A DNA stretch of 63,674 nucleotides, counting the filler, from Globobulimina sp. (taxonomy: Eukaryota), in NCBI GenBank assembly GCA_003354225.1. It is 56 parts of 56 records of this genome, joined end to end, with 100 filler letters (N's around TTAATTAATTAA, not from the genome) between each part and the next. Parts side by side here need not be neighbours in the genome. Positions count along the whole stretch, not along the records: positions 21,651 to 22,689 come from PIVH01025115.1; 55 more parts are not named here. One strand, written 5' to 3'. Every line of letters begins with the position of its first letter. The first letter of the stretch is position 1. The notes under the pieces were generated by a model, which was not told the origin of the DNA, did no database searches, and saw only the letters and a list, made by a program, of their open reading frames with translations. Position numbers and translations under genes: made by a program. Positions 1 to 63,674 of the stretch are shown one piece after another.

Positions 1-2
1 CA

Positions 3-1040
3 TCATTTTGGCAAAAATATCTTGAGCCAATACTGCCATATGATGAACATTATAAACCTGGAAAATGTTATGGCCTCTACAAAGACCATAAAACCACAAC
101 AACGATTTACAAACCATTCCGAGGTATTTGCAGTGCACACAATACTTCAATTGAATATATTTGTAGATGGCTAGCATATTATTTACGTGCGCCACAAATG
201 AATGCATCCGATACATTATTAATTGACATGCAACACTTCCAACATTGGATCATTATACATAATAACGATCCGGATATTGACTGGAAAAACAACCATAAAA
301 ACATTTTTATTGCCGGATGGGATGTTGTTTGTATGTATGGTGCGATTGACACAGAATATGGAAATACTTTGAATTCGGACATGATCGATATATATTATAC
401 AGATTTACGGAGATTAATATTAGAAACATTTAACAATAATGATTTTATACCAAACAAAAAAGAATTTAGATTGGCATTGGATATTGTAATGAAAAACAAC
501 ATCGTCAGATTTAACAACAAATTCTTTAAACAAACAAATGGTGGATCTATGGGTCCCGCACATACACCGCCTTGGGCAGATATTGCGATGATACCAATTA
601 TAAGAAAAGCAAAACAATTATTAAACAATATACTAATTAAAAATGGCATGAAAATCTATCGTGACGATTTGACTATGATTTGGACGGGAAATTTTGACTC
701 AGCACATCTGATAACAACGACATTGAATCAAATTAATAAAAATATACAATTTGAGATGGAAGAACCGAAAGATTTAATTATTGGGAAACAAATACATTAT
801 TTAAACAGCACAGTAACTTTAAACGAAGATGGCTTATCAAGCCAACATTACATAAAACCAATGAAATGTACAAATCCTTTGGACCCAGATAGCCATCACA
901 ACAAAAGCATATTCTATGCGATGCCAATCACGCTATTACGCGAAGTCAGAATCGTTTCTGACGATAAATATTTACAGAAAGCGATGAGCTGAATAGTACT
1001 GGAATTATTACCAGCGGGCTATACAAGAAATGCTGTATTA
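3..1040 (+). mobile_element. Penelope-like retroelement reverse transcriptase fragment, probably degenerate
   Basis: Open frame from position 3: CYGLYKDHK...PFRGICS (cf. YGLPKIHK..PLRPIVS), GWDVVCMY, FNNKFFKQTNGGSMG, YRDD, LNQINKNIQFEME, YIKP...DSHH. TGA at 990-992, but plausible homology continues (..LPAGY). Confidence 0.85.
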
Positions 1041-1140
1041 NNNNNNNNNNNNNNNNNNNNNNNNNNNNNNNNNNNNNNNNNNNNTTAATTAATTAANNNN
1101 NNNNNNNNNNNNNNNNNNNNNNNNNNNNNNNNNNNNNNNN
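1041..1140. other. Artificial contig linker (44 N + TTAATTAATTAA + 44 N), repeated 55 times about every 1.14 kb
   Basis: Identical spacer with stops in all six frames; flanking segments shrink monotonically from 1040 to 1038 bp. Confidence 0.99.
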
Positions 1141-2025
1141 ATTCTTTTTGCTTCTTGTAAGACATTGGAGTTGTTGATTGTTTGTTCAGGACATATTTTG
1201 ATTGCTACTGGTAACATATGATTCTTATATTTCAGTTGACCATACCATATTTCTCCGTATTCTCCTTCACCAAGTTTCCTCTCCAATGTCAATCGTTCAC
1301 CTGATAACATCCATGACGGCCGTTTGATTGCTCGACCTAATTTAGCTTCATTTTTGCTCACTGATAATCTGCCACGTTTACATGCATAAACCAATTCAAC
1401 TGCCGTACCATATCATCTAAAAAAATGAAACTGTACATGTCTATGTATCATTTGATATACAAGTACTGTATGGTCACTTCGTTTAATTAAACAGCAGTCA
1501 ATGTCACGACCATTTGCGTTTCGAGGCTCACTATTGTTTTACTACCCCGAATAAGGCAATTACTACTGTATTTTTGAGAAATTTTCCTTTAAAAACGGTA
1601 GTACGTACTTTCCTTGGTTAAAGGTAGTGGAACAATCACCAGTGAGTCTTGAAACGCAAATAGTCATTACTTAGGCTGCGGTTATGTACTAAATTATAGC
1701 GGTAATCTATAAATGTACAGTATACTAGAACCACGGAGTATGATAATGCTTACTTTTGGTCCGGTCCTTTCCATCCTTTGTTATTGTAATATTTGAGTTG
1801 TGAATGTTCTAATTTTCCTTGCCATCGTACAGTAACCAATGTCTTTATTTCACCTTGTCGATCAACAATTCGTACCAACCAATCACCTTCTTCTTTGAGC
1901 AATTCATTAGCTTCTCTGCTTGACAAAAATCCATGATAGAACGATGCATCTTCCAGTTTGTTTCCATTTCCTTCACTTGATGTACCTCCACTCTTTGTAC
2001 TGTCTTTAGATGAATCAGCCCACAT
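1141..2025 (-). CDS. SH2 + tyrosine kinase, Fer/Fes-like (nematode-type), partial, intron 1753-1417
   Basis: SH2 FYHGFLSSREANELLKEEGDWLVR; kinase N-lobe WMLSGERLTLERKLGEGEYGEIWYG...VAIK; GTAAGC donor and tttttttAG acceptor. The simplest splice gives an in-frame TGA right after the junction. Confidence 0.8.
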
Positions 2026-2508
2026 TACATAAACACGACCGGTTAGTATGATAGTAAAGAAATAATATACTCAGTAAAACAAACGTGACGGCAAGTGAGA
2101 AAACACGTGTGATTAACCATATTATGTCTTTATCATGAAACACTAATAATTTTCTTTCAGAAGTCGATCAAGAGGTCGTTNNNNNNNNNNNNNNNNNNNN
2201 NNNNNNNNNNNNNNNNNNNNNNNNTTAATTAATTAANNNNNNNNNNNNNNNNNNNNNNNNNNNNNNNNNNNNNNNNNNNNATATTTAATACATCCCGTCT
2301 ATGATAAGTAGTAATGTGAATTTTGTGTAATTAAATTTAGATCTCATTTTCAGTCATAGTTTATATAAAAAGAAGTGGTTTGGTTCATTGTTTGTCTTAA
2401 TTTCCTGATATTATTCCAGAATAGTTAACTTTTTTGGCTTAGTTTCGTTTCGTTTCATTTCATGTGTGCGGGGGAACATTCAGCCAGGGTCTAAGTCTGG
2501 CTCCATGC

Positions 2509-3320
2509 TCACCGATTGCTTGAACCTCCGGTGAAATTATAAAGTTGGTGGGGTTGTATACCCCAAGGAAAGTGGAAAGATTTGGATTTGGCATAGCGTA
2601 TCGAGTTGAATTTGGTGGTTATGTAATTGGAGTTATTTGGGTGGTTTCTTCCAATTTCCGCTAAGATAACAGCTATTTGGTTAAAGGGTGATTTTACTTT
2701 CCACAAAAGTATTTTGTGGTTCCTTACATAGTTTTGTGTGTTTTTGAAGAGGATGGAGATTGGATTCTTTTTCGTGTTTCTCGTATTATTATAAGGGGGA
2801 TGAAGTTGAAGAGAGAATCAGTGAATATTAGGATTCTTCGGTTATTGGTGTTGATTTTGTGGTGATTCAGTACGAATTTGGATTTGTGGATGGCAAATAA
2901 CTCGCCGTAGTGATTGGATTGCGCACCTATTGGCTGTGAGAAGCAATGTACGTTGTTTTGATTGATGATGCAGATTCCAATGCCTGTGGTGTTTGTTTGC
3001 GGATCGTGGGATGAATCTGTTGCTATTATCATGTCATTTGGATCTAGTTTATGTTGGTAGCGGTGCCATTCATTAAGATTCTCATTACATATATGGAACA
3101 TTATCATCTTGGAGGGGACTAAGTTATGCTTGGCTCGTATTCTCCTGATGGTGTTCTTATTGTTGTTAATCTGCAGTACGTGGTGTATCCATCTATGGCA
3201 TTGGGAGATTACATCCCTATACAATGTATGTTTTGTTATGTTGATATTTATCTGTTTGTGCTTGTACAGATTTACGTTGGTGCACATTTCTATTAGTCTT
3301 TGCATGTAAAGGTGGTGATG
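2509..3320 (-). mobile_element. Degenerate retroelement RNase H domain
   Basis: IIATDSS...GIGI...SNHYGELFAI...ILIFTDS match RNase HI acidic motifs; WKVKS follows in another frame (frameshift near 2720-2760). Confidence 0.7.
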
Positions 3321-3420
3321 NNNNNNNNNNNNNNNNNNNNNNNNNNNNNNNNNNNNNNNNNNNNTTAATTAATTAANNNNNNNNNNNNNNNNNNNNNNNN
3401 NNNNNNNNNNNNNNNNNNNN

Positions 3421-4460
3421 TATGAACCATTTGCTATCATGTGCACCAACGCCATCAACGACTTATACAAAGAAATTGAGAAATTGGAACAGTTTCACTT
3501 CTCCTTCAATACAAGAGATAGAATGCTGGACACGGACGAATTATTTGCATTGTTAAGTGCTATATAGCTCCCTACGCAAATTCGCATTATCCGCAATATG
3601 TACATGTATATAAATTGTATATCGATAGGCCACCGTCGCAATATCGAGGACAGGAGAATTTAATCAGAATTGTTGTGGATGGACACGAGCCGGAGCCGGA
3701 ACAGAAGAAGAAAAAGAAAAAGAAAAAAAAGGACAAAGACAAAGACATAAAAATTGAGGATGGCAATGGAAACAAGAAAAAAAAAGTTAAACGTGCGAAA
3801 AGCAGGAAAGCTGCAAACGATTTAAACATCGAAGTTGATCCAAATAAATCAATGCCGTTCGATCCAAACAAATCAATGCCACATTCAGATAATAACAATG
3901 ATAGCAATAACAACACACCGCGCACCAAAGAGAAAAAAAAGAAGACTAAAAAAAACAAAAAGAAGAAAAAACACAAAGAAAACAAGGAAAACGAACACGA
4001 CGAGGCTCCCTATACTTCGCCTCAAGTCTTTGAAAATCTCTATACTTCGCTTCAACGCACACAGTCATTAAACGAATGGCAGCAATCTCAGCCCATCACC
4101 ACTCAAAAAATACACAAAGTCAAATCCGAATCCAGTATAATAACCGGTACGTTTTTGTGCATATTGCCCACAAAACTTATGCGAATCTGCGTATATACGC
4201 AGTAGTGAACAAATCAGCGAGTCAGAGCCGACCGAGCCAGAACCAATCGGCGCGCCCGAAAAGTGGCTCCATCTCCGAGCGAATGCAAACCAAATTGCAG
4301 TCGATCCCCATCAAAATCAGCAAAGACGACCAACGCCACTCCAACCACCACAACAACAGCACCGACGACGTGGACAAAGTGTTTCGCGTTTCCTCCCCCT
4401 CCGATTATCTCGCCACGTTTCGATGGCACGACGCCGCCGAAAAGGATAACTCTGCGCAAA
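3421..4460 (+). CDS. Lysine-rich low-complexity hypothetical protein, multi-exon fragment
   Basis: Poly-K ORF 3615-4205; probable intron about 4147-4202; 24-bp duplication encoding DPNKSMP twice. Confidence 0.45.
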
Positions 4461-4561
4461 NNNNNNNNNNNNNNNNNNNNNNNNNNNNNNNNNNNNNNNN
4501 NNNNTTAATTAATTAANNNNNNNNNNNNNNNNNNNNNNNNNNNNNNNNNNNNNNNNNNNNT

Positions 4562-4930
4562 AAAGAGATTATTGGTGGCAGGAATTTATTGAAGAGTAGT
4601 TTGATAAATTTATTTCCAAATTTGACTCATATTATTATTCAATGTACAAATATTGTTGGAGGTTATTCATATCAATTTTCATTATGTGGTTTATTGGATA
4701 TTTTAAGTGAAACAAGAAAAACAAATAAAATCAAGTGTTCATTATATGGGAATAGGTAGGATAGAGAAGAAAAAGAAGAAGGTGGAGATAGACGAAGTTG
4801 GTTATTTTATGTATATTCATCAATTGCATCATCATTAAATATTAAATATCCAAAAATAAAAATATCAATGCAACAAACAAGTGATAGTTATGGAGATAGA
4901 CAAGATTTATTAGTTTTTGAATGTATGTGA
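4562..4930 (+). pseudogene. C-terminal fragment of a hypothetical protein with an in-frame TAG
   Basis: NLLKSSLINLFPNLTHIIIQC...YQFSLCGLLDIL...GNR*DREE...SWLFYVY...DLLVFECM*; coding-like on both sides of the stop. Confidence 0.4.
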
Positions 4931-5163
4931 TTGTTTGTTTTAATTTTTTGCTGTTTATAAATATTATTATTTGAAACTGAAATTATTTTTTCTTCAAATA
5001 TTTAATTATTTTGGAGAGTATAAAGGAAAATCATTAAATATTTATAGTTGTGGACGACCATCAGAACGGTTATCAAGTCCGATGTTTCCAATGCGGAATT
5101 CTAAATTCATACAATTGAAAAACACATGATATTAATTGAAACAAACAAACAATCAAAACAAAA

Positions 5164-5598
5164 TTATTGTGTTTTTGTGCATTCTTTATGTTTAAAATAG
5201 GGCATCATAAAGGGTTCGATGTGCGGATAATACAAAGTGTCGGATGAGCGTGAATCCAATTTCATTTTCGCAATCTCGTCCTTTGTGGCAGTGAGCCACT
5301 TATCCTGTTCCCACGACGCCTTTACGATGGCGGGCAAGAACCTGGCCACCAACATAAAGAAGCGATGAATGAGCTTACTGCACAAAGAGACGTCCTGTCT
5401 TTCGACGTCGATAAATAATATAATGCGGCGATGTGGCGTGTTATTCCTCACTTCGTGCACACAAATATCATCGAACAAGAAATCTGAGCCAGGTTTCCAG
5501 CCCAATATTTGTGGCGAACCAGGCGGGCAATCATTGGGATCCCACCAATCTGTGCTCGTTGTCCCGGGCCATACCGCTAAATATAAATTCTTTTCTGG
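5164..5598 (-). CDS. Aspartyl/asparaginyl beta-hydroxylase family 2OG-Fe(II) dioxygenase, C-terminal part
   Basis: WKPGSDFLFDDICVHEVRNNTPHRRIILFIDVER matches the W.EG..FDD...HE..N....R..L..D motif; frame is open to the contig edge. Confidence 0.85.
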   Translation of the reverse strand, partial: PEKNLYLAVWPGTTSTDWWDPNDCPPGSPQILGWKPGSDFLFDDICVHEVRNNTPHRRIILFIDVERQDVSLCSKLIHRFFMLVARFLPAIVKASWEQDKWLTATKDEIAKMKLDSRSSDTLYYPHIEPFMMPYFKHKECTKTQ

Positions 5599-5700
5599 CT
5601 NNNNNNNNNNNNNNNNNNNNNNNNNNNNNNNNNNNNNNNNNNNNTTAATTAATTAANNNNNNNNNNNNNNNNNNNNNNNNNNNNNNNNNNNNNNNNNNNN

Positions 5701-6575
5701 TGAAAATGCAAGTTTCAACTCAGTTTTATACTGGACTCGTGAAGTCACCATTGTTTTTCTACCACTGATATGACCACTACGTTTGGACCGCTGTCGAGCA
5801 GGCGATATCTAGAACATTTCAAAATAATCCCTACTTTAACAATAATGCATGAATACCTTTTTGTGGTTTTTGTAAGCCATCCAGAACATGAGCCCATAAG
5901 TTCCAATGTATATCGGAACAACGACTGCACCGCTTACCACATTGGACATGAACCACAGATCATAGTGAAATTTGTTTGGTTTGTCCATGAGCAATGCCAA
6001 TGAACTGCCATTTCGTGTTGTTACATAGGTGGTGCCATATAGTATGCTATTAAACCAATATGAGCCATTCAGAAGTATGGCTGCCGCGACACTCCCCAAG
6101 AAACACCAAAATGGCTTACGTCCACTCCACCACTAAAAAGGCTTTTGGACAGAATATTATTTATTTTTTAGTGTTCCTTGTCCAATGTCATTTGAACAAA
6201 AATACTTACATCATCATATTTGAATGGCCAGCCAAGAGCAGTAAGACGGTTTACTGCAAGTATGATATTAAGAATTCGAGATAATTGAGTCCCAAACCCA
6301 TATGACGCGAACGTTATGGTGGCAAATAATTTGGCCCCTCTATAGAATGATGGTAAGATATTCCACCGTGGAATGCCATATCCCCCACTCCAAATAAATG
6401 CTCGGGCTACATCGGAAAAACTCAGGAACATAAATAGCTTATAAAATGGTGGTGAAAGGTCAGTTTTGCGAAATTTTATAAAAGTAACGATCAGCAAAAT
6501 GTACACTAAAAATAGAAAGTAAGAAACAAAAAAGTAAAACCATTCATATACTCTTAGCACTACTGATTGAGACAT
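5701..6575 (-). CDS. Nematode-type serpentine chemoreceptor (srg/srv-like 7TM), 3 exons visible
   Basis: SPPFYKLF, LAVNRLTALGWPFKY, later ELKL. Introns 6209-6133 and 5856-5809 join in frame (KYDD|WWSGRKPF; NHKK|ISPAR). Confidence 0.8.
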
Positions 6576-6840
6576 TTTGAGTAGTTGATACCGAAACTCT
6601 CTACAAGGTTTGTTTCCAGATTGCCGGTAATGTATTGTAACCATAGAAACTATAAAGCATATTGTTCATATTTCCATAACTAAAGCTATTAGAGAAGCAT
6701 AATAGTTCTGCCTTCAACAGCGACCTATAATGCACTTTCGNNNNNNNNNNNNNNNNNNNNNNNNNNNNNNNNNNNNNNNNNNNNTTAATTAATTAANNNN
6801 NNNNNNNNNNNNNNNNNNNNNNNNNNNNNNNNNNNNNNNN

Positions 6841-7880
6841 TCCAATAATAACAGCTATCAATAATGAATATGGTAATACTCGCGGACCAAAACTATCAAA
6901 CAATTCCCCAATGACAAAGACAATGATGGCATCGCCGCCAGCAAAGCCAACAACAAACAAACATGACAACACACCGGAAACAGGTGCCATTTGCTCGCAC
7001 CATTTGAATAAATCTGGAAAAACACCACTTCCAAATATACCACATATCGTATACACTACAAATATTAATACAACAATTTTATCAAATACAAGGAAGAAAA
7101 TTAAAAATATAGTCATTATCACAAATCCTGTTGGAATGGTTTTTTTTGGAATCAATATTTTTTGTACTTTTTTATTGCTCAATGCAACGGCAACCACGAT
7201 TCTATAAAATAACTGTCCTCCATAATAAGCAGAAATCATATATCGCGCAGTCGAATCACTAATAAATAGATATTCGTCACAGTACACAGCTATAAAATTC
7301 ACCAAACCACTCTGTGTCGCTGAAAACGATGTCATTATAAATGATAATAAAAATATCATAATCCATTGAATGCAAATAAGCTTTCTATCGTTACTTATTA
7401 AAGCAAATCATTTTGATGTTGTGCAAACAATATAAAACGTATCAACTTTTATTCTGCAATGCATTCAGATGAAAATATTGAATGTATTCAGAATCTAAGC
7501 ATACAGATTTATTCTATAATGCACAGTAAACAATTATATGTGCAGTATATGATATTTTTATATTGTATACATTGTATTACCTTAAAATTAAAGCCATTTC
7601 ATGTGTAGATTTCCTTTGATTTAATTGTTTGATTGTTCTATAATTATCGTGTTTTGGTGTTGCTAACAGTAACAAAGCAATACAGGATAATAAAGAAATA
7701 AATGTAATGATAAACAATGAATATTTGTAGTGTTCAGTTAAAGTTATTGAGAGTTGAATAATTATCGGAAATACAGTTTTTGTGATGCAATAAAGTATTG
7801 TCACAATATACATCATTTTATCTTGTTTTTTTGGATATTTTCGAAAAATATAAAAAGGAAAACAAACAGTTATTATGCCC
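6841..7880 (-). CDS. MFS transporter (MFSD4-like), partial, with intron
   Basis: Multiple TM helices; ISAYYGGQLFYRI, GSGVFPDLFKW, GDAIIVFVIGELFD; upstream exon ends at a GT donor near 7578. Confidence 0.7.
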
Positions 7881-8430
7881 NNNNNNNNNNNNNNNNNNNN
7901 NNNNNNNNNNNNNNNNNNNNNNNNTTAATTAATTAANNNNNNNNNNNNNNNNNNNNNNNNNNNNNNNNNNNNNNNNNNNNGTATACAAAATAGTTAACAA
8001 ACACTCGTTATCACGATGCGTGATCACTGCAAGGTGTTTTTGATTTAGTTATAACACATATGTGTCAAATGAGCGTTGTTACCACCGATCAACACTACGA
8101 AGCAGCCACAGAGCAATTAAATTTCATTATGCAAAAGAAAAATTATGAAAATTTCATCAATTTGATGGAGCCCTTCATCATTGTGATGGCCATATGATAA
8201 TTTATAGCAAGATTGATTTTGGTTGTTCTCGGTTCAAATAGGACAAGTTTCAAATTTGTCTGTTTGAGTGGAATAAAATTGATACCTTTTACAATAAGCA
8301 ACTGAGACATACGTCACCGCTTTTCTTATTCCTTATTTCTATAGAAACGTTTAGCAATACAAACTATGATATGTACTACTTTCTTGTACCATTGATAGAT
8401 TCATGGGGTACGATACTTGCCCATCTAAAC

Positions 8431-8562
8431 TTTGCATATGTTGGTCGCAGAGGGAAAGCGGTAATCTGGATGTAGCCACCATTTTCCATTTTCAGTAAGT
8501 TTTAGTAAGTGGCTACATGATTGACTGGAGACCGCTTTCCCTCTGCGACCAACATATGCAAA
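8431..8562. mobile_element. MITE-like foldback with perfect 32-bp terminal inverted repeats
   Basis: TTTGCATATGTTGGTCGCAGAGGGAAAGCGGT (8431-8462) is the reverse complement of 8531-8562; inner 10-bp IR ATGTAGCCAC/GTGGCTACAT. Confidence 0.8.
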
Positions 8563-9568
8563 TAGCGGTACACACATATCCAGAGTTGCGAAATCCCGCA
8601 AACCCAGGATTTAACTGTATACATGGAATTGGATCTATACCTACAACGGTAAAAAAATAAACACCCATATGACGGTAAGACAAAAACAGATTATTTGTAG
8701 TCTCGGTGCAAAATAAATGTTGGGATTTAAACCCAAATCACCAGTTTAATAATAACCGGTGGCTCGTTTTGAGCTACATTATTAACAAAATTTGATACAA
8801 AAAACAAACACATACACGGCTCGGTGCAAATACCACCTACATATATTATCATTATTTGCTATAGAAACACGTACTGTTTTTACATATAACACATACCCAA
8901 ATGCGCATTGGTCATATTACTCATATTGCTCATATTGCTCATTCCGGGGGACACCGGGTTGGATAGCCCCAAACCGGAAATCATAGTGGATGGGTTGGAG
9001 TTATTCAGCGCATTGCCAAANNNNNNNNNNNNNNNNNNNNNNNNNNNNNNNNNNNNNNNNNNNNTTAATTAATTAANNNNNNNNNNNNNNNNNNNNNNNN
9101 NNNNNNNNNNNNNNNNNNNNTAATGAGCCTTCTCAATATTTCTTCCCCTGAATAATTATCTTGCATAGATCGAAAACAAAGCAAATGAGATATCAGTACA
9201 AAACTCAATGATCTGTATCAGCCCATCAATCAAAGAAACTGCCGTCATGTTTAATAGTGGGTTTTCATTTGTTGAGGAAAATCCGATTCCAGAAAAACAC
9301 AAGTTGGTTGAAATGCTATTTTTGGCACGCAGTTGGTTGAAACACAAGTCAAAAAATGAATTAAAATGATATTTTGTTCACGCTGCCACCGGCTTGTCCT
9401 TCTACCTCTCCCTAACTTCCTCTACAGATTACATTTTCCCATAATAGATATCAATACAGTAATAGTAATAATATTACATTTTTTGTAGAACATAACACAC
9501 TTTTGATTTGAAACACATCTGCTTTGGAACGGCACTAATCTTGTTTTTAATTGTTTCCCCTTTGTTCG

Positions 9569-9637
9569 CACTGCAGACACAACTATTGAGCTAATTTATT
9601 GTGGTGCGCGATCAACTCCAAAAGTTGAAATCCGATC
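9569..9637. repeat. Dispersed CACTG-terminated mini-element, partial copy 1
   Basis: CACTGCAGACACAACT...CTAATTTATTGTGG...ATCAACTCCAAAAGTTGAAATCCGATC, shared with 28708-28848. Confidence 0.75.
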
Positions 9638-9645
9638 TACATCTA

Positions 9646-10160
9646 ATGTCGTCACTCTTTCTTGTTTGGATTCTTATTCATCTCCAAACCCAATGCACAA
9701 TATGTCAACATAACCTGTGCTGATCCGCCATTAAACTCATATCCATATTGCAATGCCTCATTACCAATCACTGACCGTGTCGATGATTTATTATCGCGCT
9801 TAACATTATGGGAAAAAATCTATCTTCAAAACTCAGATCAAGGCGGCGTACCACGTTTAGGTATACCAACCTTAGGTCATTCTGAATGTAACCGAGGCAC
9901 AGGCATCTCCGCCAACAATTTACCAAATTGCGCACAGCCCGTAACCACTGCTGATTTCCCATTGACATTATTCCCGCAAGCTATTAATTTGTTATTGTAG
10001 CGATTATGCGGCAGTGCCACTGTCTTCCTTGTCGCCACTCACTGCGTTGCGCAACAACTATGGCACTGGTATTAATATACAAAATGCCGCTGGCTGCCAA
10101 GACCCATCCTGTGAGATACCAGGCGATTGGGTGCGAGTCGCCAACATTGTAAAACAAAGC
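9646..10160 (+). pseudogene. GH3 beta-xylosidase-like gene, frameshifted and internally deleted
   Basis: PYCNASLPITDRVDDLLSRLTLWEK...GVPRLGIP...FPQAINL, then a jump to C-domain-like DYAAVP...PLTAL...AGCQDPSC in another frame; the ATG at 9646 is out of frame with the mature region. Confidence 0.75.
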
Positions 10161-10563
10161 NNNNNNNNNNNNNNNNNNNNNNNNNNNNNNNNNNNNNNNN
10201 NNNNTTAATTAATTAANNNNNNNNNNNNNNNNNNNNNNNNNNNNNNNNNNNNNNNNNNNNTTCTCTTTTTTTTTTTTTTTTGAAATTTTTGATGATTTGA
10301 TTTAATTTGTTGCCCCGTATATAAAACGGGCAAAAAACAATATGTACTTGTTGTTTAATTAAACGTTTCTTTAGAATTTGTTTGCAGGGAAATAAGATTG
10401 GAATTTCAAATAAGAACAGCTAAACAATAAGAAAGATTGTTTGTTGTTGCAAATAGCGCTAGGATGGAAAAGACGAGAAAATTGAGAGATTACCAAAGAT
10501 GTTTTTGAAAATTAACTGCTTACTACAACCCAAAAACCACATAAATGCCAAGTTGTCAATAAG

Positions 10564-11299
10564 ATGCAGCAATCAGCCTTCGCTCCAATTCTTGGTGGTA
10601 ATCTATTAATGCGTCAACAATCGATTAATCCGCCTCAATCATTAGCGATGCCATTGATATCAAATTTCAACAATGTAGCTGCATTCAATAGCGCACAAAT
10701 ACCAACACAAATGGTCAGTTAATACATCCTCTATACTTTCTACGTACATTTGGCGATTTTATTTCAGAAACCTGTGTTTGTAAACAACAATCCACTTTGT
10801 ATACAACAAAAAACAACCGGGCAACAACAATTAATGTGCAGTTCTGAAATATCAGCAATACAAATACCTATCCAATCACAGCAGCAACAGCCGTTATTTG
10901 TAACTAATGCAAATGGTCAGATATTAGGAATAATTGTAATGCAAAATAATTACTGGAGTAATAATCAAACGGTATCATGCAATAATTTGAGCATGGATAT
11001 GCCTCTGCGAATTGATCGCAATATTTCTTTAAATAACAATACAATTAATTTTGCTGCTGCAATACCCCCACTTCCTAATTTTACATTACCTGCGTTCATA
11101 GCTAATACTAATCACAATATCAATGCGCCAGTAACAAATTTTCAGCGTCAGATTCCGATTCAGAATGAGCCAGATAAAGAAATAGAACCAGTAACAAAAA
11201 AGGTATACAAAGCGGATAAAAAATTCGTGTGCGAAGTTTGTGGTAAAAAATATAAATATTTATGTAATTACAAATCGCATTTTAAAATTCATACTGATG
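10564..11299 (+). CDS. C2H2 zinc-finger protein with Q/N-rich N-terminus, intron 10714-10767
   Basis: FVCEVCGKKYKYLCNYKSHFKIH; in-frame GT..CAG intron. Confidence 0.85.
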
Positions 11300-12034
11300 N
11301 NNNNNNNNNNNNNNNNNNNNNNNNNNNNNNNNNNNNNNNNNNNTTAATTAATTAANNNNNNNNNNNNNNNNNNNNNNNNNNNNNNNNNNNNNNNNNNNNT
11401 GTGCCACATACTTGGATGATTTTGCTAGTGTATTTTCTGCAGTTTCGACTACTGTAGTGTTTTAGTGTAGTGTAGTGTAGTGTACAATGTATGTATATAG
11501 GCATTTCAGAATAACAGAACAACTTTTATAGTTAAATACTACATACAACTACAAATATAGATTCCTATGAATGACATAACAACATCGATCATACATTTAA
11601 CAATAATTTTTCTATATTATTTCTCCAAATCGTCAATCGATCACCAGATAAACTTTAGACAAGAATAAAGTTAAATAACTGTTTGATATTGAATTTACAT
11701 AAAAGATCATAATATTACTAAATACATACAAAGACAAAATGAGTGATCAAAACAAAACAATCAATTTAAGTATGGATATAATGATAATCAAATAAACAGA
11801 ATCTATGGATAATAATAATAAATGACGAGAGATGATGACTGGAGATAACAATTGATTACATACAAAAAACAAAAACAATGGTCAAATATGACATAAACAA
11901 AAAAACCTAACAGAAACCGTGTAACTAACGGTACAGAAAAATGTAAGACCCGGGTCATAAGACTTGAATATGAATGCAATACATGCCTTTAGGCCAGTCA
12001 CAAACCCAGACCTAACATATGAATGAATACCTAA

Positions 12035-12256
12035 TTAAGCCTGATGTTCATGTTGATCCAAACCGAGGTCATGTTCATATTGAGCAATGAGGGCATTTTC
12101 AGCTGGGAATACAAAAATGCAATAATAAAGGAGAACACAGAATACCAGAAGGGAAACGATGAAATATGTAACACATGACCAAACAAAAATCATCACATTT
12201 GGATTGACACGTTCTTCCAACTCTTCTTCTTCGGTGGTACTTGTTGGAGACACTGA
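12035..12256 (-). CDS. Last exon of a single-pass membrane protein
   Basis: Acidic stalk plus one TM helix after a tttcAG acceptor. Confidence 0.4.
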   Translation of the reverse strand, partial: SVSPTSTTEEEELEERVNPNVMIFVWSCVTYFIVSLLVFCVLLYYCIFVFPAENALIAQYEHDLGLDQHEHQA

Positions 12257-12715
12257 AATATAAGACAGAATGATTAGTAAATGCAAATAAATAATATTCT
12301 GCTATATTACATATCTAATAATCTACATACAGTATGTTTCTGATTCAATTAAAGAAAAGTTCTCATAGTTGCGTTTGGGGGGATGGGGGATCCCCCAAAT
12401 CGGGTAACCTGCTCGAGATGGCCACACACCTATCGCCGNNNNNNNNNNNNNNNNNNNNNNNNNNNNNNNNNNNNNNNNNNNNTTAATTAATTAANNNNNN
12501 NNNNNNNNNNNNNNNNNNNNNNNNNNNNNNNNNNNNNNACTGCTGTTTTACTGTTTTTTTCTTTAATTTTGCCATAATTTAACTTGGTCCTTTCTCGGTA
12601 TCTTTCAGATTCATATTATTTTTATGTGTGTTTTGTTGATTGCAGTATACACAGAGACACAAGTTTATTTATCGACATTGCCTGAAATTCTTGCTTAATT
12701 ACACAGTTTTGAGTG

Positions 12716-13577
12716 ATGAACAATGCTGTCAGTAAAAGACGATCACAATTATTAGTAAGTGGATACGTTAGAAACTGTAGGACTCAATACATCCATACAG
12801 ATATTATTAGTATCATTCACGCATTCCATTATTATATACTATTGCTGCTATATTCTATCGGTAACAACGAATATGGACAACAAGCAAACGGAGGAAATGA
12901 AGACATTCAAAAAATAACAAAAATAAAAACATTTGAAAAAAAAATACAAAATATTTTTACTTGTGGTGGTTATGTAGCAGCATATATTTTATTTGATGAT
13001 GAAACATATGAATGTTGTGGTTATAATAAAAAGGGTGTATTAGGTGTTGGGCATTATAATAATATTAATAAATGGCATCAAATGAAAGATATGAAAATAA
13101 AAAATATATTTGCAGCACCAAACGGATCAAGACACTTATTTTGTATTTCAAATGAGAATAAATTATATGCTGTCGGATGGAATGATAATAATCAATTTGG
13201 TATAAAAACAAATACAGAACATAATAATCAATGGACACCAATTAATACATCATTATCAATTCAAAAAGTAGCCACAGCAAGATATTATACAACGTTTTTA
13301 AGTGTTAATGGTAAAATATATGTTGCTGGTTATGATTCTGATGGTGGTTTAGGATTAGGTAAAGATATTATATCATCACCAAATATTCAAGAAATTCAAA
13401 CAAAAATAAAATGCAAGGATATATATTGTGGATGGGGACATACCTTAGCAATTGATGATAATTATGGTGTTTGGTCATGGGGACGTGGTGGATATGGTAG
13501 TTTAGGCCATGGAGATGCTATTAATAGATATTCACCAACAAGAATACAATATTTTATTCAAAACAATATTAAAATTG
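12716..13577 (+). CDS. RCC1-repeat protein, N-terminal part
   Basis: YSIGNNEYGQ, CGYNKKGVLGVG, VGWNDNNQFG, CGWGHTLA...VWSWGRGGYGSLGHG. Confidence 0.9.
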
Positions 13578-13677
13578 NNNNNNNNNNNNNNNNNNNNNNN
13601 NNNNNNNNNNNNNNNNNNNNNTTAATTAATTAANNNNNNNNNNNNNNNNNNNNNNNNNNNNNNNNNNNNNNNNNNNN

Positions 13678-13744
13678 GGGTAAGGTAGATGCAAACCGTT
13701 TCTGGTGACTGACAAAATCTGACGTTGAAAACATGATGCTCTTT
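13678..13744. mobile_element. MITE family A, partial internally deleted copy
   Basis: GGGTAAGGT..GCAAACCGTTTCTGGTGACTGA joined to AAAATCTGACGTTGAAAACATGATGCTCTTT; matches 46382-46530 and 62140-62284. Confidence 0.8.
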
Positions 13745-14433
13745 TCAAAGCATTTATGTTTCAAATAAATGCTGTTCTAAAGTACTCAATATATCAGTAT
13801 ATATATATCGTGTATCCTAATATAAATAAATGAACAAAACCAAATGTTTTGATAAATTGCTGTCGTAATAAATCTAATCGCAGTCCATAAATATTATAAC
13901 ATGTGTTTTTCATTCGTCCAATGATAGCATAGTAAGCATACTGATATGATTATGATCCCAATTGCATTGATATTAATTAGAATTTTATAAGAAGAGCAAG
14001 TATCAAATTAATATCGTGCGTTGTTTCATTATTACATATGGATCAATCCGGCATTTATTGAACAGTATTCATGTTACAGTATTGTTTAGATTGCGGAGAA
14101 TTCGTTGCTATAAGTCCATAACTGTTGTGTGTGTTTTTTGATAATTCTATTTTTTTGTAAATCATAAACTACCACAGATTGCAAATGTTTTATCCTTCCA
14201 CAATGGAGATAGATCACAATGTTTTATGGTCGACCAATCTAGCAACAACAATAAAAGCTTGTTATTATTTCTGTTGTTTATTATAGCAATTGATCCGTTC
14301 GAAAGTGATGAATTTCAATTCAAGTTTGTTTCAATGGAGAAAGAAAATCACAAAAAACACACACAACCGTTATGGACTTATAATAGCAACAAATTCTCCG
14401 CAATCTAAACAATACTGTAACCACTAATAATTT

Positions 14434-14603
14434 ACTGCAAATCTACCAACAATGCGACACAAAATCAACTGCAAATCCACCAACAATGCGACACAAAAAC
14501 AACTACAAACCCACCAACAATGCGACACAAAATCAACTGCAAATCCACCAACAATGAGACACAAAAACAACTGCAAATCCACCAACAATGAGACACAAAA
14601 ACA
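14434..14603 (+). repeat. Minisatellite, 5 x 34 bp
   Basis: Unit ACTGCAAATCCACCAACAATGCGACACAAAATCA, head to tail without spacers. Confidence 0.9.
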
Positions 14604-14650
14604 AACACAAATCACACCAATAAACATCTTATTTTGGTAAACAACGAATT

Positions 14651-14716
14651 GTCGCATAGCTCAAGTAGAGCACTGCTTGAATGTAGCCAGAAGATTCAGG
14701 TTCAATTCCTGAGGCG
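14651..14716 (+). pseudogene. tRNA-like sequence (pseudo-tRNA or SINE head), cut by contig end
   Basis: A-box TAGCTCAAGTAGAGC and B-box GGTTCAATTCC at tRNA spacing; anticodon arm irregular. Confidence 0.6.
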
Positions 14717-15179
14717 NNNNNNNNNNNNNNNNNNNNNNNNNNNNNNNNNNNNNNNNNNNNTTAATTAATTAANNNNNNNNNNNNNNNNNNNNNNNNNNNN
14801 NNNNNNNNNNNNNNNNTTAAGAAACCATTATTATTTAATTCAAATTATTTTGATAAAGATAAAGAAATAATTGAAATGTATCCTGGATGTTTTGAAACAC
14901 GAATAATAATTGGAAATAAAACAGCAGATAAAGAAGATGAGAAAGAAACTGGATTTATATAACAAATGAAGTGTAAAACTGTATATCATTGAACGATTGC
15001 AATCTAAAAGACGCGTTCGGAAATAGCTTGTATTATTGCTTGTTCTTTCACCATTTCGCAATTGCAACAAAATGTCTGTTGGATATGTAGAAAAAAACAT
15101 CCTTGTGACTACCATCTCATGCTTCAAAAGTCAAACAGTTTTCAGCAAGAAACCAACACTATAAAATCACAAAAAAAGG

Positions 15180-15854
15180 TTAATTCTTTCTGGAATAATC
15201 CAGATTATTTCCATATGTTTCTCGTAGCAATATTGCTGAAACTATCCCAGCAATGACAATAACTGGTAATATAAGTAAAGCAACGTTATAATCATTGGTT
15301 TCATATTTACGGACTCCATCTTTATAAATTTCTCCACCTCTCCTTTCCCACATAAAATCTAACATTTCCCCAATAAATAATTGTGTGACAAATCCCGATG
15401 CATTGATTATAGTATTCACTAAACCCGCTGCCATATCTTTACAGTTATAATAAGCATTGTATTCCCTTTGCAGACACCACATAATACCAAAAGATCCCGC
15501 ACCAAGTCCACTGATGAAATTTAATATAATTACACATATCATCGTCTTCAATGACGCAGAAGGCTCCAAAACGTACACAATGGGCAATGTACATATCCAT
15601 AAGCACGAACCACAAACAATAAAAATTTTACGCCGCGAAAACCGCATTGCTAAGCGACCAAAAACCGGCGCTGAGACAGCCCGCATCAGATAAAAAGACC
15701 CAGATATTAACGATGCAGTGGCTCTGGAATAGTTAAATTTTGTCATCAAATATGAAATGAACCATAAACCAACAAAACCGTTCACCAACGACAAGCCGCA
15801 ATATCCCCAGATGGACAGAATCCAATTTAATTTTAGAAAAAACCCGTTTTTGAA
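15180..15854 (-). CDS. MFS transporter, C-terminal half
   Basis: GFVGLWFISYL, APVFGRLAMRFSRRK loop motif, AAGLVNT...QLFIGEMLD, ends LLRET. Confidence 0.85.
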   Translation of the reverse strand, partial: FKNGFFLKLNWILSIWGYCGLSLVNGFVGLWFISYLMTKFNYSRATASLISGSFYLMRAVSAPVFGRLAMRFSRRKIFIVCGSCLWICTLPIVYVLEPSASLKTMICVIILNFISGLGAGSFGIMWCLQREYNAYYNCKDMAAGLVNTIINASGFVTQLFIGEMLDFMWERRGGEIYKDGVRKYETNDYNVALLILPVIVIAGIVSAILLRETYGNNLDYSRKN

Positions 15855-16160
15855 TNNNNNNNNNNNNNNNNNNNNNNNNNNNNNNNNNNNNNNNNNNNNT
15901 TAATTAATTAANNNNNNNNNNNNNNNNNNNNNNNNNNNNNNNNNNNNNNNNNNNNTTGAGCTAGGTGCTTAACTAATTCCTATGTGGAGGACTATTTTTC
16001 AACTGGCTTTTTGAGTATATATTATGGTAAAGGGAGGAGGGGAATGAGTACTTTTAATTAATCCACGCTCCCAGCAGGCAATTGACTAAGTGCTTTTTAA
16101 GTTGTTAAGTATTAGTAGCTAAGAAAAAGTTAGTTGGCACTAGTCAATTTTAGTGTAAAC

Positions 16161-16994
16161 ATGTCGAATAAAGAATATAGCGGTACTTTCTCGTGGAAGA
16201 TAACAGATCAATTTGCAGTGTCTCAATTTTTACAAGCCGCACCAGGTGCAAAATTCTCAAGTGATGCATTTACGATTGGCGGGTTACGGTGGCAATTATA
16301 TGCATATCCACGTGGTAGATACACAAATCCCAAATGGAGTAAGAATTTCATTCGTGGCTGTGAGTTATATTTACAATTAATATCATCCTCATTCCCACAC
16401 AATGCACATAAAATTATTTTTAATTATCGTCTATTTTGTTTAAATGCGTCGTCATCATTTACAAATATCCAACAATTTGTAAGAAATCAGGATCATTTTG
16501 TATCGTGGTATAAAGGCACATTAACCACCAATGAGTTGGAAGCCTTGGAAGGACAAAGCATTCATTTACAATGTTATATAAACGTATTGAAAATAATTGC
16601 ATATGATCAGAAATCAGTAATTTATCAGTTTCCGTTCAAAACACACAAAAATGAGATGGAATTTGAATGGAAAATAAAAAATATCAATGGATTATTTATA
16701 AATACCAAATGTGGCAAACATTTAGAAAGTAACATATTTGATAATTTTTGGTGTTTACGCATTGCGCCAAAAGGTTGGAAATTAAACCAACAAAAATATG
16801 TTAGTTTATGGTTACAATTATGTTGTTTACCAATGAATACTTCTAAAATTAATGCAAATTATCAAATAAAATGCATTGAAACAAATACCTATTATTCAAA
16901 TAATGCATCGTTTGATTATAATGTGTATCATAAAAATGCGTCATGGGATCAGAAGAAATTAGTTACGAATAATCTAAAACATGATGATTCGTTG
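16161..16994 (+). CDS. Tandem MATH/TRAF-domain protein
   Basis: FSWKI...FSSDAFTIGGLRWQLYAYPRG...LYLQL; second repeat FEWKIKN...WCLRIAPKG...VSLWLQL. Confidence 0.85.
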
Positions 16995-17094
16995 NNNNNN
17001 NNNNNNNNNNNNNNNNNNNNNNNNNNNNNNNNNNNNNNTTAATTAATTAANNNNNNNNNNNNNNNNNNNNNNNNNNNNNNNNNNNNNNNNNNNN

Positions 17095-17851
17095 CATCAT
17101 CAATCACAATGGATGCATCAAATTGAGTGCAAGCCTCTGCATATTCTTCGTCAATTATTAATTCACTTTGCAATGTGGCCACATTCTGCTCATTCATCAT
17201 TACTGTTCGTTTAAGGGATATAATTAATTCATACAATCCGTTGATGAACGAATATAAAATCAATGCAGAAATAATAAAATCTGAAACCATCAATGTTGAC
17301 ATTACGCTCACTAAGAATATCGTTGACAAGGTGTTGTTTGAAAGAATTGGTAATTTATTCAGCATATAAAGTATAAAAAATGCGCATAGTATTAAAGTGA
17401 TTAAAATTATCAATGCAACGAAGATATTTAATGTGATTACTATTTTATTGGATGGATAATATGCAGAATCTTTGTAAGTTACTTTTAAACGAGTGATGAG
17501 ATAGCAATATAACATGATCTTTGATGCCAGAAAGAAAATATCTGAAGCCATTACAGCCCAATCAGTCACTGTTAAGTCATAGATTTCATCATCAATTTCA
17601 CCATTATGTATCCGCGAGGAATAGCTTACATTATGTAGCCATAATCCAATATAATGGATTACCAAAAATATCATTCTCAAACAGCATGACAGGGCAAATA
17701 ACGATGCAGTTCGACGTATTGGTAATGATACGCGTTGGTTGTGATCGTTTCCATAGAATTGTTTGAAAAGTATGATAGTGATTGCAATTTGAAATATTCC
17801 GGTTAACGTATACAATACACAAGCTATGATCAAATCAATATCTAATGCCAT
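17095..17851 (-). CDS. GPCR-like multi-pass membrane protein, N-terminal part
   Basis: Five hydrophobic helices; TM3 end YLITRLKVTYKDSAY. Confidence 0.6.
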
Positions 17852-18233
17852 GGGACAAGAAATATTTCCAACTAAGTTTGAAAAAAAACTGTTAACTTAA
17901 AAAATACTAGTTGCCAACGGACATTTTCTCCACTTTATTCATAAACAATGAATGGAACATATGCAGAATTATAAGTGGAAGATGTATGATAAGTATAATA
18001 AATTAACTATATTTCACGGAGAACGGGTCTTATCCCATAAAAGATGTAGCCAATCAAATAAATATTAATACTATATCTTTGTAGAACATTCTAACACTTT
18101 TGCCCGAATAGTTTCTACTTTGGATTTTTTAAANNNNNNNNNNNNNNNNNNNNNNNNNNNNNNNNNNNNNNNNNNNNTTAATTAATTAANNNNNNNNNNN
18201 NNNNNNNNNNNNNNNNNNNNNNNNNNNNNNNNN

Positions 18234-18413
18234 TTTATTTTCTTTCCAAGTTCAAATGCATTAGTGGCACAAAGTTATCTTTCACAATATGATTGCACTA
18301 TGGAAGATTTGGCCAGAATCGCATATAAGAATCATTCAAATGCAGAAAAGAATCCGCGATGCCAGTCCCAAATATCAGGCGTTGTCACCGGTGCTGGACT
18401 CGGTGTCCATTGA
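18234..18413 (+). pseudogene. Thiolase (SCP-x type) internal fragment, truncated
   Basis: FPSSNALVAQSYLSQYDCTMEDLARIAYKNHSNAEKNPRCQ matches A..Y...YG.T.ED.A.IA.KNH.NA..NP.AQ, then unrelated sequence and a stop. Confidence 0.65.
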
Positions 18414-18519
18414 GTTATATTGATAGTAGCATACACATGGCATGTAGAAATATAGAATAGTAACCATATGCATGTTGCCATGTTTAGTAGTTCTCACTTA
18501 AAAAACCAACGGCCCTCTG

Positions 18520-19272
18520 ATGATGTCAACTAGTTACATACACTTTATCATCATTGCCTGCCTCATACAACTACTCACTTCTCAATTGTACGTACTGCAG
18601 CCATACTCTATAACAACTGATGACCACGATGCATTATGCCGTTTTCAATACGACCAAAATATAGCATCAATCCACTCGAATATACAAAACGCTGAAGCAA
18701 ATTTGGCGAGAGCATCAAATAAGGTACTCATTGGCTTAACAGATGAAGTCATCGAAGGTGAGTGGATATTCATAGATGGGACACCTTGGAATTACGGTAC
18801 AACATTCAATGTTCCACCATGGAATATCGATGAACCAAATGATTTATCCGGAGAAGACTGTGTTGAAATCGGCAATTCAGGATTATGGAATGATAACGAT
18901 TGTACTACAAAACTATTTGCTTTGTGCAATTATCCACAGCAACACTTTGTGATCAATGATCCATTAAATTACCAACGAATATTAACCCCCGGAAACGTTA
19001 TTGGTAGCATTGACATTTTAGATGAGATACATATTCAATTCGACATCACAATTCATTCGCTTCCAAGTGGAGGAAATGAATCGCTTCCAAGTGGATCCAT
19101 TTTGCATTTTGGTGATGATGATTTGCAGCGATATCCCGGAATCTATATTAACGGCGTGGACAATTTTTTTCATTTTGTTTTTTCTCAGCCAGGTACCTGG
19201 AATCTGTCAGCAAAAACAGCTTTTAATTTTATAACTTTGGAACACGCATATCATATTTCAATGTATCAGAGT
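18520..19272 (+). CDS. Secreted C-type lectin + LamG/ConA-like domain protein
   Basis: Signal peptide; IGLTD..EGEWIFIDG, EPND..EDCVE..WND..C; then IDILDEIHIQFDI...ILHFGD...YPGIYING. Confidence 0.85.
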
Positions 19273-19390
19273 NNNNNNNNNNNNNNNNNNNNNNNNNNNN
19301 NNNNNNNNNNNNNNNNTTAATTAATTAANNNNNNNNNNNNNNNNNNNNNNNNNNNNNNNNNNNNNNNNNNNNCCGAAGAGAAATACTCCT

Positions 19391-19754
19391 GTTGGTACTT
19401 TTTTGTAATGTTTATCGATTATATGTTTTTTTGTAATGTACTCATTGTGTCCTTTTATGTACAACGTGGTCCGTACATAGCTCCTCCTTTACCGTACAAT
19501 GCGGTCCATTCCTAGCTCTCTCCGTTTAACGTACAACGCGGTCCATTCATAGCTCTCTCCGTTCATAGCTCTCTCCGTCGTTCATAGCTCTCTCCGTCGT
19601 CCATAGCTTTGAACGACAGAGAGAGCTATGAACGACGGAGAGAGCTATGAATGGACCACGTTGTACATAAAAGGACACAATGAGTACATTACAAATGAAC
19701 ACAATGGGGAATCGATAAACATATAATCGATAAACATTACAAAAAAGTACCAAC
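19391..19754. repeat. Long imperfect inverted repeat enclosing short tandem repeats
   Basis: Arms about 19391-19472 and 19652-19754; interior copies of CATAGCTCTCTCCGT in both orientations. Confidence 0.85.
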
Positions 19755-19760
19755 AAATTA

Positions 19761-20345
19761 TCAACTTTCTAATTCAGTTCGTTTTCTTTTACGTCCACAA
19801 TAATATGTTGTGTTAAATTTTAAATTTTCTATTCGTGAAAATTTATTTTTCTGTGTAATTTTATTGTTTTTATCAAACACATCAAAGGTACAACATCCAC
19901 CATCTGATATATGTTTCAATATACAATGTCCTGTCTCCGGCAACCAAATTTGATTCGCTTTTACTGCGTTACTTCTGCTATTTCTACTGTTACGCCAAAA
20001 TACAGGATCTCCTACTTTCAATTGTACTGAACATCCACGTTTTGTGTCCCACTTTTTTTTCATAGCCAATTTAGAGCGGCATAGTGAGACTTTTAATTTC
20101 GCGCGAAAATCTTTAAACCCTTCCATGCGTTCTTCGAATGTTTGCTTGGTTAATGCTCCGTATTGGTCATCATAAAAATCATCATCAAATTTATGTTCAA
20201 CTACTGCCTCTGGATCTAATATCGGTTCTTTCATTGTTAAAGCAGTCAGCGGTGATTGATTAGTTGCATGGCGTGGTTGACATCGCATTGACATTGCTGT
20301 TATATCAAATGCAATTCCATCCCAATCTCGTCCCCAATCAAACAT
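19761..20345 (-). mobile_element. Ty3/Gypsy-like integrase C-terminal region
   Basis: DWD.....MSMRCQPRHATNQSP resembles the core end (DWD..L...AYRT.PH..TG.SP); MKKKWD...LKVGDPVF...W matches the post-core region. Confidence 0.55.
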
Positions 20346-20512
20346 TCCACTTTTTGCAGTTGAATTATTATTTGTATTCGAAGCATTATTTGTATTCGAA
20401 GCATTATTTGTNNNNNNNNNNNNNNNNNNNNNNNNNNNNNNNNNNNNNNNNNNNNTTAATTAATTAANNNNNNNNNNNNNNNNNNNNNNNNNNNNNNNNN
20501 NNNNNNNNNNNA

Positions 20513-21297
20513 TAATTGATGGTGAAATCCAGTCCTCTGTCAAGGATGAATTTATTTATCACGAATCATTGGTTCATCCCGCAATGATTAGCCATCCAAA
20601 TCCACAAAATATTTTCATTGGAGGCGGTGGTGAATGTGCGACCGCCAGAGAAGTATTAAAGTATTCATCGGTGCAAAACGTAGTGGTCTGCGATTTGGAT
20701 AAAAATGTAGTCGAAGTGTCGAAGAAATATTTACCAACAATGCATGCTGCAGTTACACACGACAAACGATGTAATATTGTCATTGAGGATGCACATAAAT
20801 ACATTACGGAATATGATGGGCAGTTTGATATTATATTTATGGATATTTGCGATCCGATTGAAGCTGGGCCTGGAATTGTATGTTATTTTAAAGAGTTTTA
20901 TGAAATGTGTAAGACAAAATTGTCTAAAAATGGAATGTTGGTCACACAGTCCACTGCGTGCAGTTTGTTATTGTATCATGAATGCTTTACAGTGATTGTG
21001 AATACATTGAAAAATGTATTCGACGATGTTTTGCCATATTCTGCATATGTAACAACGTTTTATGCGGAGTGGGGATTTACTGTCGCTTTTAACGGAGATA
21101 AACCAGATTGGTTTGCGGATTCAAAACAGATTGATAGTGTTTTGGAAAAGAAACTGGGGAAGGATGTTGTTGATAGGTTGAGATATTATGATGGAACCAG
21201 TCATTTGAGAATGTTCAGTTTACCAAAGTTTTTGAGAGTTGCGCTTGCCAAAGAAACACGAGTCATGACAAAAGAAACACCATACTATCAATCTTGA
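20513..21297 (+). CDS. Polyamine aminopropyltransferase, thermospermine-synthase (ACL5)-like, 5' partial
   Basis: IDGEIQSSVKDEFIYHESLVHPAM..HPNPQNIFIGGGGECATAREVLKY; DIIFMDICDPIEAGP; WGF. Confidence 0.88.
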
Positions 21298-21650
21298 ATT
21301 GCTTTTTTTTACAACATATTAATGACTGGTCGATAAGTTGTATACATTTTTTTCAATTATCTGAGAAACGGTTTGCTATTGATTTGTCTTGGATTTGTAC
21401 TGAGTTTGTTATAACTTATCCTATAATAAGCAAATGATCCAGCACAAAGTCAAAACAAATTTATAATAGAATTTTTGGTATATCGTTCAGTTAGCTCCGG
21501 CAATATTTAGTAATATTTGACTTGTAAATTCAAATTGATACCACCAATGCNNNNNNNNNNNNNNNNNNNNNNNNNNNNNNNNNNNNNNNNNNNNTTAATT
21601 AATTAANNNNNNNNNNNNNNNNNNNNNNNNNNNNNNNNNNNNNNNNNNNN

Positions 21651-22689
21651 GCGGCACCAACCCGCCCCATAAAAAGATATGTCCTCCAAACGCGCGGCCT
21701 TTCGCCAAATTTTGAAATAGCGCCGAATTATACATATCGTGCGTTCGCGCTGCCCACAATCCCTCCGCCATAGCCGTATACATATGTAGTAAACCCGCGG
21801 GGAACATGGATAAAAACATCTGAGCCGCAATGCCTCCATTCAACGACCAAAATGCCACAGACACAATCTTGGGAGACCAATATTCCTCTTTCACCGTATG
21901 CTGCACACAAAATAACACGCCGGCGATGGCAATGTTGCCCTTCACGCCCCACATGGCAGCATGGGCGTGGTTGCCAGTCAAATATGTCGAATGCATATAA
22001 TTAACCACTGGCAAATTGATAAATGAGCCAATGTTCCGGCACCAAATACATTCCAGAAGTTGACGCCCAACATAACAACCACACTCCGCGCATAATATGT
22101 TTCTGATTTCCTTTCGCTTTCTCTAATTCCGCCTTTTCCCGCATTTGAATGAATTTCCACGCATCCATCGTCAACACAATAAGCGGCATAACTTGCGTGG
22201 TGGAGAAGGCAGAGCCCGTCGCAATGACTCCCGTTGGCTTCGCAATCCAATAAAAATTATGCCCGACACCAATGGTGGCAGTCAAAAGAACAACATCACA
22301 GCGATGGACGTGTCGCGTTCGGCAGCCTTTTTGCTCACTAATCCCATCTCGCGGTACAAGAAGGCCACAATCACAGTGGTGAAGACCTCGAATGTCACCT
22401 CCACCCACATGTGCACCACCATCCATCTCCAGAAGTCCGACACTACGAAATTCGTTTTCGGCGTCACTTTCAAGCTGAAAAATAGAAACCAAACCATCAC
22501 CAAACTGCCGTAGAAGACCCAGGCCGGAGTCGACCAGATGGTGTTCCACGTGATGTACGAGTAAACGCCACGGAATAATATCAAAATCCATAATACAAAG
22601 CCACATAACAATAAATCCTGGAATATACGGCCCAATTCCATGAATTCCCAGCCCTGCGATCGCCACAATCAAACAGCCGACAAATAAGA
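21651..22689 (-). pseudogene. nod: qNor-family enzyme of nitric oxide dismutase (Nod) type, C-terminal half, with three frameshifts
   Basis: Reconstructed: SQGWEFMELGR...DFWRWMVVHMWVEVTFEVFTT...TATIGVGHNFYWIAKPTG..FSTTQVMPL...NFWNVFGAG..GSFINLPVVNY..YLTGNHAHAAMWGVKGN...GRAFGGHIFLWGG. Confidence 0.9.
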
Positions 22690-22789
22690 NNNNNNNNNNN
22701 NNNNNNNNNNNNNNNNNNNNNNNNNNNNNNNNNTTAATTAATTAANNNNNNNNNNNNNNNNNNNNNNNNNNNNNNNNNNNNNNNNNNNN

Positions 22790-23619
22790 ACAGTGGCAAA
22801 GACGCCAATAATACGGGGACGTTCACCAGAGACTTTATTAAGAAAATAGACCAAGAATTAATTGAAATGGAGGCAAATATGAGAACAAAAGAACTGGCAA
22901 AAATCACTCGCATTTTAGACAAGCAAAAATCAAAGGAATTGAAGGAAATTGAGAATCTAAAAAATGAGTTACATTTTTACTCATTAATGTATGACAAGAA
23001 AAATAAAGAGAGCACAGCGTCGTTATCAAACATAAATTTATCAAAAATATCAGAAAACGAAGCATCGGTTATTGATTGGGACTTATTTTATAATACAGAC
23101 AATTTAAACCCGTCTATAATTGCGGAGGAAGAGAAATATTTATCGCAAATAAATTCGACAATCAATCAAAATTTAGTCAGTTTATCACAGCAAGTTTTGG
23201 ATTGCGACGGGTCAATACCCCCAAAATTGATAAACCAAACGATTAATTTAGGAAATTGCATCGAAGATAAAAAGGAGTTACAAAGAAAATTAGAGGCAAA
23301 GCAAACGAAATTATCATTGGAAAGAAGCCAACAAATAACATCATTATCAGAGATACAGGAAATAAGCAGTTTGGACCAAACAATTACAGCGTTGGAGGAT
23401 AAGTTCGTGCTCAAACACGAAAACAACACAAATTTAGATTTGGATTTAACTTTTAACGCAGTACAAACGGGAGAGGAAGTATTAGATTTATGGGACGGGG
23501 ATATGGACAGCAACAACATAATCGATTTAAGTTTATTAAATACAGAACACGTATCGTTTGATAGTAAGTGGAAGAAATGGGAAAAAGAAGTATTGTTCAA
23601 TGAGAGCGAAGAAGATTAA
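22790..23619 (+). CDS. Hypothetical coiled-coil/acidic protein, C-terminal part
   Basis: Intronless ORF over 250 aa; no motif recognised. Confidence 0.45.
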
Positions 23620-23928
23620 TTAGAACCGTTCGCATCGATGTTATAATCGGATTAATGGAGCATGGCATTGTCTTACTTTTATTTTATATTTCATGTTGAG
23701 TTATTTTTACATGTCGCTATGTGAATTTGCAGTATGTTTAGTTATTATTTCAATTTTGGTTTCGGAGTTATTTTTATTTTTATTTTTATTGAAATAATCT
23801 ATTTAATTAATTTGTTATATACTTACATNNNNNNNNNNNNNNNNNNNNNNNNNNNNNNNNNNNNNNNNNNNNTTAATTAATTAANNNNNNNNNNNNNNNN
23901 NNNNNNNNNNNNNNNNNNNNNNNNNNNN

Positions 23929-24510
23929 CATTTTGGATTAAAAAATTTTGACCCCGCAAGAGATAAACGAATATCGGGAAGTACAGAATTACCGCATGCT
24001 CCACGTAAGAAATTCGCATGTTTGGTGTTGGGGAATGAGAAACATATTATGGAGGCCAAAGATTTGGGTTTAGATTTTCGTTCATTAGACGACTTAAAAA
24101 AAGTGAACAGAGATAAGAAAATTGTGAAAAAAATGGGCAAATCCTATGATAAAATATTAGCGTCATCGAGTATTATAAGACAAATACCGCGGTTATTAGG
24201 ACCCCAATTAAATAGAATGGGCAAATTCCCATTAGCTGTCCGTCCAAATGAGACCATTTCTGATAAAGTGCGAGCTTTTGCTAAAAATGTGAAATTTGCA
24301 CTTAAATTCAAAGCGGGTGCACCAATGTGTCTCTCCGGACCCATTGGCCATGCTGAAATGGAGCCGAAATTGATTGAGGAAAATATTATTGCTGCGGTCA
24401 ATTTTGTATTAACATTAATGAAAAGAGGATGGCAAAATGTCAAGAAAATACATATTAAATCCACGATGGGTCCTACTTTTACAGTTTATGGATTTGTGTT
24501 ACGTAAATAA
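23929..24510 (+). CDS. RPL10A: 60S ribosomal protein L10a (uL1), 5' partial
   Basis: GLKNFDPARDKRISG, LKKVNRDKKIVKK, IRQIPRLLGPQLNRMGKFP, WQNVKKIHIKSTMG. Confidence 0.95.
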   Translation, partial: HFGLKNFDPARDKRISGSTELPHAPRKKFACLVLGNEKHIMEAKDLGLDFRSLDDLKKVNRDKKIVKKMGKSYDKILASSSIIRQIPRLLGPQLNRMGKFPLAVRPNETISDKVRAFAKNVKFALKFKAGAPMCLSGPIGHAEMEPKLIEENIIAAVNFVLTLMKRGWQNVKKIHIKSTMGPTFTVYGFVLRK

Positions 24511-25067
24511 ATAAAACAGAACAGACATTGATTGTATTTAGAAATTGATTTAAAATCGATCGCATTTATAATGTGCACGAAGTCATTCTCATAGTACGAA
24601 TTTTATGGAATTTTAATTTTACACTCTTGCATTAGTCATCAAATAGTACAGTTTAAATAAATGTTTTTTTCTGGAAACGGTTTAAATATTTTTGGATCCA
24701 CCGTTTCTGGACAAAATCATTTATTTTAAGGTGTTTTGTATTCAACTTGAAATACTATTCACCCCACCCCGTGTATACCGAAAATTCAATTATAAATTTG
24801 TTCTGTCTTTGTAAGAAATTTGCTTTTTCTTCTTTTTCTTGAACCTCATTTTCTTCGTTTTGTTTTAACGATATATTCCAAAAGATAACCCCCCCCGTTT
24901 GGATAACCCCCCCCCCCCCCTTTTTTTACCCAAAATTCAATTATAAATTTTTTCTCTTTTTTTTTTCNNNNNNNNNNNNNNNNNNNNNNNNNNNNNNNNN
25001 NNNNNNNNNNNTTAATTAATTAANNNNNNNNNNNNNNNNNNNNNNNNNNNNNNNNNNNNNNNNNNNN

Positions 25068-25928
25068 ATGCAGCCACTCAATAAAACACATAAAATTGTA
25101 CATGAACCGTTATCCATAAAATTGTACAATGTATCAAGAAATGAGGCACAATCCATACAACCAAAAATAAATAATAACAATTCAAAAACAAAACAAAAAC
25201 GAAAACGAAAACCAAAGGCAAACACAAAAACACCAACAAAAACCAAATCGAAACCAGAAACAGATAAATGTGCCCGTGGTTTATGTGGAAAAAAAGTAAG
25301 CGACATACGAAATGATGTTAAATCTCATATGTGGCATTATTTAAATTTGGAGCAGAAAGGAAAAAAAATAGAAACTATGAATCATTGCAGGACATATATA
25401 TATAGACAAGAAATTTATAAATTCAGTAAAGCAGAAACAAAATGTCACCGTGACAGATTAGACGGGACAGCTAAATATGGAGTAAAAGTGGCAGTGAATA
25501 ATAAGGCGGACAGATGGTTCCCTGGCTATAAATGTGTGGATAAATGTGATGATAATGCGTTTCCTCTGAAATATAAAATATGTGCACTGGGTTTATGTGG
25601 AAAAAAAGTAAGCGATGTTCGAAATGATGTTAAATCTCATATATTTCATTATTTAAATTTGAATAAGAAAGGGAAAAAAATGAAAAATATGAATCATACA
25701 GGACATACAGACAAGAAATATATGATAATGACGGGAAACTTACTGGATATAAATGCATTTTCTCTGAAACATCATTTTGTGCTTCTGAGACATTTGAAAC
25801 TGTTGAAATATAGCATGATAATAATGATATATTTATTTTATTGTTTTTTGTTCTTTGTTTTTGTTTATATACTTTTATATATATATATTCCACTTTCTTT
25901 TTACTGTTTATCTCCAATGTACATATAG
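25068..25928 (+). CDS. Hypothetical basic protein with a duplicated Cys/His module
   Basis: CARGLCGKKVSDIRNDVKSHMWHYLNL and CALGLCGKKVSDVRNDVKSHIFHYLNL. Confidence 0.5.
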   Translation: MQPLNKTHKIVHEPLSIKLYNVSRNEAQSIQPKINNNNSKTKQKRKRKPKANTKTPTKTKSKPETDKCARGLCGKKVSDIRNDVKSHMWHYLNLEQKGKKIETMNHCRTYIYRQEIYKFSKAETKCHRDRLDGTAKYGVKVAVNNKADRWFPGYKCVDKCDDNAFPLKYKICALGLCGKKVSDVRNDVKSHIFHYLNLNKKGKKMKNMNHTGHTDKKYMIMTGNLLDINAFSLKHHFVLLRHLKLLKYSMIIMIYLFYCFLFFVFVYILLYIYIPLSFYCLSPMYI

Positions 25929-26390
25929 ATTGGTCTACTAATTACAATCTGCATTGGGTTTCATTCCTTTTTCACTTTTTGATTTTTTTCTCTATATATT
26001 TGATGCATCTTATTCTTTCTTTCTAGTAGTTCCAATAAATTAAATTATTTTATTTCTCTTCCAACAAAGTTTTTTCTGATTTGCATTTTTCACTATGGAA
26101 CAGCCANNNNNNNNNNNNNNNNNNNNNNNNNNNNNNNNNNNNNNNNNNNNTTAATTAATTAANNNNNNNNNNNNNNNNNNNNNNNNNNNNNNNNNNNNNN
26201 NNNNNNCAAATAGATAAATCTAAAACTTTTTGTATATCGTAAAACGATAAAGGTTTATTTATATGGACAGTGTAGTAATGTTCCTGAATCACGAATTCCT
26301 TTTCATTTACAACCAAAACAAACCATATGTGATCCAACTGGAAAAAATGGCGTATTCTCACCCTATATCTCTTTCTCATATTCCTATGCC

Positions 26391-26981
26391 TTGCCTTTAT
26401 CGCATATTCAGCAATTACCAAATTTACCAAAATTACAAGTACCAACTTTACCGTTTCTAAAATTACGTATACCAACATTTGAAAAACAGGCGAATGAAAA
26501 ACAAGCAAAAAGGTTAGAAACAAAAAAGAAATCACAGAAAACAGTAAATAAACCATTCAAATGCGAGAAATGTAAGAAAGGTTTTCGAAATAAATCAGGA
26601 TTATCCAATCATAAAATAATACATAATGGAGTGAAACCACATAAATGTCGATTTGGATCATGTACAAAAGCATTTGGGCGCTCATGTGACTTAACACGAC
26701 ATATCCGATTACATACTGGATATAAACCATTTCGGTGCACATTCAAATCGTGTAATAAAGCATTTACACGATCGGTGCAATTAAGACTTCATAAGATGGA
26801 TCATTCAGGAATACGACCACATCATTGTTCTATTTGTAAGAAAGGGTTCAAGACGTTACAAAATGTGCAGATTCATATGCGAATCCATACGGGCGAAAAA
26901 CCGTATAAATGTAAGTTATGTCAGAAGAGATTCACACAGTCTTCTTCTTTACGTACACATTTAGCGACCATTCATTCATAA
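26391..26981 (+). CDS. C2H2 zinc-finger transcription factor (5 fingers)
   Basis: Repeated CxxC...HxxxH with HTGYKPF, HSGIRPH and HTGEKPY linkers. Confidence 0.93.
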   Translation: MPLSHIQQLPNLPKLQVPTLPFLKLRIPTFEKQANEKQAKRLETKKKSQKTVNKPFKCEKCKKGFRNKSGLSNHKIIHNGVKPHKCRFGSCTKAFGRSCDLTRHIRLHTGYKPFRCTFKSCNKAFTRSVQLRLHKMDHSGIRPHHCSICKKGFKTLQNVQIHMRIHTGEKPYKCKLCQKRFTQSSSLRTHLATIHS

Positions 26982-27345
26982 ATAATATGCCGATTGCTAA
27001 ATATTGGGAAAAAAATCTATAATATATTATATATTATATTTTTGTAAATAAACTATAACATTTTGTATTTTATTCATTCTGTATATTATTCTGTTATATT
27101 TTTTGCAATAGTTATCAAATTATTTTTAGTTTTATGTATTTGTTAATAATTAAATAATATCATTTGTTCTGTGACTTGGACGAACAATTACTAATAACTA
27201 GTCATACCAAACGTATTTTTTTTTCTTCTTCTTCTTCTTCAAAACNNNNNNNNNNNNNNNNNNNNNNNNNNNNNNNNNNNNNNNNNNNNTTAATTAATTA
27301 ANNNNNNNNNNNNNNNNNNNNNNNNNNNNNNNNNNNNNNNNNNNN

Positions 27346-28025
27346 ATAAAAGCATGCCTTAAATATTTATGTTTTGCTTCTCCATCTTTTCTGTTCGTGG
27401 TCTCGTTCAATACGTCAATAACGCCATTATTTTTAACTTTAGTCTTAAGAACATCGTGATGTGGATTTGAAATGAATAGGTCAAGAAATACGGTGACAAT
27501 GTATCTCATGAAATTGCCTCCAATCAAACTGGAGAAAGTAAAGGCAAATCCGGCCGCAGTCATAAAGTGTTTGAACCCGGCGTCGGTTCCAATGGCTTGG
27601 TCTAACATGAAACCAATGACCGGACCTAGAATGAAGCCATAATTTGTAATAACTAATGACTCTCTGACATGTATATAGAACATAAGTGCGCCGATACCAT
27701 TTAATAAAAAAGCAATGAGGACAGAGACAAAAAGTCCTCTCGAAGCTTCACGTCGTAATATTTCAGAATCTAAAGAGTTTGGATCAGTGCTCCAATTATC
27801 AGAGTTTGCTAACAGATAAATAATATATGCAAGCGCGATAACAGCGGCACCAATGGGAATAATACGCGAGATGGTCACTAAAATAAGTAATTGATAATTC
27901 GCTTCCTCTGCGGCGTCATCAGTCCGCTCATTGTTTTTGCAGTCATCCTCATCATCATCCTCATCTATGAGAGTTGATTGGGCGGGCACCATTTCCCGTT
28001 TTGCAGGTTGAGGGAAGGACGACAT
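27346..28025 (-). CDS. Uncharacterised multi-pass membrane protein, N-terminal part
   Basis: Acidic N-tail, then TM segments including GFILGPVIGFMLDQAIGTD and FMRYIVTVFLDLFISNP. Confidence 0.65.
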
Positions 28026-28707
28026 TTCGATAGGTTTTGGTTTTGGTGTTGTTGAGATGGTTGCTTGTCAGTTACTGTTGTGTTCAGGGTGACATGTTCG
28101 GTCTTCTGAGGTAGCGCAAGTTTGACACTGGAAAATCATTTGTAACATCATGCGCTTGTTTTTCATCAATAAAAATTAAGTGGATGCGATTGAGAATACA
28201 AACAAATACAACAAAAAACAAACAGATATTAAACAAAAACATACAAAAAAAAGCAAACAAAAAAGTATAATAAATAGCATATAATTATGTTTTATGATTT
28301 CACACAGATTCAAATGTTAAGATATCATTATAATCTCCGGCATAATCAGTAGCACTCTTCAATGAGGATGTAAATGATGATTTANNNNNNNNNNNNNNNN
28401 NNNNNNNNNNNNNNNNNNNNNNNNNNNNTTAATTAATTAANNNNNNNNNNNNNNNNNNNNNNNNNNNNNNNNNNNNNNNNNNNNCAACCAACATAGAAAG
28501 CACAACCTTCACTCACCAATCGTGAAACTCTACAGGATCTGTTCAATACGTTCCCATCAATTTAAGGCAACACACCTCTTTCCCATGAATTTATCAATGG
28601 TTTAAAACAGCATAATAGGCAACACAGACAATTTACAACACTGTATATTAGTCGGGTATAATTCCGAATTTGTGTGTTATCATAAGCAAAACAAAAACAC
28701 CAAAACA

Positions 28708-28848
28708 AGTATTCACCTAATTTATTGTGGCGATGCATCAACTCCAAAAGTTGAAATCCGATCACCACAATGAAAATCTGCAATACAGACGCAACTATTC
28801 ACTCAATTTCATTGTGGTGTATCAACTGCAAAAGTTGTGTCTGCAGTG
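28708..28848. repeat. CACTG-terminated mini-element, tandem copies
   Basis: Shares its core with 9569-9637; 3' end AGTTGTGTCTGCAGTG is the reverse complement of CACTGCAGACACAACT. Confidence 0.75.
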
Positions 28849-29112
28849 AAAAGTAATTAAACATTTACTTGTTTTGGTGTTGTTCATACCAGAAACGTTG
28901 AATGGCTCCCTTTTCCTGCGGTGTATCTAAAGGAGCATTGCCATGAACAGGATTTGGTGGACAGACAATAGCACATTGTTTAATCAATGATCTGTTATAG
29001 CACATTCTCAATACCTGCCAAGGGTTCTTCCATCATTTTACTTGAGTATTTTTTAAATGGTAACCAAGTGAGTTTTTTAAAAACTTCGAAAACTGAAAAC
29101 TCCACATTTGAG

Positions 29113-29523
29113 CATGACGTCGTTCCTCATTCCCAAGCAATTGAAGCTAGCATCATTGCTTTTATTCATATTCATTGTTCTACTTTCAATATACTTGGTA
29201 TTTTATGAACACTTCGACATAGAAATAATACGTGGCAACAACTTAGAAATCATCATAACTGACATGAAGCTGCAAAACTACGAACCTGCAACAATACAAT
29301 CTCATGATCAACTTCCCAAAGTCAAAAATGCCACAACTACAACCAATCCCAGCAAACCACCAAAGATCCTCATCCCATCATCATGGCAACAACTAAACAC
29401 CCAACAATTTTGCAGCATACATAACTCCTCAAACCAACAATATCTGCTACAACGTATACACCAGCAACAATTCACTGGCGACTGTAACGACCCACTCACA
29501 AAATTCATCTTGTTGCAACATTG
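29113..29523 (+). CDS. Type II membrane glycosyltransferase, possibly alpha-1,6-fucosyltransferase (GT23)-like, N-terminal part
   Basis: N-terminal TM, stem, then LQRIHQQQFTGDC...KFIL (cf. FUT8 QRRI..LQNP.DC). Confidence 0.5.
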
Positions 29524-29625
29524 NNNNNNNNNNNNNNNNNNNNNNNNNNNNNNNNNNNNNNNNNNNNTTAATTAATTAANNNNNNNNNNNNNNNNNNNNN
29601 NNNNNNNNNNNNNNNNNNNNNNNCG

Positions 29626-29943
29626 CTCGATAGAGTAGCTCAATATATCAGGTCTAGGCCATCGGATTGGATAATATTAATAGGCGGCAATCGCCCAGTG
29701 GATAACCATGCAAGGGTTGCAGCCGAGGAATCGGGACATGCTATAGAAGCATATAATCCAGATTGGAATAATCCCAATAAACAAATGGCTGTATTTGAGC
29801 GCAACGAAAAGATGATTCAAAATTGCAATAAATTAGTTATATTTTCAGATGGCAAATGGGGCCTAGCAAGCTGGTCTCATAATTACGCCGCTAGTCTGGA
29901 TAAAATTATAAAAACATTTGGTATGGGTCAATTAAAACAATAA
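29626..29943 (+). CDS. SLOG/YspA-like (DUF2493-type) protein, prokaryotic or phage
   Basis: IILIGGNRPVDNHA..AA...G......PDW......AVFERNEKMI...KLVIFSDG (cf. GGA.GAD...PADW...A...RN..M....F.DG). Confidence 0.65.
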   Translation, partial: LDRVAQYIRSRPSDWIILIGGNRPVDNHARVAAEESGHAIEAYNPDWNNPNKQMAVFERNEKMIQNCNKLVIFSDGKWGLASWSHNYAASLDKIIKTFGMGQLKQ

Positions 29944-30011
29944 AACATTAGCACGTTTATAACTGAAAGGTAGAACAGTCCACTTCGTTACGGTTGCGCC
30001 ATTATCTTCTA

Positions 30012-30059
30012 GCCCCCTCTCAGCCACTTACAATTGACCCTTGAGAGGGGGCACTTTTT
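30012..30059 (+). terminator. Intrinsic terminator-like hairpin
   Basis: 11-bp perfect stem GCCCCCTCTCA/TGAGAGGGGGC followed by ACTTTTT. Confidence 0.55.
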
Positions 30060-30072
30060 CAGGGAGTGAATC

Positions 30073-30255
30073 ATGGAAAAATATGTAGTAGTAGATGACA
30101 ATGAAAATGTTTACGAGATTTGTAATTCAGAAAAAGAAGCATTAAAAACAATACAAAACTGGCTTGACGACAATTCAGCTATGGACTTAGAGGAAATTGG
30201 AATTTTTAAATTGATTTATAATGTTTCGGCGAAGAATGTGTTGGAGGATGTTTAG
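30073..30255 (+). CDS. Small acidic phage-like protein
   Basis: Shine-Dalgarno AGGGAG 6 nt upstream; 60 aa starting MEKYVVVDD. Confidence 0.7.
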   Translation: MEKYVVVDDNENVYEICNSEKEALKTIQNWLDDNSAMDLEEIGIFKLIYNVSAKNVLEDV

Positions 30256-30361
30256 GGAAAAATATCAGTGACAGTTAATGAAATAAAAGAAATACTAAGC
30301 CATATGTTTTGTGGTTTCTTTTGGTGTGGTTTTTTTTAATTATTTTATGGAGTGTTTGCAA

Positions 30362-30544
30362 ATGAGTAAAGAAGAGGTATATAAAAAATTAGATAAAATA
30401 ATTAGCGATGATAAAATAGCTACCGGTGGAATGAAACTGGAGGGTGCGGAAATGGATTCATTTAATAAGAAATATTTATTAAAATCCTGCTGGGTGCTTA
30501 TGGAGAAGCTAGAAAGAATTCACGGAATCACTGGATTGAGCTAA
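30362..30544 (+). CDS. Small phage-like hypothetical protein
   Basis: GGAG upstream of the ATG; starts MSKEEVYKKLDK. Confidence 0.6.
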   Translation: MSKEEVYKKLDKIISDDKIATGGMKLEGAEMDSFNKKYLLKSCWVLMEKLERIHGITGLS

Positions 30545-30618
30545 TGAATAACAAATATATAATAACATATAGAGATAAATCCGGCGGTCAGCAGTTTACA
30601 TTTTTTAGGGAGTGAATC

Positions 30619-30662
30619 ATGGAAAAATATGTAGTAATAGATGATGAAAATACAGAAATAGA
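30619..30662 (+). CDS. Start of a paralog of the 30073 ORF
   Basis: Same AGGGAGTGAATCATGGAAAAATATGTAGTA leader; MEKYVVIDDEN. Confidence 0.65.
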
Positions 30663-30763
30663 NNNNNNNNNNNNNNNNNNNNNNNNNNNNNNNNNNNNNN
30701 NNNNNNTTAATTAATTAANNNNNNNNNNNNNNNNNNNNNNNNNNNNNNNNNNNNNNNNNNNNA

Positions 30764-31324
30764 TTTTATGATAAACGTATTTTGTGCATTGGTATTATTC
30801 AAAGTGCATTCGAATCGTCGTTGTATATGTTTGTGTTTATGTGGACAAAATATTTGGATGCGGTTTATGTCGATGATAAAACAAATACGTTTGACAATGG
30901 CATAGTATTTGCAGTGTTGATGATGGCGTGCTACATTGGGACATGTATTGTGACCGTAATGCGAATAAAATTAGATAATAATAATTGGATTCAATGCAGT
31001 GAATTGACTGTGATATGTATGATTTGCGGAGTATCGTTTCTTTTAATTGGATTTGTAAATAGTTTCAATTGTCGATTGTTAATTTTTGTAATTTACGAAA
31101 TTTGTGTTGGATTTTATCGACCAACATTGAGCAGTTTAAGGAGTAAATGTGTTCCTCATCAATATATGGCAACAATTATTAATATTTTCCGTGTTCCATT
31201 GAATATCATTGTGGTTGTCGTGTTAATCAACATCCATCGTATCGGAGATTACGTGTTTATTATAGCGTGCATGTTAAATGTTATATGTTGTGTCGTTACA
31301 CACAAAATGGCACAAATCTTATGA
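30764..31324 (+). CDS. MFSD5/MOT2-type molybdate-anion transporter, C-terminal half
   Basis: IQSAFESSLYMFVFMWT, YEICVGFYRPTLSSLRSKCVP, INIFRVPLN. Confidence 0.88.
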   Translation, partial: FYDKRILCIGIIQSAFESSLYMFVFMWTKYLDAVYVDDKTNTFDNGIVFAVLMMACYIGTCIVTVMRIKLDNNNWIQCSELTVICMICGVSFLLIGFVNSFNCRLLIFVIYEICVGFYRPTLSSLRSKCVPHQYMATIINIFRVPLNIIVVVVLINIHRIGDYVFIIACMLNVICCVVTHKMAQIL

Positions 31325-31392
31325 TCTCAATCTATTTTATTTTATGGGTGCTTTCTATTTTAAAACAAAACGTTCATTTCTTGATCCTATTA

Positions 31393-31800
31393 TATGATGT
31401 GTTTCATTCTTGCACCGGCAAGAAACATCATGACAAGGAAGATCGGTACATTGACAATTGCAGAACCAAAGTCGGGCTGAGCTAATGTCAGAAGCATTGG
31501 AAAAGCTATAATAATCAGTGCCTGAATAAATTTTTTCAGTGTATGCATTTTTTTATAATTGTTATCGAGAAATGATCCCAGATATAGAATTACGGCTAAT
31601 TTAGAAAATTCCGCCGGCTGAATACCAATAGGACCAAAGCCAATCCACGACCTGGCGCCATTTACATCTTTCCCGAATAATAAGGTAAAAAGCAGCAGGA
31701 GTATTATAGCCAGATAAATATAAAAAGAAACAAGTTTGAATTTCGCATAATCATAAAGAGAGAAAAAAATAATAATAGCGATACTCGTAACAACCCAGAT
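31393..31800 (-). pseudogene. rodA: Bacterial RodA/FtsW (SEDS) fragment, truncated; absent from the ORF track
   Basis: Manual translation: LFGKDVNGARSWIGFGPIGIQPAEFSKLAVILYL...LTLAQPDFGSAIVNVPIFLVMMFLAGARMKHII, then TAA TAG. Confidence 0.88.
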
Positions 31801-31903
31801 TNNNNNNNNNNNNNNNNNNNNNNNNNNNNNNNNNNNNNNNNNNNNTTAATTAATTAANNNNNNNNNNNNNNNNNNNNNNNNNNNNNNNNNNNNNNNNNNN
31901 NAC

Positions 31904-32056
31904 AATGCCAAAATCAGTGGCGTTGTTGCCTATCACGATTTTGTGCCGGCATTTAGTAAAATACTGGCTGATAACGACGGAGACCTGGTCCAATTTTATG
32001 AAACCTGCCGCCGGCTGGTCAGGAAAAATAAAGATGATCGACAGGATATCTTAAAT
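31904..32056 (+). CDS. Bacterial DUF2265-type aminopeptidase C-terminus, fused in frame to an unrelated ORF running to 32683
   Basis: NAKISGVVAYHDFVPAFSKILADNDGDLVQFYETCRRL...RQDIL resembles NNA.L.....Y...VPAF..L.....GD...FY.....L. Confidence 0.6.
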
Positions 32057-33040
32057 ATTACTCCTATCTGTAAAGGATTTGCCTTCGTCCGAGGCCGTAA
32101 ACGTTCCTCTGATCGTCGATGGTATAAAAAGATCATGTTTGATGGTGCCGTATTGAATAATGAATATATTTCTGTCATCCGACGCGAGAATTTGGTAATG
32201 AGTCGCAATTTGCATAATGTAGCTTCCATTCCAAATGATTCCTTCTTTTCGTCCTCGGAATCTGAAAGTGATTTGAAAATGGAGGATTTTACATTCTCTG
32301 ATGCCGATAACACTGTTTCTGGCAAAGTTGTTAATAATAACAAAGCGGCGGAGAAACATTCTAGAAACAAACCGCGAATACCATCTGACGCAGATAGCAA
32401 CGTTCCTGTTTGTGATCTGAATGCCATTGTTGATGATGCTGTTAATCCGCCGATAATTAATTATATGATGATCTTTGATTATATATTCTCCCATGGTGGC
32501 TGGCAGCGACTTTGTAACCTCCTTAGTTTTGCGTATCGTGAGGTAAATATTCACACGAATCCAAACGATGCGGCTGATAAATATCTTATATTTAAAAATT
32601 GGTGTACTGATGGTATGTTTGAAGAGGATTTGTTTGATTTGATTATTATAATTTATTGTGGGCACCTTTTTTGCGGAACATAAGTGTGGCGCTTTTGTAG
32701 TTGTGAAACAGATTTGAGGCAGTCTAAAAACTTTTCCGCAAAACTGTTTGTATGGTAACATTAAATGCCCGACATTAAATGCCCAATGTCGAGAATGGAG
32801 CCAACATCGGTTCAGCTATTTGGTACAGTTGAACCACCACGTTCCAACACAGTGTTATCCTCACCAACGCAAAAGCAACTGGGTCACCACGTGTGGGTAA
32901 CCAACGGCAAAATGACAAGGAACAGAAACAGTAAAAGAAANNNNNNNNNNNNNNNNNNNNNNNNNNNNNNNNNNNNNNNNNNNNTTAATTAATTAANNNN
33001 NNNNNNNNNNNNNNNNNNNNNNNNNNNNNNNNNNNNNNNN

Positions 33041-34079
33041 TATTATTTTTCACATCCGTTGTGATTGACGATTTTATTAAAGGCGGCGAAGTATTCCAAT
33101 CACTATCTTTATTTGAATGGAATTTCAAATATTACAACCAATTAATTACGACATGGATTTATATGATATCTTACCAGTTCGCCTTGGTTTTGTTGTTTTA
33201 TTTTTACAGACATTCCATGTATTTATTCGCCATAATACCGCGCAGCAAAACCTATTGCAATGATTATGTGTACGTTATCTGTTACGCACTGTACATGATT
33301 CCATTAATGATATATCCGACGCTATGGGCTGCGCAGTTTAATATTGCTGGCTCTTTGATCGTTTCCTGCGAACAGACCAGATTCATATTAAAATCTCACG
33401 CGTTTTTCGTAGAAACGTTTAAAACAAAATTGTATTATGATAAACATCGAAGTGTTGAGGCCAAACACAAGAAGGACGACGACGACGACGATGAAAAGTT
33501 GCATGAAAATGGAGTTCAATATGAAACTAAAAACGTAAGGGAGAGAAATGAAGATATTCCGGCCTGGCTGGTGGACATTGATATGAATTTAGCAGACTTT
33601 GTAATCAATTTTGGCTATTTTCTATTTATCCCGATGTTGGTTTATCGCACAAAGTATCCGCGGACCAAAGAGATTCGATGGAAGAAAGTATTCATGCATT
33701 TACGCGATGTATTGCTCTCTATCTGCAGTGTGTGGGTCACTTTTTGTCGATTTTGCATTCCGACATATCGCAAATCTGTATCAGATCCGGGTACCTTTGC
33801 GACATTATTCAGTGAATTCATCAATGGCTCATTGCCCGGATTGATGTTATTATTATTGGGCTTTTTCGGGTTTCTGCATTCGTGGCTCAATGCATTTGCA
33901 GAGTTGTTGCGTTTTGGGGACAGGCAATTTTATCAGGATTGGTGGAATGCGCGTTCCTTTGCGCAATATTATCGGAAATGGAACTGCGTAGTACATGATT
34001 GGATCTATAATTATTTGTATTTGCCACTGATCGAGGCAGGTTACAGCAAAACCTTTGCGATGGCCATTGTGTTCGACCA
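33041..34079 (+). CDS. Sterol O-acyltransferase (ACAT/SOAT, MBOAT family), internal part
   Basis: EQTRFILKSHAF, FLFIPMLVYRTKYPRT, LHSWLNAFAELLRFGDRQFYQDWWN, YYRKWNCVVHDW. Confidence 0.93.
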
Positions 34080-34179
34080 NNNNNNNNNNNNNNNNNNNNN
34101 NNNNNNNNNNNNNNNNNNNNNNNTTAATTAATTAANNNNNNNNNNNNNNNNNNNNNNNNNNNNNNNNNNNNNNNNNNNN

Positions 34180-35218
34180 AACTATCTATGTAACAATAAT
34201 TATAACTTATCACATTCCAATTGGGAGGATACATGTTTATTTTATTATGATGCACATTTAGCATCGATACATAATGCTTCACAACTCCTCGAAGCACAAA
34301 CTACTGCTAATTATACTCATTTTGTATGGATTGGTGCTAGCGATACTGCAGAAGAGGGTACATGGCTATGGACTGACAATACAGCATTTGATTATGGTTT
34401 AAATTATTCACAACTTCCGTGGACCACTGGTGAACCAAATGATTCAGGAGGAGTAGAAGACTGTGTTGAACTAAGGGCCATATTTAATGGATTGTGGAAT
34501 GATGACTCTTGTTCGAAGTTAAAAAATGGATTATGCGCTTTTCCCATACCAACGCATGTAATCAATGACAAGTCGAGCTATGTACGTACACGACAGCAAC
34601 CAGGCTATATCGGAATGATTGACATTTTGGATGAAATATATATTGAGTTTTATATAACATTCACGTCCTGGCCAGCTGGTTGGGGGAATATACTACAATT
34701 TGGTGATAGTGACACACAGAAATATCCAGGAATATATATTAATGGAGTCACACATGTATGTACTTATTTGCATAATATATATAAAATATTAATACTGTAT
34801 ATTCATATTAAATAACAACAGAATGTCATGTCCAGTTTTGCCACAGTGACCACATCAAATCCAGAACAATCCACAACAACATCTGGTTATGCATTGAACA
34901 CTGAATATCATTATACTTTGAATCAAACGCAAAGAAGGTTAACAGTCACATTTGGTGCCGATTATGTGTATGATGACATATATGATTATACTGTGGAAGT
35001 TGCAGGCGTTGCTGTATCGCATCCCATTGTAATGAATCAGGCAATTAATTTAGGCAGTAATTGGGACGATGACTTTGGTGCTGCGATAAGAAATTTAGTA
35101 GTGACTACAGCAAATTCACCTGAGACAACATTCTGGTATTATATTTGCGATTGGGACGACAGGTGGACGACACGTATTGGTGGCACCTGGTCTTGGGCAG
35201 CTATTGGAAGCGGAATTG
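34180..35218 (+). CDS. C-type lectin + LamG-like protein, paralog of the 18520 gene, intron about 34756-34821
   Basis: LASIHN, VWIG..D...EGTW.WTD, EPND..EDCVE..WNDD.C, IDILDEIYIEF...ILQFGD..KYPGIYING. Confidence 0.85.
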
Positions 35219-35318
35219 NNNNNNNNNNNNNNNNNNNNNNNNNNNNNNNNNNNNNNNNNNNNTTAATTAATTAANNNNNNNNNNNNNNNNNNNNNNNNNN
35301 NNNNNNNNNNNNNNNNNN

Positions 35319-35869
35319 ATTTTGAAGCTCAGTCTTTTTGGTTGGAACAGAGCATATCAAGCATGTCAAACATCAAAAACGATATTGTATGGATTTCTGC
35401 AGTTCGCCAAGGTGTGGCTGATAGTCGCAAAACAAGAACAAGTCGCGATATAAATGGAGAGTTTATGGATGAAAAAGATGAAACCGATGCAAATGTATCG
35501 ATATCTGGACGTAGCGATAAAACGAAAAGCGATGAAAACAGTTTTATACACATACAAAACGAGAAATTGGTGAAAGAGAATAATAATTTAAAGAGCAAAA
35601 TGTTAGAAATGAATGGAGATATTCAAATATTAAACAAATTAGATATGGAAGAATTATGTCAATTGGAAGAAAGATTAGAAATAAGTTTAAGAATTGTACG
35701 TGAAGAAAGGGAGAAATATTATTCGTATTTTTGTATCCAATGTGAAGCAAAACAGAAATACGTACTATTCAATGGATGCAATTGTTGTACCTTATGCTCT
35801 CAATGTATTTTAGCAAAGAAAATGGAATATGGCACTTCCTGTCCACAATGTTTGCAAACTTTCTCATAA
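35319..35869 (+). CDS. Coiled-coil (K-box-like) + C-terminal RING-type protein
   Basis: LNKLDMEELCQLEERLEISL, then CIQC...VLFNGCNCCTLCSQC...CPQC. Confidence 0.7.
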
Positions 35870-36004
35870 GTAAATGTTTTATATTTCTGTCTCTTGCACG
35901 AATGTACGTAATTGGTGGGCCGGGTTTTTTTATTATTTTAATGAATTTAATTTTGCTTTCTCGGAAAAATAAAAACCATATCCGCCGTTAACAAACACTC
36001 AAAG

Positions 36005-36357
36005 TTATAATTTAGAATCATTTCGAGTCATATTTATCAACAACTTTCCAACAGATTTCCTTGATCCAATATCTCGAAAAGCTTGCCTCAAACCCTCTTC
36101 TTTCGAGGCATACACTTTCCCAATAATCGGATTCAAATGTCCTGTTTCATACATTTCCAATGCGCCAATAACAGACTCGGTATATTTCTCATAGTCTTTC
36201 ATTGCTGTGGCGCCCCACGAAATGCCTAAAACGTCAATATTTTTCAATAAAACTCTATTCGCTTTGATTCGCGGTATCTTCCCGCTTGTAAAGCCAATGA
36301 TGACTGCTTTACCAAACCAATTAATTGATTTTAAGCCTTGATTCCAGGCAGAACCAC
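36005..36357 (-). CDS. NADPH:quinone oxidoreductase (MDR family), C-terminus
   Basis: LKSINWFGKAVIIGFTSGKIPRIKANRVLLKNIDVLG...RKSVGKLLI. Confidence 0.85.
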
Positions 36358-36457
36358 NNNNNNNNNNNNNNNNNNNNNNNNNNNNNNNNNNNNNNNNNNN
36401 NTTAATTAATTAANNNNNNNNNNNNNNNNNNNNNNNNNNNNNNNNNNNNNNNNNNNN

Positions 36458-37496
36458 GTCTCATCTTTTCAATTTTTGTGGCTTCACACTTTTCCAATTT
36501 AGGTATTATCGCCACATTTTTATGAAAATCTGCGGCGCCACATAAATTGGAAAAGTGAGGCGCCACAAAAATTTGAAAAGTGCGACGCCGCAAAAATTGT
36601 ATTTTATAATCAAAACTATTCTTTTTGTCCAAAGTGTTTTGGAATTGCACTAATTTTAATTTATATTCCTTCAACTGCGTCACAATAATTTTCGATTTGT
36701 TTATTTTTTCATAACTCGCTGGGAAGCAATCCCAATAATGACGCACCAGTTCAGTCATTGGTTTCTGAAATACAGACAATTGCTCCAAAATCCTTTTATT
36801 TGCTTTAATTTCCCCTCTTTCCGCCGTATATATCATCAGTACATCTTTCTTATTTTCTGCCTCCTTTACATTATTCACTGCATTCCGTACTAAATTATTC
36901 TCCGTATTGCAAACAATAGTTTTCTCCACAAATTTGCTGGCAATTAAATTTTGTACCTGCAACTGTGCCAATTTCTTTTTTTTCTGTTCAACTAAACACA
37001 AATAATCATTCAACTGCTTCGCCACAAGATTTATATGCACCAAATCCCGATCCAACAGCAACAAATTATCGCCCCAATACACTGACTGATCGCCGATCTG
37101 CAGCTCTATAAATTTTTTGCTCGATTCAACTTTCAAATCTTTAAACTCCGTCTCCTCATTCAAACGCTCAATGCACTCCATCTCATCCACAACATCCCCA
37201 TCAATCTCCATATCATTCCTTTTCCTCTCATATTCATTCAACTCCATACAATATTTCCTCCTGTAATTAATCTTCGGCACATTAATCATTATCTCATCAA
37301 TGTTCTTCCTCTGCTTCTTATCCACCCTCTTATTACTCCTTTGATCCACTGATTGATACAGCAGCATTCGGCCATGTTTATTGACCAAACTGAACCAGTT
37401 TTGGATGTCCTCTCTGCGCATATTTTTATTTTCATCCACGCCCGGATCCTCAATCAGTTCCAGGAAGCTTTCCTGCGTCAAACTCAAATCAACCGA
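36458..37496 (-). CDS. Hypothetical protein, internal fragment
   Basis: ORF spans the whole contig; no motif recognised. Confidence 0.55.
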
Positions 37497-37839
37497 NNNN
37501 NNNNNNNNNNNNNNNNNNNNNNNNNNNNNNNNNNNNNNNNTTAATTAATTAANNNNNNNNNNNNNNNNNNNNNNNNNNNNNNNNNNNNNNNNNNNNTTTT
37601 CTATCTTTCTCTGAATATGAATATAAATAAGCTCCTTTTAACACCATCCATGTTCTTCTGAATTGCTTTAAATATTTTGATTGTTTGTCGAGATAACCTT
37701 GTTTGATGATGACAGGATCTGCCATCACTTGTTTCTAATTAATAAACTTGCTGCAAAGTTGGCAAACACAATGCACAATTGTGCAAAGGCTCAATTCAAA
37801 AAACTTCAAGATTTTTAATCTAAAATTCGTCTATAGATC

Positions 37840-38584
37840 ATGTCTCAATCAAGACACAACAAAAAAATAGCACGTGTGTTAAATAAAATCGGTCTTACAT
37901 CATCTACCAAAATAACGGATTCATTGCAAGGTTTGCAATTGTTATAATTCTATTTGCTGATCCATCATCAATCAAAATGTTACATATTCTCTATTAATAT
38001 TTAGGAACTATTTGGAGAGCATCATCAGAAAAAGAGCCAACCCGAACCTCAGTGGTTAAAGTAACAAACCAATATTTACATCAATGCCAAATGTCTGTCG
38101 TCAATGAGAAATCGTACCGAGTGAATGAGGATATTTTGGTGGAACAATCCATTTTAAAATACTTGACACAAAACGAAGAATGTCCTAATTCCATTGTCAA
38201 ATTCCAACGCTTTTTCAAAACGTATATATATCCCTTTCTTCTTTGACATATTTTGTTTGCATATGTTTGATGTGTACAGTAACTCTGATTATTATCTGTT
38301 AATGGAAGATGGCGGAGCGCCGTTATTCGATTTTGTGATGAAAGCACATAAATTGATATTGGAGGGCAAAATTGTTATATCTCATTGGCAAAAAGTAAGC
38401 AAAGTTATATTCAAACAAATGGTTGAATGTATTGCTTATATTCATAGTAAAAACGTTTGTCATTTTGACATTTCTTTGGAGAATTTCGTGATTAATGACG
38501 TTAAAATCGAAGTGTATGATATCGGGGAAACTGAAGCTCTCCGCTTCGATCTCTCCGACATTCAAATTAAATTATGTGACTTTG
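37840..38584 (+). CDS. Ser/Thr protein kinase, atypical (HFD catalytic loop), introns 37931-38004 and 38222-38279
   Basis: SLQG|TIW, VVK, EDILVE, YYLLMEDGG, VCHFDISLEN, IKLCDFG. Confidence 0.85.
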
Positions 38585-39075
38585 GTATGTTTCATAGAAT
38601 TATGCGTCATTTTGCAGGTTAACCATATTATTTTTNNNNNNNNNNNNNNNNNNNNNNNNNNNNNNNNNNNNNNNNNNNNTTAATTAATTAANNNNNNNNN
38701 NNNNNNNNNNNNNNNNNNNNNNNNNNNNNNNNNNNTATGATTCAAAACCTATCGGCGAGCACAATGTATCGCCGTCTGGACAGAAACAGAATATGTTGCC
38801 AGAGGATATTGATTTGGATTGGAGGAATTTTAGATTTTCAGCAGAGTATCAAAATCTGTTTGATTTGATTGGTAGTTTCAACGGTGATGCGAATTTGGAA
38901 AATAATCGAGAGTTTTATGATAAGTTGAGAGGGTTTTATAGGTTTTGGGGGAAAGATAGAGATAATGCTACACACAATACTTCGATGTTTGATTACGTGT
39001 GATCTGTTTACGGGGGGCAACAATGTTTTACATAATTAACTGTTTTTGATCCTACTCATCCTTTTAATCCTACTC

Positions 39076-39774
39076 ATGGCAGCCGCTGCTGGATACCAAG
39101 TTGGAGATAAAATTGTTGTAAAACCATCAAAAAAGGGTCAAATAATTGTGGTGGTCGATGGTGGCAAAGGAAATGCTAAACACTTTGCATTGGGTATGGT
39201 CATTTTATACATCATATTATTATATGGATATACAACATAACGAAATCACGTAGGGACATGGTATGGAGTTCGATTAACAGAGAAGAAAGGAACATGCGAT
39301 GGAAGATATAAGAACAAAGATCGTATGTTACATGGACACCAAACATGAATTACATAACAAATAAAATTATGATATAACAGCATATTTCTTTAAATGTCCA
39401 ATGGGTTTCGGCACATTTGTTCAATCAAAATTAATTATTAAAAAAATAGATGACGATAGCTTTAATTTTATGGCCGAAGAAAAAGAAATTGAGACTCAGA
39501 AAAAAAAAGAATCCGCAAAATATGATAAAGCAAAATCTAAAATATCCGCATTAAAAACCGCATTTAAGAAATTGGATTCTGACTCATCAGCAAAATTGGA
39601 GGAAAATGAGTTTGTTCGTTTAGCCGTTGAGCAGTTAGGATGTGATAACGATTCCGCTGTGAAATTATTCAAAAAAATAGATGTTTTTGGCAACGAAACC
39701 GTGTCTTTTGCAGAATTTGATTCTTGGTTAAAATCAGGAGGCGATTCAATTGTTAATACATTATTAGTTAAATA
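39076..39774 (+). CDS. CAP-Gly + EF-hand protein, two short introns
   Basis: VGDKI, HFALG|TWYGVRL..KKGTCDG, YFFKCPMGFGTFV; EF-hands DSDSSAKLEENEF and DVFGNETVSFAEF. Confidence 0.8.
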
Positions 39775-39874
39775 NNNNNNNNNNNNNNNNNNNNNNNNNN
39801 NNNNNNNNNNNNNNNNNNTTAATTAATTAANNNNNNNNNNNNNNNNNNNNNNNNNNNNNNNNNNNNNNNNNNNN

Positions 39875-40266
39875 ACATAAATAACTCCAAATGACTTTAC
39901 TTTGGTAGTTTATGAATATTTTGATTCATTTGGTTCGATTTGAGTGTATTTAATAGGTTGTGAATAACACCATGCTTACAGCAGAGAGAAAGTAAGTTTT
40001 TCCAGTAATTTGTTTCAGAAGAAAGCATGGCGTGGTAACTGTTTATTATTTGCCTTAGTAATTGGATATTTATGCGTGTTGAATCTCAAACACGCGAAAA
40101 AAATGCGATTCAATATGGATTGCAATGAATTGTATCAATCACAAATCTCAAGAAATCCAACATATTATTGTTGTTATTCACAACCTATTAAATACACTCA
40201 AATCGAACCAAATGAATCAAAATATTCATAAACTAACAAAGTAAAGTCATTTGGAGTTATTTATGT
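39875..40266. repeat. About 93-bp inverted repeat starting at the contig edge
   Basis: 39875-39968 is the near-perfect reverse complement of 40173-40266. Confidence 0.9.
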
Positions 40267-41013
40267 GAAAATATCATATTTGTCGAGTTACAATGCGTTA
40301 CATTGGGTGCAAGGATCAATATCATCGGATTTTTGGGAATTTGATTCATTAACAAACTACAAGTTTAAGCTCCAATTTTATGGATAAAATATCAATTTAC
40401 AATCGATTTACATCATTTTATAACATTTAAACATGTATTTATTATGGCACAAACATTCACATTATCACAATCTACGATTTGCCATTTAAAGCAAATTTGC
40501 TACTATGATATGCTATTGATCACACCAGAAAGGGAAATAGAGATAGAACTAAGCTGTAAAGATGAAAATGCAGCATTTTTATTCACGATTATGGCCCATC
40601 AATCAGTCGATGCATATTGACAAGATTTAGCATCACAAAATAGACTTGAAGTAAAAACAGTTTTTTTTTGACACTCGAAAATCAGCATGGTCACAATGGT
40701 TGTTCTTCTTTGTTTAAGGTAGTTGTGTACTTAGTGTTGAGTGATTCAAAATATTTTCCGTAAACATTTGTGTTGACTCATCGTATGATTGTCGTACGTG
40801 CGTATTGATTATCATATTTGAGTTTGAGAAAATAATAAAATGTAGACATTCGTTGCTAAAGCAGCTAAAAACTGTCTGCTTTGGTGTGCGTTATTCAATC
40901 ATGGAGCAGCGTANNNNNNNNNNNNNNNNNNNNNNNNNNNNNNNNNNNNNNNNNNNNTTAATTAATTAANNNNNNNNNNNNNNNNNNNNNNNNNNNNNNN
41001 NNNNNNNNNNNNN

Positions 41014-41707
41014 AAGAGGCCTGAAAGTGTTATGTGTGCTGAGGAATCCGTACAAGAGATATCGTTCTTGGTTTTCGCAGAACTGTGCAGGGCTCAAACA
41101 TTCGACAGCAAAGGAACAATTTTGGAGCGTTTTCAATCAGACTGCTATAAAAGTGGTGGATGAAGTTATGGCAAACGTCTATGCGAGAAAGTTCCGCGAT
41201 ATGATTGTTGCGAGAAACGATGAATTTGATGACAGCCAAATCATTTTGGAATGGTTTAAATGGTATTATGGTGTGATGGGATATGCGCTGCATAAGTTTG
41301 AACATGGCTTCTTTGCCAGTTTGTATTATCCGCAGTTGTTAGTTTATATTCATTTCTATCAACAACTTGGTTTATTGGATGGAGATCGCAGAATGTTTAA
41401 AGTGATTTCGTTTGATTATGTGATTGGAAATGGAGACGAAGCATTGCATTTGATTCAGTGTTGGGTAAGGTTTGGATTGGATGATTTGGAAACGTGTTTA
41501 CAAGCCGATAAATTGCCGAATACGCATCGAGGGAATGTGTCTGCGCTCAGAAAATTAAATTCAAAGGCTTTACGATTTCCGGATGCTGCCAAGAATAAAT
41601 TGATACAATATTTTGAGCCGATAAAGGTGAAAGTGGATCAATTGTTGTATAAATATGGCAATGTTATTTTAGGAGAGTTTGATGGATTGCAGTCTTTGTT
41701 GCACTGA
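41014..41707 (+). CDS. Sulfotransferase-family protein, C-terminal part
   Basis: KVLCVLRNPYKRYRSW (3'-PB motif), SLYYPQL, LIQYFEP...LL. Confidence 0.7.
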
Positions 41708-42784
41708 ATAGCTGCAGTACGCAACTTGACTTTCTTTGATTCAAACCAGCTTAAATGGTAATAGCATGAGGTAAAAAAACAACAGGTTTAAAATAAGTGC
41801 GTTACATCGTCTGGGATGTCGTCCTAAAACTTTTTCCTGAATTAAGGGTTGGATTCCTTGGGAAATAACACCTTTCATCATCCCTGACAACTTTAATTTT
41901 TGCTCGTTATCACCATTTCCCAGTGAATGGTATATGGTGACTAGCTCATTTCAAGAAAACTTCAATATCTAAGATCACACGAGTTAGACTTGAGATAAAA
42001 AATGAAATCCTCCAAAATGAAGGGGGTGGGAGGTGGCAATTTACAGTTAACGNNNNNNNNNNNNNNNNNNNNNNNNNNNNNNNNNNNNNNNNNNNNTTAA
42101 TTAATTAANNNNNNNNNNNNNNNNNNNNNNNNNNNNNNNNNNNNNNNNNNNNTTACATTTCCATTGTTTACCAGTCAATGTATTATGCTCTGTACAATTT
42201 GCGTTCTCCCAATCCAAAATACATACTTTTCTTCGATTTTCTACGTTTTTTAACAAATAAGCACGAGGATGCTCACAGCGTATATATTCAACCGGTATCC
42301 CACTATATTTACTGCATAGGTATAATATGATAATTAAATAGCAACACAATGCAATACACAGTCCACTTCAATGCATTTGGAGCATGGCTGCATGTCATAG
42401 CATAAAACAACTGATCGGATTCGAAAGTAATGGCAAACAGCAACATGCAGCCATGTGCAGCCATGTTAAAAGTAAAAAAACAGTGAAGTTGAAATGCAAA
42501 GTTGCAAACTGAAAAAAAAAGATGAATTAGAACAGGTGCGAATAGAATAAATACCTTAATTCCAATCTCAACTCAGATTTTATTTTGGTTTTCTTGTCAA
42601 ACGCAAATTCAATCTGTTGCCCGAAATCCATTCTTTCCGGATACCATCTCGCAATGTATAATAATATTTTGTCTTTGGTAAAACTCTCATTCGCAGTCGC
42701 GGTTTTTTGGCAACATATTTGCGTATAATCTTTGATGGATCTCTTTAAATTTGCGCCCAAAGCCAAATAATGAGCACATTTTGG

Positions 42785-42879
42785 AAAATAACAAAGAACA
42801 AAGAAATTTAACAAAAAATTATAACAAAGTGTAGCCACTAGCCAGTTCTCTGCAAATCAACCTCCTGTAGTTGCTCTTG
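42785..42879 (+). repeat. Dispersed repeat C, copy 1
   Basis: AACAAAGAACAAA...GCCAGTTCTC.GCAAATCA..CTCCTGTAGT...TCTTG, shared with 52723-52817. Confidence 0.6.
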
Positions 42880-43290
42880 TAATTGATGACACCTAGGTCC
42901 TAGGTATCAATTCCAATTACGTAATACTAGAACATTCCCTTATTGCAAACAGAAAATACCAAACAGAAATCTATTATATTATTGTTTTTATATATATATT
43001 AAAAATTAAAATGTCCATTAGATTGCAGCTGTTATGATTATGATCAGTCTATTTCCGCAAATCAAATCTATTCATAGAGAACTAACAACAATTTAAAAAC
43101 TCAAATCAAGAAAAAATCAAAAATCCAAATTCCGAGTATCTGAGCAAATTAGATTACCAATCATAAAATGCACAAATTAATACAGATTTTNNNNNNNNNN
43201 NNNNNNNNNNNNNNNNNNNNNNNNNNNNNNNNNNTTAATTAATTAANNNNNNNNNNNNNNNNNNNNNNNNNNNNNNNNNNNNNNNNNNNN

Positions 43291-43932
43291 AAAGAATCGG
43301 ATGGTACTGCTGTTCAGGGTGTATCTGGAGATTCAAACGGTTCAATGAAGACAAGTGCGAACAAAGGCGGTGGTGGTGGTGGGATAGGAAGTGGTATGTG
43401 TGGCGGTGGCGGAGGATATGGAACTAATGGAAGTGAGGCAGAACCAAATCGTCATGGTGGTGGTAATAATCCGGGAGGAAAAGGCGGAGATATTTATGGA
43501 GATGCAAAGCTTAGCGAATTGCTTTTAGGTTCTGGAGGTGGCTCTGGCCATCCATTTTATTTTGTTGATGGTAAAGTAGGTGGAAATGGCGGCGGTGTCA
43601 TTTTTATAACAACCACCAAACTGTTAATTGAAAACAATGGATCACTTACTTCAAATGGACAGAATGCGCCATCTGTTAATAATGGACAGCGTGTATCAGG
43701 AGGAGGAGGAGGAAGTGGTGGTAGCATTTATATCAAATGTAAGGAATTAATTAATAATGGAAATATATCTGCCATTGGAGGGAAAGGAGCACCAAAAGGA
43801 AATGAAGCCAACCAACCAGGAATATGTAGTGATGGTGGTGATGGTGGATATGGGAGAATAAGGATAGACACCGGGAATCTGAATAAAGTTGGCAATGTAG
43901 TACCAAATGTTGGATACACTGCAAACTATTAA
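43291..43932 (+). CDS. Glycine-rich repeat protein, C-terminus
   Basis: GGGGGYGT.G, YGD..L..L.LGSGGGSG, GGGGGSGGSIYI, GGDGGYGRIRID. Confidence 0.8.
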   Translation, partial: KESDGTAVQGVSGDSNGSMKTSANKGGGGGGIGSGMCGGGGGYGTNGSEAEPNRHGGGNNPGGKGGDIYGDAKLSELLLGSGGGSGHPFYFVDGKVGGNGGGVIFITTTKLLIENNGSLTSNGQNAPSVNNGQRVSGGGGGSGGSIYIKCKELINNGNISAIGGKGAPKGNEANQPGICSDGGDGGYGRIRIDTGNLNKVGNVVPNVGYTANY

Positions 43933-44793
43933 ACTTTCTGTACACAGTTAATTATAGTAATTTATTAAATTCATTTTCAAGTTTTTGAAAACTTGGCTTG
44001 CTTTGTGTTCCGGCGGAAAGTCAAGTCACACACAAAACCCAAGCAAGTTACGCTCAATATTTTTATTTTAATGAGGATTGATAATAATTTAATTATTTTC
44101 GAGTTTATTCCCTTTTTCATTAACTTGTTTCTTTTGTTTGTTTCTCTTTTGTGTTGTGTGAGTGTGACCGTCTTAGTGATAAACTGTTTCACGACAATCT
44201 TATGATTATTTATTAAGTTAATGTCGGAGCACATTTTGTGCCTTTTTGGGAAAAAAAAAAGCTTTCAATGAAATTGCGGACAAACTTGCGTTTATAGGCC
44301 GAACGCACCCTCATAATACCCTCACTATNNNNNNNNNNNNNNNNNNNNNNNNNNNNNNNNNNNNNNNNNNNNTTAATTAATTAANNNNNNNNNNNNNNNN
44401 NNNNNNNNNNNNNNNNNNNNNNNNNNNNACATCCGCTGATTTATCAGCATGTATTTATTGACCAAGTATCGAGCAAACATATCCAACAAAATGTAATCAA
44501 GCAACAGGAGCCGCAGCCGCAAGCAATGAAGGCATCGGTGGAGTTATCGCCTCTAAAACACGGACGTACTAGCAATGGCACACAGAATTCTGCATCGTTG
44601 AAAGAATAATAATTATATATGGAATTTAAATTTATTTTTGTTTTTGTACATATATTATTAAATCGTTTTTTGTTTGTTTCTCACATCCTTGTATTTGATT
44701 AATGTTATCCTTGTACACTACTGAGTAATGCTAGTCACATTGAGTACAGTAAAATATTTTCACAATTTCCATTGAAATTGGACATTATACATT

Positions 44794-44932
44794 CATACTT
44801 TAGAATAGGACGTGTTTAGAATACCGCGTGTTTAAACAATTTAAAATCCTATGAAGATTTACATACAGTGCTAGGATAAAGTATACAATTTCAAAAGAAA
44901 AGTGTTCTAAACATGCCCTATTCTAAAGTATG
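44794..44932. mobile_element. MITE-like element with 28-bp TIRs
   Basis: CATACTTTAGAATAGGACGTGTTTAGAA versus the reverse complement of 44905-44932 (2 mismatches). Confidence 0.7.
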
Positions 44933-44953
44933 TTGGATTAATTAGATCATTGG

Positions 44954-45163
44954 TTATGGGTTGGATGATGACACATTACTGATTACTCCCTCAAACTCCA
45001 TTGGCAGTTCATCTACTTTTATATCATAAAATGTTTCAATATCTCTTAAATTTTCTTCATCCGTATCTGCAGCAAAATTAATAACAATCGTTTTGTGACA
45101 AATATCCGCATCAGTTTTCGTCTAAACTCTGCCAATATAATTCTCTCGATCTATTGGTAACTC
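44954..45163 (-). pseudogene. eIF4A-like DEAD-box helicase C-terminal remnant
   Basis: ELPIDRENYIGRV*...VINF...LRDIETFYDIKVDELP; motif VI (HRIGR) destroyed and an in-frame TAG. Confidence 0.7.
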
Positions 45164-45571
45164 CTAATTATTATGCTTATTGCATTAATGTGCAAAACAA
45201 ATGATACTTGGTGATATAAGATAACTTTTAGCCACCATTCACGTGGTAAAGTTTATTTTTGCTCATTCCTTCAGGATGTTGAGATACAAAGTTTTTTAGT
45301 CTCAGTCAACTAGAAAATCTAAATTCAAGCATAAGATCATGGCGAACCCAATTTTTTGGATGATTATGGTATTTTGGATTATTGCAACATCGTACAGTGA
45401 CACAAACGGGTCACCAATGGATTCATTCAAGCTACAACGACACCGCAAAATGGACATCAATATCAANNNNNNNNNNNNNNNNNNNNNNNNNNNNNNNNNN
45501 NNNNNNNNNNTTAATTAATTAANNNNNNNNNNNNNNNNNNNNNNNNNNNNNNNNNNNNNNNNNNNNTAAAA

Positions 45572-46174
45572 ATGCAGGAAGTGATAAATGCAATGAATGA
45601 TTCAAAAGAGCCAGATATCAAACAAAATGATGCTGAGCAGAATGTAAAATATCACGCAAAATTTTCTTCAAAATATATTGGAAATACTGCAACAATGATA
45701 ACTCCAACTAAAATGCAAATAAAATCAGGATATCAGTCAGCAAGATTTGATTTAGCATTGCCAGCATATAAAGAATCACCAAAAATTACAGAGTGGAAAG
45801 TTCAATTTCTTGATGGAAAGGACGGCATTGCCTTCTTATCTCATCCGTATTATTTTTTTGGTGTTGTATCAGAGAGCTGCACTGATTTTAATACCGTAGC
45901 ATATAATGGCTTAAAAGAAGCATATGGTATTTCTGTCGGTGGTAGTAGTTATAACTATGTATGGAAAGGAAGTGGATTAAAACAGGATCCAAATTTCAAA
46001 GCATCAATAAATTTTAAAGATGTTGTCAAAATGCAATATGATTCATTTGCATCAAAATTATTATTCATTAAAAATAATGAACAAATATATCAGTTGGACT
46101 TACCAACAAATAAAGTGTGGTATCCTGCTGTGTCTTGGTTAAATTCAGCTCTTTATTGTCAGATTGTTGATTAA
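45572..46174 (+). CDS. SPRY/B30.2-like domain protein, C-terminus
   Basis: WKVQF...FFGVVS...AYGI...DVVKMQYD...LLFIKN...WYPAVS. Confidence 0.7.
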   Translation: MQEVINAMNDSKEPDIKQNDAEQNVKYHAKFSSKYIGNTATMITPTKMQIKSGYQSARFDLALPAYKESPKITEWKVQFLDGKDGIAFLSHPYYFFGVVSESCTDFNTVAYNGLKEAYGISVGGSSYNYVWKGSGLKQDPNFKASINFKDVVKMQYDSFASKLLFIKNNEQIYQLDLPTNKVWYPAVSWLNSALYCQIVD

Positions 46175-46381
46175 TTAAAATACGCCCATATTTCACCACA
46201 TGTAAGGAACTGACCTTTTATCCTAAATCCTCTTGATTTATTGTATCTAACTTATTAGGTACTCATTACTTTAAAACTTTACTAAAAAAACCCTTAGTTC
46301 AACCCTAGAACCAGGCTCGACCTACTACATTTGGTGCTCATTAGAGTTTTTGCTTTTAGTTCATTTAATGAATCAACATTT

Positions 46382-46530
46382 AAAGAGCATCAGGTTTTCA
46401 GCGTCAGATTTTTATTGTTTCTGAGAAACGAAGGCAAACCTATATTATTTTTACCTTTATCAGTCACCAGAAACGGTTTGCTTGCACCTTACCCCAATAA
46501 AAATCTGACGCTGAAGACCGGACGCTCTTT
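46382..46530. mobile_element. MITE family A, complete copy (149 bp)
   Basis: TIRs AAAGAGCATCAGGTTTTCAGCGTCAGATTTTTATTG / CAATAAAAATCTGACGCTGAAGACCGGACGCTCTTT. Confidence 0.85.
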
Positions 46531-46705
46531 TCTATTTTCACTAACATTTGACTGCTTCACTCTCTAAGTAACAATGTGCGGTCAATGGCACCTAATATTA
46601 TATANNNNNNNNNNNNNNNNNNNNNNNNNNNNNNNNNNNNNNNNNNNNTTAATTAATTAANNNNNNNNNNNNNNNNNNNNNNNNNNNNNNNNNNNNNNNN
46701 NNNNT

Positions 46706-47071
46706 ACCCATTTACAATACAGAGGAAATAAAACAGTTAAAATCAAACAATTAAATCAAGTAAAAACATTTTTGAAACAATTTAAACGCAAACAAACAAA
46801 TCTAAAAGTTATAATATTTGGTGATTTTAATTGCGAGATGGCAAATTTAACAAAATCGGATGGAAATAATGCATACCTTGACGTGACACAATATTTAGGC
46901 GAAAATTATCAAAAAGTAAATGGTTTTTCATCAACCACACGATTTGGAGATAAATGTATTGACCATATTTTTGTTAATCATAAAATTACAAAATTTAAGG
47001 AAACTGTTGGTGGGAAAAAAGAAAATTTATCTGATCATTATTGTGTTATCAATGATTTTTATTCTCATTGA
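46706..47071 (+). CDS. Endonuclease/exonuclease/phosphatase family, C-terminus
   Basis: THL, VIIFGDFN, IDHIFV, SDH. Confidence 0.85.
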   Translation, partial: THLQYRGNKTVKIKQLNQVKTFLKQFKRKQTNLKVIIFGDFNCEMANLTKSDGNNAYLDVTQYLGENYQKVNGFSSTTRFGDKCIDHIFVNHKITKFKETVGGKKENLSDHYCVINDFYSH

Positions 47072-47340
47072 TTGTAAATTTATTCACTTTAGACTGCTAA
47101 TGTATTTTTTTACTTTTTTATTAGTATTTATACACCGTGCATTTAAATTTAATTTTCTGAACCACTGAAATTTTGAAAAAAAATAATTTCCATTTTTCTC
47201 GAACCACTGAAATTTTAATATAAAAAACCCGAAAAAACCCTTTCTTTCCAATCTTTCAACTTTCCATTCTTTCGTATGTGCCATCTACATTCAATAACCA
47301 GCACACACAGACACACACCACTCATACCACCCAGCCTTAA

Positions 47341-47742
<402 letters not shown>

Positions 47743-47842
47743 NNNNNNNNNNNNNNNNNNNNNNNNNNNNNNNNNNNNNNNNNNNNTTAATTAATTAANN
47801 NNNNNNNNNNNNNNNNNNNNNNNNNNNNNNNNNNNNNNNNNN

Positions 47843-48853
47843 CCGAACCAATACTGATTCCATGGCCAGAGCCAAATTGCATGTCACGGATTGTCACATT
47901 ATTGGTTGGGATGGCAACGGAGAGACCATCTGCATCTTTGCCTGATTTAATTGCAATGCAATCATCGCCTGTGGTGATATATGAATTCTGCACTAAAACA
48001 TTGGAGCAACTGTCCGGATCGACTCCATCTGTATAACAAGGCCATGGTTTTGCAAGTAAGTAAGTAAGGTTTTCGCGCAAAAAAAACATTCACCTGTGTT
48101 TGGCCCGACTGTATTTATAGTTATATTTTCAATCAATATGTTATTGCTGAATAACGGATGCAAAGTCCAAAAGGGGGAGTTGGTTAAGGTCACATTAAAA
48201 ACGGTCAGTCCATCAATCCACATTAACTGCACCAAACAGGGTCGAATATTGGTATATGGCGCATTGTACCAACCCGAATGACCGTTGCCTTATCATCAAA
48301 TTAATGTATTTTGCAAAAAATAACGTATAGAAATAGGAGTACATTAAATACCATCAATAGTGCCGTATCCATAGATTTTGATATTTTTTAATGTTTTCCA
48401 ATTGTTTTTGCATTGATCGCCAATGGCGGATGAATTAAAATTGATTTTTGTGCATAAGCCACCATTTAACAACGAAGATTTGGTCATAACCATGGTACCT
48501 TCGCGCCGGGTATAAATAAATGGATAGGTTTCGTTGGATTTGTCCTCTGTGCCTAGTAAACGCACATTTGACTCGATTTTAAATTCTAAATTACTTTCTA
48601 ACCATAATGCACCGGATACATATACTGTTTCTTGACTTGATAATGAAGGCAATACTACGAGCGATCTGTCGCTATTTGAAGCAGCACTTGCTTTGGCACA
48701 GTCTGCAATGGCATCTTGTATGGCTTTGGTGTTTAAAGTTTTACCGTCACCTTTTGCACCGTAATCATTGATATTACAGGTTTTTATGATTGCAAATGAA
48801 GTTTGGATGAAGTACAGGACCACACGGAATACCAAGGGATACCGGGTTGACAT
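47843..48853 (-). CDS. Secreted GH28 polygalacturonase-like enzyme, two introns
   Basis: Signal peptide; DYGAKGDGKTLNTKAIQ, G.GTIDG, RPCLV, NSPFWTLHP, PNT|DGVDPDS, GDDCIAIKSG, GHGISIGS. Confidence 0.92.
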
Positions 48854-50118
48854 GATGAGACTCTTTGCGTTGAAAAAAAANNNNNNNNNNNNNNNNNNNN
48901 NNNNNNNNNNNNNNNNNNNNNNNNTTAATTAATTAANNNNNNNNNNNNNNNNNNNNNNNNNNNNNNNNNNNNNNNNNNNNCCCCAATCAGTATTTGCATC
49001 GAATAAATATTTCCAGAAAGCTCTAGTTAACGGCAACGATGATTTGGAGGACCATGTAAAGTCATAATTGCCCACTTCGTGTTGGTTTGGTATGTTGTCA
49101 GCAAATACATTATCTATATCCCAAGTGCATTACCTCTTTTTTTGCCATAATATAAAAGATAAACGTAATATCTTTTTGTTTACTATAATTTACATCCACA
49201 AACTGTAGCAATGAAATACTCCATAAAAGATGTTACAAGAATGTTGTATCAAGTTGGTGACTTTATTTAGTCTTGAAAACATTTATTAAAAGTTCTCAAT
49301 GGGCAAAAAGTTATCTCTGCCGAATCTTATAGATAACGCCAAATTAAGTTGCATTAGGCAAAAATACTGTGTTTGGCGATTACAATATTCACAATGCTAT
49401 ATTTGGTGATGGCAATATGTCTCTCTGCGGCGATTACAATGTCGTCGGAGATAATAATGTAATTATCCAATTTTACAACGAGACAGAAGATGATTATAAT
49501 CACAACCATGATAACGATGACAACGATGATAATAATAAGTCTGATGACAACAATGATAATCACGATGGCTACGATGACAGCGATACGTCTGACGATGAGG
49601 ATGATGATATCGATCATATTATAGATAAGAAACAAAACAACAACAACACGAATACGAATACAAACCCAAACACAAATACCATTACAAATAATAATAAACA
49701 ACTGCAATATTCAATACATCCAATTAGAAAATTAAAAAACAGGAAAAGAAAGCGCAATGAAATGGATTCAAAACCATAAATACTAAAAAAACGAAGTTAA
49801 ATATTACAAAATATTTATTAATTTGTGACAAACCTAACAAAACATAAACAAATTCGATCAGAATTAAATAAAGCTGACATTGAAGGTATAAAGAAAAAGC
49901 AATTAAGATTACAATATATGAAAATTAATCAATTTATCAATCATTTATTATCATTAAATGGCAAAGAATTAGAAAATATGTTATTATTAAAGAAAAGAGA
50001 TATAATGGAGAATATAAANNNNNNNNNNNNNNNNNNNNNNNNNNNNNNNNNNNNNNNNNNNNTTAATTAATTAANNNNNNNNNNNNNNNNNNNNNNNNNN
50101 NNNNNNNNNNNNNNNNNN

Positions 50119-50383
50119 GGTTATTCATTCTTTGCGCATAATCTCGTTTTAGCTCATATTTATAAAATATTTCAGGGTTCATCGGGAATTCTGTACCGTC
50201 GCGGTCGAAGTATAGGTATGGCGCAAATGTCTGTGCCAATTCTAAGTTTAGTTTGGCGATTTCTGCTTTGTCGGTCACTGCTCGGTCGGAATTGGTATCT
50301 TCTGCAGAATAATACCAATCAAATAAACGCGACGCTTGCAAACCTACAATTAATTGCGATAGAAAACAACACCACAGAGCCAT
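50119..50383 (-). CDS. Secreted protein N-terminus (Vps62/DUF946-like)
   Basis: Signal peptide; LAQTFAPYLYFD...EFPM.PE.F. Confidence 0.45.
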
Positions 50384-52722
50384 GGTGCAATATTTAATAA
50401 GCACAAGTTTTTTTTATCATGACACATACTCTGAATTCCATACTTCATCACGTTTTTTCGTCATCATTTATAGCAACGGACTTTATTTGTATCTCAAAGC
50501 GTAAAATTGGAATCTCACTGTATTCGCTCACATTTGATCGCAATTGAATTATAACTTGTTTTTTTTACAGAAACGAGTGGTTTTGATGGAAAATCACAAC
50601 TTGATATCGATATATTTGCTTGTAACACTTAAAGTGTTCAAAATGGGATTTATTAATTTTGATATTTGGTTCGGTGATTAAATAATATGGAAAACAAATG
50701 TATTTATTTGCACTTTCTTCCTCATTTAAATACAAGGAAGCAACGCCTTTCTGACATAGACGGATCGCTCTAATTCTTGCTTAAATCGGTGTGCACGGAT
50801 TCTGTGTCTTGTTTTTGTTTTTGTTGGCGTATTTTCCTCCGTTCTGACGATAATAAGGCTGCTCTAAGATATTTTCAACACCGAGCGTAGCGAGGTGAGT
50901 CAGGATTCGTTTTATTGAGTCGACTTTTGTATCTTTCAAACTTTTTATTATTCAGCAATTCATATATTTTATGGTATTTAATTCTGTATTACTGTGCAAT
51001 GTAAAACAATGCCATTGTGGATATTCTAGCCATAGTCCGTTGTTTCAATTATTGTTTGTTTATTGTATTCAAAACAAAATTGCTCATTTTTAGGAAAAAT
51101 AGTAATAGAATATCGTATGATTATTTATCCCCTTGGGAAAAGCGAATTTTTTGAGCNNNNNNNNNNNNNNNNNNNNNNNNNNNNNNNNNNNNNNNNNNNN
51201 TTAATTAATTAANNNNNNNNNNNNNNNNNNNNNNNNNNNNNNNNNNNNNNNNNNNNTGATAATTAGTTAGCTACATAATATATGATGATCCTAGAAACGA
51301 AGGTGGGAAACGATATTCGGATGCTTTATAACTGCCCTAATTAATTGTGGCATAAATGGGCTATTATTATTTAATAAATTTAGGAAATAGTTAAATTCAA
51401 AATTTACTCACTAGTAAAATATGGGTTGCATAATACCCCTATTCATACTGACTGTTTGTTATGCATCCAAACTACGGTATGACTAGAAACCTTTTGCGCT
51501 ACATGGAAAACTATTGTATTAGACCAAAAAGGATGCCAAAAATAGTCAGTTTTTTGCATACTTATGCCAGCTAGAATTGACTAGAGACTCACTGGTGATT
51601 TAGTCCAGTACAAAGCGGTAGAATGATCGAATTTTAGCACAAAAGGGAGCAATGATTCAATGATAAATGATATAACTATTTCCTACTGCATCACTACTTT
51701 TCAAATGGAATCATTCAAATGGTCTTTCCAAGAATTTTTCTCTCACCAAACAAAATGCAATGATGGTAATTAGGATTTTTCATTCAAACAAATACGTTCA
51801 AGAGAAAACACATTCATACCTTTTTATACATAAGTTCGGTGCATGTTAATATGGTAAAAAATAAAAATGGTCACTTTATTTCTTTCTATGAGGTTGACCA
51901 TTGGAATGACACCCTGGGTCTTGGTAAGTCGATTCAGAAATTGCATGTGTACCAAGCAAACTATATTGATCCTCTGGGGTCATTTTCACTGGTGATGTTG
52001 TCCAATTCCTCCCATGATCTATGACTGATTCTGAGGTAGCTTTGATAATCTGCTGTAGCAATATATGACTCAACTTTTGTTCTATCAAATTACAATGATT
52101 AGTTTGTCTGTCATTCAGTGTATTCATGACTTCAGGACTGTACAATTTACTGTTACCTAATTGTTCCAGTGGTTCCTCCATGATTGTGTGTAAAGCCAGT
52201 TCTGAGTTTGGAACTTCTGTATGATCGTTCATGACAGTGTCATATATCTCAGTCTCACCTTTATCAAAGCTTTCCATTATTGCCTTTGGTTGTTNNNNNN
52301 NNNNNNNNNNNNNNNNNNNNNNNNNNNNNNNNNNNNNNTTAATTAATTAANNNNNNNNNNNNNNNNNNNNNNNNNNNNNNNNNNNNNNNNNNNNGTGATG
52401 TAAATAGTAGGAATTCGTTTCTTGGTCCAACGATGGTAGGATTGATACAGATGATAGTACTGGTGATGGTAATGCATATCCTAGCTTTACAGCAAAAATT
52501 AAGTCCTAAAAAGACGACAGCATTGTTGAAATAAATGACTAGTTTTCTGAAGTTCCGAGTTCTAACTGATTGGCAACTGTGAGTAAAGAAAATCAAGGAT
52601 TTTGGAAATTTCTGTAAACTAAAAATACAATAAAAGTTTTATAAATATGACAGAAAAAGTCTATTTTGAGAAAAACATTAATTTTTGAGAAAAAGTCTAT
52701 AAATATGACATTAATTTTCGAG

Positions 52723-52817
52723 TAAAACAAAGAACAAAAAAAACTAACCAAAAAGTCATTCTGTCCCTCAGCCAGTTCTCGGCAAATCAGCAAATCACTC
52801 TCCTGTAGTCGATCTTG
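52723..52817 (+). repeat. Dispersed repeat C, copy 2
   Basis: Similar to 42785-42879. Confidence 0.6.
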
Positions 52818-52860
52818 AAGTTTTTTGTATTGCCTCTTAGAAAATAGTTAGTTAGCAGTA

Positions 52861-53432
52861 ATGGCAACAATACTTAACCGTTGGAGTATACTATGTGTGT
52901 CAATCTTGTTTGTTTTTTTCTCGTATGTCTTAAACCAAAAATGGGATGTTACAACAAAAAATACATTGTTGTTTCACCCTGAACGAGCACATTATTCCTC
53001 TCAACAATATATTGACTCAACATCTAATCGCTTATTTGAAGGTTGGTATTACAAAATCGCCTCAAACAACGTTCAATTTGGCATAATTCCGGGTGCGTAT
53101 CACAGCACAAATAAAGACGGAAATTACGCATTTATTATGTTCGTTGCATATGATTTTTTCTATGAATACAGATATCCCATTCGACAGTACATAACCGGGC
53201 ATGGTACAATTAACACACAACAACAATTTTATCTTAATATTGGGCCAAATAACTTTTCTCGCAATTCGCTATCATTATATTTGGAATCCAAATACCTTCG
53301 CACCATTCAGCCCATTGGCTATAAAAACATGAGTCATGCAATCAAAATTGAACTTGCTTTGGTTGACCAAGATGGCGGATTTCCAATCACATTGTTTCAA
53401 TTAGGTGCGATGGGATATTATGGCTGGATTCC
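52861..53432 (+). CDS. Tocopherol cyclase-like protein, N-terminal part
   Basis: FEGWYYKI, IIPG, IGPNNFS, GAMGYYGWI; N-terminal hydrophobic segment. Confidence 0.7.
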
Positions 53433-53532
53433 NNNNNNNNNNNNNNNNNNNNNNNNNNNNNNNNNNNNNNNNNNNNTTAATTAATTAANNNNNNNNNNNN
53501 NNNNNNNNNNNNNNNNNNNNNNNNNNNNNNNN

Positions 53533-54386
53533 GAAAATGGCCGTCTGCCCTCAATGCCATCACTACACCTTCTCCTCATATCCGTTTATTAATTGATTGG
53601 GTTCAAATGGTAAAAGCCAACATCCAAATCTTCAATATTAAGATCCAAATATTTGCACGGAAACCGTATTGGAATGTGGTTAATTTCTGGTCCACTCTCA
53701 TTGAAATGTTACAATATTATCTTGAAAATAATGTTCCAATCTGTTTTTTAATGGATTATAATTCCTATACACAATCATTTAATAATACTGCGCCAAAAAC
53801 GAATGTAATCCAATTTCTTTTGAGTACATTCGATCAGTTTAAAATGGAAGAATTTGATAAAAATAGGAAAATTAACATTTATGTGGCCAACCAAGGGGTC
53901 CATACCAATTCCAATCAACCACCGAATACCAATTATAACTATGTACAAAATGATCATGGCGACAATAATTATCGAGGTCGCAATTATGGCAATCGACATT
54001 ATGATAACCGTCGGCCACTCAGAAATCGCCCAAATGATCATAGTAATCGTCGACCACACAATAACCGACCAACTGATGCCCGACCAACAAAATCGAACTC
54101 GTATTATGATTCAAAGGACAATGTGCGTCTATTACGTCGTACCACATTTGATTGCGTGGCCGAATACGGCACGTCTTGTCCCAGTGATATGTGCGTATTT
54201 AAATTTGGTTTGGGCGCATGTACTAATCCAAGAGCACTATGTGGCACTGGCCCAAAAGCTAGATTTCGTCATATTTGTGCATTCCATCCCGACCAAGATC
54301 ATCCATTTAAAGCCTGTGAAGTGGCAAAATCAAAGCCAAATATTTATAAAAAATACATTGAGAAATTCAATGCAATCAAATTTTAA
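53533..54386 (+). mobile_element. DIRS/Ngaro-type gag-like ORF, C-terminal part
   Basis: N/R-rich linker, then C..F..G.C....C......FRHIC..H...H...C. Confidence 0.5.
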
Positions 54387-54745
54387 CTTATTACGAATGT
54401 GGAATATTTATCTGCATCCTTTATTTTTATTGGGATGATACTTTTTTCAACGAAAGCCTTAAAAAGGGAAATATTAAAACCTTAGACACGGATTTATATT
54501 TCTCCTTGCAATTACCCACGTCCAAACGTCTTTATCGCTTTGATTGTCGCTAGCATCTGCTCCGCAATAGNNNNNNNNNNNNNNNNNNNNNNNNNNNNNN
54601 NNNNNNNNNNNNNNTTAATTAATTAANNNNNNNNNNNNNNNNNNNNNNNNNNNNNNNNNNNNNNNNNNNNCAAATACAATGCATTTTGAAGTAAAAAAAA
54701 GAAAATAAAATAATAAAAATAACTAAAAATAAAATAAAAAGAAGA

Positions 54746-55708
54746 TTACTTAATTAATGTTTTAATTGGTTGCTTTTTACATTGTCCGTTGATATAAGAA
54801 CGTAATAAATCATATCTTGTGTCACGGACATATTTTGCAATTGCTTTAATTATTTGTATACGAAGTTTAATATCTAATTTAAATGATGGAAAAAATAGAT
54901 ATTTCTGTATATGGCTGCATGTGCCATTTTTATTGAATATTCTCCTATTTTTTTTCTTTTTCAACCAATCTGTTATGCTGATTATAAACACCTTCGATGC
55001 ACTCAAATAATTCGGCTCTCGGTGTTTGATAGTTATCTGCCTCGCATTCAACAAAATAATGCGTGATTGTTTCATCATATTGATTATGTTCACAGCTATA
55101 ATGTTGAGTGCACCACGGTTGGTAATGATGATTATTTGCCTTATAACACATATACGCATTTAAAGGCAGTTGGTTAGCCATACACATCACTCTTATATCA
55201 TTTTCCATGGTCGTGATATGGGGGATAACCATCGCAAACTTTTTGGGGTTCCAACCAACTTTGAGTTCGTAATAATGTTTGCCCCATTTCCAAATATCAG
55301 AACTAAAATAGATACCATATCTATATTGATTCCATAATTTGGCGTCTTGCATATTCGCCAAATGTTTAATCTCCGATTTCGTTGTTTTATATGCGATCAT
55401 ATTGTTTGGATTCAGCCAATTGTTATGATCGCCAAATAACACATATTGCTCATCCACGTCAAATAAATCACGTTGTGTATATTCTTTGCATTCGATATTT
55501 TCATTGTCCTCGTCATCAAATTCATCATTTTCAATATACTTTTTTTGAGTAAACCATAATTTGACCAAACCCGCAGCACATTTTGCGAGTATATCAACGT
55601 GATCGTTCAATTTCGATTCTGAGTGACTGTGTACCCAGAAGAATTTGATAAAATTGTCGTGATAATTGCAAGTTGCTATGATTGGTATTTGATTGTTTGC
55701 CTCGATGA
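54746..55708 (-). mobile_element. Non-LTR retrotransposon 3' end (RNase H end + Zn-knuckle), frameshifted
   Basis: FFWVHSHSESKLNDHVDILAK, C...C...ETITHYFVEC...Y..PR..L; frameshift in an A-run near 54950; T-rich tail. Confidence 0.75.
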
Positions 55709-55808
55709 NNNNNNNNNNNNNNNNNNNNNNNNNNNNNNNNNNNNNNNNNNNNTTAATTAATTAANNNNNNNNNNNNNNNNNNNNNNNNNNNNNNNNNNNN
55801 NNNNNNNN

Positions 55809-56712
55809 TTTCCTTTTCATCGCCCGGCATTTGTATTTGTTGTTTTTCTGAATGTACACTTTGAATTAAATACGGTGCAAAATGCAAACATTCCAAGCAA
55901 TGAAGCCAACCACTTCCAGGCTGCGATATCGTTTTTAATTGATCTCTGCAGCAAACCCATAAAGTTTCATTATATTTATTTTCTACAACATCAACATCAA
56001 AATAAGTATAAAAATGTAAGTTATTGTCGTCAAGTAACAGATAGTTAAAAATGTCATCGTTGAATCTATAAACAGTTTCAACCAATAATTCAAATTGATC
56101 GTCGATGGGATTTATTTTTAATTCTTCCACGACATATTTCAATCCAACCAACCATCCTTTTTTACAAATTGCTTCAATGATTCCATAGCCCGCAGACTCA
56201 TTACCATCGCTTATGAGTAAACCAAACAAATCTATTCTCGAAAATATATTTAAATCATATTCGATATTTCCGCCCAAGAAATAAAAAAAACATTGCCACC
56301 AACCTTCTAAACCTGCATCATATAAACAAATAACATCGCCAGTAATATTTGTATGCAGTATATGCGTCCTGTAATATATTAAATATTCTGTTAATGTGCT
56401 GTTGTCTTTTGCTCTTTGTCCATATTTCACGATGTCGGATAATTTAATTTTTAATTCTTTATCGTTAGGATCGTATTCAATTTGCTTCCATTTTGAACCG
56501 ATTTTAATTCCTTTTGGCTTATAAGGTTTACGCTGGCTATTATTTGATACGTTATATTGATGGTAATTATTGTTGTTTGTCGTGTGCGCTGATGGTTGTT
56601 TTTTGGCTCTCCAACCAGTGTTTGGATTTGTAGTGTTATAATATGGCTGATAGTGATTGTGGTAATATGTATTAGAACCACCGTATGCTTTATTCACACG
56701 TTGGGATGACAT
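55809..56712 (-). CDS. Hypothetical protein with possible ankyrin-like repeats
   Basis: N-rich N-terminus; AICKKGWLVGLKYVVEE, DDIFNYLL. Confidence 0.5.
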
Positions 56713-56946
56713 GCTCAAAAATAATGTATAAATCAATTAAAGTTTTCACCTAACAAGCCAAGCATGGGCTCCCTCTTAGATTGTTGTGCAGCGGATTCAA
56801 CTGAAAATACCGTGGATAACAAAGGCATAAAAAACATGGAAACACANNNNNNNNNNNNNNNNNNNNNNNNNNNNNNNNNNNNNNNNNNNNTTAATTAATT
56901 AANNNNNNNNNNNNNNNNNNNNNNNNNNNNNNNNNNNNNNNNNNNN

Positions 56947-57590
56947 GTAGAAGTAGTAGAGGAGGGGAGTAATGGCACGGCAGAGAAGAAGAGGCCGACC
57001 GCATATTCGACACCAGACTCTTTAAAGGGGCTCCCCATCGAACCACTAATATCCAAAACGAATACTAACATTAAATCAGGTCGGCCATACTTTAACATTC
57101 CATGCATTCCGTCATATTTTGAGGTTTCATGCCATCCCAACCAATATTCCATTTGTTGCGCATTTTCGTCAGTTTTGGTCTCAAATTCCAATTCTTGCGT
57201 TTTTTCTTCTTTTTTCTCTTCTTTTTTTTCGTCATCAAAATTCGAGATAAAAATAGCTAAATCGTCCAAGGAATTAATTAAATGGTTACCGTAATCACTG
57301 TCAATTATATTATTTTTGTCGACGAGAACTCGCGGAAATGGATTGTTTTTATCATTGGTGGTCACGGCCATTGTTACAAATGGAACATAGTCGCTTTTAA
57401 TCTCTTCCTCGATGCCTTGATCTTGCTTTTTATCGTAACTGAAGTAATGATCATAAAAGCTTGTTTCGTGCGATATGTCATATTCGATTCTTTTTGCATT
57501 TTTAACACCATTATTGATCATCATTGCCAATTGATTTCTGCTGGTATAGCCTCTGCTGCTTGAGCTTGCTTTTTGTTTTGAACGACCCAT
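56947..57590 (-). CDS. von Willebrand factor A domain protein, N-terminal part
   Basis: ISHETSFYDHYF; RPDLMLVFVLDISGSMGSPF (MIDAS DxSxS). Confidence 0.8.
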
Positions 57591-58179
57591 AGTGAGTACT
57601 GCGCTTTGGTCGAAGGTGGTAGCGGAATGTGAGAAAGATTAGGTTGAAGTTTTGGAAATGTTGGGAACTTCAAATTTACCGTAGGACAATAAATAAACGT
57701 AAATAGCTATTAATTGATTCAATTATTAAATATTAGTTGGTAATTGATTAGTGAATAAATGTGGATCACTAAAAAGTCAAATTAAAAAAGGAAAACATTT
57801 GATTAACGAACAAAATCTGTATTAATACAACACATATTTGATGCCATCAACCGCATAAATATGAATTTAACTGCTCAGAGTTAAATATCTTGTTTGCATT
57901 TCTAAACTTTGCATATGTTGATCCAAAGATAAATCCGCACAAAGAATGTACTGTTGAAAAATGGTATTAAATTACCAATATATCNNNNNNNNNNNNNNNN
58001 NNNNNNNNNNNNNNNNNNNNNNNNNNNNTTAATTAATTAANNNNNNNNNNNNNNNNNNNNNNNNNNNNNNNNNNNNNNNNNNNNTGCTCTACTTCGCCGT
58101 CCTTTTTTATGGCGACGTCGCTCCCGATGGCGGGCCACTCACATTGCGATGGAGCGCTGCGCTGGTGTTCCTTGTGCCG

Positions 58180-58970
58180 TGTTGGATATTTGCCCTTGTT
58201 ATCGATACCAAATTGAATCCAAAATGCTAACAATGTCTGTGTATCCAACGCATATTGCTGAGCACCACCGATTATAATCAAACCATCTGTATGTGCACGG
58301 ATTGCATTGTACTGTTACACAAAATAAATGAATTTAATATTAAAAATGCATTTATATAAACATTATATGGATCACATACCATTTGCTTCATGCCGGCATA
58401 GGTCGAATCACCGCCATAATATGCTGCAAAATCTTGTGGTTGTAACCATGGCTCATTAAATAATTCGTAAATAACCAATGGATTATTTGCATATTTTTTA
58501 CTGATGGTACTCCAAAACGTTACAGCACCTGCATTTGGACCAAATTTGGCCAGTGCCATTGCCGCGGACTGAGCTCCTTTACAGCCACTTATGGCAGAGT
58601 CATCAGGGCAATTCCAATGTAAATCAAACACCACAGCAACAGATGCATTGGTAAAAAACTCGACAATGGCATCGATTGTATTGACATAGTCGGCATGTTT
58701 ACCGCTATCAACATCTGCATCATACAAATAGCACGAGGCTGTCATTGGTATTCTCGTAATTGGGAAATGTTGCGGTATCTCGCTTGTAATGACCTGGTCG
58801 AATGGTGATTTGAATGGCACTTTTTTTGTTTGTGGAGTGCGTGCGAAATTGGAGCCTGTTAAATAATTTAAGACATTTTGTGGTTCTTTGTTTAATTTAA
58901 TTGGTCCGCCGGCTGAGGATGGACCGCCAAAACATGAAGTATATGCCCAATATCCTGGATAGGGATTTTG
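58180..58970 (-). CDS. GH5 endoglucanase-like enzyme, with intron
   Basis: RIPM, VVFDLHW, FWSTISKKYANNPLVIYELFNEP (acid/base Glu), GMKQM|YNAIRA...IIIGG. Confidence 0.85.
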
Positions 58971-59222
58971 TGCTATATATTGTTTTGAGCTATTGTGTAT
59001 TGTTTAATATAAAATAAAACAACACTAAACAATCCATGTTTGGCTTCATCATATACTCTGTACAGCTATTAAAATAATATGTGTTTTAATAGTATATTTA
59101 TGTGCAAAACAAAATGATATCANNNNNNNNNNNNNNNNNNNNNNNNNNNNNNNNNNNNNNNNNNNNTTAATTAATTAANNNNNNNNNNNNNNNNNNNNNN
59201 NNNNNNNNNNNNNNNNNNNNNN

Positions 59223-60260
59223 GAAGTAGTTCAGCTTATACACGGCAAGGTTAATGTAAGACTTGAGCATCAGAAAGTTGAAAAAGAGGAGTTTAATGAT
59301 TTTATTGCTAACTATGTATCATCTTTTGATTTAAGTAAAATACCACTCTTTAACATTGGTTTAATAAAAGTAATTGATGATAGAAACTATATCTTTTTAA
59401 ATATTCACCATATAATTGCTGACGGTGTTTCTTTACAAGTATTCTTTCATGAAATTGAACAACATTATTTTAATAAAACTATACCTGAATTATCAATTCA
59501 ATATAAAGATTATAGTGAATGGTTTAACTCTAGTAGTATTAAAAAATTTAAAGAACAAGAAGTATATTGGATAAACAAATTTAGTGATAATATACCTAAA
59601 TTAAATCTCCCATTGGATTATGCCAGACCTCTTATTCATGATTTTTCGGGCAACACTTTCCCGTTTCGATTGGAAAAGGAGCTAACAAATGAATTAATAA
59701 AATATTCCCAAGGGAAAAATATTACACTTTTTGTAGCTTTACTTTCAGTATTCCATTTGGTTTTATATAAAATCTCCGGAAATAAAGATATCGTTACTGG
59801 TGTACCTGTTTTAGGAAGAAATCATCCAGACTTGAAAGATGTAATAGGAATGTTTGTAAATACCCTACCAATAAGAAATAAAGTATCAAATAAAATGTCT
59901 TTCAATGAATTTATAGATGACGTAAGATCTATTGTTCTGGAGTCATTTGATAATCAGGATTTGCCATTTGAAAATATAGTTGATAAGATTGTTGTTGAAA
60001 ATGATATTAGCAGAAACCCTTTGTTTGATGTAATGTTTATTTATTTTGATTTAAAGGATTTTAATAATTCAGATGGTAGTGCTAAAAACAGTAGTTTTGG
60101 AAATATAATAAAGCAACCTGAATTAATTAGGAATGATCATTCAAAAGTTGATATTATGTTTTATGCATTTGAAGAAAATAATGAGCTAAAGCTATTTTTT
60201 AATTATTCAACAAAATTATTTAATCATTCTACAATTAAAAAAATTTCGGATTATTATAAG
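59223..60260 (+). CDS. NRPS condensation domain, bacterial type
   Basis: FDLSKIPL, IHHIIADGVS (HHxxxDG), IQYKDYSEW, LPLDYARP, IGMFVNTLP, SRNPLFDVMF; no introns. Confidence 0.95.
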
Positions 60261-60360
60261 NNNNNNNNNNNNNNNNNNNNNNNNNNNNNNNNNNNNNNNN
60301 NNNNTTAATTAATTAANNNNNNNNNNNNNNNNNNNNNNNNNNNNNNNNNNNNNNNNNNNN

Positions 60361-60765
60361 AATTCGGTTTTTTTTCTTCGCAGAAACCCCACGACCCACC
60401 ATTTGAAAGCAAAACATTGATAGGAAATCCACAGAATGTGGGTCATCGTCCAGTTGGTGTATCCAATCATTTTGCACGATCCAAGTGAGCCAAGTCTGCC
60501 ACACTAGAAACCTCAACACCACTACGTCAGCAAATGGAATGAGTTGAGAAATAAACGTGTAATGAATTCTAGTAAATTGAGTGATATTGGATTCATTCCG
60601 TGCTTTTTGTAAAACAAATTCTGCGCTCAACATCGCATCACCACAAACAGAATGATACGAATAACAACTTTCAATATCTTCCCCATCAGAATAATCAGAT
60701 TCAGAAGTATTGCAATATTGAATATCCAATGTAGCGATCACAATAAATGCTAAAGCGTAATTCAT
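60361..60765 (-). CDS. Hypothetical secreted protein, N-terminal part
   Basis: Signal-peptide-like start; ORF runs to the contig edge. Confidence 0.35.
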
Positions 60766-60814
60766 TGTATTTGTTTACTTGATTGTAAGATGAATTTGTT
60801 TAGTTTAATGTTGT

Positions 60815-61173
60815 GCGATTGTCCGAACTATGTGTGTTCAGCTGCATGCTTTAATCGTTAATGAAGTCTGTAATATGAGAATGCTGAACATTACCAATTG
60901 CCTCGAAAAGTACTATTCGAGGAAATAAAAATGATTTACGAATCGAATAATAGATTGGCAGCAAACACAAAGAAAATCCAAATATTTGATAAAAACGGTG
61001 ATAAAAACCATATCCAAAAATGTTTATTTTTCCCTCCATTCCAAATGGAAGTCGCTCTCCGCGTAAAAATTATTAAACAAATACTGATATACATCAAGAG
61101 TACGAGAGGCGATCTGTTGAGGATGTACGTGAATGGTAAATGTAAAAAAATTGAGTCACAGCCAAAAAATTGA
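60815..61173 (+). mobile_element. Degenerate second copy of the LINE 3' end seen at 54746-55708
   Basis: HIQKCLFFPPFQMEVALRVKIIKQI..Y...TRGDLLRMYVNGKCKK versus HIQKYLFFPSFKLDIKLRIQIIKAI..Y...TRYDLLRSYINGQCKK. Confidence 0.75.
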
Positions 61174-61498
61174 GTCACAGCCAATATTCGGAAATTACGA
61201 AGTTTAATTGTTCTTTATTTGCAGTATAATGTTCTTTATCATTTTATTTTTATCTTTACTTTATTTTATTTTATTTTTACATTATTTAACGTTTCGGAGT
61301 TTGTATATAATGAATTCTGTTGCATTTGTTTTACAGTAAATTATCATTATTACAACTGTATTTATGATGATATTGCCTTATTACATCCCTTCTCTACGNN
61401 NNNNNNNNNNNNNNNNNNNNNNNNNNNNNNNNNNNNNNNNNNTTAATTAATTAANNNNNNNNNNNNNNNNNNNNNNNNNNNNNNNNNNNNNNNNNNNN

Positions 61499-61768
61499 AT
61501 AGATGCATCAAATTAGCTCGCAATATTAACTTTGAATAAAATTCCTTTGAGATGTGAACACATCCAATAAATACGAAACTTTCCAACAGGACAGATTTTT
61601 CATATATTGCCTTAAACACAAACTATGGACCATACAACAAAAAATGATTGTTTTCGAAGAAACAATTGAATGAAAAATCTGTCCTGTTGGAAAGTTTCGT
61701 ATTTATTGGAACATCTCAAAGGAATTTTATTCAAAGTTAATATTGCGAGCTAAATTGATGCATCTATA
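61499..61768. repeat. About 100-bp inverted repeat (MITE/foldback-like)
   Basis: 61499-61600 versus 61673-61768; the arms differ by a 7-nt indel and a substitution. Confidence 0.85.
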
Positions 61769-62139
61769 GACCAATCATTCCAATCATTCCAAAAACGTGT
61801 AGTGTTTGCCTTTGTTTCTGAATATCATGTACAACAGAAACATAATTTATTTCATGTACAAACATACCTGAGAAACCTTATATTGCTTAGTTCCGGTACT
61901 TATGTATTGGCTGTTATTTTATGTAATATGCGTATGCAAAGAAAAAGCATGGTTATGCACAATATGGCACTCGTCGATAAGAAGGGATTTCACAATTTCA
62001 CAATTCATTGCTTATCATTCTCACAGATTTCTGTTTCGTAGTCGATATTTTTAGACGAAATTCATAAATAGAAATAATATTTAGCATCGCCAATCTAAAA
62101 GACATTGGACTTTAGGGAGTGTTGCGAAATTACGTAATT

Positions 62140-62284
62140 AAAGAGCATCCAGTCTTCAGCGTCAGATTTTTATTGGGGTAAGGTATAAGCAAACCGTTTC
62201 TGGTGACTGATAACGGTAAAAATAATATAGGTCTGCCTTCATTTCTCAGAAACAATAAAAATCTGACGCTGAAAACCAGATGCT
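62140..62284. mobile_element. MITE family A, near-complete copy in the opposite orientation
   Basis: Diverged reverse complement of 46382-46530. Confidence 0.85.
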
Positions 62285-63674
62285 GGTAACCTGACCAAAG
62301 TTATCTGTGTGTTGTTAAGAAATAAATTATTATTATATACAAATCAAATAAAAATTAAGTAAACTTTGTGCCGTTACCCGGCTTGTAAAACATTTAACTA
62401 ATCACAACTCTTGGTAGTAGTCTCATAGAAAAAAAACAAAGTTAGATTTTTCTTACATAGACACAAGTACGAGGCAATGTTCTCGCTGTCGTTTATTAAG
62501 CAATGACTATTATTAAATACATTTAATTTTATTAAGNNNNNNNNNNNNNNNNNNNNNNNNNNNNNNNNNNNNNNNNNNNNTTAATTAATTAANNNNNNNN
62601 NNNNNNNNNNNNNNNNNNNNNNNNNNNNNNNNNNNNATGGTTACGGATGGTTTGCTTAACTCGATTTGCATCGTATTTTCATTCAATATGAGATATGTAT
62701 CAGTTCCCGACTTGAAATGCAAAAAGAAAAAGATAACAAATGATAAGGATAAGGATAAGGATACGGAAGGAAATCAAAATTACGATAAAGTGAATACTGA
62801 ACCCACGATAACTGAGTGTCAGACAATATGCGTTTCTCCATAAATATACTTTTATTGTATTATGCCAAATTCAAACTCGATTCGATTGTATAATTCATAT
62901 GTTCAATTCAACTCGCTCTGTGCTTTGGATATCGGATGTCACAAAGCACGGAATTTTATCAACACAAAGATAATTAAATAAGTACTTTATATATACCGTT
63001 TTTTAATTTTGTGTGTATACTTATTGAAAAATCTGCGTGTGTACTTATTGTAGAAGATGCTTTGACAATATTATTAATTATTAGATATTGCACATTGTGC
63101 TTTTAAGTGCATATTAATTCAGAGTAACATTTTTTAAGTAACTAAGAATGAAAAAACCATTAAAACCACAAAAAAGCAGTAAAGATAAGATGATAAGAAT
63201 AAAGTAATCAATGTGGATCCATGGACGTATACATGGACACAGCTGTACATAATTAAGTAACTCTATTAATATATGATACTCTCTAAAAATAACATCCATT
63301 TTTGGTATTCGAAACAATTCTAAAATTAATTTCAAACTATTTCATTCACAAAGCACTGCCAACTGCAACACATTCACCACACATCAAACATCACCAATTC
63401 AACATGTTATACACCCTTAACGTTGAGTAATATACATCCATTGTCACAATTTGTATATCATTGCACCGAATCTTTCTACACAGATATTAGCATATTTAGC
63501 AGCATGTTTATCCGCAACATCCACAAATAACAACGAAGCAGAAACGAATTCATACAGGATAAGAGCAGCAGAATTAACAAGACCACTCAATATGTATACA
63601 CCAGAAACAACACAAAAGCAACCACAATTTCCGATAACACAATCACAGAATGACTTAATATCAAATATAACTTC

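Follow-up and report, generated by a model that had tools for sequence, protein, structure and literature searches.

Does a gene fragment in the genome assembly of Globobulimina sp. (GCA_003354225.1) belong to an enzyme that dismutates nitric oxide (NO), is it carried by the foraminifer itself, and can the copy still make a protein? The question is raised by one contig (PIVH01025115.1) in the window, which is the whole stretch of DNA analysed here, 63,674 bases in length. The window is not one locus but a concatenation of 56 individual contigs, 1038-1040 bp long and arranged by length, with TTAATTAATTAA linkers flanked by runs of N between them. Since these contigs are unrelated, the neighbours of positions 21651-22689 are without physical linkage to them. 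A preliminary description had proposed a nitric oxide dismutase (Nod)-type enzyme of the qNor family in a protist-dominated assembly. What stands of that proposal overall is a Nod-type qNor fragment that falls within a eukaryote clade, while the gene is already published, the copy is broken and the suggested oxygenic route is unproven. Taken as a whole, the contig is very probably an internal fragment of the foraminiferal Nod-signature 'Nor' family, with this copy most likely being a paralogue or allele that lost its function recently.

Protist-dominated is a fair term for the assembly. Among the 39 longest open frames of the other window contigs, 20 match a Pfam family at E ≤ 1e-4, and the matched domains are mostly typical of eukaryotes, including RCC1, MATH, C-type lectin and C2H2 zinc fingers, in addition to protein kinase, ribosomal L10a and MBOAT.

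Several other contigs of the window carry content worth recording. C-type lectin domains are encoded on two of them (18502-19272 and 34180-34812), an RNase H domain that is probably part of a retroelement lies at 2727-3320, and the region 6171-6665 weakly resembles a serpentine receptor family of nematode type (33.6 bits). The contig at 59223-60260 consists of one end-to-end open frame of 346 aa with an NRPS condensation domain (263 bits) at 26% GC, a content unusual for a protist-type assembly.

Nod-type residues in a qNor-family fragment

The contig corresponds to approximately residues 405-755 of G. stearothermophilus qNOR (PDB 3AYF), whose numbering is used throughout, with equivalences taken from HMMER alignments; numbering against 3AYF in this way reproduced the published residue numbers. 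The three longest in-frame pieces all have qNOR chains (3AYF) as their best PDB matches (E 1.5e-24, 1.9e-05 and 3e-21), and the 3' piece matches Pfam PF00115 (COX1) with 48 bits against a cut-off of 34.8 (E 1.1e-12). The qNor-family matches of the contig are thus far beyond chance. The five motifs on which the preliminary description was built (HMWVEV, GHNFYW, STTQV, NHAHAAM and RAFGG) are real and had been read correctly, as HMMER alignment of the minus strand to 3AYF confirmed (Table 1).

The motifs combine retained and replaced residues. His508, Glu512 and His559 are kept, as are His651 and His653, which are ligands of low-spin heme b and heme b3; the second heme b ligand falls outside the fragment, on its upstream side. 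The proposed change of one FeB His to Asn, of Glu to Gln and the loss of the quinol-site Asp were borne out as His560 to Asn, Glu581 to Gln and Asp746 to Gly. The canonical metal-site set of His508, His559, His560 and Glu512 is therefore incomplete, as position 560 is Asn. Asp746 is the only one of the three quinol-site residues within the fragment; the contig starts too far downstream to include His328 and Glu332, whose places are taken by Ile and Ser, respectively, in P0006, a relative of full length. According to the accessible text of Ettwig et al. 2012 (PMC3413370), a putative Nod is marked by replacement of a metal-ligand His by Asn, of a Glu in the catalytic vicinity by Gln, and by the lack of a proper quinol site, and all three features are found here, the last with His328 and Glu332 taken from P0006.

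Canonical qNOR, represented by 3AYF and by plasmid-encoded qNor of Ralstonia, Sphingobium and Streptomyces, shares the PF00115 fold, the heme ligands, His508, Glu512 and His559 with the contig. However, His560, Glu581 and Asp746 are replaced in the contig, which is only 30.8% identical to Ralstonia qNor over the fragment. Identity as a canonical qNor was rejected on the residue tests together with the trees described below. The same His to Asn and Glu to Gln changes and the loss of the quinol site occur in M. oxyfera DAMO_2434 and DAMO_2437 and in the Nod of strain HdN1 (Ettwig et al. 2012, PMC3413370). Yet, these Nod proteins are only distantly related, as the nearest bacterial matches reach ~58-60% identity to the contig over the fragment, and HdN1 Nod is 51% identical to P0002, a close relative of the contig. 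The motifs differ as well, with GISHNFYW and STLQV in bacterial Nod-like genes and GVGHNFYW and STTQV in the contig. In contrast to the bacterial Nod systems, the gene described here comes from a eukaryote and has no known hydrocarbon monooxygenase context.

Table 1 Features of the Nod-like contig, in window coordinates (residue numbers of substituted and retained positions follow 3AYF)
Feature	Position	Strand	Remarks
Whole contig, internal qNor-family (Nod-like) gene fragment	21651..22689	-	1039 bp, off both ends
Frame-2 piece LFVGCLIVAIAG, 12 residues	22652..22687	-	Matches residues 311-323 of P0002
Junction of ~71-nt loss, frame 2 to 0	22642..22666	-	Sequence present in P0002 and P0006
Frame-0 piece SQGWEF...VMLFF, 125 aa	22285..22659	-	Holds HMWVEV
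HMWVEV (His508, Glu512 kept)	22396-22413	-	HMMER to 3AYF, E 1.5e-24
Frameshift 1, frame 0 to 2	22283..22289	-	One base lost in T run (TTTT at 22285)
Frame-2 piece LTATIG...RGVWL, 70 aa	22076..22285	-	Holds GHNFYW and STTQV
GHNFYW (His559 kept, His560 to Asn)	22247-22264	-	Aligned to GHHYYY of 3AYF
STTQV (Glu581 to Gln)	22190-22204	-	Aligned to SALEV of 3AYF
Frameshift 2, frame 2 to 1	22073..22076	-	TT (22074-22075) against TTT, a Phe codon, in relatives
Frame-1 piece MLGVNFWNVFGAGTL, 15 aa	22029..22073	-	Translation
Frameshift 3, frame 1 to 0	22027..22031	-	GG (~22029); relatives appear to have GGG
Frame-0 piece GSFINL...GGLVP, 126 aa	21652..22029	-	Holds NHAHAAM and RAFGG
Loss of a Tyr codon	21988-22008	-	VVNY-MHS against VVNYYMHS in P0001 and P0002
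NHAHAAM (His651, His653 kept)	21952-21972	-	Aligned to AHGHAAM of 3AYF, E 3e-21
RAFGG (Asp746 to Gly)	21682-21696	-	HMMER to 3AYF, E 3e-21

Breaks in the gene copy and their cause

Translation of the contig requires frames 0, 2, 1 and 0 in turn and thus three frame breaks, each of which is one base lost in a short homopolymer (a T or G run). Near the 5' end, the LFVGCLIVAIAG piece and the following SQGWEF... piece lie on diagonals of the P0002 alignment that are offset by 71 nt, so that about 23 codons and 2 nt are missing at this point, less than 50 nt from the contig end. With three frameshifts, the ~71-nt gap and one lost codon, no intact open reading frame is present, and the gene copy as assembled cannot make an enzyme. 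Programmed frameshifting, RNA editing and an alternative genetic code were considered as causes of the breaks and rejected, since relatives carry plain extra bases at these places and the other contigs read normally.

Public sequencing runs bear on whether the lesions are real. Parts of the stretch are carried by 13 public runs from four studies (top share 0.48), none of which is listed as RNA. Logan contigs from four of these runs (X1, X2, X6 and X8), each from a different study, were aligned to the Nod-like contig; depths derive from the contigs and give no basis for ranking expression. At frameshift 1, contigs of X1 and X2 have an extra base after 22283, and those of X1, X2, X6 and X8 have one after 22285; at frameshift 2, a base is inserted after 22073 in each of the four runs. 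Near frameshift 3, contigs of X2 and X8 have loose ends at 22034. At the junction of the ~71-nt loss, contigs of X6 and X8 have loose ends at 22661 that run on into normal upstream coding sequence. The DNA-like run X2 holds near-identical pieces in which the broken and the extra-base forms are both present, with the extra-base form accounting for a depth of 20 of 57.4 at 22073. Record 12 of X2 spans 21955-22066, including shift 3 and the Tyr loss, with one other letter and no gap, and therefore carries the window's form of shift 3. As X2 is possibly the source data of the window assembly, this agreement is not independent. The lower run cover in bins 22001-22035 and 22281-22315 was given no weight as evidence.

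Some contigs of X2 also run out of the gene into AT-rich sequence, at 22215 and at 22617, and in one X2 contig 22258 and 22553 are linked through 39 other letters. These exits and this joint could be introns in paralogues, rearranged or truncated copies, or chimeras.

A real, recently inactivated copy appears somewhat likelier than an assembly error. Homopolymer frameshifts are a classic pattern of sequencing error, and assembly artefacts are common near contig ends. The copy could thus be intact in the organism, with the one-base losses, the 71-nt gap and the lost codon all introduced by homopolymer miscalls or by the collapse of a multi-copy family at low coverage. This is a possibility to be taken seriously, though a doubtful one: all three shifts do lie in T or G runs, the 71-nt gap is located at a contig end and the extra base at shifts 1 and 2 is found in contigs of other runs, but the Logan contigs of X2 reproduce shift 3 and the codon loss with one mismatch and no gap, and part of the X2 depth at shifts 1 and 2 is without the extra base. 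Homopolymers also abound in the remaining, AT-rich contigs of the window, but 4 of these 55 have an uninterrupted frame over the full 1038 nt (329-346 aa), which shows that the assembly is not generally full of indels. Five separate lesions per 1 kb are, moreover, many for one contig. The contig carries few amino-acid changes at conserved sites, differing at only 2 clade-invariant positions where other members of its clade differ at 0-4, and 29 of the 39 variant places listed (28 further ones exist) are third codon positions. Both features count in favour of an intact copy and against a long-dead pseudogene, with no sign of long-relaxed constraint. In this preferred reading, the window copy would be a paralogue or allele lying beside intact copies in the same organism.

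Relatives, phylogenetic position and host

A word-seeded protein search with the first in-frame piece as query retrieved 343 proteins at E ≤ 1e-10 among 378 candidates. The top match, P0001, is 98% identical over the first 128 aa and 92.6% identical over 336 columns of the whole fragment, followed by P0002 with 84.5% identity and about 16 further matches with 65-82% identity, all of the latter on contigs of 1-5 kb. Bacterial matches reach at most 60% identity over the whole fragment. His-Asn stands at positions 559/560 in 118 of the 120 listed proteins and His-His in none, the other two being fragments that do not include the site. In one relative, P0017 (1141 aa), about 150 Nod-like residues at the start, several of them changed (e.g., HMRVEV and DHNFYW), give way to a long stretch of unrelated sequence containing ankyrin repeats, which suggests a chimera at the transcript or contig level or a fused pseudogene.

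The preliminary description rightly noted that the family is not without precedent in foraminifera. The first row of the alignment printed by Woehle et al. 2018 (PMC6783311, Data S1C), 'Nor I: GloG15_CONTIG49717:890-3289(+)' from Globobulimina, differs from the contig at ~13 of ~334 aligned residues, or ~96% identity as counted by eye. Nor I and Nor II of Globobulimina belong to the same family and share the motifs HMWVEV, GVGHNFYW, FSTTQV, NHAH and RAFGG (PMC6783311). Nor I is intronless, occupying one uninterrupted interval of 2400 nt (890-3289), so the absence of a visible intron, which the preliminary description had recorded correctly, is to be expected of the contig. In contrast to Nor I, the window copy has three frameshifts, the ~71-nt gap, the lost Tyr codon and the ~13 residue differences, and its upstream 12 residues agree at only 7 of 12 positions. 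Nor fragments of Brizalina in the supplement of the same study bear GHNFYW and STTQV as well (PMC6783311). Nod-like Nor transcripts without the quinol site and with Nod catalytic-site substitutions have been described from Nonionella stella and Bolivina argentea, and in the accessible part of that study they are reported to cluster with Globobulimina Nor (Gomaa et al. 2021, PMC8153729), a likeness drawn here from the description only. The Nod-like residues of foraminiferal Nor were already discussed in both papers, as their accessible text makes clear (PMC6783311, PMC8153729). Judged by its sequence, the contig is essentially the published Globobulimina Nor, and as that gene is already known from denitrifying foraminifera, it is a rediscovery and not a new enzyme.

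Two trees place the contig outside both canonical qNor and the bacterial clades. In tree 1 (79 rows, 371 columns), the contig groups with 26 sequences from short contigs or metagenomes in a 27-row clade (SH-aLRT 100, stem 0.55). This clade sits within bacterial Nod-like proteins and is divided from the three distant plasmid qNor outgroups of Ralstonia, Sphingobium and Streptomyces by a long branch with full support. Tree 2 (106 rows, LG+G4) includes the 80 best of 182 prokaryote relatives of P0002. None of these 80 prokaryote-genome homologues falls inside the 22-row clade of the contig (SH-aLRT 100), and each of them has H-N and Q. The reference Nod of HdN1 (L146) is placed elsewhere in this H-N/Q family, outside the contig's clade, so that the contig groups with the Nod cluster rather than with canonical qNor. 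Both trees were built without the Nod of M. oxyfera, which forms the neighbour clade of foraminiferal Nor according to the accessible text of Woehle et al. 2018 (PMC6783311). The nearest named bacteria in tree 2 are Alphaproteobacteria (Terasakiella, Rhodospirillales), with weak backbone support of 85-86. The contig thus lies in a fully supported clade apart from the prokaryote homologues (SH-aLRT 100), and its ~96% identity to Nor I (by eye) groups it with foraminiferal Nor; the printed alignment together with the Brizalina fragments suggests that members of this clade are foraminiferal. Searches for close copies elsewhere gave the same picture. Among one genome each of 185,579 prokaryote species, the 182 relatives of P0002 reach at best 56% identity, and the best match to P0002 among 72,556 plasmids is only 32% identical.

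The lack of a visible intron and a GC content above that of its neighbours had led the preliminary description to leave the host of the contig open. The GC difference itself is real, since the GC content of the contig is 0.481 against 0.263-0.419 in the other 55 window contigs, but these are joined contigs and not physical neighbours. GC3 is likewise high, at 0.62, where the other contigs' longest open frames give 0.14-0.53, and as GC3 of the ribosomal protein L10a gene in the same window is only 0.31, high expression alone does not explain the outlier. Flanks, an intron and poly(A) are all absent from the contig, which therefore holds no physical tie to host DNA of its own.

Metagenome contigs supply the flanks that the contig lacks. 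A scan of metagenomes with P0001 gave no match above 72% identity and yielded ten loci within the clade (L001-L010) at 66-72% identity, whose Nod-like genes are intronless and split, within the eukaryote-type clade, into at least three subclades. The flanks of these loci have less long-open-frame cover than those of 30 bacterial loci, and none of 66 flanking open frames of at least 90 aa reaches the Pfam cut-off, with one sub-threshold DEK_C match, while 13 of 25 flank frames from five bacterial control loci do so (25 of 99 listed frames were tried). In L006 (L006:1220-1545 and L006:1678-4043), a CT microsatellite of ~310 nt stands directly upstream of the ATG and a GACA repeat lies downstream. 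The gene is GC-richer than its flanks in 8 of the 10 loci, which makes the elevated GC and GC3 of the contig look inherent to the gene rather than a mark of a foreign genome. L001-L010 may come from eukaryotes beyond the benthic foraminifera studied so far, and a 2024 preprint places two ODZ sequences in a 'eukaryotic Globobulimina clade'. Two of the loci have a long open frame immediately ahead of a shortened Nod-like frame (665 aa), at L009:2-961 (320 aa) and at L010:411-1199; this upstream frame has only the sub-threshold DEK_C match and may represent a neighbouring gene or an N-terminus that is split or extended.

On this evidence, the host question is tipped by the trees and the flanks of the clade loci towards the foraminifer. 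Although the contig has no flanks of its own, a host (foraminiferal-type) origin appears much more likely than a symbiont origin, given the prokaryote-free clade and the eukaryote-like flanks of the metagenome contigs within it. Derivation from a bacterial symbiont, a prey organism or a contaminant is very improbable. Such a source would account for a contig that is the GC and GC3 outlier of the window and has neither intron nor flanks, in a family of bacterial origin whose Nod-like relatives are widespread in marine bacteria. Yet, it would have to be reconciled with a clade that holds none of the 80 prokaryote homologues, with a best prokaryote identity of 56%, and with the ~96% identity (by eye) between the contig and a published gene that lies, on a foraminiferal genome contig, beside a eukaryote-specific gene, an adjacency reported for one foraminiferal Nor gene in the accessible text of Woehle et al. 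2018 (PMC6783311). Metagenome contigs of the clade are moreover without bacterial neighbours and have microsatellite flanks, and their genes show the same GC excess. Under the favoured foraminiferal origin, the contig would be an internal piece of an intronless, nuclear-type 'Nor' family of denitrifying rotaliid foraminifera, itself a qNor derivative of bacterial origin with alphaproteobacterial, weakly supported nearest neighbours.

Turnover of nitric oxide and significance

An intact member of the family is predicted to be a heme-copper-oxidase membrane protein of 12-14 helices that retains the histidines coordinating heme b and heme b3 as well as His508, Glu512 and His559 of the non-heme metal site. 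Asn would take the place of His560 and Gln that of Glu581, and the quinol-binding residues His328, Glu332 and Asp746 would be gone. With the metal site modified and the quinol residues lost, NO would be turned over at a modified binuclear centre without electrons from quinol, and the product would be either N2O or N2 and O2, of which published physiology favours N2O in vivo.

The published evidence on the product of foraminiferal NO turnover is divided. For bacterial Nod, Ettwig et al. 2012 (PMC3413370) reasoned, in the text accessible to us, that there is no external electron uptake and that two NO may recombine to N2 and O2. From the accessible portion of Gomaa et al. 2021 (PMC8153729), Nod is favoured for the foraminiferal enzyme on sequence grounds and isotope tests are asked for, while the same paper cites acetylene-block experiments in which N2O is an intermediate. 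N2O production was measured in both Globobulimina species by Woehle et al. 2018 (PMC6783311), whose accessible text concludes that the function is 'not Nod-like'. The preliminary description had inferred a eukaryotic oxygenic denitrification route and had named N2O instead of N2 and O2 as the product that would speak against it; N2O is what has been published for Globobulimina. It is on these N2O measurements and the acetylene-block data that N2O-forming NO turnover through a non-quinol electron route appears more likely in vivo than dismutation. A genuine NO dismutase activity of the intact enzyme in foraminifera (2 NO to N2 and O2), providing an internal source of oxygen, is unlikely. The enzyme's full signature of Asn at 560, Gln at 581 and loss of His328, Glu332 (from P0006) and Asp746 is the one that defines putative Nod, and dismutation is the preference of Gomaa et al. 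2021, but the measurements in Globobulimina and the acetylene-block intermediate point the other way, no biochemical characterisation of any Nod has been published according to a 2024 preprint, and no cryo-EM structure of a Nod was found in a search of the literature from 2021 on.

Publications already cover the gene, its Nod-like residues and its place in the phylogeny. What is added here is that the family has at least one apparently defective copy beside intact ones, that no close copy occurs in prokaryote genomes of 185,579 species, and that related intronless genes with eukaryote-like flanks are found on metagenome contigs. As a sink of marine fixed nitrogen, denitrification by foraminifera is sizeable, and its NO-converting step would yield either N2O, a greenhouse gas, or N2 and O2. 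A further-reaching reading, which we consider quite improbable, would have the eukaryote-type Nod-like enzyme dismutate NO in the cell and the family be a dynamic, multi-copy nuclear gene family, with a freshly inactivated paralogue in the window and subclades with eukaryote-like flanks in water-column metagenomes (L001-L010). If true, it would extend the range of the family beyond the benthic foraminifera studied so far.
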